Positions 1 through 64,000 of a DNA stretch of 64,000 nucleotides are shown here, one piece after another. Position numbers and translations under genes: made by a program. The stretch comes from Flaccisagitta enflata. Its lineage: Eukaryota. The stretch's first letter is position 1; each line of letters starts with the position of its first letter. A model generated the notes under the pieces. It ran no database searches. It saw only the letters and a list, made by a program, of their open reading frames with translations, and was not told the DNA's origin. Location of the stretch: assembly GCA_965153355.1 (NCBI GenBank), contig OZ231126.1:34472001-34536000 (forward strand), given 5' to 3'.

Positions 1-867
1 TCTACTGCCTTCATCACAGTAAGAACGCTTTTGACAAATGATCATACTGACGAGGCGGTTTTTTCTCAATTAACATGAGAATAATCAATTGAAGTCATTT
101 GCAGCGTATCTTGCTTAATTCATGGCATCCGTCGATTTCTCTTGACAAAACACAAATTTCATATTGAATGACGTGGAAAATTAACGGAAAAGTGAAGAAC
201 TGCATGATTCCCATTGGATAACAAAGAGAATGGTGAAAATTGAGAAGGTTGTAAACTTCCAATTGAATAACATGGTAAATTGACAAAAGGTTGGAAAAAT
301 GCAAAATTCCTATTGAATGACGTGGGGAGTTGCTGCCAAAGCCTCAAATATGCCCTATCAGGACGTCTGGAGATTCACCCCTGTGTCCTGCAGGACATCG
401 GCCCTTTGGGGCCGCTGCCCTGCTCTCACTCTAATTCTTCAGTTAATCACTCCAAGCAGGGCATCGGGTACCGCTGACCATGTGCGATCCTTCGATCCTT
501 CGATGACTTGAATACCGATTGAGATATATCGATATATGCATTCCGTCGATGTATGTTTCCCCTATTTTGAAAACTGGTACTTCGCTACAAAATCTTTGCT
601 CCAGTGCGTTTTTAGGTGCGACAAAGCACCTCTATATCTGGCTGTGTCCGTTGGTTGGTTGGTTGGTTGGTCGGTCGGTCTGTCTGTGGGGTAACGCATT
701 CGTTCGACGATCCACACGTCGCACCTTATTGGCCTACTTGGCCTTGTTTCCCCCTATATCCCTTTTTGATATGACTTTGCCATTGTGTGATTATCATGTC
801 TCGGGATTAAATTCATTTGTTAATTCCAAAATTCTCCGACAATTTTTCCGAAACCGGGTCGGCACAG

Positions 868-980
868 GTTGACTGTATCCAAGTGCACGACGAGGCCGAT
901 GTTACAGTTCCTTCGACAACGAAGAACATGATCAACGAATTTTGGTGGTTGGAGAAAGCCAACTGTTCTAAGAGAAAAAG
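868..980 (+). CDS. SPHK: Sphingosine kinase-family gene, upstream exon (probably not the first exon)
   Basis: cacag|GTT acceptor and AG|gttcat donor. 113 nt (VDCIQVHDEAD...EFWWLEKANCSKRK) ending in phase 2, which matches the next exon. Confidence 0.6.
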
Positions 981-1132
981 GTTCATTGCATTGCGAGGGA
1001 TGAGTGGTCAGTGTCACCCATTGTACCCCCTGCACGTTTATTTCAATAGTATGGGATGACCAATACTGCATTGCTGCATTGCCGCAAGCTGGGATTTTCA
1101 ATGGTGAAATAAAGAAAGGCAGACAGCTTAGT

Positions 1133-1335
1133 CAGGGAAAGTGAAAGAAAGAAGGAAAAAAGGAAAACAAGAAAGAAAGAAAGAAAGAACGAAAGAAAGT
1201 AAGAAAGAAAAAAAGAAAAAAAGAAAGAAAGAAAAAAAAAGAAAGAAAGCAAAAATGAAAGAAAGAAGCAAAGAAAGACAGAAAGAGAGAACGAAAGAAA
1301 GAAAGAAAGAAGGAAAAAAAAGAAAAAAAGAGGCA

Positions 1336-1395
<60 letters not shown>

Positions 1396-1474
1396 AAAAA
1401 AGAAAGAAGGAAAGAAAGACCGAAAAAAAGAAAGAAAGAAAGCAAGAAAGAAAGAAAGAAAGCCAGAGAGAAAA

Positions 1475-1546
<72 letters not shown>

Positions 1547-1603
1547 GAAGGAAGAAAAAAAGAAGGAAAGAAAGAAAGAAAGAAAGATACAAAGAAAGGA
1601 ACA
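1133..1603. repeat. (GAAA)n-type microsatellite in a SphK intron
   Basis: Degenerate GAAA runs seen directly. Confidence 0.95.
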
Positions 1604-1692
1604 ATTGAAAAAAGTATGGAGGAAAGGGAGATGCGTAAAGATAAGTAAAATGAAAGATTTGGCTTTTGCCACTGCACCGCTCTCCTAATCAG

Positions 1693-2368
1693 GTCCCGAT
1701 GTTGTCTTACATGCGGTGAACATGGGGTAAGCCTTACTCCATTGTCCGGCGACGGATTCGACACCTATCTCAGTTTCGACGAGATTGTTGGCTGCTTCCT
1801 CCACTCGACCACCCAAAACCAATTCCGTTCCAGTCAAACCGGACGAAGCGTCAACCCGTCGATCACCATCCCACGTTCAGGGTCGGAATTCGAAATATTT
1901 ACTGTAGTCGTTTACGCGCCAAAAATCGTTGGCAAGAACAGGAAGATGCGAGAGAACGCGCGAGTTAAGTTAAGGCGGAAAACGTTCACTTTTCTCGTCG
2001 ACGAGTTCCCGACTTTCAATGACAACCATCAGTTAGCCCGGAAGTGGCAATGGCGTCTGTCTCCAGTGTTGCGGGCTCGCGAAGTCAAAGCGAGGTTGTC
2101 TTTGGGGATTTCAGCAAAGGAACAAGTTCTTTTGTCGTCACCTCCTCGAAGTCCACGCGTCGTAGTCGTCATCAACCCCTACGGAGGAACAAGAAAAGCC
2201 AAGCGATTGTTTTACAACCAAGCAGCGCCTGTATTTCGTCAGGCAGGCATCGAGTTTGTCGTCGAAATTACCAAAAGTCAAGGATTTGCGCGGAAAATGG
2301 CAGAGGAAATGGATGTTGGCTCGGTCGACGCGATCATCGCCTGCTCGGGAGACGGAATCATTCACGAG
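1693..2368 (+). CDS. SPHK: Sphingosine kinase-family exon: N-terminal region (..DEIVGC..) plus start of the DAGK catalytic domain
   Basis: ctaatcag|G acceptor and GAG|gttgaa donor. Encodes VVINPYGGTRKA, FRQAGIEF and IIACSGDGIIHE, the NPxGG and SGDG motifs of SphK. Confidence 0.9.
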
Positions 2369-2968
2369 GTTGAAACAGAAGATTGTTTGAGGGAAACGTA
2401 GTACCGACTGTCGAATGAATTTCGCAGAATTACAGCCTTATCAGTCCTCGCCCCTTTTGATACTCCACCAGACTTTATGTTGCGGACTCGTGACTAAGAA
2501 AGACTTTGTCCATCCGTCTGTCCGTCATGCTTGAGTAGAAGAATATGCGTCCGTCCGTCACAAAGTCGTTTTTCTGGTTTTTTTTTCCTCTTTGGTTTTC
2601 CTCTGCTGCCAATCCGTCCGCGACTAATGCTGCGGTGTATACAGCGCTTTCTGACACCTTGTTTCTCTTTTGTTCTGCAACTTATTTTTTGTAAGATTAA
2701 GAAGACCACAGATTCGGACGACTGTTCCAATGATTTTTTAAGACCGAATGAAGTCCGATAGACTGACACTGACACTGACACTGAAATATGAAAAAATGGA
2801 AATGTAATCTTCGAACCCGCTTGTCAAAGAAATGCAATACGAATGAAATGTGACCCACCCATGAACGGACACAACCTAAACAGAGATGTAACGACGTATT
2901 TTTACAATAATTGATATGCTCTAATATGTTTCCATAATATCTGTTGTCATATATACATGCCCAGTAAG

Positions 2969-3038
2969 ATCTTCAACGGCCTTCTCCATCGACGCGACGC
3001 AACTTCCGCACTCAAAACGCCGATAGGCATTTTACCTG
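2969..3038 (+). CDS. SPHK: Sphingosine kinase-family exon (IFNGLLHRRDATSALKTPIGILP-G)
   Basis: Continues the SphK consensus (E-x-x-NGL..R.D...A...P.G.LP). CCTG|gtgagc donor, phase 1. Confidence 0.9.
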
Positions 3039-3060
3039 GTGAGCGGTTTGGCATACAATA

Positions 3061-3628
3061 TAGGTGGCTTGAGCGGGATAAAGTGTCGTTAGGGGCTTAT
3101 TTCCCATCAGGGTGGGATTTGGTAGTCTGTGTAGGTGGCTTGAGCGGGATAAAGTGTCGTTAGGGGCTTATTTCCCATCAGGGTGGGATTTGGTGGTCTG
3201 TGTAGGTGGCTTGAGCGGGATAAAGTGTCGTTAGTGGCTTATTTCCCATCAGGGTGGGGTTTGGTGGTCTGTGTAGGTGGCTTGAGCGGGATAAAGTGTC
3301 GTTAGGGGCTTATTTCCCATCAGGGTGGGATTTGGTAGTCTGTGTAGATGGCTTGAGCGGGATAAAGTGTCGTTAGGGGCTTATTTCCCATCAGGCTGAG
3401 ATTTGGTGGTCTATGTAGGTGGCTTGAGCGGGATAAAGTGTCGTTAGGGGCTCATTTCCTATCAGGGTGGGATTTGGTGGTCTGTGTAGGTGGCTTGAGC
3501 GGGATAAAGTGTCGTTAGGGGCTTATTTCCCATCAGGGTGGGATTTGGTGGTCTGTGTAGGTGGCTTGAGCGGGATAAAGTGTCGTTAGGGGCTTATTTC
3601 CCATCAGGGTGGGATTTGGTAGTCTGTG
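3061..3628. repeat. Minisatellite, 8 x 71 bp
   Basis: Unit TAGGTGGCTTGAGCGGGATAAAGTGTCGTTAGGGGCTTATTTCCCATCAGGGTGGGATTTGGTAGTCTGTG, repeated at 3061, 3132 and onward to 3628. Confidence 0.95.
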
Positions 3629-3746
3629 CAATACCAGTGAGTGATCGCACAAGAAAAGACCGGAAACTTAATGAACCGGCTTAAGCAACGCGGTGTTGAC
3701 CAGACTGTCATACGAAATGATACCAACGCGACGGATTGACGAAATG

Positions 3747-4775
3747 CAGGAGTGTATTAAGTTGAGCGGCCTTTGATTTCTTCCCCCCCCCCCCCTGGTC
3801 TTTGATTTCCTTCCCCGCCAAGTCGAAAAATAGTTAGGTTTATTTACCCCATAGAGTATAAATATACTATCTAGGAAAAATATACGGACACCTAACCATG
3901 GTTAACATTACTATAAAATTATTCAATATCAATAAAAAAACATACTCATTACATGTTTTGGTTGCTTACTAAGAAATTAGGGATACTCTGAATTAAGTTG
4001 AAAATTATATCAAGTTGAAAAATCATAGACCAATCCTATAAAAACTCGAAACAGAGACACTTGATAGTTCAAAATATCATATAATAATGGGAAATGGATT
4101 TATTGGAACATGTTTTTCATTCAGTGATTTAAAAGACTAAGTTTTCTCCAGCTGTCCATATATCTATTTCCTAGATAGTAGTATAAATATTGTCAGAATA
4201 GTGTAAAATAGGGTTGTAGCAGTCAAATACACTTTTTTTTTCATAAGAACGTCATTTTTTTTTCGAAGGCTTCATGTTCTTATTTTTAAGGCTAAATAAA
4301 GCCTTCAATGTTCTTAGAGCATTCTTAATTTAAAATACTATATAAACTATGGGAAAACTCATAAAATACTATAGTTAACTTATATCAAATATATTTCTAT
4401 TAAATGTTGTTAAAACAAATGCCAAACATTAAAGTCTAAAGATATTTTTATGATATTTATATTAAAAATTATATAATACTATCTAAATTATATTAAAATT
4501 CAAGTGTTTTAGAAATATTCTTTAAAAATTACCTTCAGCAAAAATTTTTTTCAAGATTTGAAGCCTTCGTATGTTCTTAAGATGTTTTTAATTTTGGGGC
4601 CATTTGAAGCCTTGATGTTCTTATAAACTAGGTTCTTATAAAAAAAGTGTACTATCTTTTGGAACTGTCAAAAGTGTAATATCTTTAAAGATTTAGTTTT
4701 TTCTACTTTTCCACCCTTTCTCCGAACCCTTTGATTTTATTTGCATCCCCCCCCCGTCAACTATATACACCCCTG
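3747..4775. mobile_element. hAT-type non-autonomous element
   Basis: Imperfect TIRs CAGGAGTGTATTAAGTTGA / TCAACTATATACACCCCTG. 8-bp TSD ACGAAATG/ACGAAAAG (7 of 8 match). Confidence 0.7.
4230..4649. mobile_element. TA-flanked MITE (CACTTTT..ATAAGAAC family), copy 1
   Basis: TA|CACTTTTTTTTTCATAAGAAC ... GTTCTTATAAAAAAAGTG|TA. Related copies at 7793-8291 and 11946-12334. Confidence 0.75.
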
Positions 4776-4957
4776 ACGAAAAGTCAATTCTGACAGAGGA
4801 TGTGATGACGCATTGACAATGGCAAAATGAAAAAAAAAATCCTGTGTTGTGCGTCGACGTAAGTCTTGTTTAAACGCACATACCGGCATACCCCGCATTG
4901 ATTACATCACTTAAAGCGCCCCAAAAGTTTACCCATGACTTCACCCAATTAACCATC

Positions 4958-5674
4958 CACTGTGCTTTTAAAACAATTCTGAGTGAAAAGTCATATAACT
5001 GTGCACAAATCATCATTGCAAGCACCAGTAGTATAATAAGCAGAATGTTTATTTTTATGATGGAGTAGTACAGTGCAAACTTTTTGGTTTGCTTTTTGCA
5101 CTGTACTACTCCATGAAAATAAACATTCTGCAAATAACTGTGGGTTTTTCTGCATTTTTGAGCAGTATTGGGGTGTTAGAGCATGTGACTAGCAAAAACA
5201 AAATCAGTTCCGGAGTGCTTTTTGAGTAATCTTCAAAATCAGAAAAAGATAGACCAAATTTCAATGCAGATTCTTCTGGGATTTGTTGACAAAAATTCTG
5301 AATATATATTATTAATCTATGCAAAATTCCCTTTCATTTGATAGGTTGCACTCAATATTTTTGCAAAGAATTAATTTTTATTTTTTAAGTCACCGTTACA
5401 AAAAAGTAACGGTGGCTTAAAATATGAAAACCTAATTTCTTTATAAAACCATATTGTGTGACCTATCTAATGTAAGGAAATTTTGTATAGAATAACGATA
5501 TGGAATTTAAAAATGAGTCTATCTAACTCATTTGAATCTGCATTTAAGATAGAGGTTCGGGGAATGATTTTGTTTTTGCTAGTTACATGCTCATACACCC
5601 CAATACTGCTCAAAAATGCAGAAAAACCCACAGTTATATGACTTTCCACTGAGAATTTTTTTAAAAGCACAGTG
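4958..5674. mobile_element. Fold-back MITE with CAC...GTG ends and 4-bp TSD (Chapaev-type)
   Basis: CATC|CACTGTGCTTTTAAAA ... TTTTAAAAGCACAGTG|CATC. Long internal inverted arms (about 5137-5205 versus 5563-5635). Confidence 0.7.
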
Positions 5675-7092
5675 CATCGCAATAGCTTGTTGAAAAAATG
5701 TTCTTTGCAAAATTTCCAACCACTCTGATGTTGGGGACCTCTGTTAGGAAAAGTTTGAAGCATTTTAAGAAGTTACAGGTGGGGTACAGTAGATGTCGTC
5801 TAGACTTAGAAATACGGGGGAGCTCATAACCTGAGTATCAGTACAGTAGAGGGACTGATATTTTTCTGGTGTAATGTATAGGCTCTAAGGGGTTGACGAT
5901 GGGGTATGGCATCCCCCTATGGCTTACCTTAGGAAAAAAACTTTCAGTATAAAACTATGGGATCAATCATTTTTTTAGCAGAATTTCAGCTTCATCTATT
6001 TGCTGAAATTGCAAAACCAGCTCGGGATTTGATCCTGGTACTTTTAAATAAACTGATGCCAATAGATTTGAAGTCAAGTGAGTTAACCACTAGACCCACT
6101 CCACTAACTGTTAGAATAGAACACTCATAAAAAAATGAAAATTATATTTGTTGATATTATAATTTTTGGTTCCAAAGTTATATTTTTCAAATTTTTGTCT
6201 TATTATATAGATTATACAGTTGGGTCGACTCTTTCTTTTTTTTATCAAAATGGTCCTTGGGGAGGTCGCTATCATTGTTCAAAAGATGAGCATTAGTGCT
6301 TCAGCGGTGTGCTAGCTAGGAACGATTAACTGTTATTACACCAGTTATACAATGACGCTCCAAAAAATTTTACTGAAACACTTATTTGAGGATTGATCAT
6401 GGTCTTCACTATCAGGAAAAATCCATACATTTACATATAGAGTGCTGCAGTTAAAAAAATGGCTGCAAAGAAAAAGCCTTAAAGTTATATTGATTGTAAT
6501 TCGTACGCCGGCAAGTAGAGAAACTGTATAATCGATCTAATTGGACTCTAAAATTTCGGTCCAAAAATGGGAAAAAAAAAAACACTGAAAATCGACAAAT
6601 TATCGCCAAATAAGGGCCTAAAAAAATTCGATAAAAAAAGTTAAAGTCCGGGAGTATTATAATCCATATAATAATACTTTAAAAAATTTCACTTAGTTGT
6701 GCTTAGCAAAAAAAAAAAAAAATATTCTGGATTTACACGTTTCAAACAAAAATAAAAATTCCAAAAAAAGTTGAAAAAAAGTTAAAGTTTTTTTAATTAT
6801 ATCCAGAGTCTAATTTAAAACATAAAATTTTGACGATCTGACAAACATCTCAAAACGCCTAAGTCTTTTGTTCTTTTGTTTCTCGGAAAAACAGGATCTT
6901 TCGTCTCCTACTGTGTCTTTTCTTTTACCGCTGAAAGAGCGTGTGAAAGCGACACCTATGCAAAACTTGGTTGCTCGGGATGAGCAACTCGCTTGCGCTT
7001 TTGTTTGCGCATCCTCCTCTCCGGTCGCCGAAAATGTTTATCAACTTTTGACTACAGAATTTTTTTTTCTTTCGTCTCGCGCGCCTGTTCGT

Positions 7093-7202
7093 CACGCTGC
7101 CCGGTTGGGCAACAATTTATGCAATATATTTTTAAAACGATCCGCTACGCTAGCCGATTTTAAAAATATATTGCATAAATTGTTGCCCAACCGGGAAGCG
7201 TG
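7093..7202. repeat. Near-perfect hairpin with a stem of about 45 bp
   Basis: CACGCTGCCCGGTTGGGCAACAATTTATGCAATATATTTTTAAAA ... TTTTAAAAATATATTGCATAAATTGTTGCCCAACCGGGAAGCGTG. Confidence 0.9.
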
Positions 7203-7307
7203 AACCCATCTATATTGCCGCGTTGCATGCGTGCGTGAAGTAAATCACAGGTGTAATACGCAATGTTTTATTTTTACAGCAATAAATTGACTTTAATTAT
7301 TTGGAAA

Positions 7308-10300
7308 ATGAATTACCCACCTTTTACCGGCGATTTCGACATCGGCGAGTTGGGTGACGTGGATCCTGACGCTGAAGACTCATTTCGTTTCAACGACTTC
7401 GTTTTACGATGGCGGCAAGGAATGCCGCCCAACTATGAAAAATTACTCTACGTTGAACTCGTAGACGGGCAATCGAGACTCATTGGACGTTACATCAAAG
7501 CACATAAGGTAAATATATGGTAGCGTGCTTTGTTCTTTCATTACTTCACGCATGAGTACACTTCGGCGTTTACACTAGCGAGTCGTAAATTTGCTATCCA
7601 TTTTTTTATTTACATCAGAAAATATGGCTCGAAGACGTACAATGTTTCGTGGTAAGCGATGGGACGACGGGCGGTTTTTCGAGCAAAGCGACCGAGACGC
7701 CACAAAGTCTTCGTAAGAAACTGGAGAATTTGGGTGAGTCTGGTGATTGCGTCGGGTTGGTTTAGAATGAATTGACAAAATAACTTGCCTTACACTTTTT
7801 TTTTTTATAAGAACGTCATTTTTTGAGCAAGCCTTCAATGTTCTTAAATTTTCAGCAGTTTCAAGGCTTGAACGTTCTTAAATTGTTCTTAATTCAAACG
7901 CATTTTTTAGCCTTCAATTAAGAACGTTCTTAATTAGTTTCAAGTTGGTCATTAAGGAGAAAATGAAGGAAAATGTCAATGAAACAATAAAGAAGTAGAT
8001 TTAAACATTTTAAATGAATTAAGATCATTGAAAGTAGAAAAACATATGCTATATAAAGTGAGACATGATTTGCTGAACAGAAAAGATATGGAGTCTGTCC
8101 ATTTACAAAGAACAATTGATTAAAAAAAAAACAGAAAAAAAAATGTTCTTAGATTTTTAAGATTTCAAGCCTAATGTTCTTAATTTTTTCAAGAAATGAA
8201 GCCTTCCAATGTTCTTAGCATGTTCGTAAATTTTTGACGATTTGAAGCCTAACGTTCTTATAAACTTGGTTCTTATAAAAAAAAATAAGTGTATTTTTTG
8301 AACGCAGTAATGATTGAGCGCATGAATGAAACCGTGGGGGTTTGAGACGGAGTAGGAACGAAGACTTTAAGTTTAACACTCAGCTCTGCCCGCTTTTAAA
8401 GTTAGCGTCACGGACAGACATGAGTTGTTTGACTCTTGCCTCGTTATAGGTTACGTATTATGCAGTTAAAGTAGGTCATACCCAATGTTTTTTTAATATG
8501 CTTACAGGTGTCTCGAATCGTCAAGTGATTTATCACTCAAAGGATGGGCACGTCACAACTGTCCCGCCGTGGGAACGCAACATATCTAGCCTGGGTAAGT
8601 ATTGTCGCTTTACGTTAACAACGTTAGAGGCTATAACCTATAAAATTGTCGTGCGTAGTCTTTCACAACTTAACGGCAATTGAACGTTTTCCTTCATGGT
8701 TTGTGGTTCGCGTATTAACTGTAGGTCGGGCGTATTAACTTAAGTGTTTGTTCGTGCCTACTAGCTTAACGTATATCAACATAACCGTTATCAACTTAAT
8801 TGTAATTAACTTTTAATTATTAATTATTATTTATTAATGATTAATAATCGATTATTAATTATTAATTTTTCTCTTAGTAATTAGTAATTATTAATCATTA
8901 TTCATTATTGATTATTATTAATTATTAATTATCAAGTATTAATTATTAATTATTAATTGTATTTTTTTTTGCGTATTAACATAACTGTAATTAATTTAAC
9001 ATCGTGTGTATTAACTTAACTGTATGTTCGTGCCGAATACTTTAACGTTCGCCGTATTAACTCAAGTGTTTGTACATGCGTATCCACTTAACTGCGGTTA
9101 CGCTAATAGGCACTACGTTAACTTAACGTCGTGCATATTAATTTCCACGTTATTAGCTTAACCGTAATTAATATTAATTATTAACTATTAACTTTTATTA
9201 ATTAGAGCGTTATAAACTTAAGTGTAATGAAACTTAACGTCGTGCGTCTCAACTTTGGGCACCCAAATTATAACCAATGTAACTTTGTACTTACAGAGGA
9301 AATCATCCTCGAAAGTGTTGGTCGACGCCTTCATCCATCGACAGTAATTTCGACGTCGTCCACGGCATCCACGTTATCGGCATCGCATCCCATCGCTTCC
9401 CCGTCGTACACGCCGGCAACGCAACCCGTCGATTCCTTGCCCGTAATTTCGACGTCGTCTACGATCCCTCCGTCATCGGCAACGCATCCCGACGTTTCCC
9501 TGTCGACGCCCTCCACGATCCCTCCGTCATCGGCAACGCATCCCGACGTTTCCCTGTCGACGCCCTCCACGATCCCTCCGTCATCGGCAACGCATCCCGA
9601 CGTTTCCCTGTCGACGCCCTCCACGATCCCTCCGTCATCGGCAACGCATCCCGACGTTTCCCTGTCGACGCCCTCCACGATCCCTCCGTCATCGGCAACG
9701 CATCCCGACGTTTCCCTGTCGACGCCCTCCACGATCCCTCCGTCATCGGCAACGCATCCCGACGTTTCCCTGTCGACGCCCTCCACGATCCCTCCATCGG
9801 CAGTGTCAACATCGGCAACGCAAGCCATCGTTTCCGGGCCGGTAATGTCGACGTCCGTATCACCACCTGTTACCTTGGCGGTGTCCTCCCAGTCGTTTTC
9901 AGCATCTGCTACGCCGCAGTCTGTTTCCAAAATTTTAAGCCCATCTGGACCTTTCGCGATGACACCGTCGCCAACGCCAAGTATGCTGGGGTTATCGCCA
10001 CGAACGGAGCCATTGGAGCCGCCGGCAATGTTGCCGGAGTTTTTGTCTTTCTCAGCCGGGGAGTTGAAGCGACCGGCGGCGCGAAGATTGGACAACAAAA
10101 CCAATCGTTCGTCAACCTCGACAAGAAGCGTCGTCATGTCGCCGCCGTTATCGGCGGATCGAATTTCAGCATCGTCCCCATCGTCGTTGAATTGCCATAT
10201 AGGTAAATATATGTGCGTGTGTAAGTAATTGCAATTAACATCAATTCAAGAAGGTCCAAGTCTTTTCATTGATTATAACTTTACGTTTTTAACGCCTGCT

Positions 10301-10313
10301 CGCCAATTTATTG

Positions 10314-10393
<80 letters not shown>

Positions 10394-11607
10394 CTGACGC
10401 TTATGCTGATGTTCTTATAACTCTATACCAAAATTTGGGGATAGGAAATTTATTTTATTTTTACTTCGGTTCTTTAAGAAAATAATCCTTTTTAAAAAAA
10501 ATAAATAGCATTGATTTTTACTAAATGATGTATCATTTTGCTTAGATAAAATATCAAGCAATTAATGTTATTTTTAACTTGTATTTAATAATATTGAATG
10601 TCAGTTATATCAGTGTAAAGATTAATTTCACCGTTAATCGCTTAAATGTAGTTAAACGAAACGTCGTGCGTGTTAACTGTAATTAAACGTCGTCTTTCGG
10701 CAGCCAAATTATAACTAATGTAACTTTTTGCCGCTTGTTGTTTTCAGACGAATGGGTGTCGGACTTTCACGCCGCTTCTGTTGCCGAGGCTGCCGAGCGT
10801 GTTCCTTCCGTTGGCGTTTCGTCAAACGCATCGATGACGACGTCAAATTCCGCCGTAGCCTCGACTAGTGACAATGCGACGAATGTGTTGACCCCTGTCG
10901 ACCCCTCAGCAGTCACCGCTTCTTCCAGTTCCGAGCGCGTTGCTGTCGCGCATTCCCTTGTCGCCTTACAAGACGTGAGGTTCAACGACGTCACTGCTTC
11001 CTACGCAACGTCTGTTACATCGCCAGCACGTTCACCGTTGGATTTGTCTACATCGTCGCGAGCTCTTTATTTTCGACTTAATGAAGATTCGTCCAACGAT
11101 TCGGGCTTCGTGTTAAGAGGTTCCTCTCCAGTTCCCGATGACAATAGTGCACCGAGGTCTCGTTCAAGCAGCGTTGGGAGTTCATCCGTAGATGGCGAAA
11201 ACTCTGCCTCTGAAAAAAATGTTCTTTCGATTTCGGATCGTCGACAACCCATTGCCAGGGTGGCAAAACGACCCGTATCCTACTCAGACAACGCACCACC
11301 AGCAGTTTCCAATTCTGCCAAGCGTGGACGTGGAGCCGGTGGTAAACGCGGGGCTGGAGCCGGGGGGAAACGCGGGGCTGGAGCCGAGGGGAAACGTGGT
11401 GCTGGAGAAGGTGGCAGACGCGGGGGAAAGTCAAAGGACAGTTTGGAAGAGGCGACGAAAAGGAAGCATGGGTTACAGGACAATTTTGCATCGTTTGTGA
11501 ACAATGTGAATAAAATGCATGTTCCGCGAGTAAAATTTAGTGGAGTAACTTACTCCAACGCCCAAAATAACCGTATGTCGTCCATAGATCCTCCTTCCTT
11601 TCCTTGA
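7308..11607 (+). CDS. Transposon cargo gene A: 5 exons (7308-7508, 7619-7733, 8508-8594, 9297-10202, 10748-11607), 722 aa, Ser/Thr/Pro-rich with a PLDLS motif and an RG-rich tail; function unknown
   Basis: All GT-AG junctions are in compatible phase (0,1,1,1) with no internal stops. About six 54-bp coding repeats (STIPPSSATHPDVSLSTP). The 3' end is uncertain because of a possible donor near 11573. Confidence 0.72.
7793..8291. mobile_element. TA-flanked MITE, copy 2, in intron 2 of gene A
   Basis: TA|CACTTTTTTTTTTTATAAGAACG ... GTTCTTATAAAAAAAAATAAGTG|TA. Confidence 0.75.
9459..9802 (+). repeat. 54-bp in-frame coding tandem repeat, about 6 copies
   Basis: ACGATCCCTCCGTCATCGGCAACGCATCCCGACGTTTCCCTGTCGACGCCCTCC repeated almost perfectly. 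Confidence 0.95.
10316..10393. repeat. (GAT)n microsatellite
   Basis: Seen directly. Confidence 0.95.
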
Positions 11608-11945
11608 CCCTCCTGGCTTCCCATGATCTTACTGGCTTCCCATATGGGGTTTATTATTGTTGATTTGATTTATTTTACAAATTGCAAGTTGCAATAACTT
11701 TTCGATTTAGACTAGTTGAGCATTATGCATCTCAAAGTAAATTTGCGAGATGGTAGTATAGAGTTGGAATGTACGCTAAAAGAACTCTTTGTGTTGATGG
11801 CGTGTTTGGGCGGAATCCTAGCCCTAACCCCTAATCCTTCTCGAGGTTAGCTAGTTTTAATTACAATTTTATATTAGATTTATAATTTCATGTTAGATTT
11901 TAAAGTTTTTTATTTGCTTATTTGTTCGTTCGCCTGTTTTGCTTA

Positions 11946-12334
11946 CAAGCTTTTCTTTCTATAAGAACACTGTTTATAAGAACATTAGCCTCAGATTTGG
12001 CCAAAAAACAAGAACATCTTAAGAATATATTGAGCCTCAGATTTAATAATAAAAATATAATTTTCTTTAAAAAACATAAAATTAGATGGAAAACTCTAAA
12101 TGATAGACATTTTGATACTGATTTCAAAAATAATAATTTACCATTTATTGAATATTAATCTTACATTTCTTTTCATTTTCTAGAAATATTTCATTATAGA
12201 TATGTAATAATAAAGAAGTAATTTTATTCTAAAATAAGAACATATTAAGAACGCTTGAGCCTGAAATCAGGGCTAAGAATAAGAACACTGAGGCTGACCT
12301 CAAAAACCCATGTTCTTATAAAATGAAAAGCGTG
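11946..12334. mobile_element. TA-flanked MITE related to copies 1 and 2
   Basis: TA|CAAGCTTTTCTTTCTATAAGAACA ... TGTTCTTATAAAATGAAAAGCGTG|TA. Confidence 0.65.
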
Positions 12335-12554
12335 TATTGGCTAAACGGTATTGCTTGACGCCTTCTTTGTTTTTAAATTGCAAGCTTGGCTGATCAATCA
12401 GTTAAGCGAGTGTATCCAGCGCAAAGTCAAAGTCTAAGGCAAAGTAAAAGTTGAAAGAAAAGTTGACAGCAAAGATTCATCTCATTCTTCTACCATCGAT
12501 AAACGGTAAAGTTTCAATCAATTTCTCTTTCGTTTCTATTAACTTCTTGTTAAA

Positions 12555-13610
12555 CGTTGGAAATTCCGCGTTTTTTTATTATATACGACATATAATGTAT
12601 AAAAACCTTTTGATATTATAGAAAAACTTGTAAGATTACAAGTTGTTAGTATTGTTCGGGATTTCCACTGTAATAATATTGTTAGGTATCATTTTACATC
12701 CTCGAAAAGTTTGTCAAGTCCATTCGTCCCTTTTTTATACGTTTCTGTATCTGGAATTTTAAAATTTAAACAATTGACGCTTTTGTTTATCGAGAGATGA
12801 ACTCTGCAGTGTTATAGTGGGATAGTGTGTTAGATTATGGTCTTTTTAATGGACTGTTGGATCAAACTCCGGGGTGTACTCCGTCAGTTTATTTGTTGCA
12901 AGAAGACGGGAGAGTTTTGCTCACTTTTGAGTAAAATTTTAGGGGCTTCTTTGCGGTATCGAATTTCATAGCATAGTTCAGTCATGTCAGTTGAAACAAG
13001 GCATCTCCAGTACAAAGATCAGCGGCTCTGTTCACATTTGGCAGGCCTGACATTCTGTAATGGCAAAAGCGGCAAGATTTGCCACTTCGCCACGACAAAG
13101 TCAGGCCAGCGAGTTGATTTTGTCCAAAGTTATCGCCGATCATGTAGATTACGCGCGCTTGATATCGGCGTCCGTTGAACTCAAATCCGTGAGAAATCAA
13201 ATCCGTAAACATTTGGGCAACTTTTTTGGGTTACTTGTACCAATCCCAGTTCAGTTATGTCAGCTGAAAGGATCAAACAGAAACTAACCAGCAAGTGAAA
13301 AACAGTCACGATAACTTTTACTTTCTTGCCTTAATTTTTTTGTCATACACTCCCGGATTAATTGGTGTGTTATGGAAATTTTCCAGGCGTTGGGCATTAT
13401 CTGATGTAGAGAGCCAAACTTTAAGCATGGCTTCAAGATTGTAAAAGTAAACTGGTTTTGTTTGGCCAAGTAAATGATGGGAGTAAATAGCAAGGGAAAA
13501 ACAGTCACGATAACTTTTTGTGTCTTGCCTTAATTTTTTCGTGCGGCCGTAACTTGACTTCATGAGCTTAATTGTTTGCTTTTGTTGGACTGAATGTCCC
13601 CCCTGTCATA
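12555..13610 (-). pseudogene. Inverted, internally deleted copy of the adjacent transposase gene
   Basis: Minus-strand ORF 13318-13563 matches the transposase at 72 of 74 aa (MKSSYGRT...PGVYD). ORF 12982-13212 matches MFTDLISHG...GKSCRFCHY. More diverged pieces match about 15520, 15780-15880, 15960 and 16200. Confidence 0.9.
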
Positions 13611-13822
13611 AAAAGTTTAACTTGTATAAGGAAATATATAACTCTTATAATGAGCTGGGAGCTATGGTTTCACTAAGATTATCGGGTTTAATTAAGAGAT
13701 GGCTGCTCTTGTCACTTGGTAGTAATATTTTAGTGAATCTATATTATCTATTTTAATTCGTTTTTTGTTGGGTATTTAGTTAGAACTAGTTTGCATCATT
13801 GTTGTTTGTTTTTTTTTTTAAG

Positions 13823-14245
13823 ATGTCGATGAAAGCGGGGTTATTCACCGCACTTAATCTTGCTTTAAAACGCAAAGTCGATAGACCGCATTGCCCTTTG
13901 TGCACTGCGCGCCCAAGGATAACTAGTAAATTGGGTATCGAGCGCCACATAGCAAAGCATGAAACTTACACAATAAACTGCGTCGAGTGTGAAGAGACAC
14001 TTTTGGTAGGCAATAGAGGGAAATACGCATCCCTTCAACTACACTATAAATACAGCTCAAGGAAACACAATTATTGCCCGTATGAAATTTTGAAGAAGAA
14101 AAACTGCGGCTGCGAACTGACAGACGCCCATATTGATTATCACCATGACAGGGGGGACATTCTTTGGCATGGTGACGATTTATCAGAAGATGAGGAGGAG
14201 GATGAGGATGAGGAGGAGGAGGAGGAGGAGGAGGAGGAGAGATAA
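13823..14245 (+). CDS. N-terminal C2H2 zinc-finger and acidic segment of the transposase, separated from the catalytic ORF by a short out-of-frame stretch
   Basis: CPLC..HIAKH and CVEC..HYKYSSRKH fingers followed by poly-E/D. Same reading frame as ORF 14363-16420. The ATG directly follows a polyT-AAG acceptor-like site. Confidence 0.7.
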   Translation: MSMKAGLFTALNLALKRKVDRPHCPLCTARPRITSKLGIERHIAKHETYTINCVECEETLLVGNRGKYASLQLHYKYSSRKHNYCPYEILKKKNCGCELTDAHIDYHHDRGDILWHGDDLSEDEEEDEDEEEEEEEEEER

Positions 14246-14362
14246 CAGCGACTTTACTGATGACGACGCTGTGGGGGGGGTGGTTGTGGGGGGGGGGGTG
14301 GTGGTGGGGGGGGTGGTGGTGGGGGTGGTGGTGGTGGTGGGCCGGGCAGTGATTTTGCAACC

Positions 14363-16420
14363 ATGGAAGAAGTGTTGAAAATTGTGGAAGATTGCATTTC
14401 AAAATTGCAAAATTATTACCATGTGACAGAGGTCTCCATCTCCTATGTGATTACGGTGATCCATGGGTTAGTAACATTTCTAGGTGTTCCAGCTTCAGTC
14501 CAACAAAAGCAAACAATTAAGCTCATGAAGTCAAGTTACGGCCGCACAAAAAAATTAAGGGAAGACACTAAAAGTTATCGTGACTGTTTTTCCCTTGCTA
14601 TTCACTCCCATCATTTACTTGGCCAAACAAAACCAGTTTACTTTTACAATCTTGAAGCCATGCTTAAAGTTTGGCTCTCTACATCAGATAATGCCCAACG
14701 CCTGGAAAATTTCCATAACACACCAATTAATCCGGGAGTGTATGACAGCCCCAAAAATGCTGAAATTTATCAACAGCTATCTATCACATCGCCGGACCCC
14801 GTGATTCTTTTGGCAATTTTCTGCGACGAGGTCACCCCTTTCGGCAGTTTATATGCGAAAAGTTCTGCATACAAACTTTTCAATTTTTACGTCATAGTCA
14901 TACTTCCTGGACCTAAGCAAAGGAAGTTAGAACAAGTCTTTCCTATCTGTTTGATCCTTTCAGCTGACATAACTGAACTGGGATTGGAGCAAGTAACAGA
15001 AAAAATTGCCCAAATGTTTACGGATTTGATTTCTCACGGATTTGAGTTCAACGGACGCCGATATCAAGCGCGCGTTATATACGTGGTCGGCGATAACCTC
15101 GGACAAAATCAACTCGCAGGCCTAACTTTGTCGTGGCGAAGTGGCAAATCTTGCCGCTTTTGCCATTACAGAATGTCAGGCCTGCAAAATGTGAACAGAG
15201 CCGCTGATCTTTGTACTGGAGAGCAGCGTACAAGTTTGGAGTATGAAGAAACGATTGAGAAGGCTCTGAACAACGAACAACTAAGTTACGGGTTCACCAA
15301 TATGCCGTCCTTCCATACTATCCCTTATCTCCCAAAGAATACCTCCAGTTTCACACTCGATGTGGATCATGATTTCTACATCGGGTGTGCTTTACACTGG
15401 ATGGGATTCATAATAAACAAAATCGTCTTTGAGCTAAATTGGCTCTCTCCTTCCACAATGATAGCGGCCTGGAAACGTATAAAATTTGTAAAGGAAGACA
15501 GTCGCAACAGGCCATATATGAAATTCGATACCGCAAAGAAAACCGTGAAGTTGTGCTCAAAAGTGAGCCAAATAAAGTGTCTCATACACTGTTTTTCAAT
15601 AGTACTTTACCCGTTCATAAGAGACACCAAACATCTTGTTTGGAAATTTTATTTGATTTTACTGCACCTATCCCGTCTGCTTAGAACAAATCGGCACACA
15701 AACAATAGCCTGGTAAAATTGGAAGAGTACATAAATTCAGCATTAAATATACGCATTGCTCTCACTAAAAAGCCGGATGGTCAGTTTGATCCAACAGTCC
15801 GTTCGAAGGACCATAATCTTACTCACTATCCCACCACAATACGAAGAAATGGCCCTCTAAGTCTGCAGAGTTCATCTCTTGGTGAGCAATTTCACCAAAT
15901 ATGTAAACAATGCTATGGAAATTCCAGATGCAGTAAACATTTATTGACAACGCTACAGCGACGAATGGACTCGAAAATCCTTTCGCGGACAAAAGAGGAT
16001 TCGCTAGAATGCAAAAGTGTCGCCTTGAAAAAATTAACTAATTTAGACCAAATGTCCACATGTTTTTATGAGCTGTGTAATGATCCGTCGTCTTGGGTAA
16101 AAAGTTTCACCAGAAACGGTTATCATTTTGGTCTTGGCACGTTAGTTGGTATTCCTCGCCGTGATAACGAGTTTGAGCCCCGTTTTTTCCTCATTGCGGG
16201 AATAATAAAACAAGGCCCTAATTTCCAATTAGCCCAAAGAAACGTCGAGATCATCGGAATGGACCACTTAGGTCTATTCCAATTGAAGCCTAGCGCAAAC
16301 CGACCAAGAAGAAGAAATTGGTCGGAATCGCTCGTTCCAATTCCGTATTACCAGCTACATAACGGCCAAAATAATATCTCAGTCTTCTCTCTTAAGGATT
16401 TTAATTTACATCGAAAATAA
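14363..16420 (+). CDS. EnSpm/CACTA-like (CMC) DDE transposase, intronless, 685-aa ORF
   Basis: Motif series typical of animal EnSpm transposases: FCDEVTPFGS (D at 14825), GDNLGQNQLAG (D at 15092), CRFC, DVDHD (DxxH), KDHNLTHYP..IRRNGPL and GEQFHQ (E at 15884). Confidence 0.88.
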   Translation: MEEVLKIVEDCISKLQNYYHVTEVSISYVITVIHGLVTFLGVPASVQQKQTIKLMKSSYGRTKKLREDTKSYRDCFSLAIHSHHLLGQTKPVYFYNLEAMLKVWLSTSDNAQRLENFHNTPINPGVYDSPKNAEIYQQLSITSPDPVILLAIFCDEVTPFGSLYAKSSAYKLFNFYVIVILPGPKQRKLEQVFPICLILSADITELGLEQVTEKIAQMFTDLISHGFEFNGRRYQARVIYVVGDNLGQNQLAGLTLSWRSGKSCRFCHYRMSGLQNVNRAADLCTGEQRTSLEYEETIEKALNNEQLSYGFTNMPSFHTIPYLPKNTSSFTLDVDHDFYIGCALHWMGFIINKIVFELNWLSPSTMIAAWKRIKFVKEDSRNRPYMKFDTAKKTVKLCSKVSQIKCLIHCFSIVLYPFIRDTKHLVWKFYLILLHLSRLLRTNRHTNNSLVKLEEYINSALNIRIALTKKPDGQFDPTVRSKDHNLTHYPTTIRRNGPLSLQSSSLGEQFHQICKQCYGNSRCSKHLLTTLQRRMDSKILSRTKEDSLECKSVALKKLTNLDQMSTCFYELCNDPSSWVKSFTRNGYHFGLGTLVGIPRRDNEFEPRFFLIAGIIKQGPNFQLAQRNVEIIGMDHLGLFQLKPSANRPRRRNWSESLVPIPYYQLHNGQNNISVFSLKDFNLHRK

Positions 16421-19400
16421 TGGTCAAAGTCGTAAGAGTCAATGGTTTGCCCGTGGCGGAGAAGGAGGATGAGGATGAGGATGAGGATGAGGAGGAGGAG
16501 GAGGACGACGACGTCGACAAAGACAATTACCAGCCGACCGCCGACACGGACTCTGACTCGGACGCGGCGGAGGACGACTACGACGATAGCGTGGATGGGG
16601 AGCAGCCGGCGTCAAACGGATGCCAACGGCCGTCAAACGGACGCCGAAGTGACCTTCTCGCCGGAATTAAATCTCAGTTCGCTCTAGGAATGAGCAGAGA
16701 GGAGATGCTGATGCATAAAAAGCGAGGCGTTCTTCATGCGGAAAATTCCTTTCTTTACACGCGAGGTTATTCTTCATTGTCATATTTATTCATGTTATTT
16801 GTTTTCAAGTTATTCATGTTATTTCTTCATGTTAATATATAACTATTATAATCATTAGTATAACTATTATAATCAGATATATTATGGTGCAAAATATGTG
16901 TCTTATGATTATTGTAACTGTATATATAGTTTTTCTAACAATTCAATATTCATTTGATCACGACAGAAAGCCGTCTCCTCCCCGATGCGTCCCGGCTCGG
17001 TCGCACTGATTCAGACGACCAGCACCGCCTGTGGCTGGAGCAGTTCCCTAGTCAGTGTGACCCCGATGAGACTCAGAAAATGGTACGTCAAACGGCCGTC
17101 GTCTGTTGCCCAAACTTCAAAGAGATTGGAACTTACGATTACCAGACTGGGCGTTACTACTTTTTCGGATTCGGGACAGTGGAACGGTTGACGCCCGACG
17201 CTGAAAAGGTGTTTTTCCGTCTTCCTGCGGCGTGCGACAGTCAATTAGGTTAGTGATATACCCTTTTCTTGGATTTACAATCGTCATAATAAGCGATGTT
17301 TTAAGCGACTCTAAATAATTAAATATGAGCATGTTCTAACCAAACATAACCGTGTATCCATCAACAGGCGACTTCACGAATAAACAGCAGTTGGAGATTT
17401 GGATTCTCGCCGGCGGTCATAAACCCTACCTCAACTCAGATCCCGCCCTAAAAAAACTCATTGACCTCATCGAAGAAAAGGTGAGTGTCGAAAAGTGGGA
17501 AAATGCGCATTTCCGCCCCTGCCCACCCGTCCGCAACTGATGGCCGTGTATCCGGCCTTGTTTATATAATCGATGGTTCTAATACAATTAGGATGGTTAT
17601 ACTACAATTACAATTCACGTTTTATAATTGAGACATATGTTTTCGTTCGGTTTCAGGGAGGTCCTGAAAACCTCAGCCTCGACGACGGGCAATTCGCACG
17701 CGCAGTTATGGATCGTATTTGGCGGCGAATCCTGGGTGACAAATCCGCCGTCAACCATCACCCGATCTTCACCCGGAAGGCGATGGCAACAATTTTCCAA
17801 GACATCGATGAACTCTGCTACCGAACCAATGGATTCAAAGTGACTCAAGTCCCAACGAATGGCAAAAAGCTCACCATTTCCGCGCTCCAACGCGACCGGT
17901 ACATGTTGTTGAAATGACGTTGTTAATTGCTGTTTGGGGTGCTGCTCATGAAAACCTTTGTGTCAGAAATAATTAAAGTTACAATAATTTTTGCAATTGT
18001 AAAATCATAGGTTCGACGCCGAAGGTCGCGACATGAAGAAGTTGCGGAAAGACTTGCTCGCTAAAGCACAAACATTGAAGGAGAAAATCAAGGAAAGGAA
18101 GAATCGCAAAGTCCCCGAAGCAAGAATCCAACCCGACAAGCAGCGACTTTTGGAGTTATTGGAAAAAGCAGAGGAGTTGAAACATCAGCGCTGCATCAAT
18201 TATCTGCAGCGAGATACGCAACTCAACATATGCGCCTTAAGCAGGAAGATTAAGCAGGCAAAAGTCACTCACCCCGAGTAAGTTAGAGATTGAAAGGTTG
18301 TGGGTGCGACTTAGTTATCGAATAATAACATGGGAAATACACAAGTGTTATAATTGCTTACAACTTAATTAGTAGCTATAATCAGTCTAATAATATAATA
18401 TATTATTATATATATATAAATGTAATATAATATATATATATATACATATATATACATATATATATATATGATATATATAATGTAATCAGCCTAATAATCA
18501 ATAACTATAATCAGTCTAACTAAAGCGGTATTCTCCCACTTTACAGGATCTCCTGTCAGGCACTGCGAAACAGATTCAAAGACAGTGCATACCTCGCCAG
18601 CAAGGTCGACGCCTTTCAAGTGGTCTCCATTCCCGAGCAGCCCATCCCAGAACTTCTAGGTGAAGATAACGTCGGTGATGAGACCACCAACGACCATGTC
18701 CGTGCCGAAGCCGACGACGAGGACGATGATGGTCCTAGGTGAGTGTAACTATGTCCGAAGCCGACTGTTAATGTTGTGATGGATACCAGACAAGCTTTTT
18801 AAAATCACACTCATTGTCTTTTGTATCTACAGCCAAGTCGCGCCATCACAACAACGTAGCAACAACAAGGTGGTGTATGGCCGCAAAACATCATCAGCGC
18901 CATCAGCGGGATCCAGATCCGCGTCGCAAAAGTCTCTTGCGCCGTCGCCTTCGCCGTCGCCTACGCCGTCGCCTTCGCCGTCGCCTTCCGTCGTCCTCCG
19001 TCGCCTTCCGTTGTCGGCGCACCAGATGTGGCATGATGTGGCATCGCCTGGTGGCTGCTCAAACTCACCTCAACGCCCATCAATCACGACAGGCAAAAGG
19101 TATGTTTTAGAAAAAATCTAGTTTTCAACTGTTACACATCGAATTGTGCATCGTTGATATACAAAGATACAGTAATATGGATGGCCATTCATTATCTTAG
19201 GATGTCTGTTTCCCGATTATATCCCCTGGTAAAGATTCATTAGCTTTTGGGATTATATAATCGAGATATAATCGGGAAACGGACATCATAAGATAATAAA
19301 TGGCCATCCATATTAGTCGAAACTTTTTTTTTTAACGATGCATTATTCGAAGAGTAACACAACTTGTAAAACTGTACCAAATATAAACCGGTTTCTCTTT

Positions 19401-22400
19401 CCTTCTTAGCAATAAAAAGTGGCTTTAAAAAGTTCAACCAGTTTAATCATTTTAAAATTTATAAAGGTCAAATATAAAGGTCAAATATAAAGGTCAAATA
19501 TAAAGGTCAAATATAAAGGTCAAATATAAAGGTCAAATATAAAGGTCAAATATAAAGGTCAAATATAAAGGTCAAATATAAAGGTCAAATATAAAGGTCA
19601 AATATAAAGGTCAAATATAAAGGTCAAATATAAAGGTCAAATATAAAGGTCAAATATAAAGGTCAAATATAAAGGTCAAATATAAAGGTCAAATATAAAG
19701 GTCAAATATAAAGGTCAAATATAAAGGTCAAATATAAACCGGTTTCTCTTTCCTTCTTAGCAATAAAAAGTGGCTTTAAAAAGTTCATAATGATTGTATT
19801 AGACGGATCATAAACAAACGTTGAAATATCAAATTCCCAATATTTCGACCGAAAAACATCAGCCTTCTTCAGGGGAGAAGAAAAATGCAAATGAGAATGG
19901 GAGAGGAAGAGAGAGAAAATGTAAGGTGGCTAATGCCAGATAGAGATAATGGGGAAAAGAGACAATGGGAAGAAAGAGAGAGAGACTAAGCAGAAAATCT
20001 GTGGCCACCCTAATGAGCGCAAGAACGACAACACAATTATGTTGGTTGAGAGGCCGATGATTGTTGGCGGCGATCGCGAATGTTCAACCAGTTTAATCAT
20101 TTTAAAATTTGTAAAGGTCAAGGCAATTACCGAAAGCTTTTTTAAAACGTAGTACAAGAATTTGCATATCGCAGTGAAAAAAAAAGGAAAATGTAGCGGT
20201 AACTAATCAAAGCCCTGTCTTTATGAATCAACATATTGTATTCCAGAAAATGTAGAGTGAACGGAAGAAAATGATAACATAGCAAAATTTAGTAGTTTGT
20301 AATGATTGATAAACCATTTTCCGTTGAACAGTAGTTAAGGACGACGAAGTATGTACTTTTGAAGTGGTCATTGGTAAATGGATTATTTCTTAATCCGAGA
20401 GAAAATATGTCATCGTGGACACTATTTGAGGCTGTTCCTAGGGAGTCATGTCTTCCTATTTTGGGAACAACGATGGATCAACGATGGATTTTGAGATATA
20501 ACTAATATAACTGATTTATAACTGTCGTTATCAGGAAGGGCATTACGCAAAATGCGATGAATGACGTGCAAGAGGAGGAAGAGGAGGAAGCGGAAGAGGT
20601 GCGACAGCACCAGCGCCAAACAGTGGCAAAGACTGGTCTGAAGAGAACAGTGCCTTGCAGGTATGTTATTGGTTTGGTCAAAGGCTGTGATAGTTGAGCC
20701 GGTAACCAATATAATGTGTTCAATTGTCATGGACTCTTTTTTGACAGGGATGCCGATGAAGAGGAGGAAGAGGACGAACACCCGGACGAAATGGAACAAC
20801 AACGAAACCGCCAACGGGAAGAAAAGAGTCGTGGCAAGCGTCCAGCGTCTGGCAGGTATGTTATTGGTTATTGGTTTGGTCAATGGTAGTATCGTGATAG
20901 TTATGCCGGTAGCCAATATAATCAGATAAAATAAATGTCATGGACTTTTGCGTTACAGGGATGTAAAGGCGAAGGAGACGAAGCAACGGCCAAACAAGGA
21001 ACAAAACGATGGGAACCATGGAAGGACTCCGAGGAAATCGGCACGCAGACTCCCAGGATATCGTGGAACAACGAGGAATTGCGGAGAAGTTACAAGGTAC
21101 GCATTTTTGGTTCCAGGCGAGTCGTTGGAATGATAGAATGGAATTGATTCAATATATGATAGTATAATGATATGATATAATATATATACTATATAATATA
21201 TAATAGTATAATAAAATTTATTTACATACTGTATGAAGCTGTCAGATTTGATGACGAATGAAAGATCATTCATAATATAATATAATATAATATAAAATAG
21301 TATAATCTTACTAACATGTGTTTCAACAGTTCAAACCAAAGTCCCCCCCGTGGTATTAAATCGACACCTCTTATCGGCGCGCGTCAGCCGGAGGATCAAG
21401 ACCCTAACAGTCCCGTCCCTAACCGTCAACAACGGTACTAGAAATGTACAGTGTACAGTGGATTTTACTTGATTTTGTTTTTTGAATGAAAAAAAATTTA
21501 TAAAAAATGGTAATTCGATTTAACAATATTCGTATTTAACAACCAAAATTCTCCAGGGATCGTGGACGACGTCAAAATTACCGGCAATTTGCGAATACTC
21601 TCACGGATAACACCGTTGAATCCGAGGAGACATGCGAGTTTTTAACCCGAATGCGCGATAAGACTCGCCAAAGACGCGCGAGGATGGAAAATTCCAACGA
21701 CTCGTCTGGAGCCAAAAATGCCTTGCCATCACAAGATGAGTGAGTGTGATCAATTGTAAGTGAGAAACCAAGTGTGAGGGAAATTATCGAAACCGATTAT
21801 ATAGTTACCATTTTGTACTGTTTTAGGCCACCTGTGACTGCCGTTACTGAAGAGGAGCCCGAGTTGTTCGATGCGCCAACGTCTCCAGACATAACGTCAC
21901 AAAGACCAAAGTGAGTGAAGACCATGATGTACCATGATGTCATAGTGTATAGTTTTGTATAACTTTGTATAACGCTTTATAAATGTATCATTTGGCCTTA
22001 TCTCATTAGGAAAACGGCCCGTGAATCTTCGGAAACTGTCACGGAAAACGCCGTTGAATCCCAGGAGACGTGCGCCTTCATTGATCGAGCCATCAAAAAC
22101 ACGCGCAGAAAACACAAAAGACTCGAGGCGAGGATGACCAATTTCAACAAAAATGCCTTGCCATCACGAGCTGAGTGAGTGTGTAGCTGTTAAATTGTAA
22201 GTGAGAAACCAAGTGTGAGGGAGATTATCGAAACCGATTGTATAGCAACCATTTTGTACTTTTTAGGCCTTCGGTGACTCGAAGTTGTCACGAGTTGTCC
22301 GTTGCACCAAAGTCGCCCGTCCTAATCTCGCAACGACCAGAGTGAGTGAAGACTGATGCCCACACCATAATGTACCATGATGTCATAGTGTATAGTTATG

Positions 22401-25060
22401 TATAAATGTAATTATAATTTTTGCAAATTCCTGTATACAGTGGCGCGGTGGAAGGGATCTCCTCGTTGCCACCCACTACTCCTTCGCAAGATGGGGTGGA
22501 GAATGTTCACGCTAACTTCGCGGAGGCCGAGGACAGCAACAGGTGAGGTTGATAAAGTTGAATGTTGGGCTGCGGCAACCGCCCACAAATCCCTGCCAAG
22601 TGCATCCTGGCTTTCACCTCCGCCACGATGCTTACATGTGCACGAAATGTGCGATCACAAATTAAAGAGGTTTTTTCGGTTTAAGTATCACCAACATCCA
22701 CTTTTCGGCGGTTGGCTACATGAAACACATGACGATGCTGAGAAGTTTTCCATGCAATTAAGAATTTCCATTTTTTTAGTTCACAACATAAAGTATTGAT
22801 TTCTTATTATATTATTAATTCAATCTCCAAAGCAACTAAGTTACAAAAGAGCAGTCATCATAAAACTACAGTTTGCAAATGAGATCAATGCTGACCATAA
22901 TTGCCATCATTTCCATTTCGATCTTCTCCTTTATGTTTTCTTTCTTCCTTTTCCTCCTCTTCTTCTTCTTCTTCTTCTTCTTCTTCTTCTTCTTCTTCTT
23001 CTTGCAGTCGACCCCCAGTGCCGCTGATGGGTTCCATCAAGAACACGACTGGCTGTGATCGGTTGCAACAACTCAAACAAAAGTATTGGCAGAGGATCCA
23101 AAACCTTGCGCAAACTTACGACTATGAACCAAAGACTCACGAAGTCGAACACGTCTGGTTGCGGCTGATGAAGGCCCCCAGGAACAAGGGAATTGCGGCA
23201 TTTTGGCACCACGTTTGCGACTTTAATTACGAGTGGTTGCAAATCCTCGACACTTACAAGGTATAACCATTGTTTGCTAGTTGGGTAATTCAAAAAACCC
23301 TTGTCAGTAGTGGGTAATTCAATAAACTCTTGTCAGTAGTGGAGTGATCCATGAACCTGTAAACAATGTGGCAACGAATGAATGAATGTTTTCTCAGATA
23401 ATCGAGGACATAGCGAAGCTCGCATTTCCAAAGGACGTGGAGTTGTGCCAGATGGACATCGAAGGGGACGTGGAGAAGTTGAAGAACCTGATGACCGACA
23501 CCGTGCGCGGATTTCCCTTCGACTCAAGCCAAGAATTTGGCATGAACGTCAACTTCAAAACTGAACTTACAAGGTTCATCCTACGTTATCCGACTCCAAT
23601 CATCAAATTAGCAAGCCATCCCGAGAGGGTAATTGTCGATGTAACCAATAGCAACATTGTAACAGTTATATCTCAATTATAACTGTTCCATTCCAATTTA
23701 ATCAATGGATAGATTGTAACAGTTATATATGTCCCCAAAACAATACACAAGCGCTGATTAATCGCTCTCTTTTTTACCCAAAAATTCCTTTCTCCATCAG
23801 AGTCCGATTGACGAGTTGCCCTTCCTCTTCATGACCGAATTACAGCCAATGTTGTTCAACGCCGTTTTCAAATACCACAACATCAAGGACGTCACTCTGC
23901 GAGACTTGGATCGAGATTACTACACCGAGGCACAAAACGATTTGGTCCGACTAATTCGCTTCCTTCTTCCGGTCGCGGCAAAACAGATGGGTTACCAGCT
24001 GTCACCTTACCCTACCCTCCCATTCTGGGCCGGCGTGGTTGTTTGGCGTTACGTGCTCTGGTATTACAACGCTCCCGAAATACCGGTTTGTCTTTGTGAG
24101 CTTACTGGAAATGTGAAATTGAAGGCAATTTTCAACAGAGACGTTGTAATACATAAAAAAAGCAGAATCATCGGATAGCCCGTAAAAATATGAAAACTTG
24201 TTTCCAACAGGGTCCGTTTCACAGCGTGGAGAATTTACCGCAGCCAAACGACGCCAAACCGTACTTGGCGTTGTATTTAAAGGAACTGAGCAAGATGATT
24301 CACTCCGTTGCGACTTGCATCGACGGCCGGGTGGCATCCCTCCTACATCCGCAGCATTTCAACGGCCATGAAGACACGGATGTCATGGTCAATGTTATAC
24401 ATTTTGCTCATTGAAATTTCTATTCTTATTCACTGAAATAACACATTGCTAAGAGATCGCTTTAAAGATCTATTGCTAAACATGTGATTTACCCTTCCAT
24501 TTGCAGGTACGCTCAATACTGACAATCTACATGATGGCGTACATGAGGAACTACCACCACGTCCTCGATCCCCGCACCGAGAAAATTAGCGCGGAAATGG
24601 ATGCAGTGTGGGAATTTTGGGAGAGGTAAACATTCCCGCTTATATGACATATATGAATTTAAAAAAAAAATCAAATGAAACGAAAAAAAAAAATATAAGA
24701 AATATAATTTATTTTTTCAGCATCGCCATCAAAATTGGGAACAAAGCTCGCCGAAATCGTCAAAGCCATCGAATGGATTGCATGAGGAAGGATCCCAGCT
24801 ACAAAGATTTGTGCGTGGAAGTCGAACACAAGACCATCCTTGACGCTCATCAGAAATGCCGCGAGGAGCTGTTAGACGCTGCCCGGGAGTATCGAGTGGA
24901 CCACGGAATGTTCGACTTCGAGGCCAGCGCAGTCTACAAACACTGCAAAGACTTGTGCCGAGAGCTGCGACGGGTGGATGACCCCTCCGCGGATATCCCC
25001 AGCGACGGAGACGAACAGGAGGACAAGGAGAATAACGTGGTTTCTGCTCAAATTCTGTGA
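16420..25060 (+). CDS. Transposon cargo gene B: 22 exons, 1399 aa, unknown function (positional analogue of TnpA)
   Basis: Exons 16420-16765, 16967-17248, 17368-17480, 17657-17898, 18011-18277, 18547-18738, 18833-19099, 20535-20660, 20748-20855, 20959-21096, 21330-21434, 21557-21739, 21827-21910, 22010-22174, 22267-22341, 22441-22542, 23008-23260, 23398-23628, 23801-24085, 24211-24387, 24507-24625, 24721-25060. All GT-AG and phase-consistent, 4200 nt with no internal stop. Confidence 0.78.
19170..19316. mobile_element. Small palindromic MITE-like hairpin in intron 7 of gene B
   Basis: TA|CAGTAATATGGATGGCCATTCATTATCTTAGGATGTCTGTTTCCCGATTATATC ... GATATAATCGGGAAACGGACATCATAAGATAATAAATGGCCATCCATATTA. 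The right terminus is degenerate. Confidence 0.65.
19460..19738. repeat. 13-bp tandem array (TATAAAGGTCAAA), about 21 copies
   Basis: Perfect tandem repeats seen directly. Confidence 0.95.
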
Positions 25061-25132
25061 TTAATTTGTCCCGTTCTTTCGTCAACGTCGTCAAAGCTTT
25101 TTTTGCTTTTTTTTACAAACAGTTTCGGGAAA

Positions 25133-25607
25133 ATGAGCTCCACCGGGGAAACTGATGAGTCCGAGGACGACTATACCGACCTAATATTAAGCGCCGAAAG
25201 GCTGTATAGACTAGTGCATAACAAACGTAAACGCGGCGAAGCCCGTTTAAACGTAAACAAAATCAACAAAATTGTCTTGCAGACACTGAACGATATCATT
25301 GACAGCATTACGGCAGGTAAGATAGTGTGTATTTCCAACAAATTAAATCCCCTATGATAACCGCCTGCCCAAAATTTATTTTTTTAAGTTAACACCCCCC
25401 CCCTCCAATTTTAAAGCTGAGCGTGAAACATCGCAAACCCAGAGTACAACCTCTGATCACCCCGACCATGGCGACTCATCGGACTCGTCCTTTTCCTCGT
25501 GTTGGACTATACCCCGAAAAAGACAACGTTATTCCCGCGCGTTTGCAGCTGCTCCTCGTTCTTCATCTTCTTCATCATCGCCCCCATCCCCCAGATTAGC
25601 TTGTTGA
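25133..25607 (+). CDS. Transposon cargo gene C: 2 exons (25133-25316, 25417-25607), 124 aa, unknown function
   Basis: MSSTGETDESEDDYTDLILSAERLYRLVHNKRKRGEARL... GCAG|gtaag donor and ttaaag| acceptor, phase 1. Contains a KRKR basic cluster. Confidence 0.55.
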
Positions 25608-25977
25608 TTTACCAGTTGTTTCATTTGGCCCCTTCGTTGATGAACGGTCGAGTATCCGCTAGATGACTTTGTAAAAAAGGAAAAGATCCGTCTTTGATTT
25701 CCTACACACTAGCCCTAAAAAGGTGTAGAAAAAGAATATAAACTTTAATTTAGCTTAAAGCGAGCGCAGAAAAATTATAAACATGATTTAAAAAGAAAAA
25801 ATGATGTTAGTATGGTTTCAGCAATTTGCATATTGCAGTAATTTTTTTTCTTGTTATAATTCATCCAATATTCATCATTTCAGCGTAACAAAATTTTGGT
25901 AAGTATATTCATAAAAAATGGAAAAATCACATTAGGTCTTTCAATTCTTTTTTCTAATATCAAGTTTGATCTTTTCA

Positions 25978-26187
25978 ATTGTTTTAGTTTTGCATTTAGC
26001 TGTTTTAGTTTTGCATTTAGCTGTTTTAGTTTTAGCTGTTTTAGTTTTAGCTGTTTTAGTTTTAGCTGTTTTAGTTTTAGCTGTTTTAGTTTTAGCTGTT
26101 TTAGTTTTAGCTGTTTTAGTTTTTAGCTGTTTTAGTTTTAGCTGTTTTAGTTTTGCATTTAGCTGTTTTAGTTTTGCATTTAGCTGT
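25978..26187. repeat. (TTTTAGCTGTTTTAG)n-type minisatellite inside a probable degenerate inverted-repeat element (about 25660-26430)
   Basis: Tandem repeat seen directly. Flanks CTAAAAAGGTGTAGAAAAAGAATAT / ATATTCTTCACCTACACCTTTTT are inverted and resemble 50365-50605. Confidence 0.8.
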
Positions 26188-26860
26188 CTAAACGTCAACC
26201 AAATTTCATGAAATTGAAAAAAACAAGCTCAGCAGATCATTATTTAACAAAAACAGGGCATAATTTTTTTTCAGAGTTCCCCAAAAAAATTTTTAGCCCA
26301 AAAAAACGTTTCTAATTATATAATAGATTGGAAAGAAGTTGATATTCTTCACCTACACCTTTTTTAAGACTAGTATGGTAAAAACTCCACACGGTTTTTT
26401 TTTTTTGGTTTACAAACGTTTTTAGCCAAGCAGATAATAAACTGTGAATTAACAAGTGGAGCCCAATGCTTAGATCTTTCGATTTACATTTCCATTTTTT
26501 TTTTGGATTTTTCGAATAAATTGGCCACTTGGCCTTATCATTTCCAGTTATATGTATGTTTCAAGTTGCATGATATGATGAACGATGTTTTAGCAGTCAC
26601 AATTATTATTTCTATGCCATTGTCGGTGAACGTTAAAATGTTAAAATGTTTTTTGGTTCCCATTCACCGGTTTAACGGTGGGAACCAGTATTAGATAGAA
26701 AATATAACTGAAATTGTGATCTGTGATATTGAGAAACGTTTACGTGTTTTTGATTTTTTAGTAAATATATCCCATACAAATGTGATAGACAAAGAAATGT
26801 GATAAAAGTTCTCATGAGCCATTGAAAGTTTATTTTTCTGTTAGTATCCAGATTTCCATC

Positions 26861-27562
26861 ATGGCATACTATGCCAAAAGTGTAATCGTTGAGATGACGC
26901 CATTGACGGGAGAACCTGAATTCTCCATCCTCAGCTTTAGTCAGCTGGAGGAGTTTGCTGAACAATGGCGATGCTGCATTTGCCTCCGAGACCCCCACGA
27001 CGCGCATATATGCCCAAAATGCACCACAATTTTTGGCAAAGGCTGCCTGTACACAGCGTACAACGTCTTCGACGCCACCTCATGTCCACATTGCCGGTAG
27101 CTGCTGAAATGTTGCTTGTTTACTGTGTGTAATTATTGTGAAATAACAAATAGAATGTTGGAGTAAATGTGATATGCAATTTCCTTCCACAGCAGGGACG
27201 TTGCGCTTGACACTTTCGTCCGCACGCCGCAAATCGACATCATTGCGAAGATGATAAGACGTGCGCTTCCATTGCCGAAAAAGTGCAGCAAACATCCAAG
27301 CAAATATGTGCAATATGTTTGCCACACATGCAGCAAGTGTGTGTGCGGGATATGCTGCAGGTCAGTTGTCATTGCTCATTGTAACATGCCACGACAGTAT
27401 AAGTATAATTTACGGCTCTTTTATATAACTTTGATATTAATATTGATATTGGCGTCTTCTTTTCTTAACAGTGACGATCACTCAACCGATGACCACAACG
27501 TCAACAAACTTCCGGCGTACAAATTCGCCCAGCACGAAAATTCACAAATAATCCAGGAGTAA
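26861..27562 (+). CDS. Cargo gene D1: mini-TRIM (TRIM37-like RING + B-box 2), 3 exons (26861-27096, 27196-27360, 27472-27562), about 163 aa
   Basis: RING: FAEQWRCCICLRDPHDAHICPKCTTIFGKGC...SCPHCR. B-box: CSKH..YVCHTCSKCVCGICCSDDHSTDDH. Both introns are phase 2. Confidence 0.85.
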
Positions 27563-27732
27563 AGATCGACATCGAAAATTTTATAAAAAGCGAAACTGTG
27601 ATGTGCGTGTTATAACGTCCTATGTATACATGTTTCAAGTTTTCATATCGCATTGGACAATGTGTTATTCATCCAGATTGAACATCTCGACTTTCGACTT
27701 TCATAAAAATTACAAACAGTACTTTAATAGAC

Positions 27733-28452
27733 ATGACTACATTTCCCGAATTCATCGTCAGCACTTTCGATGACGTTGAAAAATTAAAGGCGGAATTCCG
27801 CTGCCTAATATGTTTGGGCGACCCAACGGATCCGCACGTTTGCCCACACTGCTCTGGCATTTTTGGCCGTAATTGTTTGCAGGTCGCTTTTAACCAATTC
27901 AACGCCACTTCATGTCCACATTGCAGGTAACGGCCTCAATATCTCCTTTTTGTTTATTGGTCTGAGGAACGAGTTTGTGAGTTATTCTCTTTAAGACACA
28001 AATTGTCTTTTTACTAAATATGATCGGCAATTTTCATCCACAGGACGGCCGTTGGGCTCGATGCTTACGTGCAGTCGCCGTTCGTTGAAGGTATTTTGGC
28101 GAGTTTTCGAAGCGCGCTGCCATTACCACAAACATGCGCCATCCATCCGGAGAAATACGTTCAAGTATTTTGCGCAGCTTGCGACAAGAGCGCGTGCGAT
28201 CAATGCTGGACGTGAGTTGAATTTTACTGTTTTATACTTATTCATTGTTTTGTGAAGATATCATGTCCGATTCTGTTTATTGAATTTGATGTACCTGTTA
28301 TATTGCTCAATAATGGTATTCGTGTCTTTTATTTTGTTCCCAGTGATCAGCACTTGGACCACCAGGTTACTGCAGTTCCGGCGCACACCTTCGCTCAATA
28401 CGCCAATTCCATTGTGAATTACAACATCGCCATGCACGGTCGCAGTGACTAA
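27733..28452 (+). CDS. Cargo gene D2: paralogous mini-TRIM (TRIM37-like RING + B-box 2), 3 exons (27733-27926, 28044-28211, 28344-28452), 156 aa
   Basis: RING: LKAEFRCLICLGDPTDPHVCPHCSGIFGRNC...SCPHCR. B-box: CAIHPEKYVQVFCAACDKSACDQCWTDQHLDH. Same intron positions as D1. Confidence 0.85.
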
Positions 28453-28934
28453 ACGCAGCGTCATTAGCCGATTGCGGAGCGACATTTCTGCGACATTTCT
28501 GCACCGTTGCTTCAACACATGTTGTTATTTTTAGTAAATGTACGTCAGCTTTAGTTGTTAATTAGCGGTTGTTATAGTGACGAAGTCCAGTATTTATTTG
28601 TTTTCATTCATTCATCAGCTTTTGCGCTTTACAATTGATTGTTATTGTTGACATTGATATATAATTGGAGGCGAGTTTCCGTTCTGTTGCTTGATTCATG
28701 AAAAATAAAAATCGAAAAAGCATACTGTAAGAAAAATTCTTTAGCTTTGGGACACATCTGATCTGATTGTTACATCCCTCTTGTTTACATCCCAGAAACA
28801 GCTCGGTATTTTGTTTGAAATATGTAACAATCATGGAAAATGTTAGACAGTACATACCCCTTAAACAATACTCGCGTACTCATTAAAGGCTGTAAATGTC
28901 TCAGTCGTTATATGTGTCCCAACGCAAAGAAACA

Positions 28935-28979
28935 GGTTGCGTCGCTGTTTGAGACTTTTTCTCAAACAGCGACGCAACC
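28935..28979. repeat. Perfect 20-bp-stem hairpin just inside the right subterminal region
   Basis: GGTTGCGTCGCTGTTTGAGA-CTTTT-TCTCAAACAGCGACGCAACC. Confidence 0.9.
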
Positions 28980-29938
28980 CGTATTTTTTTTAAAAAATTT
29001 TCAAAAATTATATTTTTGATATAACTTTTTTGTTATATTTTCAAATATAACTTTTTTTAATTATAATTGTCATATAACCCCGTGGATGTTTCTGGCCTTG
29101 GTTATATCGATTATATCAAAAAGGTACCCTCACATGCATATCTTCAGCTAGCATGCAAAAAAAAAAAAAATCTTTGAGGGTGGCAAAAAAAAAGTGATTT
29201 CTATGTAAAATTGCATCAGGAATCCATTTTTGATGTTTTTAGGGCCCTACAAGGGGGCCCCTAGAAACGCACCAAAAAAAACAGCCAAAAATAGCCTATT
29301 CTGGCTATTTTTGTTGAAAATTTTTTGCTTAATGAGACCCCAACCCCCAAATTTTTTTGGTGGTAATACTTCTTGATGTAAGAGACTGAAAAAAAATATG
29401 ATCATCATGGTAAGTGATGGTTGGGGTACCTAAAAAGGTCCAAAAAGGGCCCGTAAAACATAAAAAAAAAACCAATTTTTGAGTTTTCTTACATGAAAAC
29501 ACTATTTCAAGGTCCCTGAATCCAATTTTTTTTTTGAAAATGGTTAGTCCTGCATCTTGGGAGATCCCAGAAAAAATTTCAGCAGATATTTCCAAAAAAT
29601 GGCCGAGTTAATACGGTTCAAAATGACCTGGTAAATATAAAAAAACACAATTTTGTAACTTCAAGGCTGTAGTACTGAAAAATCATACTAAAAATACCTG
29701 GAAAATAGACATATTAAAAAGAAAATGCATGGAGAATCCATTACTGGTGGTTTGGGGGCTCTATAAGGGGGCCCTTGGAAACACCCCCCCAAAAAAAGCT
29801 AAAAATGACCTATTTTGGCTTTTTTTTGTAAAAATTTCTTGTTCAAAGAGACCCAATCCTTCCAAATTTTTTTGGGCTATACTTCTTGATGTAAGAGGCT
29901 GATGGAAAGAGAATCATGATGGTAGGTGATGGTTGGGG

Positions 29939-32622
29939 CTGGGCCGGAACAACCGAGTGCGGGGCCCTAGGCACTTGAGGTAGCGGGGCCCCCCACTAGA
30001 TGCAACATGTTGCAAGGTTGAAGCAAATATATGATTGAGGCAAAATATTTGTATTGCTTTTTAGTCGCGTGCTACGCGACTCTACACCCCGCTATGTCGG
30101 TCTGTCGGTCCGTTGGTCGGTTGGTCCCCTTTTCACTTTTTTGGCGTTTTTAAGCTTTTTGAGAATACCTTTTCTGCCCAGAGGCCCTAATGACCTTCTC
30201 CAGCACTGCTCCTGCCCACCCACACGCGACTAAGGTAGCCGTGTATCCGGCCTTGTTGTAATTAAGATAAAGCCATAGCTGTTTGATCAAGAATTCTAAC
30301 ACCCAATGCAAAAACTCTACAACCGGCTCCGTCGGTCGGTTGGTCTGTCGGTTGGTCCGTCGGTCGGTCCGTCAGTCGGTCGGTTACACTTAGCTTTTTT
30401 GCGTCGTTTTTGGTCATTTTGGGTCGTCTGAAGTTTTTTTAAGTCATTTTTGAGTTGTTTTTTTGGTCATTTTTGGTTGCTTTTAGTCATTTTTGGTCAT
30501 TTTTGATCATTTACGTCACTCAGTCGGTCTGTTTGTCCGTCCGTCAGTTGGTAACACTTTGCTTTTTTGCGTTGTTTTTGGTCATTTTTGGTCGTCTGGG
30601 GTTATTTTGAGTCATTTTTTTTTTTTGTTTTTGATCATCTTTGGTTGCTTTTTGTTATTTTTGGTGACTTTTGATCATTTACGTCACTTTGTTCATTTAA
30701 GTCATTTGTGTCGTTTTTGGGCATTTAAAGTGGTTTTAAGTCATTTTAGGTCACTTTGGGACATTTCGGGTCATTTTTGTTCATTTAACATGGTTTTTTG
30801 GTATGTTTTGGTCATTTATGTTTTTTAGTTTTTTGGTTTTTTGTTTTTTTGTTTTTTTGTTTTTTGGTTTTTGGTTGATTTTTGATCATTTTTTTTGATC
30901 ATATACTACCTAGGAAAAAAGTATATCTACACCTGGGATACAATATGATTTAGTGACCTAATATTCATTTAATCATTATACAAAAAGTATTAATATATAA
31001 AATAACTTGTCTTTTAACTAAAAATTCTTATCAAAGTTTTGGGAAGCAATATCTAAAGCCATTCTAACTTATTATAAAGGATATGGTGTTAACACTCATA
31101 GGCAAATTTATAATATAGGAAGAAGTTTATAATTATATCTGCCATTTCCAAACGTACAAAAATACAGAAACCAGAATGAGTTCATCTTCTAGATTTCTTC
31201 ATATAGATAATTTTGCTTTTTTGAAAAATGTACTAGCTGCTCTAGAAGTGGAGATATGTCGATTTAAAGCTGTCTATAATTTCTGCATTCTGCTGTCTTT
31301 TATATTTTCTTGATTTTGAAAATGAACGTCTTTTACATTTTTGCTTGTAATTTCTAAACGGTTTAAGATACACCGACCAGATTGAACTCATTTTGAAGAT
31401 TTTTTGATGACGTTTAATTTGTTTTTTTAAAAATCTATCTAGCATTTCTAGAAGCGGAGATATCCTTAGTAGAAGGTGTAGATATACTTTTTTCCTAGAT
31501 AGTAACATGGTTTTTTGCTTTGTTTTGGTCATTTGTGTTTTTCATTTTTTTTTTTTTGAGTTTTTGTTTTTTTGTTTGTTGGTTTTTTTGTTTTTTTTGT
31601 TTTTTTTGTTTTTTGGTTTTTGTTTTATTGGTTTTTGTTTTTTTTTTGTTTTTTGGTCTGCTGGTTTAAGTCTGCTGGTTTAAGTCTGCTGGTTAAAGTC
31701 TGCTGGTTAAAGTCTGCTGGTTAAAGTCTGCTGGTTAAAGTCTGCTGGTTAAAGTCTGCTGGTTAAAGTCTGCTGGTTAAAGTCTGCTGGTTTAAGTCTG
31801 CTGGTTTAAGTCTGCTGGTTTAAGCCTGCGGGTTTAAGTCTGCTGGTTTAAGCCTGCTGGTTTAAGTCTGCTGGTTTAAGTCTGCTGGTTTAAGTCTGCT
31901 GGTTTAAGTCTGCTGGTTTAAGTCTGCTGGTTTAAGTCTACTGGTTTAAGTCTGCTTGTTTAAGTCTGCTGGTCATTTTATTCATTTCGTATATTTCTCC
32001 CTATTCAGTCATGTTGTTTAAAAAGATACAATAAGGAGTCAGGTCAATTCAGTTGTTTATGTCTCGCACGCAACTTATAGGTGTTGGCCTTGTTTTGAGA
32101 GAAAACAAAGTAGCAATGAGTGCAGATTTCTCTAGAGAAAAAACAAGGCCGGATACACGGCTACCCCAGTCGCGTGTGGGTGGGCAGGGGCTGTAATTGA
32201 GGTCAATGCATCATTTGGGCAGGAGCAGTGAAGCCAGAGACTGCAAAAACCCAAAAAAAGTAAAGTGTGACGGACGGACCGACGGACGGACGGACGGACC
32301 GACGGACGGACCGACGGACCAACAAAGCGGGGTGTAGAGTCGCGTAGCACGCGACTAAAAATCTCATTCCTTTCCTCTGTTTCTTTTTTTTTCCTTTCTT
32401 CTTTTCCTTTCTTCTTTTTCTTTTTCTTTTTCTTTTTTTTTTTTCTTCCCCTTTTTCTTCCCTCTTTTCTTCCCCTTTTTCTTCCTCTTTCCCTTCTCCT
32501 TTTTTTCTTTTCCCCTTCTTTCTTTCTCCCTCTTTTTCTCCTTTCCCCCTGAGGCGCGGGGCCCCTCTTAGGCGCGGGGCCCTAGGCAGTGCCTATTGTG
32601 CCTATAGGTTGTTCCGGCCCAG
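29939..32622. mobile_element. hAT-type non-autonomous element nested in the fold-back element
   Basis: TIRs CTGGGCCGGAACAACC / GGTTGTTCCGGCCCAG. Perfect 8-bp TSD GGTTGGGG. Subterminal GCGGGGCCC repeats. Confidence 0.85.
31656..31972. repeat. 14-bp minisatellite (GTCTGCTGGTTWAA)n
   Basis: Seen directly. Confidence 0.95.
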
Positions 32623-32943
32623 GGTTGGGGTACCTAAAAAGGCCCAAAAAGGGCCCGTAAAACATAAAGAAATCATTTTTTTATTCACTGCGCGTCCGAA
32701 AATGCTTGGATTCCTAAAAAATTTGAAATGGAAATTCTCATTTCATGTAAATAGCTTCCTGCAAAATATTTGGTCACTTTTGAACAGCTTCATGGTAAAA
32801 TTATGCTCAAACAAAATTCGCCCCAAAAAGGGCCCCTAAAACCATTACTCTTGGGTCTGATATAGTGGGTTACAACTATACAGACAGAAAGGAATCTCAT
32901 AATAGGGGGAGGGATGTAAATGGAAAGAGGGCAGTGAGTGACA

Positions 32944-32994
<51 letters not shown>

Positions 32995-35900
32995 GAGAGA
33001 GAGAGAAGGGGGAGGTAGTGGGGAGTAGGAGACTGGTGATACGTAAAAAGAAAATTTGACTCGAAACAAAAGTCTTGGCAATAAATCTGTTTCTGTCGTT
33101 TATTGTTGGTTGATGAAAAGACGACTCGCCTAAAACGTTGAAAACGGGAAGTTGATAGTGAAGTGCACCCATCTGTATAACTTGGTCTTTCCATCCGTCA
33201 GTCCATCAATTATTTGTTCCCTTACTCTGTTTGTCCATCCAGTCGATCATTTGGTTGCTCTTTATCACTGCTTCCTTGTCATATAATTTTTTTTTTTAAA
33301 TAACTTGTCCTGCAATGAGTGACCCGGGGTCACAATATCATTGCAGATGAGTGGGCAGAGGAGTCAACTCCCATCTACATCCAAATTTCCCCCACACCCA
33401 ATCCAAAAAAAAGGATGTAAAATGGTTGTTTTTCCACTTATAGACTCAAACATTCCCGGCAGATCAATAGACAGATGGATGGACTGACAGATTGACATAG
33501 CAACAGACAGACAAACAAAAAGACAAAGCTCCTTTTTTATCATTGCCTCAGCCCATCCGCGCACGACTTGGGTAGCTATGTATCCGGCCGTTTTTTAGTC
33601 GCGTGCTTTGGTGCACTTAAAGGTTCTAAGCATGTGGTCCAGGCTGAGTCATACCGGTGCTGTAAGGTTGATCATCTTTCTGTTTACTGTTCACATGCAG
33701 GAACAACTATTTTTTAAATAACACTGGTTTAAATGAAAATGAAAATTGAATTTACAGAGGTGGGGGGGGCAATTTTGTGGATTTCTATTTTTTTTCATGA
33801 AATACTCCAATCAAGGAACCAAAAATTAACAGTGAGCTTTTTGCATTAAATGCAAAGTTCTATTTCAATTTTTTGAAGAAATCCAAGCATTTTTAAAGCA
33901 CAATGAATAAGAAATTTGTATCATTGTTTTATCACCCGTTTTTGGGCCTTTCAGGTACCCCAAACATCACCTACCATCATGATTCTTTTTTTCAGTCTCT
34001 TTCATCAAGAAGTATTCTTACCTTAAATTTTAGAAGGTTGGAGTCTCATTGATAAATTTCTTTTTACCAAACATAGCAAAAACAGGCCATTTATGGAAAG
34101 TCTTTTTGGTGCGTTTCTAGGGGCCCCCTTATAGGACCCTTAAACCATCTGAAATAGATTCACCATGCATTTTGAAATACATTTAACTTTTTTCCAGTTA
34201 CTCTTTGTAGAATTTTTCATGCAAACAGCCTCTTTACTTTTTTCATTAACCAGGTCATTTTAAACAGTACTAGCATTTTCAAAAAATATCTGCTTAAATT
34301 TTTTCTGGGACCTTTTAAGATACATGAGAAACCATTTAGAAAAAACAAGGCCAACACCTATAAGTCGCGTGCAAGACATAGATAACTTATGATGACTCAA
34401 ATTGACTTAAAATGACTTAAGATGACTGAAAATAACTTAAAAAGACATAAAATGATGATAAATGACTTATACGACTAAATTGACATAAGCAACTTGATAT
34501 AATGTAAAATGACTTAAAATGACTTACAATGACTTACGATAACTTAGAATGACTTAGAATGACTAAAAATGGCCTAAAATGACTAAGAATAACTAAAAGT
34601 AATAAAAAGAATAATGTTTGACCAACGGACTGATGGACAGACAGAGGGACGGACAAAGCGGGTTGTAGAGTCGCGTGCACGCGACAAAAATTGGATTCCA
34701 TGACCTTGAAATAGTGTTTACATGTGAGAAAACTAAAAAATTTGCTTATTTTGGGGCAAATTTTGTTTTTTTGAGTGTAATGTTACCATGAATCTGTTCA
34801 AAAGCTTTTTACATAAAATGAGAATCTACATTTCAAATTTTTTTGGAATCCAAGCATTTTTGGACGCGCAGTGAATAAAAAAATGATATCTTTATGTTTT
34901 ACGGGCCCCTTTTGGGCCTTTTTAGGTACCCCAACCATCATCTACCATCATGATTCTCTTTCCATCAGTCTCTTACATCAAGAAGTATAGCCCAAACAAA
35001 TTTGGAAGGATTGGGTCTCTTTAAACAAGACAATTTCTCAAAAAATAGCCAAAATAGGCCATTTTTAGCTTTTTTTTGGGGTGTGTTTCCAGGGGCCCCC
35101 TTGTAGAGCCCAAGAACCACCAGTAATGAATTCCCCATGCATTTTCTTTTTAATTTGTCTATTTTCCAGGTACTTTTAGTATAATTTTTCAGTTCTACAG
35201 CCTTGAAGTTACTAAATTGTGTTTTTTTTCATTTACCAGGTCATTTTGAACCGTAATAACTCGGCCATTTTTTGGAAATATCTGCTGAAATTTTTTCTGG
35301 GATCTCTCAAGATGCATGACTAACCATTTTCAAAAAAAAAATTGGATTCAGGGAACTTGAAATAGTGTTTTCATGTAAGAAAACTCAAAAATTGGGGGTT
35401 TTTTGGCCGAATTTTGTTTTTTGGAGCATAATTTCAACATGAAGCTGTTCAATAGTGGCCACAAAACTTTGCAGGAAGATTGTTGCATAAAATGAGAAGT
35501 TCCATTTCAAATTTTGTAGGAATCCAAGCATTTTTAGACGCGCAATGAATAAAAAAGTGATATTTCTATGTTTTACGGGCCCTTTTTGGGCCTTTTTAGG
35601 TACCCCAACCATCACTTACCATCATGATCATTTTTTTTTTCAGTCTCTTACATCAAGAACTATTACCACCAAAAAAATTTGGGGGTTGGGGTCTCATAAA
35701 GCAAAAAATTTTTAACAAAAATAGCCAAAATAGGCCATTTTTGGCTGTTTTTTTTGGTGCGTTTCTAGGGGCCCCCTCGAAGGGCCCTAAAAACATCAAA
35801 AATGGAATCCTGATGTAATTTTACATAGAAATCACTTTTTTTTTGCCACCCTCAACAATTTTTTTTTTCTTACAAGAAATAACGCAGCTAGCTGAAGATA

Positions 35901-36616
35901 TGCATGTGAGGGGGTAGACCAAAAGTATAACTTTCAGTTATAATTTAGGTATAATGAAAGTAATCGGTATAATTTTGGATTTTTTCCGCCATTTTCGCCT
36001 GTATAACTTGAAAATATCGATATAACCGTATATAACATTTATATAACCGGAATATAACAATGGAAAATATAACTTTGGAACCAAAAATTATAATATCAAC
36101 AAATATAATTTTCAGTTTTTTATGAGTGAATGAATTTGATTTAGTGTAATCAAGAGAATTTTTTTCTCCACAGAGCTGCCATACCCCATCGTCAACCCTA
36201 TATAACATAAGCATTATACACACACAGTTTCATTTTATTTGCGCAAATTGTACCGAGGATATGAGTGCCCCCGTATTTCCAAGTATAGACGACATCTACT
36301 GTAGGTAAAGAGGTGTATGCAACTTCACAACAGTTCACAATCATGATTTTTGGCTCGAACTTCAAGAAGCATGACCTGAGCTAGAATTTAGAATTTCAAG
36401 GCAATCGCATCAATATTTCAGAAATTACTACCTTTTTTATACATGAAAAGAAAAACAAACGTGTTTTTACAAATTTTAAGTTTTTTGAAAAAAAAATATT
36501 TTTCAAGGTATTGGATCTAGGCGAATTAAGTCATTTCTTATTGATTGAACCCCACTTTTGATTACCATTTTTCCAAAAAATATTTTGTAAAAACTCTTAA
36601 AGATCCGACGCAAGTA

Positions 36617-36792
36617 CAGTGGAACCCCGCAATAACAGCCTCGCCTTTAAAGAATCCCCATCAATAAAGGTCAACATTTTGAGGTCCCAAGTGGTAGTTT
36701 TTAATGTTATTTCACCTCTCTTTAAAGGTTACCCTGAGATAAAGGTGAAAAATCTTCAGTCCCAATGGGACCGATGAGGCGGGGTCCTACTG
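36617..36792. mobile_element. pogo/Tigger-like MITE
   Basis: TA|CAGTGGAACCCCGC ... GCGGGGTCCTACTG|TA. Relative at 45483-45659. Confidence 0.75.
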
Positions 36793-37262
36793 TATACTCA
36801 AAAAATTTTTTAAAGATTTTAGAAAAAAAAATTTAGGCAAATTAAGTCATATCCTATCTATTGCACCACACTTCTTTTTTCAATGAAAATTCTCTTTGAG
36901 AGCTCTTTTGGAGGGCCCTTAGGGGCCCCTAGGAAGTTAAAAAATTTGGCTTACCTAAAAAGAGCCGCATAAAAAATCAAATCTCCGTCAAACAAAACCA
37001 AGAACGGCTAGATCGGTGGTGATTTACGCCTGTTGTGACGCTTGACACTTCAGGGGGCAAGTTTATTTTTAACTAAGATGCGATCCCAGCCTTCTTATGT
37101 TGTAGCTCGTCCCCTAGGTAGGGTATCACTCATCTTATTATCCCCAAACCACAAATTTTTCATTCAATCACCTTTTTTGCTCCATTATGCACCTATTACA
37201 CACACGCACATATTCAATTTATAAGATGTCTTCCTTAAATTTTTCCTACTATTGGTTATCAC

Positions 37263-37972
37263 CAGCGGCGTAGGAGGAGGGACTTCAGGGACTTCAATTG
37301 CAGTCCCTGTTGTTGGGACACCAAAGTTGTCGGGACACCAAATTAGAAGAAAAGAAAGAGAAAAGAAGAAAAAAAAAGAAAAAAAAGGAAAAGAAAAAAA
37401 GAAAAGAGAGAGCAACAGACAAACAGATAGACAAAGAGGAAAAGTAAGAATATATTAGTCAATGCTATAATTGTCTTACATTACTGTGAGAACAAATCTT
37501 CTTTGTCACAAATATTAGTCAATGCTGCAATTGTCTTACATTACTGTAAATTAAAGTTATAAATAAAAAGTTAATGCTACAATTGTCATACATTACTTAA
37601 AATTAAAGATTAAAAGCAATTTATAAAGCAATCAAAATTCTGGGATATCAAGCTTATGTTAGTTTTAGGCAAAGAGGGATGTAGGGGAGCAAAGTAAGAA
37701 AAAAAAATGAAGATAGGTATTTAGGCACAAGCTGTGGCTGAGAGAAAAAAAAAACAATTTTCTCCTATACAAGGCATGATTAGGCCCCATCCCACTTATC
37801 CAAGATCTCAAAGAAAACAAGAGTATTGTAGTAAATACTATTTTTCACAATTTTCAAGCAAAAACTATATATTATTGTCTGTTGGGACACCAAATTTGTC
37901 GGACACTAGTTTGGTGGTTGAAGTCCCAAGAAATCGATTTCCGGATTTAAATCCAGCTCCCCTACGCCGCTG
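37263..37972. mobile_element. hAT-type MITE
   Basis: TIRs CAGCGGCGTAGG / CCTACGCCGCTG. TSD GTTATCAC/ATTATCAC (7 of 8 match). Confidence 0.8.
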
Positions 37973-38348
37973 ATTATCACAGAAATTAAATTAAGCTCCT
38001 GACGATGATTCCTGATATAAAAATTGCATGAAATTTATAAAAAGTTATTTTTAGTCGCGTGCTATGCGACTACACTCCACTAGGTTGGTCCATTGGTTAG
38101 TCCGTCGGTCGGTCCACTTTTTACTTTTTCGGCGTTTTTTTAGCTTTATGAGCCTACTGCTCCTGCCCAAATGCTCTAATGACCTTGTTCAGCACTGCCC
38201 CTGCTTATCTACACGGGACTGGCATAGCCGAGTAACCAGCCTTATTTTAACAAACCTCCACATTAGTTGAATGTGTGAGGTTGAGGGTTGACTTAGGGGG
38301 CGCTTTGTGTGACGTAATCAATGATCCATTCAAAACCTTTTACCAAAG

Positions 38349-38636
38349 GAGGAACCAGCAACGCATTCGCCGCAGCAATTCTGCTCCACTCGGCTACCCC
38401 ATCCACACAGGACACTACCCTGCCATTTGCGTTACGCAGCGCCCTCCTTATTACCCGCTGGCAACATACTCCGATGGATATGATCGCCATGGACACGATG
38501 CCATCTGTATCTCCTGGACGGCGCCTGTACTCATTTCTAAGTGTCACTTTCGGCTTAATCGCCGACGTGGACTACGCCAGTGAAAAACTTCGTTGGTGCG
38601 GCGCAAGTCGAGCTGTTTGTACTGGAATAGGAAAAG
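38349..38636 (+). CDS. SPHK: Sphingosine kinase-family exon (GGTSNAFA...LYSFLSVTFGLIADVDYASEKLRWCG)
   Basis: ccaaag|GA acceptor completes ILPGGTSNA across the 35-kb intron. Contains the SphK C4 motif FLS..G.IADVD..SEK.R. 288 nt, phase 1-1. Confidence 0.9.
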
Positions 38637-39733
38637 GTACATAGGCCAGAAGGCTATGTGCCTCACAATGGACTCACAATATCGCTGCGGACGGATGGCG
38701 CCCCATCCACACCCCCCCCACACACACACATTCACGGAAAGCATAATAAACACTCACTTTTCCACTTTCGAGTTTCGACTCGTACTTTAGAGTCGACGGA
38801 GGATGAAGAATGTGTCAATGCCCCAGAGGGCCGATGTCCTGTAGGACACGGGAGTGAATTTCCATATGTCCATTCATTCTTTAGTACCCCCACTACCCAT
38901 CCAGGCCCCAAATTAGCATTAGCATTAGCAAGTTGCCCCCAAGCCCTCAAATTACCCATCTGAGGCTACAATTTTGCCCTCCAGGCCTAATATTAGAGAC
39001 CGGACACGTAACTGTTCAAAACGCTGTGATCTATCGTTGAAAAATGTCTAATTTGTGCGTAAAAATGAGTTTGATATACATAAGATAAATAGTGAAAACA
39101 TGGTAAAAAGCTTTATATATGCTCACATGGGCAGATATACGTCAAAACACACCTGAGACAATCAAGCAACATCGAAAAAAACGAGAAAAAACAAGAAACG
39201 GAATCCTGAGAAAATGCTGAAAAAACTATCAACTTTGAATGAATAGAAGGGAGTCTCAAAATTTTTCCATACGCGCGATTCACACATATGTGATAGAGTA
39301 GACTTAATAATGTTGAAAACTGTTTTCAAAAAATATTTTCTCCAATGCGCACCCCTTCTTCCGATCGCATCTTTCCACAGCATATTTAAATGAAAACTAC
39401 TGAGCATGACAACTTCGGTCGAAGGAAGAAAGCAGAAATGAACGATTATTTTAATTCAGATTCCGTTTAGTTATTATTGTCTGGTTTGTATAAAAATTGT
39501 TCCCGGTCAATATTTCATTGAAGATATACTTTTAAAAATACCTTTTCAGGCTTATTGCATCAATTTTATCCGAAAAAGTAAGATAGAATTTTTAGGTATC
39601 CCCTTGCTACTAAAATCAGCCCTTCAGACTACATATCTGCCCTTCTGACCTTAAATCCACCTTCCAAACCTCTAATCATCCTCCAGGCTTCAAATCTGCC
39701 TTCAAGTTCAATGTCCTATATTAGTCATCTGAG

Positions 39734-40183
39734 CAGGCCTTTTTTTAGAGTGAGCCCGCGAGCCTGTGGCTCTCTATTTTGCTGTCAGGCTCACTTTTTG
39801 CTGGCCCTGAGCCCGGCGGGCTCTCACTGATTTGATGAGGCATAACCAATCCAAGTTAATCTGATCATTTTTGTAAAATTTCATGAAACGACTCTTAACT
39901 GTTTGCGAGTTAAAGTTTCATTCAAAAGTAAGAATCAAAAAAGGCCGGATACACAGCCACCAGTTGCGGGCGGGTGGGCAGAGGTGTTTTCCCACTTTTC
40001 AACTTGAGCATGACTGACGGACGGACGGACGGACGGATGGACGGACCAACGGACGGACAAAGCCTCTTATAGAGTTGCGTGTCCGCAACTAAAATACAAA
40101 TGCATTTTCTCTCCTGTCTCTATTCTAAAATTTGAACGGCAAATAGATAAATGAGCTTAGCATCTTCACTTAGAAAAGGCCTG
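39734..40183. mobile_element. hAT-type MITE (CAGGCCTTT family)
   Basis: TIRs CAGGCCTTTT / AAAAGGCCTG. TSD CATCTGAG/CATCTGAA. Left end is homologous to 61023 onward. Confidence 0.75.
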
Positions 40184-40410
40184 CATCTGAAGCCTGAAAT
40201 TTGCCCACTTAGGAACCTCAGGATGTCTGGAAATTCACCATTATATCATCCCGGACAACAACTCTAAATTTGAAGTCACTTCCTTGCTCTCACTCCTACT
40301 GATCACTAAGCAGGCATGGGGTAGCGCTGCAGCGCGCTGACCGTTTGCGATCCTTAGATAACTAGTTGAATAAGATGAATAACAAATAAATAACAAATTC
40401 ACTTCCTCAG

Positions 40411-40914
40411 TGATCAAGCTGAAAACGTACAAAGTCCGCTTTTCGCTAAAACCGGTAATAACTGCAATGAACCACAATTTCTCCAACAACGAGATGCCGT
40501 CCAAGATAAATCCAGAAGTTAGCAGCCGACTGAAAAGGAACCTTTTGTCCATCGTCAATCGCATGGAAGGCGGACGAAAGTGGCCACAGGAGACGTTTCC
40601 GCCGCGAAGATCTGGAGGCTGCGGCGACGACGTGGCAGGCAATGAATTTAATGACAATAACGACCGAAACTCCGTTTCCTACTCGGCACATTCAAATCGA
40701 CACTCACCGCCCCCACTCGGTTCACCGCCTCCTTCCGACTGGCTCACCGTCGAGGCGGAAGTTGTCAGCTGGAACGCGGTGAATACGTCACACATCGCCT
40801 CGGATTTTGTCATTTGTTCACCGGCGAGCATGAGCGACGGCGTGATCGATATTGTCGTCCTTAGGGCGGGCATCACTAGAGTTGACTTGATCAAAGCCAC
40901 AGCTGCCAAAATCT
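40411..40914 (+). CDS. SPHK: Sphingosine kinase-family exon (VIKLKTYK...SDWLTVEAE...SHIASDFVICSPASMSDGVIDIVVLRAGITRVDLI)
   Basis: ttcctcag| acceptor and T|gtaagt donor, 504 nt, phase 1-1. Matches the SphK C-terminal lobe. The final DGE-containing exon was not found in the window. Confidence 0.85.
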
Positions 40915-41055
40915 GTAAGTATGGATTTCGTTCGGCGTGATCCGTGATTATTACCCAAAATGGTTAATTGTGTGACACGCAGGGCCGGCGAGAGGGGGGG
41001 AGGGCGTCAACTCCACCGAAGGAGGGCCCCTGAGGTAAGAAAAAGAAAAAGAAAA

Positions 41056-41743
41056 TAGTCGCAAAAGCGTCAGATGGTCAGCGGTATCCGTTGCCCCTAT
41101 GTGAATGTATGTGGGTGTGTGGTGGTTAGAGGGGCAGCGGCCCAGAAGGGGCCGATGACCTATGCTGTTTTTATTTGAGCTTCAAGGCTGGAATTAGGGC
41201 CTGGAGGCTGGAATTTGGGCCTAGAGACCAGAATTTGGGCCTTGAGACCAGGATTTGGGCCTCAAGACCAGGAATTGGGCCTGGAGGCCGGGATTTGAGC
41301 CTGGAGGCTGGGATTTGAACCTCGAGGCTGGGATTTGAGCCTGGGGACTGGGATTTGAGCCTCGAGACTGGGATTTGAACTTTGAGGCTGGGGTTTGAGC
41401 CTCGAGGCTAGGATTTGAGCCTTGAGGCTGAGATTCGAGCCTCCAGGTTGGGATTTGAGCCTCCAGGCTGGGATTTGAGCCTCCAGGCTGGGATTTGAGC
41501 CTCCAGGCTGGGATATGAGCCTACAGGCTGGGATTTGAGCCTCCAGGCTGGGATTTGAGCTTCGAGGCTGGGATTTGAGCCTTCAGACTAGAATTTGGGC
41601 CTCAAGACTAGGATCTGGGCCTCGAGACTAGGATTTAGGCCTCAAGGGGGGGACGGAGAAGAAGGAGGAGGAGAAGAAGAAGGAGAAATTTCCCCAATGT
41701 GCGAAAGCATAGGTCATCGGCCCCTACGGGGCCGCTGCTCAAA
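41056..41743 (-). mobile_element. HINE/DINE-like repeat, family 2, with an internal 20-21-bp minisatellite
   Basis: Subterminal inverted repeat GGGCAGCGGCCC..GGGGCCGATGACCTATGC and internal (GAGGCTGGGATTTGAGCCTC)n. Inverted relative to the copy at 42203-42936. Confidence 0.6.
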
Positions 41744-42202
41744 AAGGAAAACAAAAACAAGTGACGTGGGTAGGGGCATCCAACCCCCATCCACAACCCA
41801 TGCCCCCTCAGCTGCCCTGAAAAAGATCCAAAACGCTAGTTTTTTTCAATTTTTGACTGGTGCGTTACAAACGGACTGACGGATGGATGAATGGACTGAC
41901 AGACAGATGGACAGACAGACAAAGCCTCTTATTAGTTGCGTGTCCTTAAAAACAAATGCAGAACCAAAAAAAGAGAGAGGAAAAAAAAACTTGGCCCCAT
42001 TTTCATTAAATAGGGCCAGCTTATTAGTGAAGTCTCATATCCCAAATATTCAAGAGATAAAGTGCATTTTACACTATTTAGATTGAAAAAAAAAGTGGCA
42101 CCTATTAATCAATTCAGAAAATAGATATAAAAGATAGTTTGAATTATTTTTACTCTACACCCCGCTAAGTCTGTCGGTCGGTTGGTCGGTCGGTCGGTCC
42201 CC

Positions 42203-42936
42203 TTTTTGGGCAGCGGCCCCGAAGGGGCCGATGACCTATGCTTTCACACAGGGGAAATTTCTCCTTCTCCTTCACCTTCTTCTCCTTCTACGTCCCCCCC
42301 CCCGGCCTTGGGACCCAAATCCTAGCTTCAAGACTCAAATCCTAGCTTCAAGGCTCAAATCCTAGTCTCGAGGCTCAAATCCCAGTCTCGAGGCTCAAAT
42401 CCCAGTCTCGAGGCTCAAATCCCAGTCTCGAGGCTCAAATCCCAGTCTTGAGGATCAAATCCCAGCCTTGAGGCTCAAATCCCAGTCTTGAGGCTCAAAT
42501 CCCAGCCTGGGGCTCCAACCCCAGTCTTGAGGCTCAAATCCCAGCCTCGAGGCCCAAATCCCAGCCTCGAGGCCCAAATCCCAGCCTCTTGGCTCAAATC
42601 CCAGCCTTGAGGCTCAAATCCCAGCCTCTTGGCTCAATTCCCAGCCTTGAGGCTCAAATTCCAGCCTTGAGTCTCAAATCCTAGTCTTAAGGCCCAAATC
42701 CTAGTGTCGAGCCTCAAATCCCAGCCTCAAAGCTCAAATCCCAGCCTCAAGGCTCAAATCCCAGTCTCAAGGCCCCAATTACAGCCTCCAGACCCTAATC
42801 CCAGCCTTGAGGCTCAAATAAAAACAGCATAGGTCATCGGCCCCTTCGGGGCCGCTGCCCCTCTAACCACCACACACCCACACACTCTCATAGGGGCAAC
42901 GGGTACCGCTGACCATCTAACGCTTTTGCGACTATT
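42203..42936 (+). mobile_element. HINE/DINE-like repeat, family 2
   Basis: Starts in a T-run. Sub-TIR pair GGGCAGCGGCCCCGAAGGGGCCGATGACCTATGC / GCATAGGTCATCGGCCCCTTCGGGGCCGCTGCCC. Conserved tail GGTACCGCTGACCATCTAACGCTTTTGCGACTA. Other copies at about 46170-46627 and 53060-53535. Confidence 0.6.
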
Positions 42937-45482
42937 ACTTTTTTGGCGTTTTAGAGCTTTTTGAGTGTACTGCTCCTGCCCATATGCTCTAGTGACCTTC
43001 TCCAACACTGCTCCTGCCCACCCACACGCGACTTGGGTAGCCACGTATCCGGCCTTGTTTTAAACAAGGACATTAGACCTAAGTCGTATGCGTCGGCACT
43101 TTCAAAAAAATTCAGGCAGACAGACAGACAAACAATCTTTTTTTCAAAAAGACATCTGAAATGGCTGTTTACTCCACAAAGTTCCTTCTTTACCATTCAG
43201 AAACACGATTTAAAAAGCTTTTAAAACAGTTTTGTTACTGACCAACAGATGGACCAACGGACCAACCAAAAAGTGGCTTATAGAGTCACGTAGCACGCAA
43301 CTACAAATGTTTAAGAAATCAATCCAAGTTCAGTATTCTAAGTGGTTTAGAAGCTAGAGCTCTGAATTGTTAAAAATGCATTTTTATAAAACAAGGCCGG
43401 ATACACAGCTACCCAATTCGCGTGGTGGGCAGGGGCCATATTTGAGGTCCCCAGGGCATTTGGGCAAGAGCAATACAGTCAAAGAATAACAAGGCCGGAT
43501 ACACGGCTAATACCATTTGCGGACGGGTGGGCAGGGGCAGAAATGCGCGTTTTCACAATTTCCAACTCAATCACCATGACGGACGGACCGACGGACAGAC
43601 AGACCGACGGACGGACCAACGGACAGACCGACGGACGGACGAACAAAGCCTCTTATAGAGTTGTGTGTCCGCAACTAAAAAACATAAAAAAGTAAAAAGT
43701 GACCAACAGACCAACCGACGGACAAAGCCGGGTGTAGAGTCGCGAAGCACGCGACTAAAAACTGAAATAAGTATTGTTTCCACTCAGATAAGGGGGCTGT
43801 TAAATTAGTATTCTTAATGTGTATACTGAATTAAAAAAAAAACAAATAACTTTTCTACCCTTTGCCTATGTAAACTGGCTAAGTCCTAGTAACATATTAC
43901 TACTTAAATAAGCTAATATCTCATAAACCAGACTTCAGAATTAATTCAAATTTTGCAGGTTTTTTTTACTACCCCCTTCTTGTATACCAAATTAGAAAAA
44001 AAATCACATACTTTTACTTCCCTCTACCTATGTAAACCACTTGAGTCCCAACTAGATATTACTACAAAATTAATAGGCAAAGGGTAGTAAAAGTTTATGA
44101 ATCGTTTTGAAAATTGGTACATTAGCTCCTATTGACCTAAAAAAACACCAGCAAAGTTTCATAAAATTCTAAAGTCTGGTTTAAAAGATATGAGAAGGTT
44201 TTAAACATCAGACAGACAGACAAACAAACAAACAAACAGACCACCACAAACAGGCTACTTCATAGTCACCAAAACTGCTCGTTGGGCACAAAAAATAAGA
44301 TTTTGCGCAGCTATCTTGATCAGAACCTTCTTCAGCATTGATTTGAAGTTAACAAAGAAAATATAGGGAAAATCTGTAGGACGGCTTGCATGTGATGGCA
44401 TAATTTGGAGGCTCACTGAAGGTTAAAAGTGATCAATATTTTTCATCAAAACTAACAAGACTATTCTATAGTAGTACTTTAACTATATCATTTGGAAAAA
44501 TCTCAATGCAAAATAATTTGAAAATTAAAAAACTTTCAGTCTACAGGTTTTTTCAAATTTTTCAGTTTTTTTTGGTCGCAGATTCACGACTTTAGAACTT
44601 GCTGTGTCGGTTGGTTGGTCCGTATGTCTGTCTGTCCAATGGACATTGGTCCATCGGTCAAATGTCTAACGATCCATCGGTCCAATGTCCATTGGTCCGC
44701 TGGTAACCAAAACAAATTGGGGCGTTTTTTTGTTTTCTGCTCCTGCCCATCTGCGACTGGGGGGAGTGTATACACTGTATACAGCCTTGTTTGTTGGGAA
44801 CATGCAACTCTATAAGAGTATTTTTCCATCCCTCCATCCGTTGGTCTGTCATGCTCGAGTTGAAATGCGAAAAAACGCGAAAAAAAGTGTTTTTGCGGGG
44901 TTCAATTGTACTCATCATCTTCCTCTACCCCTCATTCTTTTTTTGCCGCAGATACACGACTTTAAAACTTGCAATTTTGGTCGGTTAGTCGGTCAGTCAT
45001 TCTGTCGATGACTAAGTTGTTTTTCAAGGTTTTCCGCTCCTGTCCAGTGCCCACCAGTCCGCAACTGGGGGGGAAGTGTATAAGGCTTATCTTTTATCCT
45101 TTTTTCACTTTTTTTTCTTTTCTTTTTCTTTCTTCATTTTCTCTCCTACCTCTTCTTCTTATCATTCTCCTTCACCTCTTTTTCATCTTCATCTTCTTCT
45201 TTGCAACTACGTTTCTTTCTTTCTTCTTCTTCTTCTTCCCCATCTTCTTCTTCTTTTCATTCACCTCCTTTTCATCTTCTTCGCAACTATGTTTTTTCCT
45301 TTTTCTTCTTCTTCTTCTTCTTCTTCTTCTTCTTCTTCTTCTTCTTCTTCTTCTTCTTCTTCTTCTTCTTCTTCTTCTTCTTCTTCTTCTTTCTCTTCTT
45401 CTTTCCTTTTCCTCTTCCTTTCTGTCTGACTTACTCTCTGTCTCTGTCCGTGTTCCTGGTCATTGCTTGGAAGAAACTGATA

Positions 45483-45659
45483 CAGTTGAACCCCGCTCAA
45501 ACGGACCCGCTTTTAACGGAATTCCGTCTATAACAGATACTTATCCATGATTCCCATAACAAATTTTCTTCTATTTCTTTTGTTGGCTATAACAGAATTC
45601 CACCTAAAACAGATGAAATTTGTTGGTCCCCTGAAATCCGTTAGAGCGGGGTTCAACTG
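45483..45659. mobile_element. pogo/Tigger-like MITE
   Basis: TA|CAGTTGAACCCCGCTCAAACGGA ... TCCGTTAGAGCGGGGTTCAACTG|TA. Confidence 0.8.
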
Positions 45660-47126
45660 TACTTGAAAATTGTTAATTTAGGAGCGAGAAAAGTGGGTGG
45701 ACAAAATTATGTCTTTGCACAGAAAATGAAAAATTGAAATAATGAAAAACATAGTCGTCTTCTAAATTCAATTGCAGAGAGGGCTATGTTTTTGAAAATG
45801 CATAAAATATAATTTTGTAGCCGTTATATAATTTTGTCCAATGAAAATATTTTTTTCTAGGAATGTCAATTTCGCTTGTTTTCCGACAAATTTACTTCAT
45901 CCTGACGACAAATGTGGTATTCCGGCCATTGTCTCAGGCCAAGGTATATTACTAGGTTCTAATGCATCAATCTCAAGCAATCAGGGATTTTTTTGCTGTC
46001 ATGCTGACTTAAAATTCTTGTTTTTTTGTTGATTTATTTGGAAATACAAATCAACTTTGGAACCCGACCTCGCAATCAATACAATAAATTCTGTCAGTAT
46101 ATATCAATTTTGGTCCACGGCAGCCCTAACTTATACGCATCGGTATGTGAAAAGCATGTGCGATCAAAAATAGTCGCAAAAGCGTTAGATGGTCAGCGGT
46201 ACCCGTGCCCTGCCTAAGTAGGTTGTGGTTGAAGTTGAGGGGGGAGCAGGGCAGCGGCCCCGAAGGGGTCGATGACCTATGCTTTCACACATATGGGGGA
46301 TTTTCTCCTTCTTCTCCTCCTGAGTTTTGGGCCTCAAGGCCAGGATCTGGGCCTCTTGGCTGAGATTTTGACATTGAGGCTGAGATTTGGCCCTCAAGAC
46401 TGAAATCTGGGCCTCCAGGCTAGGATTTAGGCCTTGAGGCTAGGATTTGGGCCTTGAGGCTGGGATGTGGGCCTCAAAACTGGGATTTGAGCCTCGAGAC
46501 CGGAATTTGGTCCTCGAGACTGGGATTTGAGGGGGGGGGGACGTAGGAGGAGGAGGAGGAGAAGAAGGAGAAAATCCCCCATATGTGTGAAAGCATAGGT
46601 CATCGACCCCTTTGGGGCCGCTGCCCAAATAGGAGGAAAACATACATGCCTCTCGAGAAAAACAGTCTGAGAGCTGATGGCATCGCAAAAACTGTAACAC
46701 CATATTTGCTGTTTGAGCGTATTTTTCATCCATTTTTCGACATTTTTTGCCCATATATCCCGCTAAAGCATCCTTAGATTGCCATATGCACCCCCTGGGA
46801 GTACTATGGGAACCATTTAACACATTTACGGGATGATGGGTGGCATTTGGCTTCTATATCATATGCAAAATCATGGTGAGCTGAAGCTTTTTTTACTGAA
46901 AAGTAAGCCGTCGTAGCCTCGTAGGGGTTTCTTTTCCATTAATTTCTTTGAGACAGGCTTCTTGAACGCGCGACCGTTCTTTCAAGCCGAGTAGCAAATA
47001 GTTTCCAATAGAACCTGCCGAATGACACTTTTTTCTATCTTTGCTATACCTGTAATTTAAAATGGCAAGTAAACAAAAGATTGAAGTTTTTTTTTCAATC
47101 AACATGATCCATTAGGGCTGGTCATA

Positions 47127-47892
47127 CAGGGTCTTCAATCTCATTTGACACAAAAAGAACCTATGCTGTGCAAAAATGAATCAACTTTTTAATTTGATTT
47201 TTTTTTCTCCTAAAAGTACTGCATATGACGTTTTTTGTGTCCAAATTTCATGGTACTGGGTCAATTAGTTTAGGAGATAACCCATTTAGAAGTGTAAGAT
47301 GTCATAATGAGATGGGAGGTTTTGTTTGACTTTGTGGTTCTGACCATTCATCTTTAAACTGCTCTCATTTCTAAACGCCTTGAGCTACAGATGTGAGATT
47401 GGTCAAGAATGGCAGATAATTTCATATAGTTTTTGTATCTGAGAAAAACAATTCTTTGAAATTTCATCATGATCAACCAATATCCCTTTTATTGAAAAAA
47501 AATAATCTTTGATTGAGTTTTTGTAAGATTTTTGTCAAAATTTTGATAGTATTTGCCTGAAGTTCACTGTTCTGTGATAAAACCTGGCTATTTCTAACAT
47601 TGGGTTCTTAGCATTTATCACTTGACTCTAATCAAGCATCTGAATTTTGAAACACATTGAATTTTTTGCGTTTTTTAAGTCAAAATTTGCGAGAAAAACA
47701 TCATTTTTGTTGAATTCACTGCATAACTTCAAATATGGATTTCTGCTGAATTTCAAGACCCACTCCTATGAAAATTTGATACAAAAAACGTCATACATAG
47801 TGCTCTTATGAGAAAAAAAAATCAAACTGAAAAGTCAAATAGTTTTAGCACAATAAAGGTTCTTTTTGTGTCAAATGAGATTGAATGCCCTG
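47127..47892. mobile_element. Tc1/mariner-type MITE
   Basis: TA|CAGGGTCTTCAATCTCATTTGACACAAAAAGAACC ... GGTTCTTTTTGTGTCAAATGAGATTGAATGCCCTG|TA. Confidence 0.85.
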
Positions 47893-48440
47893 TATTGCCA
47901 ACCTTGATGTATCCTCATGTAAGTTGGCAAAAATACTCGAGTCGCTATTTGTGAAAGATTGAGACCTTGCGCGACCTTCAACTCCTTGTATCTTCTTCAT
48001 TGCTCACAAAATGAACAAAAAAACTTGAAAAAATTTTCACAGAATTCCGCTTTCGTTTGCAGCAATGCGGCAAAACGGTTTTTCCCCTGAATCTTCCCTA
48101 CGCCAGTTTTTAAATCAAGCGTTTTCAAGGCGCGCTTTTGTCACCTCAGTCTACGCACCATATCATTGCAGATAATGGATGATCATTTTGCTTTTTTGTT
48201 TATTTTTTAAGATAAACAACCCATTTTCATCGTAGGGAGAAACTACCTCGTACCGTTCTCCTTTCTCCCCTATATTTTCTTACCCCCAATTGTCTTTCTT
48301 TATTACCCCCATTTGCACTCCCTCATATCCCTCATTCACTTACCCCCATAACCCTCATTCAGTTTCCCGATTCCTCCCCCCTTTCAATTCCCCCTTTTAA
48401 AGTTTTTTTCCCCTGCTCTGTTTCCCCTGGCATTAAAAAA

Positions 48441-48523
48441 TGCTGCCTGTGGGATTCGAACCCACAATGCATCGCAATGTTTGGACTCTCACCGCGATGC
48501 TCTAACCATTATACTATGGGAGC
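48441..48523 (-). pseudogene. tRNA-like sequence (tRNA pseudogene or tRNA-derived repeat head)
   Basis: Minus strand has an A-box-like TAGTATAATGG and a B-box GGTTCGAATCCC. Acceptor and anticodon stems are imperfect. Confidence 0.5.
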
Positions 48524-48834
48524 ACATGTTTTGTCACTGGCGACAAAAGAATATAAATCTAAAAGAGATAATGAGACCAGAACTGAGATGGAAGAGAGTT
48601 GCGATTTTTATTTTTCGATTCAATTCATTCAATTGGAAAGGTCACAAGTTCGCGTCCAGCTGGTCGCTGGACTTTTTTTTCTCTCCATGATCGATCAGGG
48701 TTGGTTTTGGATGCTTTTCTATCGCATTCACATATTATGCTGGCAAAACGAACAAAGCAAAACATTAAAAAGCACAACAAAACATTAGAAAATATAAGGA
48801 AAAACATTAGGAAATGTTGGAAAACAATCAACCC

Positions 48835-49560
48835 CACGTGACACAACTGCGCGTGACCCATAACAGCTGCGCATTACGCGTGACAGCCGCGCGTGACGCG
48901 TAACAGCCACGCGTGCCGCATAACAGCCTCGCGTGACGCGTAACAGCCGCGCGTGACACGTAGAAGCCGCGCGTGACACGTAGCAGCCGCGCGTTACACG
49001 GAGCAGCCGCGCGTGTAGCGTAACAGCCGCGCATGGCCCGTAACAGCATCACGCAACAGAAGCCCGTGATGTATAACAGCCCCTCATGATTAGGCCGATG
49101 GTGATGCGCAGAAGCCACACATGATGCTTAACAGACGTGTAACAGCTGCGCGTAACGCGTAACAGCGGGCTTCAGTGACCCAATCCTGGCCTCAGTGACC
49201 CAATCCTGGCCTCAGCGACCCATTCCCGGCCTCAGCGACCCATTCCCGGCCTCAGCGACCTAATCCCGGCCTCAGCGACCTTATCCCGGCCTCAGCGACC
49301 TAATCCCGGCCTCAGCGACCTAATCCCGGCCTCAGCGACCTAATCCCGGCCTCAGCGACCTAATCCCGGCCTCAGCGACCTAATCCCGGCCTCAGCGACC
49401 TAATCCCGGCCTCAGCGACCTAATCCCGCAGCGACCTAATCCCGGCCTCAGCGACCTAATCCCGGCCTCAGCGACCTAATCCCGGCCTCAGCGACCTAAT
49501 CCCGGCCTCAGCGACCTAATCCCGGCCTCAGCGACCTAATCCCGGCCTCAACGACTTTAT
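48835..49560. repeat. Two adjacent CpG-rich 20-bp minisatellites: degenerate (CGCGTGACGCGTAACAGCCG)n, then (CCTCAGCGACCTAATCCCGG)n
   Basis: Seen directly. Confidence 0.9.
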
Positions 49561-49842
49561 TCAGGTCTCAGTGACCTATTTCTGACTGTAAGGACCTGTT
49601 TCTACACCCAACAATTGAGTTTTAATGAGCCAATGGTCGCTGGCTGCGTTCGTTCGCTGGCTCGCACAGCTTACCCCGCCCCATTGGTCACACCTGTGTG
49701 AAAACGCGGTTGTGAACTTGTGATACTGTTTGTCTTTTGTGTTTGTGTGTGTGGGGGGCGGGGATTGTATGCCCCTGCCGACGCTTTAGCGACATTGTAA
49801 CCCGCGCTACTTTTTTTGTACACATGACAGCGAAAAAAATGT

Positions 49843-49879
<37 letters not shown>

Positions 49880-49969
49880 CCTGGACCTGATGGAACTCAG
49901 ACTTGGCAATTTTTTTATCTTCAAAATTGGCGGTACGCGGACCTATTTTGAGACCTTCTCCATCCACAC

Positions 49970-50047
<78 letters not shown>

Positions 50048-50059
50048 CGAACACACACA

Positions 50060-50111
<52 letters not shown>

Positions 50112-52818
50112 AGTGCGTTTCCGTTGGACAGATGACAACGCGAAATATTGGATACAGTAGTGGCTTTACTCACCTCGCGGTTCACGAATGTTTAATCTTT
50201 CGTGAATCACCAACGTTTGTGAACCACAAACGTTCGTAAATGACGATCGTTCACGAACGTTCGTGAATCATGAATGTTATGAATTCATTCGCCAACGGTC
50301 TGAAATCCCAGTTGCAAATATCCCAACAAATAAAAAAAGGACCCATCATAAATTTTTGTACAGAGGTCCTAAAAAAGATGTAGAATAAGAATATGTTTAT
50401 TTTGGCCAAACTTGGGCCCTAAAAATTGGAATTTTTTTTGTGGTAAAGAATGCTTCATGGAAAAGTTAGCTGAAAAAACACCATTTATTTTTCTCATAAT
50501 AGTATTTTTTAGTATTTTTTTTTACACAAAAAATGTTTTTATTTTTTAGGCTCAAGTTCGGTGGAAAAAGTTATCTTGTTCTTGTTCTATACCCTTTTTA
50601 GGACTCATATGCAAACAAGGCCAGATACACGGTTAATACCAGTCGCGGACGGGTGGGCAGGGGCGGAGATGCATGTTTTCCCACTCTTTGACTCATGCTG
50701 ACGGATGGATGGACCAACGGACCAACGGACCGACGGACCGACGGACCGACGGACCGATAGACTGATGGACCAACAAAGCCTCTTATAGTCGCTAATCCGC
50801 GACTAAAAAAATTGATATGGGTCCATTTTTATTATTCAAACCCTAAAAATTTAGATTTTTGATGAATGGATTCCTGACCATCAACTCATGAGACTAAGAT
50901 AGTAAGATGAGAAGCGTGTAAATGCATGCATGAGGGGAATGCAGACATGAGAAAGCGTACAAATGTATGAACTAATGAGTGAGTGTGAAAATGCACCACG
51001 AGCGAGCGTACAAATGCACGTACAAGCGAGTGTGCATATGCACATATGAGCAAGCATGCCAACACACGCACAAGCGAGCATGCAAATGCACATATGAGCA
51101 AGCGGGCAAATGCACACTTGAGCTTACCACCCCTGCCGAGCCTCGTTACGATCCTACCCAGTAGTACCCACCCATTAACTCTCCCTGCCCCCCCCCCCCC
51201 CCATAGAACCACCGCACATCTGTAAGTGGTCATAGGTCTAGTATCCATCGCGACTCCTTTTGGAGGCTTTGACCGTCAGTCTGTCGGTCGATCCGTCCAT
51301 CTGTGATGATTGTGTTAAATCGTGGAAACTCGCATTTGCTACGAGTTTAGGTACTGCGGTTGTGTGCATGTGTGGAAGGGGAGGAGTGAAACGGGGGATG
51401 AATGTCCTTGTCCATCCGTCCGTGAGGAATGCAATATTAAAAAAAAAAAAAAGAATTGAGTTTCAACATTTATTCAATCTAAAGATTCCATTAAAAATTG
51501 TTTTTGGAAAAAATGCAGACTAGCAAAACATAGACATGACAATGATTAGAATGCGTAAAACTGATAGGCTAGCTTCAAAGCTGTCGCAATTCCTCAAAGA
51601 GCAACGCTCTCACCTTTATGGAGAATTTTCTCCTCCTCCATCTTCTTCTTTTTCTTCTAAGCCCCCCCCCCCCCGCTGCCCTGCACCCTCTCTAAAACTC
51701 AATCACAGACTACTCCAGCAGGGTACGGGTACCGCTGACCATCTGATGCTTTTGCGGCTATTGTCTGTTGCTCTTTACCGGTTTAAGACGGCAAATGTTT
51801 GAAGGAAAATGAAGTGTTTCACCATACTTTTTGCATCATTATCAGGACAAGAATCAAGCTGGAATGCTTTTAGTGGACAAATTGGTAACACCAACTAAAC
51901 TTTGTCCTATTGCTAAATAAATGCAAATTTTTCTATAAGATATTATGTCTGAGCTATCTCATATCTCATACAAGAGTCTGTTTCTAAAGTAGCTTAGAGT
52001 GAAAAGAAAATTCGTAGCAAACAGCTTAGGAATTATTATTTGTTGGAAAAAAATATAAATGGAACCAGCGAAAAGGAAATGCGCCAGGGCTCAAGTTTTC
52101 GGCAACTAATCAAGAAAAGAACTACAGTGTTGATACGGATTTTGCTAAGGTATCTTACCCGTGAACTCCGGTGGGTAAGGAGTGACTTTAACTGAAGCGT
52201 TTTTTTCAACAACTTGCGCTCATGGAATCAATTCCCCTACAATCATGCTCAACTTGCTGAATATAATGGCCCATGATCACACGAACTAAGATAGGTGGAA
52301 AACGTTGTGGTAAAAATGTATTATTGGGCGTTAAACTAATTTTTATCACTACCTTTTCGTTTAGTTACCTAAAAAAATTTTTGGAGCATTGATTATGCTC
52401 AGAATACTTATCCATTCAACATAAAATGAAAAAAAGATTTTTGAAATTTCCGACCCAAAAAATCTCTGATGTCAATCACTTTTATTCACTTAATTTTTTA
52501 TTTTCATTTATACGTTTTTTCCATTTTGACTTTCTTTGAAACACAAAAGTTGCCTTTGGAGGGACGCCGTCTTAAACAGTTCATTTCATTTGTCCATCAA
52601 CGCTACTGCAGCTCTCGCCCCTGATTCCGCTTCCCCCGAGGTCGCTTCTGCCGCTGCTACTTCCGCTGCTTTTGCTTCTGTCTAAGCAGCTTCCGCCCTT
52701 TCGGCCATTTCGCCTGCTTCCGCTTCCTCTACTTTGTCGAGCACTCGCGCTAATGGTTTCAGCAAAAAGTTCCTTAAAAAAGAAAATAAGTGACACAAGA
52801 TTACCGTACAAGCATGCG

Positions 52819-52907
<89 letters not shown>

Positions 52908-54288
52908 GTTGCACCATGATCACGCGAATCTAAACTTTTTAGCTGCGGACACGCAACTCTATAAGTGGCTTTGTCCGTCCGTTGGTCCATCCATCCTTCG
53001 GTCCATTGGTCCATAATGATCGAGTCGGAAAGTGGAAAATTTGAGTGTTTCAGATACTTTTTGGGCAGCGGCCCCAAAGGGCCGATGTCCTGTAGAACAC
53101 AGAGGGGAATTTCCAGATGTTCGTCCATCCGTCCCCCCCCCAGTTGACCATCAAGGCCTCATATTTGCCCTCCCAACCCTCAATTTAGCCCTCCAGGCCT
53201 CAAATTTTCCTTCCTGGCTTCAAATCAGCCCCCCTCCCAGCCTCAAATGTGACCTGCAGACTTCAAATCAGCCCTCCGTGGCTCAAATCTGCCCTCCAAA
53301 CCTCAAATCAGCTCTCCAAGCCTTAATTCTGCCCTCCTGCTCTCAAATATGCCTTAAGTGGCCTAAGTCAGGCCTCAAATACGTCCCCTCAGGACGTCTG
53401 GAAATTCCCCCTTGTGTTCTACAGGACATCGGCCCTTTAAGGCCGCTGCCCTGCTCTTGCTCCACTTCTTTTCTGGATCACTCCAAGCAGGGCATCGGAT
53501 ACCGCTGACCGTGTGCGATCCTTGGATGACTTGTTATGTATCTTTGTGGGGGGGGGGTGAGAGGAGGGAGATTGGGTGTGAATGAGGTTGGAAAGCCCTG
53601 CCCACCCGTACGCGACAATATTGTGACCCCACATCATTTGTTAACTTTTCCGTTTTGGATCCATGGGCCACAGACTGAGCCACAGACACACAGATGGATG
53701 GACGGACAAAGCCTTTTTTAGAGTCGCGAGTCTGCGACTAAAAATTGCATCATTGTTGGTAACAACATCATCCTCGTCATTATCATCGTTGACTGCATCA
53801 TCATCATCATCTTCAGCATCAGCATAAGTATTGTCATCATCGGCAGCATCATTGATAGCCATCAAATCATGATGGCATCACTTTTTATAACGGCAACATT
53901 GTTGTGTTGTCACTGTTGGTGTCGTTGTCTCCGTTGTTGCCAAAATTATTGTCGTTTTTGTTATTTTCTCATTGTCGTTGTAATGCTTTTATCTTTCATT
54001 ACGTCGTCATTGTCATTTTATTGTCATCGATCGTCATTATCGTTTTATCGTCATTGTTATTGTTGTATCGACGTCATTGTTGTTGTCTTTTTGTTGTCGT
54101 CATCGTCGTCGTATTTTTGTTGTGTTTTTGTCGTTGTTGTCGTCTTATTGACGTCGTTGTTCTATCATCGTCGATTTATTGTCATTCTTGTCATTTTATC
54201 GTTGACCTTGTTGTTGTCATCTTATCATCACCGTCTCATTGTCGTCTAATGGTCATCTTATGTTGATGATGCCGTTGTTGTTGTTGTT

Positions 54289-54409
<121 letters not shown>

Positions 54410-56304
54410 CACCTCATTGACGGAATCCATCCACCCCAAACAACTATTGATGACGTCGCTGAATAACTTTTTGCTCCCCGAACTGCTAAAGAATGACAAA
54501 AACGAATTCAGCCATTCCGTATCCAAAGAATTGGTTCAAGTTTTTACGCTGTAACTCGTGTGTGCATCAATTTTACCCGTATACAAAAGTGCCATGTTAT
54601 TCTCCATTCGATGGGCCATTAGCACAATCCACTCAGAAATTTGAACACAACATCACGTTCGTTTTAATTCCACTTTTCATCGCACCCCCCAAAAAATTCG
54701 TCGGTTTTTGCGCTTCTAAAGAGCAAAATGCGGTAAACGTTCTGTGTAACTGAAAGTCTAACGAGATTGCTCTTTTTCTCAGATGGGGTGGGCAGGGGCA
54801 GCTATTGTCTTATAGAGTAGGTCACTCGGGCATTTGGGCAGGAACGGTGAGCTCAAAATGTTAAAAAACGCTGAACCGACCAACCAACCAACCGACGGAC
54901 AGACGGACAAAGGGGGGTATAGGGTCGCGTAGCACGCAACTAAAAATTGCCTCTTTTTTTTATTACCTTTTCAGGTGCGCCATAGCACCTCTATAAGAGG
55001 CTCTGTCTGTTGGTTGGTTGGTTGGTCACGCTCGAGTTGTAAGAAGCAAAAATCACTGGAAATAAGTCAGAAATATGCTAGGATGATTTTTAGATGCAGT
55101 GGGGTCCAGAATGTCGATGGAATATCACAGGCGATTTGAGGAATGATATCTTGGGGTTTTGGACCCGTAGAATCCGATTCTGAGGTCAAAAATGGCCAAA
55201 TCTGGCGGGATCCCCTCCCACACTCGGCCCTGATTGAGCATATAGGCCCCGGAGTGAGCATTTCAACCATTTTTTTTTCTATTTGAGCTTGTTAATGGGA
55301 AACCACTTCTATTTTTTCATGTTAATCAATTAATATAAAGCAGTAGAATTCATTGGTGATGGCCTGAGGGATCTTTGACTACCATTTTTGGTGCAGCCGG
55401 CCCTAAACAAGCATTGTTGGCCCTTAAATGAGCATAATTTGATAAAATTTGGCTCACTTTCAATATTTTGCCCTTTGAGCAAACAACCATTTCAATTTAA
55501 TAAATGCAGCATTTCTATCTTTCATGTGAATGACAAGCTATTTTAGATGACCTATTTTACAATGTGTCCGTCTGTCTGTTGGTCTGTCTGTCTATCTATC
55601 TAAATTTATCTTACTGCACCTCTTGGTGTTAATTCCTTCTAGAACTCATTTTTCGCCTTCGCACTAAGTTAGCAGGGGACATGTAGAGAGGAAAATGAAA
55701 TCATAGACTCAGAATTACACATGGACATATTGACAGCAAAATGCGCAGACACACAGGTAAACAGACTGACAGGTTAACAGACATACATACTGACAGAAAG
55801 AAAGAAAGCCAGATTGACCAATTATCAACCTTACGCGTGCCTCTTTTTGTTCTGAGACAAATGGACAAGAGCAGACAGATGAGATGGATGTACATTTTTT
55901 GAAAATCTCAGGAACACATTCAGAAAGTCACATTTCACGGTACACTTCATGATAGACTATTACCTCGCTGCCCCTGCCCACCTTTACGCAATGGCCCCAG
56001 ACCACCCGCAAGGTGGCAGAAACGGGGCAGGCTATGTGTCGGAACTATAGATACCAAGTTGAACTTTTAGATTTGAGGAAAAAGAAGGCCCAATACACGG
56101 CGAACCCAGTTGCCTGCGGGTGGGCAGGGGCAGTATTCTAGTCACTGGAGCATTTGGGCAGGAGCAGTGGGGCTAAAGACTGCAAAGATATTTTAAAAAG
56201 TCAAATGGGGACCAACCGACTGACCGACAGACGGATGGATGGACAATGCGGGATGTAGAGTCGCGTAGCACACAACTATAAAGAGAAAAAGAAAAAAAAG
56301 AAAA

Positions 56305-56613
56305 AACAAGGCCGGATACACGGCCATCAGTTGCGGACGGGTGGGCAGGGGCGGATATGCGCGTTTTCCCACTTTTCGACTCGATGGTTACGGACGGACG
56401 GACGGACGGACAAAGCCTCTTATAGAGTTGCGTGTCCGCAACTAAAAAGAAAACAAGGCCGGATACACGGCCTTACCAGTTGCGGACGGGTGGGCAGGGG
56501 AGGAAATATACCATTGCACACTTTTCAACTTGTGCACACCGATGGACCAAGGGACCGATGGACGGACCGACGGATGGACAAAGGCTCTTATAGAGTTGCG
56601 TGTCCGCAACTAA
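56305..56613 (-). mobile_element. Two adjacent HINE/DINE-1-like repeats (family 1; many copies across the window)
   Basis: Read on the minus strand: T-run, AGTTGCGGAC sub-TIR, (CCGT)n microsatellite, GTCCGCAACT inverted copy, GGCCG-TGTAT-CCGGCC stem-loop, TTGTT. Relatives at about 610-748, 30060-30258, 32140-32360, 39938-40094, 43490-43680, 50613-50810 and 62582-62780. Confidence 0.65.
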
Positions 56614-57746
56614 ACAGAGAGAGAGAAAAAAAAAAGGTAAGAGCCTACTCTGGCGCCAGAACCTAGTTTTTGAAAGATGGCAGTCATGGAACCAATATTT
56701 GAAACAAGCCCGGATACACAGGCTAAGACGGTGCACCAGCGTTATTAATTCTTAGACCTATACTGAGCCCTATCAGACCTATCTCAAGCTCTATCAGTCC
56801 TAACTGTAGCAGAATATGATAACAAATGAAATGACTAGTAACTTGAATGAAGATTGAGATGAGTTTTTCTGAGATTTTAAACATTTTCTGCGATTTTTCA
56901 CTCTAGAATGACAAACTGACTGACGGACCCGCTCTGAGACCTAACCGTAGTTGAATATGAGGATGAATGAAATGACGATCAACATGAATAATGAATGACA
57001 TGAGTTCTTTTGAGATTTCAAACATTTTCTGCGATTTTTCACTCTAGGACAAACCGACCAACGGACTCGCTCTATGAGACCTAACCGTAGCTGAATGTGA
57101 TAAAGAATGAAATGACGAGTAACATGAATGATGTTCGAGTTGAGTTTTCAAGAGATTTTAAACATTTTATGCAATTTTCAACTCGAGCGTGACCGACCAC
57201 CGACCGACAGACAGAGCCTCTTATAGAGGTGCTATGGCGCACCTGAAAACCAACAAAATTCGTTTTTTGATTTTTATGATAGCCAATTAGCCATTGAATC
57301 ACTGAAACAAATAATTCACTTTGTCCTCTACTTTCTGGAAATAGAAGACTCCATGATTGGTGACATTCAAGATCGTGACTCAATTTACAAGGCTGGATAC
57401 ACAGCTTACCCAGTCGCGTAAAGTCACCACAGCAGGAGCAGTGAGGCAAAAAAACGCAAAACATAAAAAAGTAAAACATGACGGACCATCCAACGGATGA
57501 ACAAAGTTGGATGCGGAGTTGCGAAGCAAGCGGCTAATAATGCTTTGATACAAGATCCTATCGCAAGAAATGGACTAAAACCACTAGCCTCGTCGGTAGA
57601 GCCGCGCGAGTTAATCGAAAAGTACAATTGGATGACAATTTTGTCTTACTAATCGATGACAGGTTTTGCATCTTAGAAACCGCCAACAATCGGTTATTTG
57701 CCTGCCTCTACCAACTCACATGCCAATCTGACATTCAGTCTCTGTT

Positions 57747-57816
<70 letters not shown>

Positions 57817-58110
57817 CGCCAAATACTAGGTTCCAGGGTCAGTAAGTCCATTGGTCTCTCTCTTATGGTCCGTGACTTCAACAATACATTTCCGATTTTC
57901 GTAAAACATATGGCCAGGTGTTCTCCGTTATTCATCCATCTCGCTCGCTCGCTCGCGTCTCTGTCAATTAATGAACAAGGCCAAGTAGGCCAATAGGTGC
58001 GACGTGTGGATCGTTGAACGAATGCGTTACAGACCAACAGACCGACAGACCGACCAACAGACACAGCCAGTTATAGAGGTGCTTTGTCGCACCTAAAAAC
58101 ATCGTCTCCC

Positions 58111-58187
<77 letters not shown>

Positions 58188-59814
58188 GTTCTCCCCTCTC
58201 CTTCTTCTCTATCTCCCCGTGATTATCTTGGGTAAAAAAAAACGCTGGCATGTGATAGTGCCAACCAAATAAAGTTGTACATATCACGGAAAAAAAACCG
58301 TTAATTCCCTTAGAAAATTCAAAAATTTGAAGAAAAAATCGCCGAAAACAGGGAAAGTGACTTGAAATCAAGCTCAATTTAAACGTGGTTTTCTAGAAGC
58401 AATGACAGAAAAAAATGAAGCGCGTTGTGGCATTTGCAATCGTGCCATACATTTTTTTTTATAAAAGAGACAGCTTTTATGAACTCAGCATGGGTGTTCT
58501 TAAATTTTTGGCTATTGTCAGCCTGAAATTCTCTAATATATAGATTGTCTAAGAATACCTTATTCAGAACAGTTCTATCTTGAACTTGATCATTAAAATG
58601 GTTTCTTTGATATAACGCCTGATTTCATGGGACCGACCGACGGACCGACTGACAAAGCGGGGTGTTGAGTCACGTAGCACGCGACTAAAAAAAAGTGTAC
58701 AGTGCAAACTTTGATCAACAACTGCGATGATAACGCATTTAAAGAAATGCGAAGGAACAAGTTTCAGCGCCAACCAGATACGGAAGTCGCATGGCGATTA
58801 GGAGGCGCGTCAAAATCGCGTCGAAATCGTGGCGGTAATGCTTCGTCGCAAGGCTCTACTCGTCGGCAACTGTAGGTTTATATGCGCCCACTTGGTTTTT
58901 TTTTCTCTAACATTGACAAAGTTATAATTATTGTTGCTTAATAACCTTGACATTCAACTCAAATCCCCTACACGTCTTTCTCTTTCACTTTTGCTCATCT
59001 TGTGTTTATTGGCTAAGAAGCAAAACAAGATTTAGTTTTGGCCAATATGTGTGCCTTGCTGATAAAGAATACCTGAATAATTAAATGAATGTTTTAAATG
59101 CGTGATTTAAATGTCTGAATGAATGATACAAATGAACAAATGATTCAAATGAATGAATGAGCGACTGAATGAAATGAATGTGGGAAGGCGTGGGAGATAT
59201 TAAGAACAACATTGCAGCCAGCCATTTTCAGCAGTTTTGAGGTTTGCGTCAATGACAGACATGCACATAAAACAGGTCTTGGTTACAATATTGTCGCAGA
59301 CACACAGTTACAAACACACATACGCTCTCACACACACAGCAATTTAATGCACGTTCAGCATGACTGAACAATAGACCAATGAAGGAAAAAAGCTTACAGA
59401 CAAATGTGACGCTGATTTCTTAAGCTGAAGTAGCAAAATGTGCTTAAACTTGAAATCATGAAAATATCGGTCCTTAAGAAATTAGTTTTAGACTTTGAAT
59501 ATGGGTAAATTTTTCGGGTAATTTTCACTGACATTTGACTCAATTTCGATTCTGGGAATTAAAATGATTGCTATCAAATCTCTTTTTTCTCATGGGCGAG
59601 TTTCATTTGCCACTTGGCTTTCATCATTGGCTATATATCTTCATGGCTCCGCCACTTTCCTATGCTTTGCTGCCACAAACTTTTCTCATCATTGAATCAT
59701 TACTGGCGTTTTCCTCTTTGCAGCTCCTGCCCAAATGCTTGGTTAGCCTATTTTATCACTAACCCTGCCCACCTGCATGCGACCTGGGTAGCCAAGTACC
59801 ATTTTCTTCTGTCT

Positions 59815-60406
<592 letters not shown>

Positions 60407-61022
60407 CTCTCTTTCTCTCTTTTTTCTCTCTTTCTTTATTTTTTTCTCTCTCTTTGTTTGTTTGTTTCTTTCTTTATTTCTTGCTTTCATTATTGCTTTT
60501 TTTTTATATTTTTTTATATTTTCTTTTTTTATTCTTGCTTTCTTTGTTACTTTCTGTTTTTCCTTCCTCCCTTTCTTTCTTGTTTTTCTTGCTTTTATCT
60601 TTTATTTTTTGGTCGCAGACACAAATTCTACGAGCCAGTTTTTTGTACGTCCATCTGTCTTGGTTGGTCCGTCTATCTGTCTTTTTTTGTTTTTTCAGCT
60701 CCTATTCACCTATCTGCTAACAAGGCAGAGGAAAAGGAACTAATCAGCCTTAATTTAGTCAAATAAGCACCTTTATGAGGAGAATGATACGCTGTTATTC
60801 CACAGATGAGGTGAAAGAATGGAAAATATGCTTATTTGGGGCCCTAATGCTCATTCAGGGCCAGTTTTAAACCAAATTAATGATCATAGACCCCTCTGAC
60901 CATCTCCATTGAATTCTACAGCTTCATATTTGTCAGATTTTATGCAAAAATAACGAGAATACTCCTTGAATCAGTTGAAAAGGCTAAAAAATGGCCAAAA
61001 TGCTCATTCCAGGGCCCATATG

Positions 61023-62516
61023 CAGGCCTTTATTTAGAGCGAGCCCGCGAGCCCGAGGCTCTCTATTTCGCAGTTGGGCTCTCACTTTTTGCTGGCACTG
61101 AGCCCGGCAGGCTCTCTGTGTTTTGGTGAGACCTGTTAGTGGATTTGAACACTATTGTAGAATTTCAAAAGCGCCCACTATGGCCAAAAAAAAAAAAAAG
61201 GAAAAACAAAAAAGAAAAAAAAACGAGCAAAATGTTGTTATTGTTATACATTTTAGCAAAGAGAAAAATCTGGCAAAATCCATGGTCTTAGCTCAAAGAA
61301 ATGCTCTGTGAAAGCTCTTTCAAATATGACCTTGTTGGTTGTCCTATCTCCATTTATTTCGAAATGGCATTAGAAGGAAGACAGGTGGAAAAAAACTGGA
61401 AAATTCACTTTAGTCTACAGGATTCTTTTTAAAAGTATAAGAATTGAACGTGTCAATCTGTTCTTGGTGCCGGCCATTCTTAAGAAAGTTTTAAGCTTAA
61501 ATTAAGAAATTAGCAACATTTTTAGGGCGTTGCTACTTTTCCCTGCCCATTTATCTGATTTGCCTGGGCACTGCCCCTGTCCACCTGGAACTTGGGCAAC
61601 TGTATATCCAGCTTTTTTTTAAATTGTAATGTAATTGAGTCTAATTTAGATAGTTCACACATGATTTCTGGTTACAGAGATACAAAAGAAAGCCATTGTT
61701 TTATGCCAGTGCTAGTGATGTGGAAGCGGAAGCGGAAGCGGAAGCGGGTGGAAGCGGCACCTTCACACTGGAAACGGAAGCGGAAGCGGAAGCGGTTTTT
61801 ATGATCTGAGTGGAAGCGGAAGCGGAAGCGGAAGCGGTTTTGAAACATTTGGTGGAAGCGGCAGCGGAAGCGGAAATTAAAAATTCAATGGAAATGGAAG
61901 TGGAAGCGGAAGCGGAAGCAGATACAGTGGAAGCGGAAGCGGAAGCGCTGAAAGCTTCCGCTTCCGCTTCTACATATTATCAGGCTTGAGCAATTCTATA
62001 AGGTAATATGATTAAGAAATTCTTGTGTATTTGGTTTTCCCAATAAATGTAACTAATTTTGTAATTTTCACTATACAATACAATGCAATAATAAAAGAAA
62101 TAATCATGAAATAACCAAATGGAAGTAAAAAAAATCAGCATTCAAGATTCTGAGAACAGAAGAAGTAAAAGTGTTAAATAAAAAGAAGAAGAAGAAAAAG
62201 AAAATAAAGATTAAGTGAAAGTGAAAGTGGGTAAAGGATAAAGAAAAGGAAGAGGAAGAGGAAATTGTGAGAGTCTAAGTGACTGAAAAAAAGAAGAAGA
62301 GGAGGAAAAATTTGAGGAGTAGGAGGAGGAAAAAGAAGAAGAAAAGATAGAAAAATTTTGGCGGGTAAAGAATAAGGGAGAGGAAGAGGAAGAGTTTGAG
62401 TGAGTAAAAGTTTAAGAAGAGGAGGAGGAAGAAGAAGAATGCACATCTGTTAAGGAGGCAGTGAAAAGCTAGAGGGGATGAAGAAGAGGATAAAAATAAT
62501 AGAAATATAGATAAAA

Positions 62517-62569
<53 letters not shown>

Positions 62570-62838
62570 AAAAAAAAGAGATGGCCGGATATACAGCTAC
62601 CCTAGTGGCATACGGGTGGGCAGGGGCAGTGATAGAGAAGGTCAATGACGCATTTAGGCAGGAGCAATGAGCTCAAAAGGCTCAAAAATGCCCAAAAAAA
62701 TGGGGACCGACTGACCAACCAACAGATGGATGGACGGACGGACAAAGCGAGGTGTAGAATCGCGTAGCATGCGACTAAAAATGAAAGAGAGAAGGAGAGA
62801 AAGAGAGAAAGAAAAAGAAAAAGAGAAAGAGAGAGACA

Positions 62839-62888
<50 letters not shown>

Positions 62889-63824
62889 AACAAAAATAAA
62901 CAAAAATAAACAAACATAGCTAAAAAATCTAACAGTAGCTATAAAAAAAAACAAAGAAAAAGATAAAAATATCTATATGCAATATTTATTTAATCCAATT
63001 TAAGAAATCATTATAATGTATGAATTATTATCAATTCTTAGTTTATCAATATTATGTTTGTTTGTTAGTTTGCCTGCTTAACAGATATGCTCATCTTTTG
63101 ATTTGCAAACTGGCCATTTTGATAACAATAAATCCAAATTTGACGGTTTGGTTAACAATTTATCTTTTTTTTATAATGACATTGTATTGTACAAAAAACA
63201 TAATTGATTCATTTATTCATAGTTAAGAATAAAACACCTGGTAGCCTTTTTTATTTCTACCAATTACATTTTTTTTAGTGTCATATCATATCAATTTTAT
63301 ATCTATAGTCAAGGGTTTTTATGTAAGTATTATAACTATATTTTTCTATTTGAAAGATATTCATTTTTATTACTCAGGATTCTTGTGAATCAAGTACTAT
63401 TGAAATTGAAGTTCTTCTTTATTATGATATTAGATAAAATAATATATGCTTTAGTAGATGTGGTAATGGAAGCGGAAGCGGAAGCGGAAGCGGAAGCGAT
63501 AAAAAAAATTGAAATGGAAGCGGAAGCGGAAGCGGAAGCTTAAAAAAATTTTTAAATGGAAGCGGAAGCGGAAGCAAAAAAAATTTATTGAATGGAAGCG
63601 GAAGTGGAAGCGGAAGCAAAAAAAATTTTAAAAATGGAAGCGGAAGCGGAAGCGGTCCAAAAATTTGGCGCTTCCACATCACTAGCCAGTGCTATGATGT
63701 AAGCTCACATGATTAGATATTTGTTTATTTGCTGCCGGGCTCGCTGTTTTTCCATCGGGCTCAGTAAAATTGTGCAGAGAGAGCCCGACTGGCTCTGTCA
63801 AAAAATTCACTAAAAAAAGGCCTG
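61023..63824. mobile_element. hAT-type element (CAGGCCTTT family) containing a second hAT element
   Basis: TIRs CAGGCCTTT / AAAGGCCTG. Perfect 8-bp TSD CCCATATG. Confidence 0.85.
61713..63684. mobile_element. hAT-type non-autonomous element with (GGAAGC)n subterminal arrays
   Basis: TIRs TAGTGATGTGGAAGCG / CGCTTCCACATCACTA. Perfect 8-bp TSD GCCAGTGC. Confidence 0.9.
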
Positions 63825-64000
63825 CCCATATGCTCGATCAGGGCCGAGTGTGGGACGGGATCCTGACAGATTTTGCCATTTTTGACCTCAGAAATGGATT
63901 CTACGGATTGAAAACCTTATAATATCAATCCTCAAATCCACTGACTTATCAACTTGGGTTTCTGTCACTTTTTTGGACCCCAAGAAGAATAAGAAGATGA

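Follow-up and report, generated by a model that had tools for sequence, protein, structure and literature searches.

Tandem Genes for Truncated TRIM37-like RING and B-box Proteins With a Shared Glycine at a RING Zinc-Ligand Position

Structure of the D1/D2 Locus

The window (the whole 64-kb stretch of DNA that was analyzed) is eukaryotic nuclear DNA, with a low density of open reading frames (ORFs), abundant micro- and minisatellites and dispersed repeats; scans of the window for tRNAs and Rfam families return no matches. It harbors two tandem paralogues on the + strand, D1 (26861-27562, 164 aa when spliced) and D2 (27733-28452, 156 aa when spliced), each consisting of three exons and free of internal stops (Table 1). 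The coordinates are exactly those of a first-pass annotation, whose description of two three-exon genes with identical intron positions stands: all four introns run from GT to AG and contain pyrimidine tracts, and the junctions, all in phase 2, fall in the same alignment columns. These introns are predicted from sequence and comparison alone. Exon 2 has the same length (168 nt) in both genes, and intron 1 of D2, like that of D1, begins with an in-frame stop codon.

The two proteins are identical at 70 of 147 positions (48%, E 4e-52) and are encoded at adjoining loci, in agreement with the tandem duplication proposed at first pass. When the two loci are aligned as DNA, most of the similarity falls within the exons and around the splice sites. 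The stop codon of D1 is separated by 170 nt from the start codon that D2 has of its own, and the N-termini of the two proteins are homologous. No third copy is detected by tblastn within the 64-kb window.

Table 1. Coordinates of the predicted features of D1 and D2 and of the unspliced RNA contigs.
Feature	Position	Strand	Description
Unspliced RNA-library contig span (X12, X16)	26395-27619	unreadable from contigs	Depth 24-27
D1 exon 1	26861-27096	+	Start codon, 14-residue N-terminal extension, helix, RING with 7/8 ligands
D1 Gly59 codon GGC	27035-27037	+	RING zinc-ligand position 5
D1 intron 1	27097-27192	+	96 nt, GT..AG, phase 2; if retained, first codon is an in-frame stop
D1 exon 2	27193-27360	+	Linker, B-box 2 ligands 1-6; zf-B_box E 0.003, below cut-off
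D1 intron 2	27361-27471	+	111 nt, GT..AG, phase 2; reads open in frame
D1 exon 3	27472-27562	+	Final two B-box His ligands, 21-residue tail, stop codon
D2 exon 1	27733-27926	+	Start codon, helix, RING with 7/8 ligands; zf-RING_2 E 7.4e-4, below cut-off; 3lrq E 7.8e-6
D2 Gly45 codon GGC	27865-27867	+	RING zinc-ligand position 5
D2 intron 1	27927-28043	+	117 nt, GT..AG, phase 2
D2 exon 2	28044-28211	+	Linker, B-box 2 ligands 1-6; zf-B_box E 1.9e-4, below cut-off
D2 intron 2	28212-28343	+	132 nt, GT..AG, phase 2
D2 exon 3	28344-28452	+	Final two B-box His ligands, 29-residue tail, stop codon

The RING, the B-box and the Missing C-terminal Domains

Each gene encodes a RING with seven of eight ligands, a B-box 2 with all eight and a short tail, an arrangement already recognized in the first-pass annotation together with the loss of a cysteine from the third CxxC pair of the RING. 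A canonical cross-brace RING has eight zinc ligands distributed over two zinc sites; in the exon-1 alignment of D1 and D2, seven cysteine ligands are invariant and the fifth is glycine, a reading that the 24-row alignment described below confirms. The glycine codon is GGC in both copies, one base from a cysteine codon, and in the alignment with the human TRIM37 RING structure (3lrq) this residue faces a cysteine. No substitute ligand for this position is conserved across the glycine-bearing group (D1, D2 and five further rows).

Pfam, structure and database searches were run exon by exon on the unjoined sequence of the window. The Pfam matches remain below threshold because the RING is atypical and the B-box is split by intron 2: zf-RING_2 matches D2 at E 7.4e-4, without reaching the cut-off, and D1 has no RING match, its exon 1 being assigned in part from a weak Pfam RING signal in close homologues. 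The B-box of D1 and D2 acquires its full set of eight ligands only across the junction of exon 2 with exon 3. Scored with a profile of the B-boxes of eight relatives, each with an above-cut-off Pfam zf-B_box match, D2 obtains 46.5 bits and D1 29.6 bits, and the best of 400 shuffles reaches 8.0 bits. In the spliced products the B-box zinc finger directly follows the RING, as in TRIM/RBCC proteins.

Beyond the last B-box ligand there are 21 residues in D1 and 29 in D2; these tails are too short for a TRIM coiled coil, and the long coiled coil that follows the B-box in TRIM/RBCC proteins is lacking. The C-terminal MATH/TRAF domain that characterizes TRIM37 (class VIII, subfamily A) is likewise absent from both proteins. 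The search for missing exons covered the whole 64-kb window by tblastn with ten relatives, including the MATH-bearing P0036 and the MATH-like P0025, and found no coiled-coil or MATH exon: significant matches (E<=0.01) are confined to 26897-27415 and 27691-28212, and two others have E values of 0.10 and 0.79. The truncation proposed at first pass is supported both in the genes themselves and in the rest of the window.

The basic "linchpin" position after the last RING cysteine is occupied by arginine in D1, D2 and two marine metagenome relatives (P0044, P0045). In two others (P0001, P0043) it reads as glycine in the unspliced ORF, where the codon is split by intron 1. E3 competence may thus have been lost already, or may differ between lineages, if the glycine at the linchpin of P0001 and P0043 is taken at face value. 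For the D2 RING (exon 1), AlphaFold2 with a 25-row alignment gives a mean pLDDT of 61 and a pTM of 0.34, values too low to interpret, and the predicted complex of D1 exon 1 with D2 exon 1 scores 0.02 (mark 0.34; controls and the exon-2 helix absent), which speaks neither for nor against binding.

Relationship to TRIM37

TRIM37 belongs to TRIM class VIII, or subfamily A of Marin 2012, and TRIM37-like genes are the oldest branch of TRIM ligases. When D2 exon 1 is compared with all solved structures, the human TRIM37 RING (3lrq) is the best match (E 7.8e-6, the next being 0.0088), which supports the TRIM37 motif given in the first-pass annotation. A profile of the two RING exons retrieves 36 proteins at E<=1e-3 among 1.84 billion. 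One of them, P0036, is named TRIM37 of the dragonfly Ladona fulva by its sources and comprises 752 aa with a RING, a B-box and MATH_2 (E 1.3e-18). Ten of the 36 matches were scanned for domains: six contain a B-box and three are multi-RING proteins without one. The closest long relative of D1 and D2, P0040 (558 aa, in the cluster of P0005), aligns end to end with P0036 (E 3e-21), in the RING, the B-box, the coiled coil and the whole of the MATH region, which supports a TRIM37-like ancestry. In the RING, P0040 is 39-42% identical to D1 and D2, and P0025 (447 aa) 31-32%. There are also short RING and B-box relatives, P0031 (183 aa) and P0042 (192 aa), which end soon after the B-box.

Among known proteins, the RING and B-box of D1 and D2 are thus closest to those of TRIM37. 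On the RING tree the two genes lie apart from canonical TRIM37 (P0036, P0051), in a separate group near P0002; because of this separation they are, as judged from the tree, derived paralogues of the TRIM37-like branch and not TRIM37 orthologues. We hold the identity and architecture of D1 and D2 as TRIM37-like RING and B-box proteins with high confidence. Several other searches found no relatives: a word-based homologue search with D2 exon 1 against longer proteins gives no match, none of the 74 RING pattern matches in JGI metagenomes or the 40 in IMG/VR is upheld by tblastn, and megablast against a phage collection finds nothing.

Age of the Cysteine-to-Glycine Change

The RING alignment comprises 24 rows, omitting P0014 (without the last cysteine pair) and P0037 (a near-duplicate of P0001, which also carries glycine at ligand 5). 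Seven rows have glycine at this position (D1, D2, P0001, P0038, P0043, P0044 and P0045) and 17 have cysteine. In the pairs computed, the glycine rows are 39-83% identical to D1 or D2 (P0038 is outside that matrix). Apart from D1 and D2, the glycine-bearing sequences (P0001, P0037, P0038, P0043, P0044, P0045) are marine metagenome ORFs of 79 aa that correspond to D1 exon 1, end at the intron-1 donor and keep the seven other RING ligands intact. They are 55-83% identical to D1 and represent four further diverged lineages. Two ORFs of the length of D2 exon 1 (P0002, P0039) retain the cysteine.

On the RING tree, whose roughly 70 columns limit its resolution, the glycine state requires one change (support 73/73), and a single change is found in 75% of the bootstrap trees. 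The loss of the ligand-5 cysteine is therefore old, and probably arose once, before the duplication that produced D1 and D2. Because the glycine is common to four more diverged lineages, it is older than could be seen from the two copies at first pass. Judged from these alignments, glycine is maintained at ligand 5 in several diverged lineages with all other ligands intact.

Coding Constraint and Transcription

The first-pass annotation had proposed that the two genes are kept under selection and had named a dN/dS near 1 as the contrary outcome. Between D1 and D2, dN is 0.47-0.52 and dS 0.87-1.36, the latter near saturation, and the overall dN/dS is about 0.35-0.54. By exon, NG86 ratios are 0.20 (exon 1), 0.50 (exon 2) and 0.29 (exon 3); in every exon, conservation is lowest at the third codon position. 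Since the ratios are below 1 and the third position follows this pattern, all three exons have evolved as coding sequence. Relatives give further support for the introns. The P0004 and P0015 ORFs stop exactly at the position of intron 2; both lack intron 1, reading straight through its position, and group with P0025 on the tree. The ORFs of P0002 and P0039 stop at the position of intron 1. P0046, the unspliced ORF of a close D1 relative, is well conserved in its exon-2 part, where it keeps the six B-box ligands encoded by that exon, and diverges in the flanking, intron-derived parts.

DNA of the window is present in marine metagenome runs of several studies and in runs of one organism. Contigs of three metatranscriptomes (X12, X13, X16) were compared with it over 26200-30300; Logan contigs such as these are strandless and lose minority paths. 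X12 and X16 each contain one colinear contig in which both D1 introns are retained (26497-27619 at depth 24.1 and 26395-27562 at depth 27.1, respectively), with depths of 0-5 in the flanks of the span and 0-4 over D2. A splice joint at a predicted D1 or D2 intron is not listed in any of the metatranscriptome contigs, the shorter pieces of X13 included. The unspliced form is at least prominent in the libraries that cover D1; if translated, this D1 reading stops one codon after the last RING cysteine. Poly-A RNA-seq of the likely source organism gives no read on D1 or D2 in the portion read (about 6 in 100 of the run). In both protein searches, the D1- or D2-type proteins are exon-sized ORFs only, none of spliced length. 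Among the listed differences between the window and the RNA contigs, three are coding (S7C, D47E and N146K), all of them non-synonymous; ten further differences fall outside this listing. A T10 "loose end" before 26395 in X16 was considered as a minus-strand poly-A tail and rejected, the genome having its own T run there.

Genomic Context

D1 and D2 are not enclosed by repeats in the window, whether direct or inverted. A 685-aa ORF at 14363-16420 resembles the Transposase_21, Plavaka and DUF1258 clusters in a language-model search (0.93-0.98); it has no Pfam match and ends 10.4 kb upstream of D1, with repeats and unrelated ORFs in between. The segment 12688-13594 is a decayed inverted copy of this ORF. 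Pfam searches of 18 neighboring ORFs find a DAGK_cat exon and low-complexity noise only. The cargo of a transposon or a virus would be expected between the ends of an element or beside hallmark genes, and D1 and D2 occupy neither position in the window. On the evidence of the window, both are ordinary chromosomal genes.

Alternative Explanations

The RNA evidence bears on the nature of the products. Unspliced mRNA could yield peptides that contain the RING alone (79 aa from D1, 65 aa from D2), the B-box exons being relics or rarely used. The contigs of X12 and X16, colinear with the genome across both D1 introns, the pieces of X13 without a joint and the stop codon at the head of both introns 1, at which the unspliced reading ends one residue past the last RING cysteine, are consistent with such peptides, as is the content of the protein collections (the 79- and 65-aa ORFs and the one unspliced exon-2 ORF, P0046). 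However, exon-sized ORFs are the expected output of gene callers built for prokaryotes when applied to intron-bearing DNA, and a spliced form could be missed among contigs that drop minority paths. Furthermore, the substitution pattern of exons 2 and 3 is that of coding sequence (NG86 0.50 and 0.29, third position least conserved), and neither copy has lost any of the eight B-box ligands, those of exon 2 being present in P0046 as well; we regard RING-only products as unlikely. The coding constraint also weighs against the view that D1 and D2 are functionless copies of the 5' part of a full-length TRIM37-like gene, incomplete and in decay. Both frames are intact, the splice sites are conserved and dN/dS is below 1 in each exon; seven RING and eight B-box ligands persist at 48% protein identity, and four other lineages, with 55-83% identity to D1, retain the glycine-bearing form as well. 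Such decay appears very unlikely, although the proteins are truncated and short of one zinc ligand, the three listed D1 coding differences in the population are all non-synonymous and D2 is barely present in RNA libraries, where D1, in two of them, reaches 24-27x against 0-5x in its flanks. It is barely credible that the genes are longer than modelled and continue into coiled-coil, MATH or other exons further downstream or beyond the window. Given the poor conservation of coiled coils, tblastn might miss them, and 64 kb were examined; yet the in-frame stops of the two copies lie at equivalent places, D2 begins 170 nt past the stop of D1, tblastn with P0025, P0036 and eight others finds nothing else at E<=0.01, and P0031 and P0042 also end soon after their B-box.

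The remaining alternative concerns origin, and was the one put forward in the first-pass annotation: a mobile element or virus would have captured, truncated and duplicated the N-terminus of a host TRIM37, and the product would counter host silencing or restriction as a dominant-negative decoy or retargeted adaptor. Truncation, duplication and a damaged RING would suit a decoy, and both the transposase-like ORF with its decayed inverted copy and the many ORFs on the + strand between 9 and 28.5 kb could be seen as the surroundings of an element. Nevertheless, capture is highly improbable, given that D1 and D2 lack enclosing repeats, that the sole transposase-like ORF ends 10.4 kb away beyond repeats and unrelated ORFs, that IMG/VR contains no relatives and that neighboring ORFs have no informative Pfam matches. 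The introns are of spliceosomal type, at positions common to relatives, and the glycine variant is old and conserved in several lineages. The inhibition route described for TRIM49 and TRIM51, in the part of the source concerned, requires a coiled coil (PMC11992055), which D1 and D2 do not have. A decoy would be one version of an accessory or regulatory mechanism; its element-capture and host-silencing components are without support. Of the overall interpretation given at first pass, TRIM37-like ancestry, truncation, duplication, selection and the glycine change are therefore retained and capture by an element is set aside.

Proposed Role and Comparison With Known Systems

The explanation toward which we lean is that D1 and D2 are tandem, lineage-specific derivatives of TRIM37-like genes (TRIM subfamily A) that act as free-standing RING and B-box modules with an accessory or regulatory role. 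Their ancestor would have been a TRIM37-like ligase from which the coiled coil and the MATH/TRAF substrate-binding domain were lost, each descendant presumably consisting of a RING preceded by an N-terminal helix and followed by a linker, a B-box 2 and a short tail. With glycine in the place of ligand 5, the RING has only three cysteines at its first zinc site. Because the coiled coil is absent, D1 and D2 would not form the antiparallel TRIM dimer, and because the MATH domain is absent, they would offer no TRIM37-type substrate site. They retain the B-box and a RING with a helix on either side. They would most likely act through RING-RING or B-box contacts, as small subunits with an accessory or regulatory function in a ubiquitination complex rather than as self-sufficient E3 ligases, and possibly as non-catalytic partners of a full-length TRIM37-like ligase. 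This mechanism of RING or B-box contacts, which we infer in its entirety, is offered tentatively and is in itself doubtful. A more specific version is a long shot: the members of a conserved mini-TRIM37 clade would pair RING-to-RING with full-length ligases and, as non-catalytic regulators, cap or re-tune the substrate-driven oligomerization by which these are activated, a pseudoligase mechanism that operates without a coiled coil.

D1 and D2 are a lineage-specific variant of the known TRIM37-like family. Our searches, which were not designed to exclude one, found no description of a small clade that combines coiled-coil loss with a conserved first zinc site of three cysteines. How the RING and B-box control the activation of TRIM37-like ligases is under active study, and the D1/D2 module would provide a test of whether a RING folds and functions with one ligand missing, and of whether RING-RING contacts alone allow a small paralogue to regulate a full-length ligase. 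If the genes have only a lineage-specific accessory function, they are a routine addition to a known family.

Compared with TRIM37 itself (3lrq, P0036), D1 and D2 share the RING spacing CxxC-x9-CxxC-x4-CxxC, the B-box 2 spacing C-x2-H-x8-C, the order of the domains and a similar linker. In contrast to TRIM37, they lack the coiled coil and the MATH/TRAF domain, carry glycine at ligand 5, comprise 156-164 aa (752 aa in P0036) and fall into a different group of the RING tree. The divergent TRIM37-like proteins of marine metagenomes (P0040, P0025) resemble D1 and D2 in the CL.DP motif after the first RING cysteine pair and in the type of linker, but their ligand 5 is still cysteine, and beyond the B-box they have a coiled coil and a C-terminal domain alignable with the MATH of TRIM37.

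Duplication and domain loss have precedents in the family. TRIM37-like genes occur across eukaryotes; in mosquitoes they have undergone a lineage-specific amplification, with 0-2 MATH domains, and Dictyostelium has a TRIM37-like gene without MATH (passages of PMC3503706). Like D1 and D2, these are duplicated TRIM37-like genes that have lost C-terminal domains, although neither coiled-coil loss nor the loss of a RING zinc ligand is mentioned in the same passages (PMC3503706). The nearest counterpart in domain content is engineered: a RING-B-box-2 miniTRIM37 dimerizes via its RING, according to the portion of the preprint consulted (bioRxiv 10.1101/2024.10.09.617493). This RBhcc construct (RING, B-box 2, hairpin) has nearly the domains of D1 and D2; in contrast to them, it is artificial, its coiled coil is a grafted hairpin and its RING is intact (the same portion of bioRxiv 10.1101/2024.10.09.617493). 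With respect to regulation, inactive TRIM paralogues can control active ones, as TRIM51 does with TRIM49 via their coiled coils (excerpts of PMC11992055). TRIM51 resembles D1 and D2 in that its RING is structurally compromised and that it may regulate an active paralogue. However, in these excerpts it keeps the full RBCC-SPRY architecture and pairs through the coiled coil (PMC11992055), whereas D1 and D2 have no coiled coil.

Intron structure of D1 and D2

In the tandem mini TRIM37-like RING and B-box 2 genes, D1 and D2, all four predicted introns have lengths divisible by three, and an in-frame stop lies at or adjoining the donor site in 3 of the 4, the exception being the second intron of D1. 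Because this intron contains no in-frame stop, the ORF 27251-27562 is continuous through it.

Features of the window
Feature	Position	Strand or orientation	Remarks
DAGK_cat-bearing ORF	1946-2398	+	domain E 2.6e-16
Ser-, Thr-, Pro-rich ORF	9227-10228	+	333 aa
Transposase-like ORF, intact	14363-16420	+	685 aa; language-model search
D1 introns, predicted	27097-27192, 27361-27471		96, 111 nt
D2 introns, predicted	27927-28043, 28212-28343		117, 132 nt
Dispersed repeat, ~780 nt, two copies	29158-29938, 34929-35871	opposite
SINE-like dispersed repeat, 11 copies	32265-58108		examples 40012-40098, 43598-43684, 56365-56451
ORF with weak sphingosine kinase 1 match	40467-40937	+	solved structures, E 0.066

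Repeats and RNA-library depth

Downstream of D2, the two copies of the ~780-nt repeat are 93-95% complementary and separated by 5-6 kb; RNA-library depth over the repeat stretch is elevated (20-150). At 30036-30300, contig depth added up over the three metatranscriptomes rises sharply to ~1,200-21,500, against ~0-150 over the remainder of the mapped stretch, and numerous contigs differ in their flanks at 30057/30058 and 30257. Together, the jump in depth and the unlike flanks point to a very abundant element of ~200 nt, transcribed or repeated, which is adjoined by tandem repeats (30331-30897). In the SINE-like repeat, a conserved unit of ~45 nt, which has a short hairpin and is A-rich at its end, comes after a (GACG/GACC)n tract. 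The Ser-, Thr-, Pro-rich ORF rests on seven tandem repeats of 54 nt (9395-9880) and is assigned to no family.

Kinase-like and transposase-like ORFs

The weak match of the ORF at 40467-40937 covers residues 235-298 of sphingosine kinase 1, the protein represented in 4 of 4 structure matches. If this ORF and the DAGK_cat-bearing ORF were exons of one sphingosine-kinase-like gene, D1, D2 and the transposase-like ORF would all lie within an intron of ~38 kb, on the same strand.

Inverted repeats of parts of the transposase-like ORF occur a short way upstream of it (12688-13594); at 72-98% complementarity, they form a second, decayed copy, arranged head to head with the intact one. The intact ORF has no Pfam match, and by language-model search resembles animal Transposase_21, Plavaka and DUF1258-type transposase clusters (scores 0.93-0.98).
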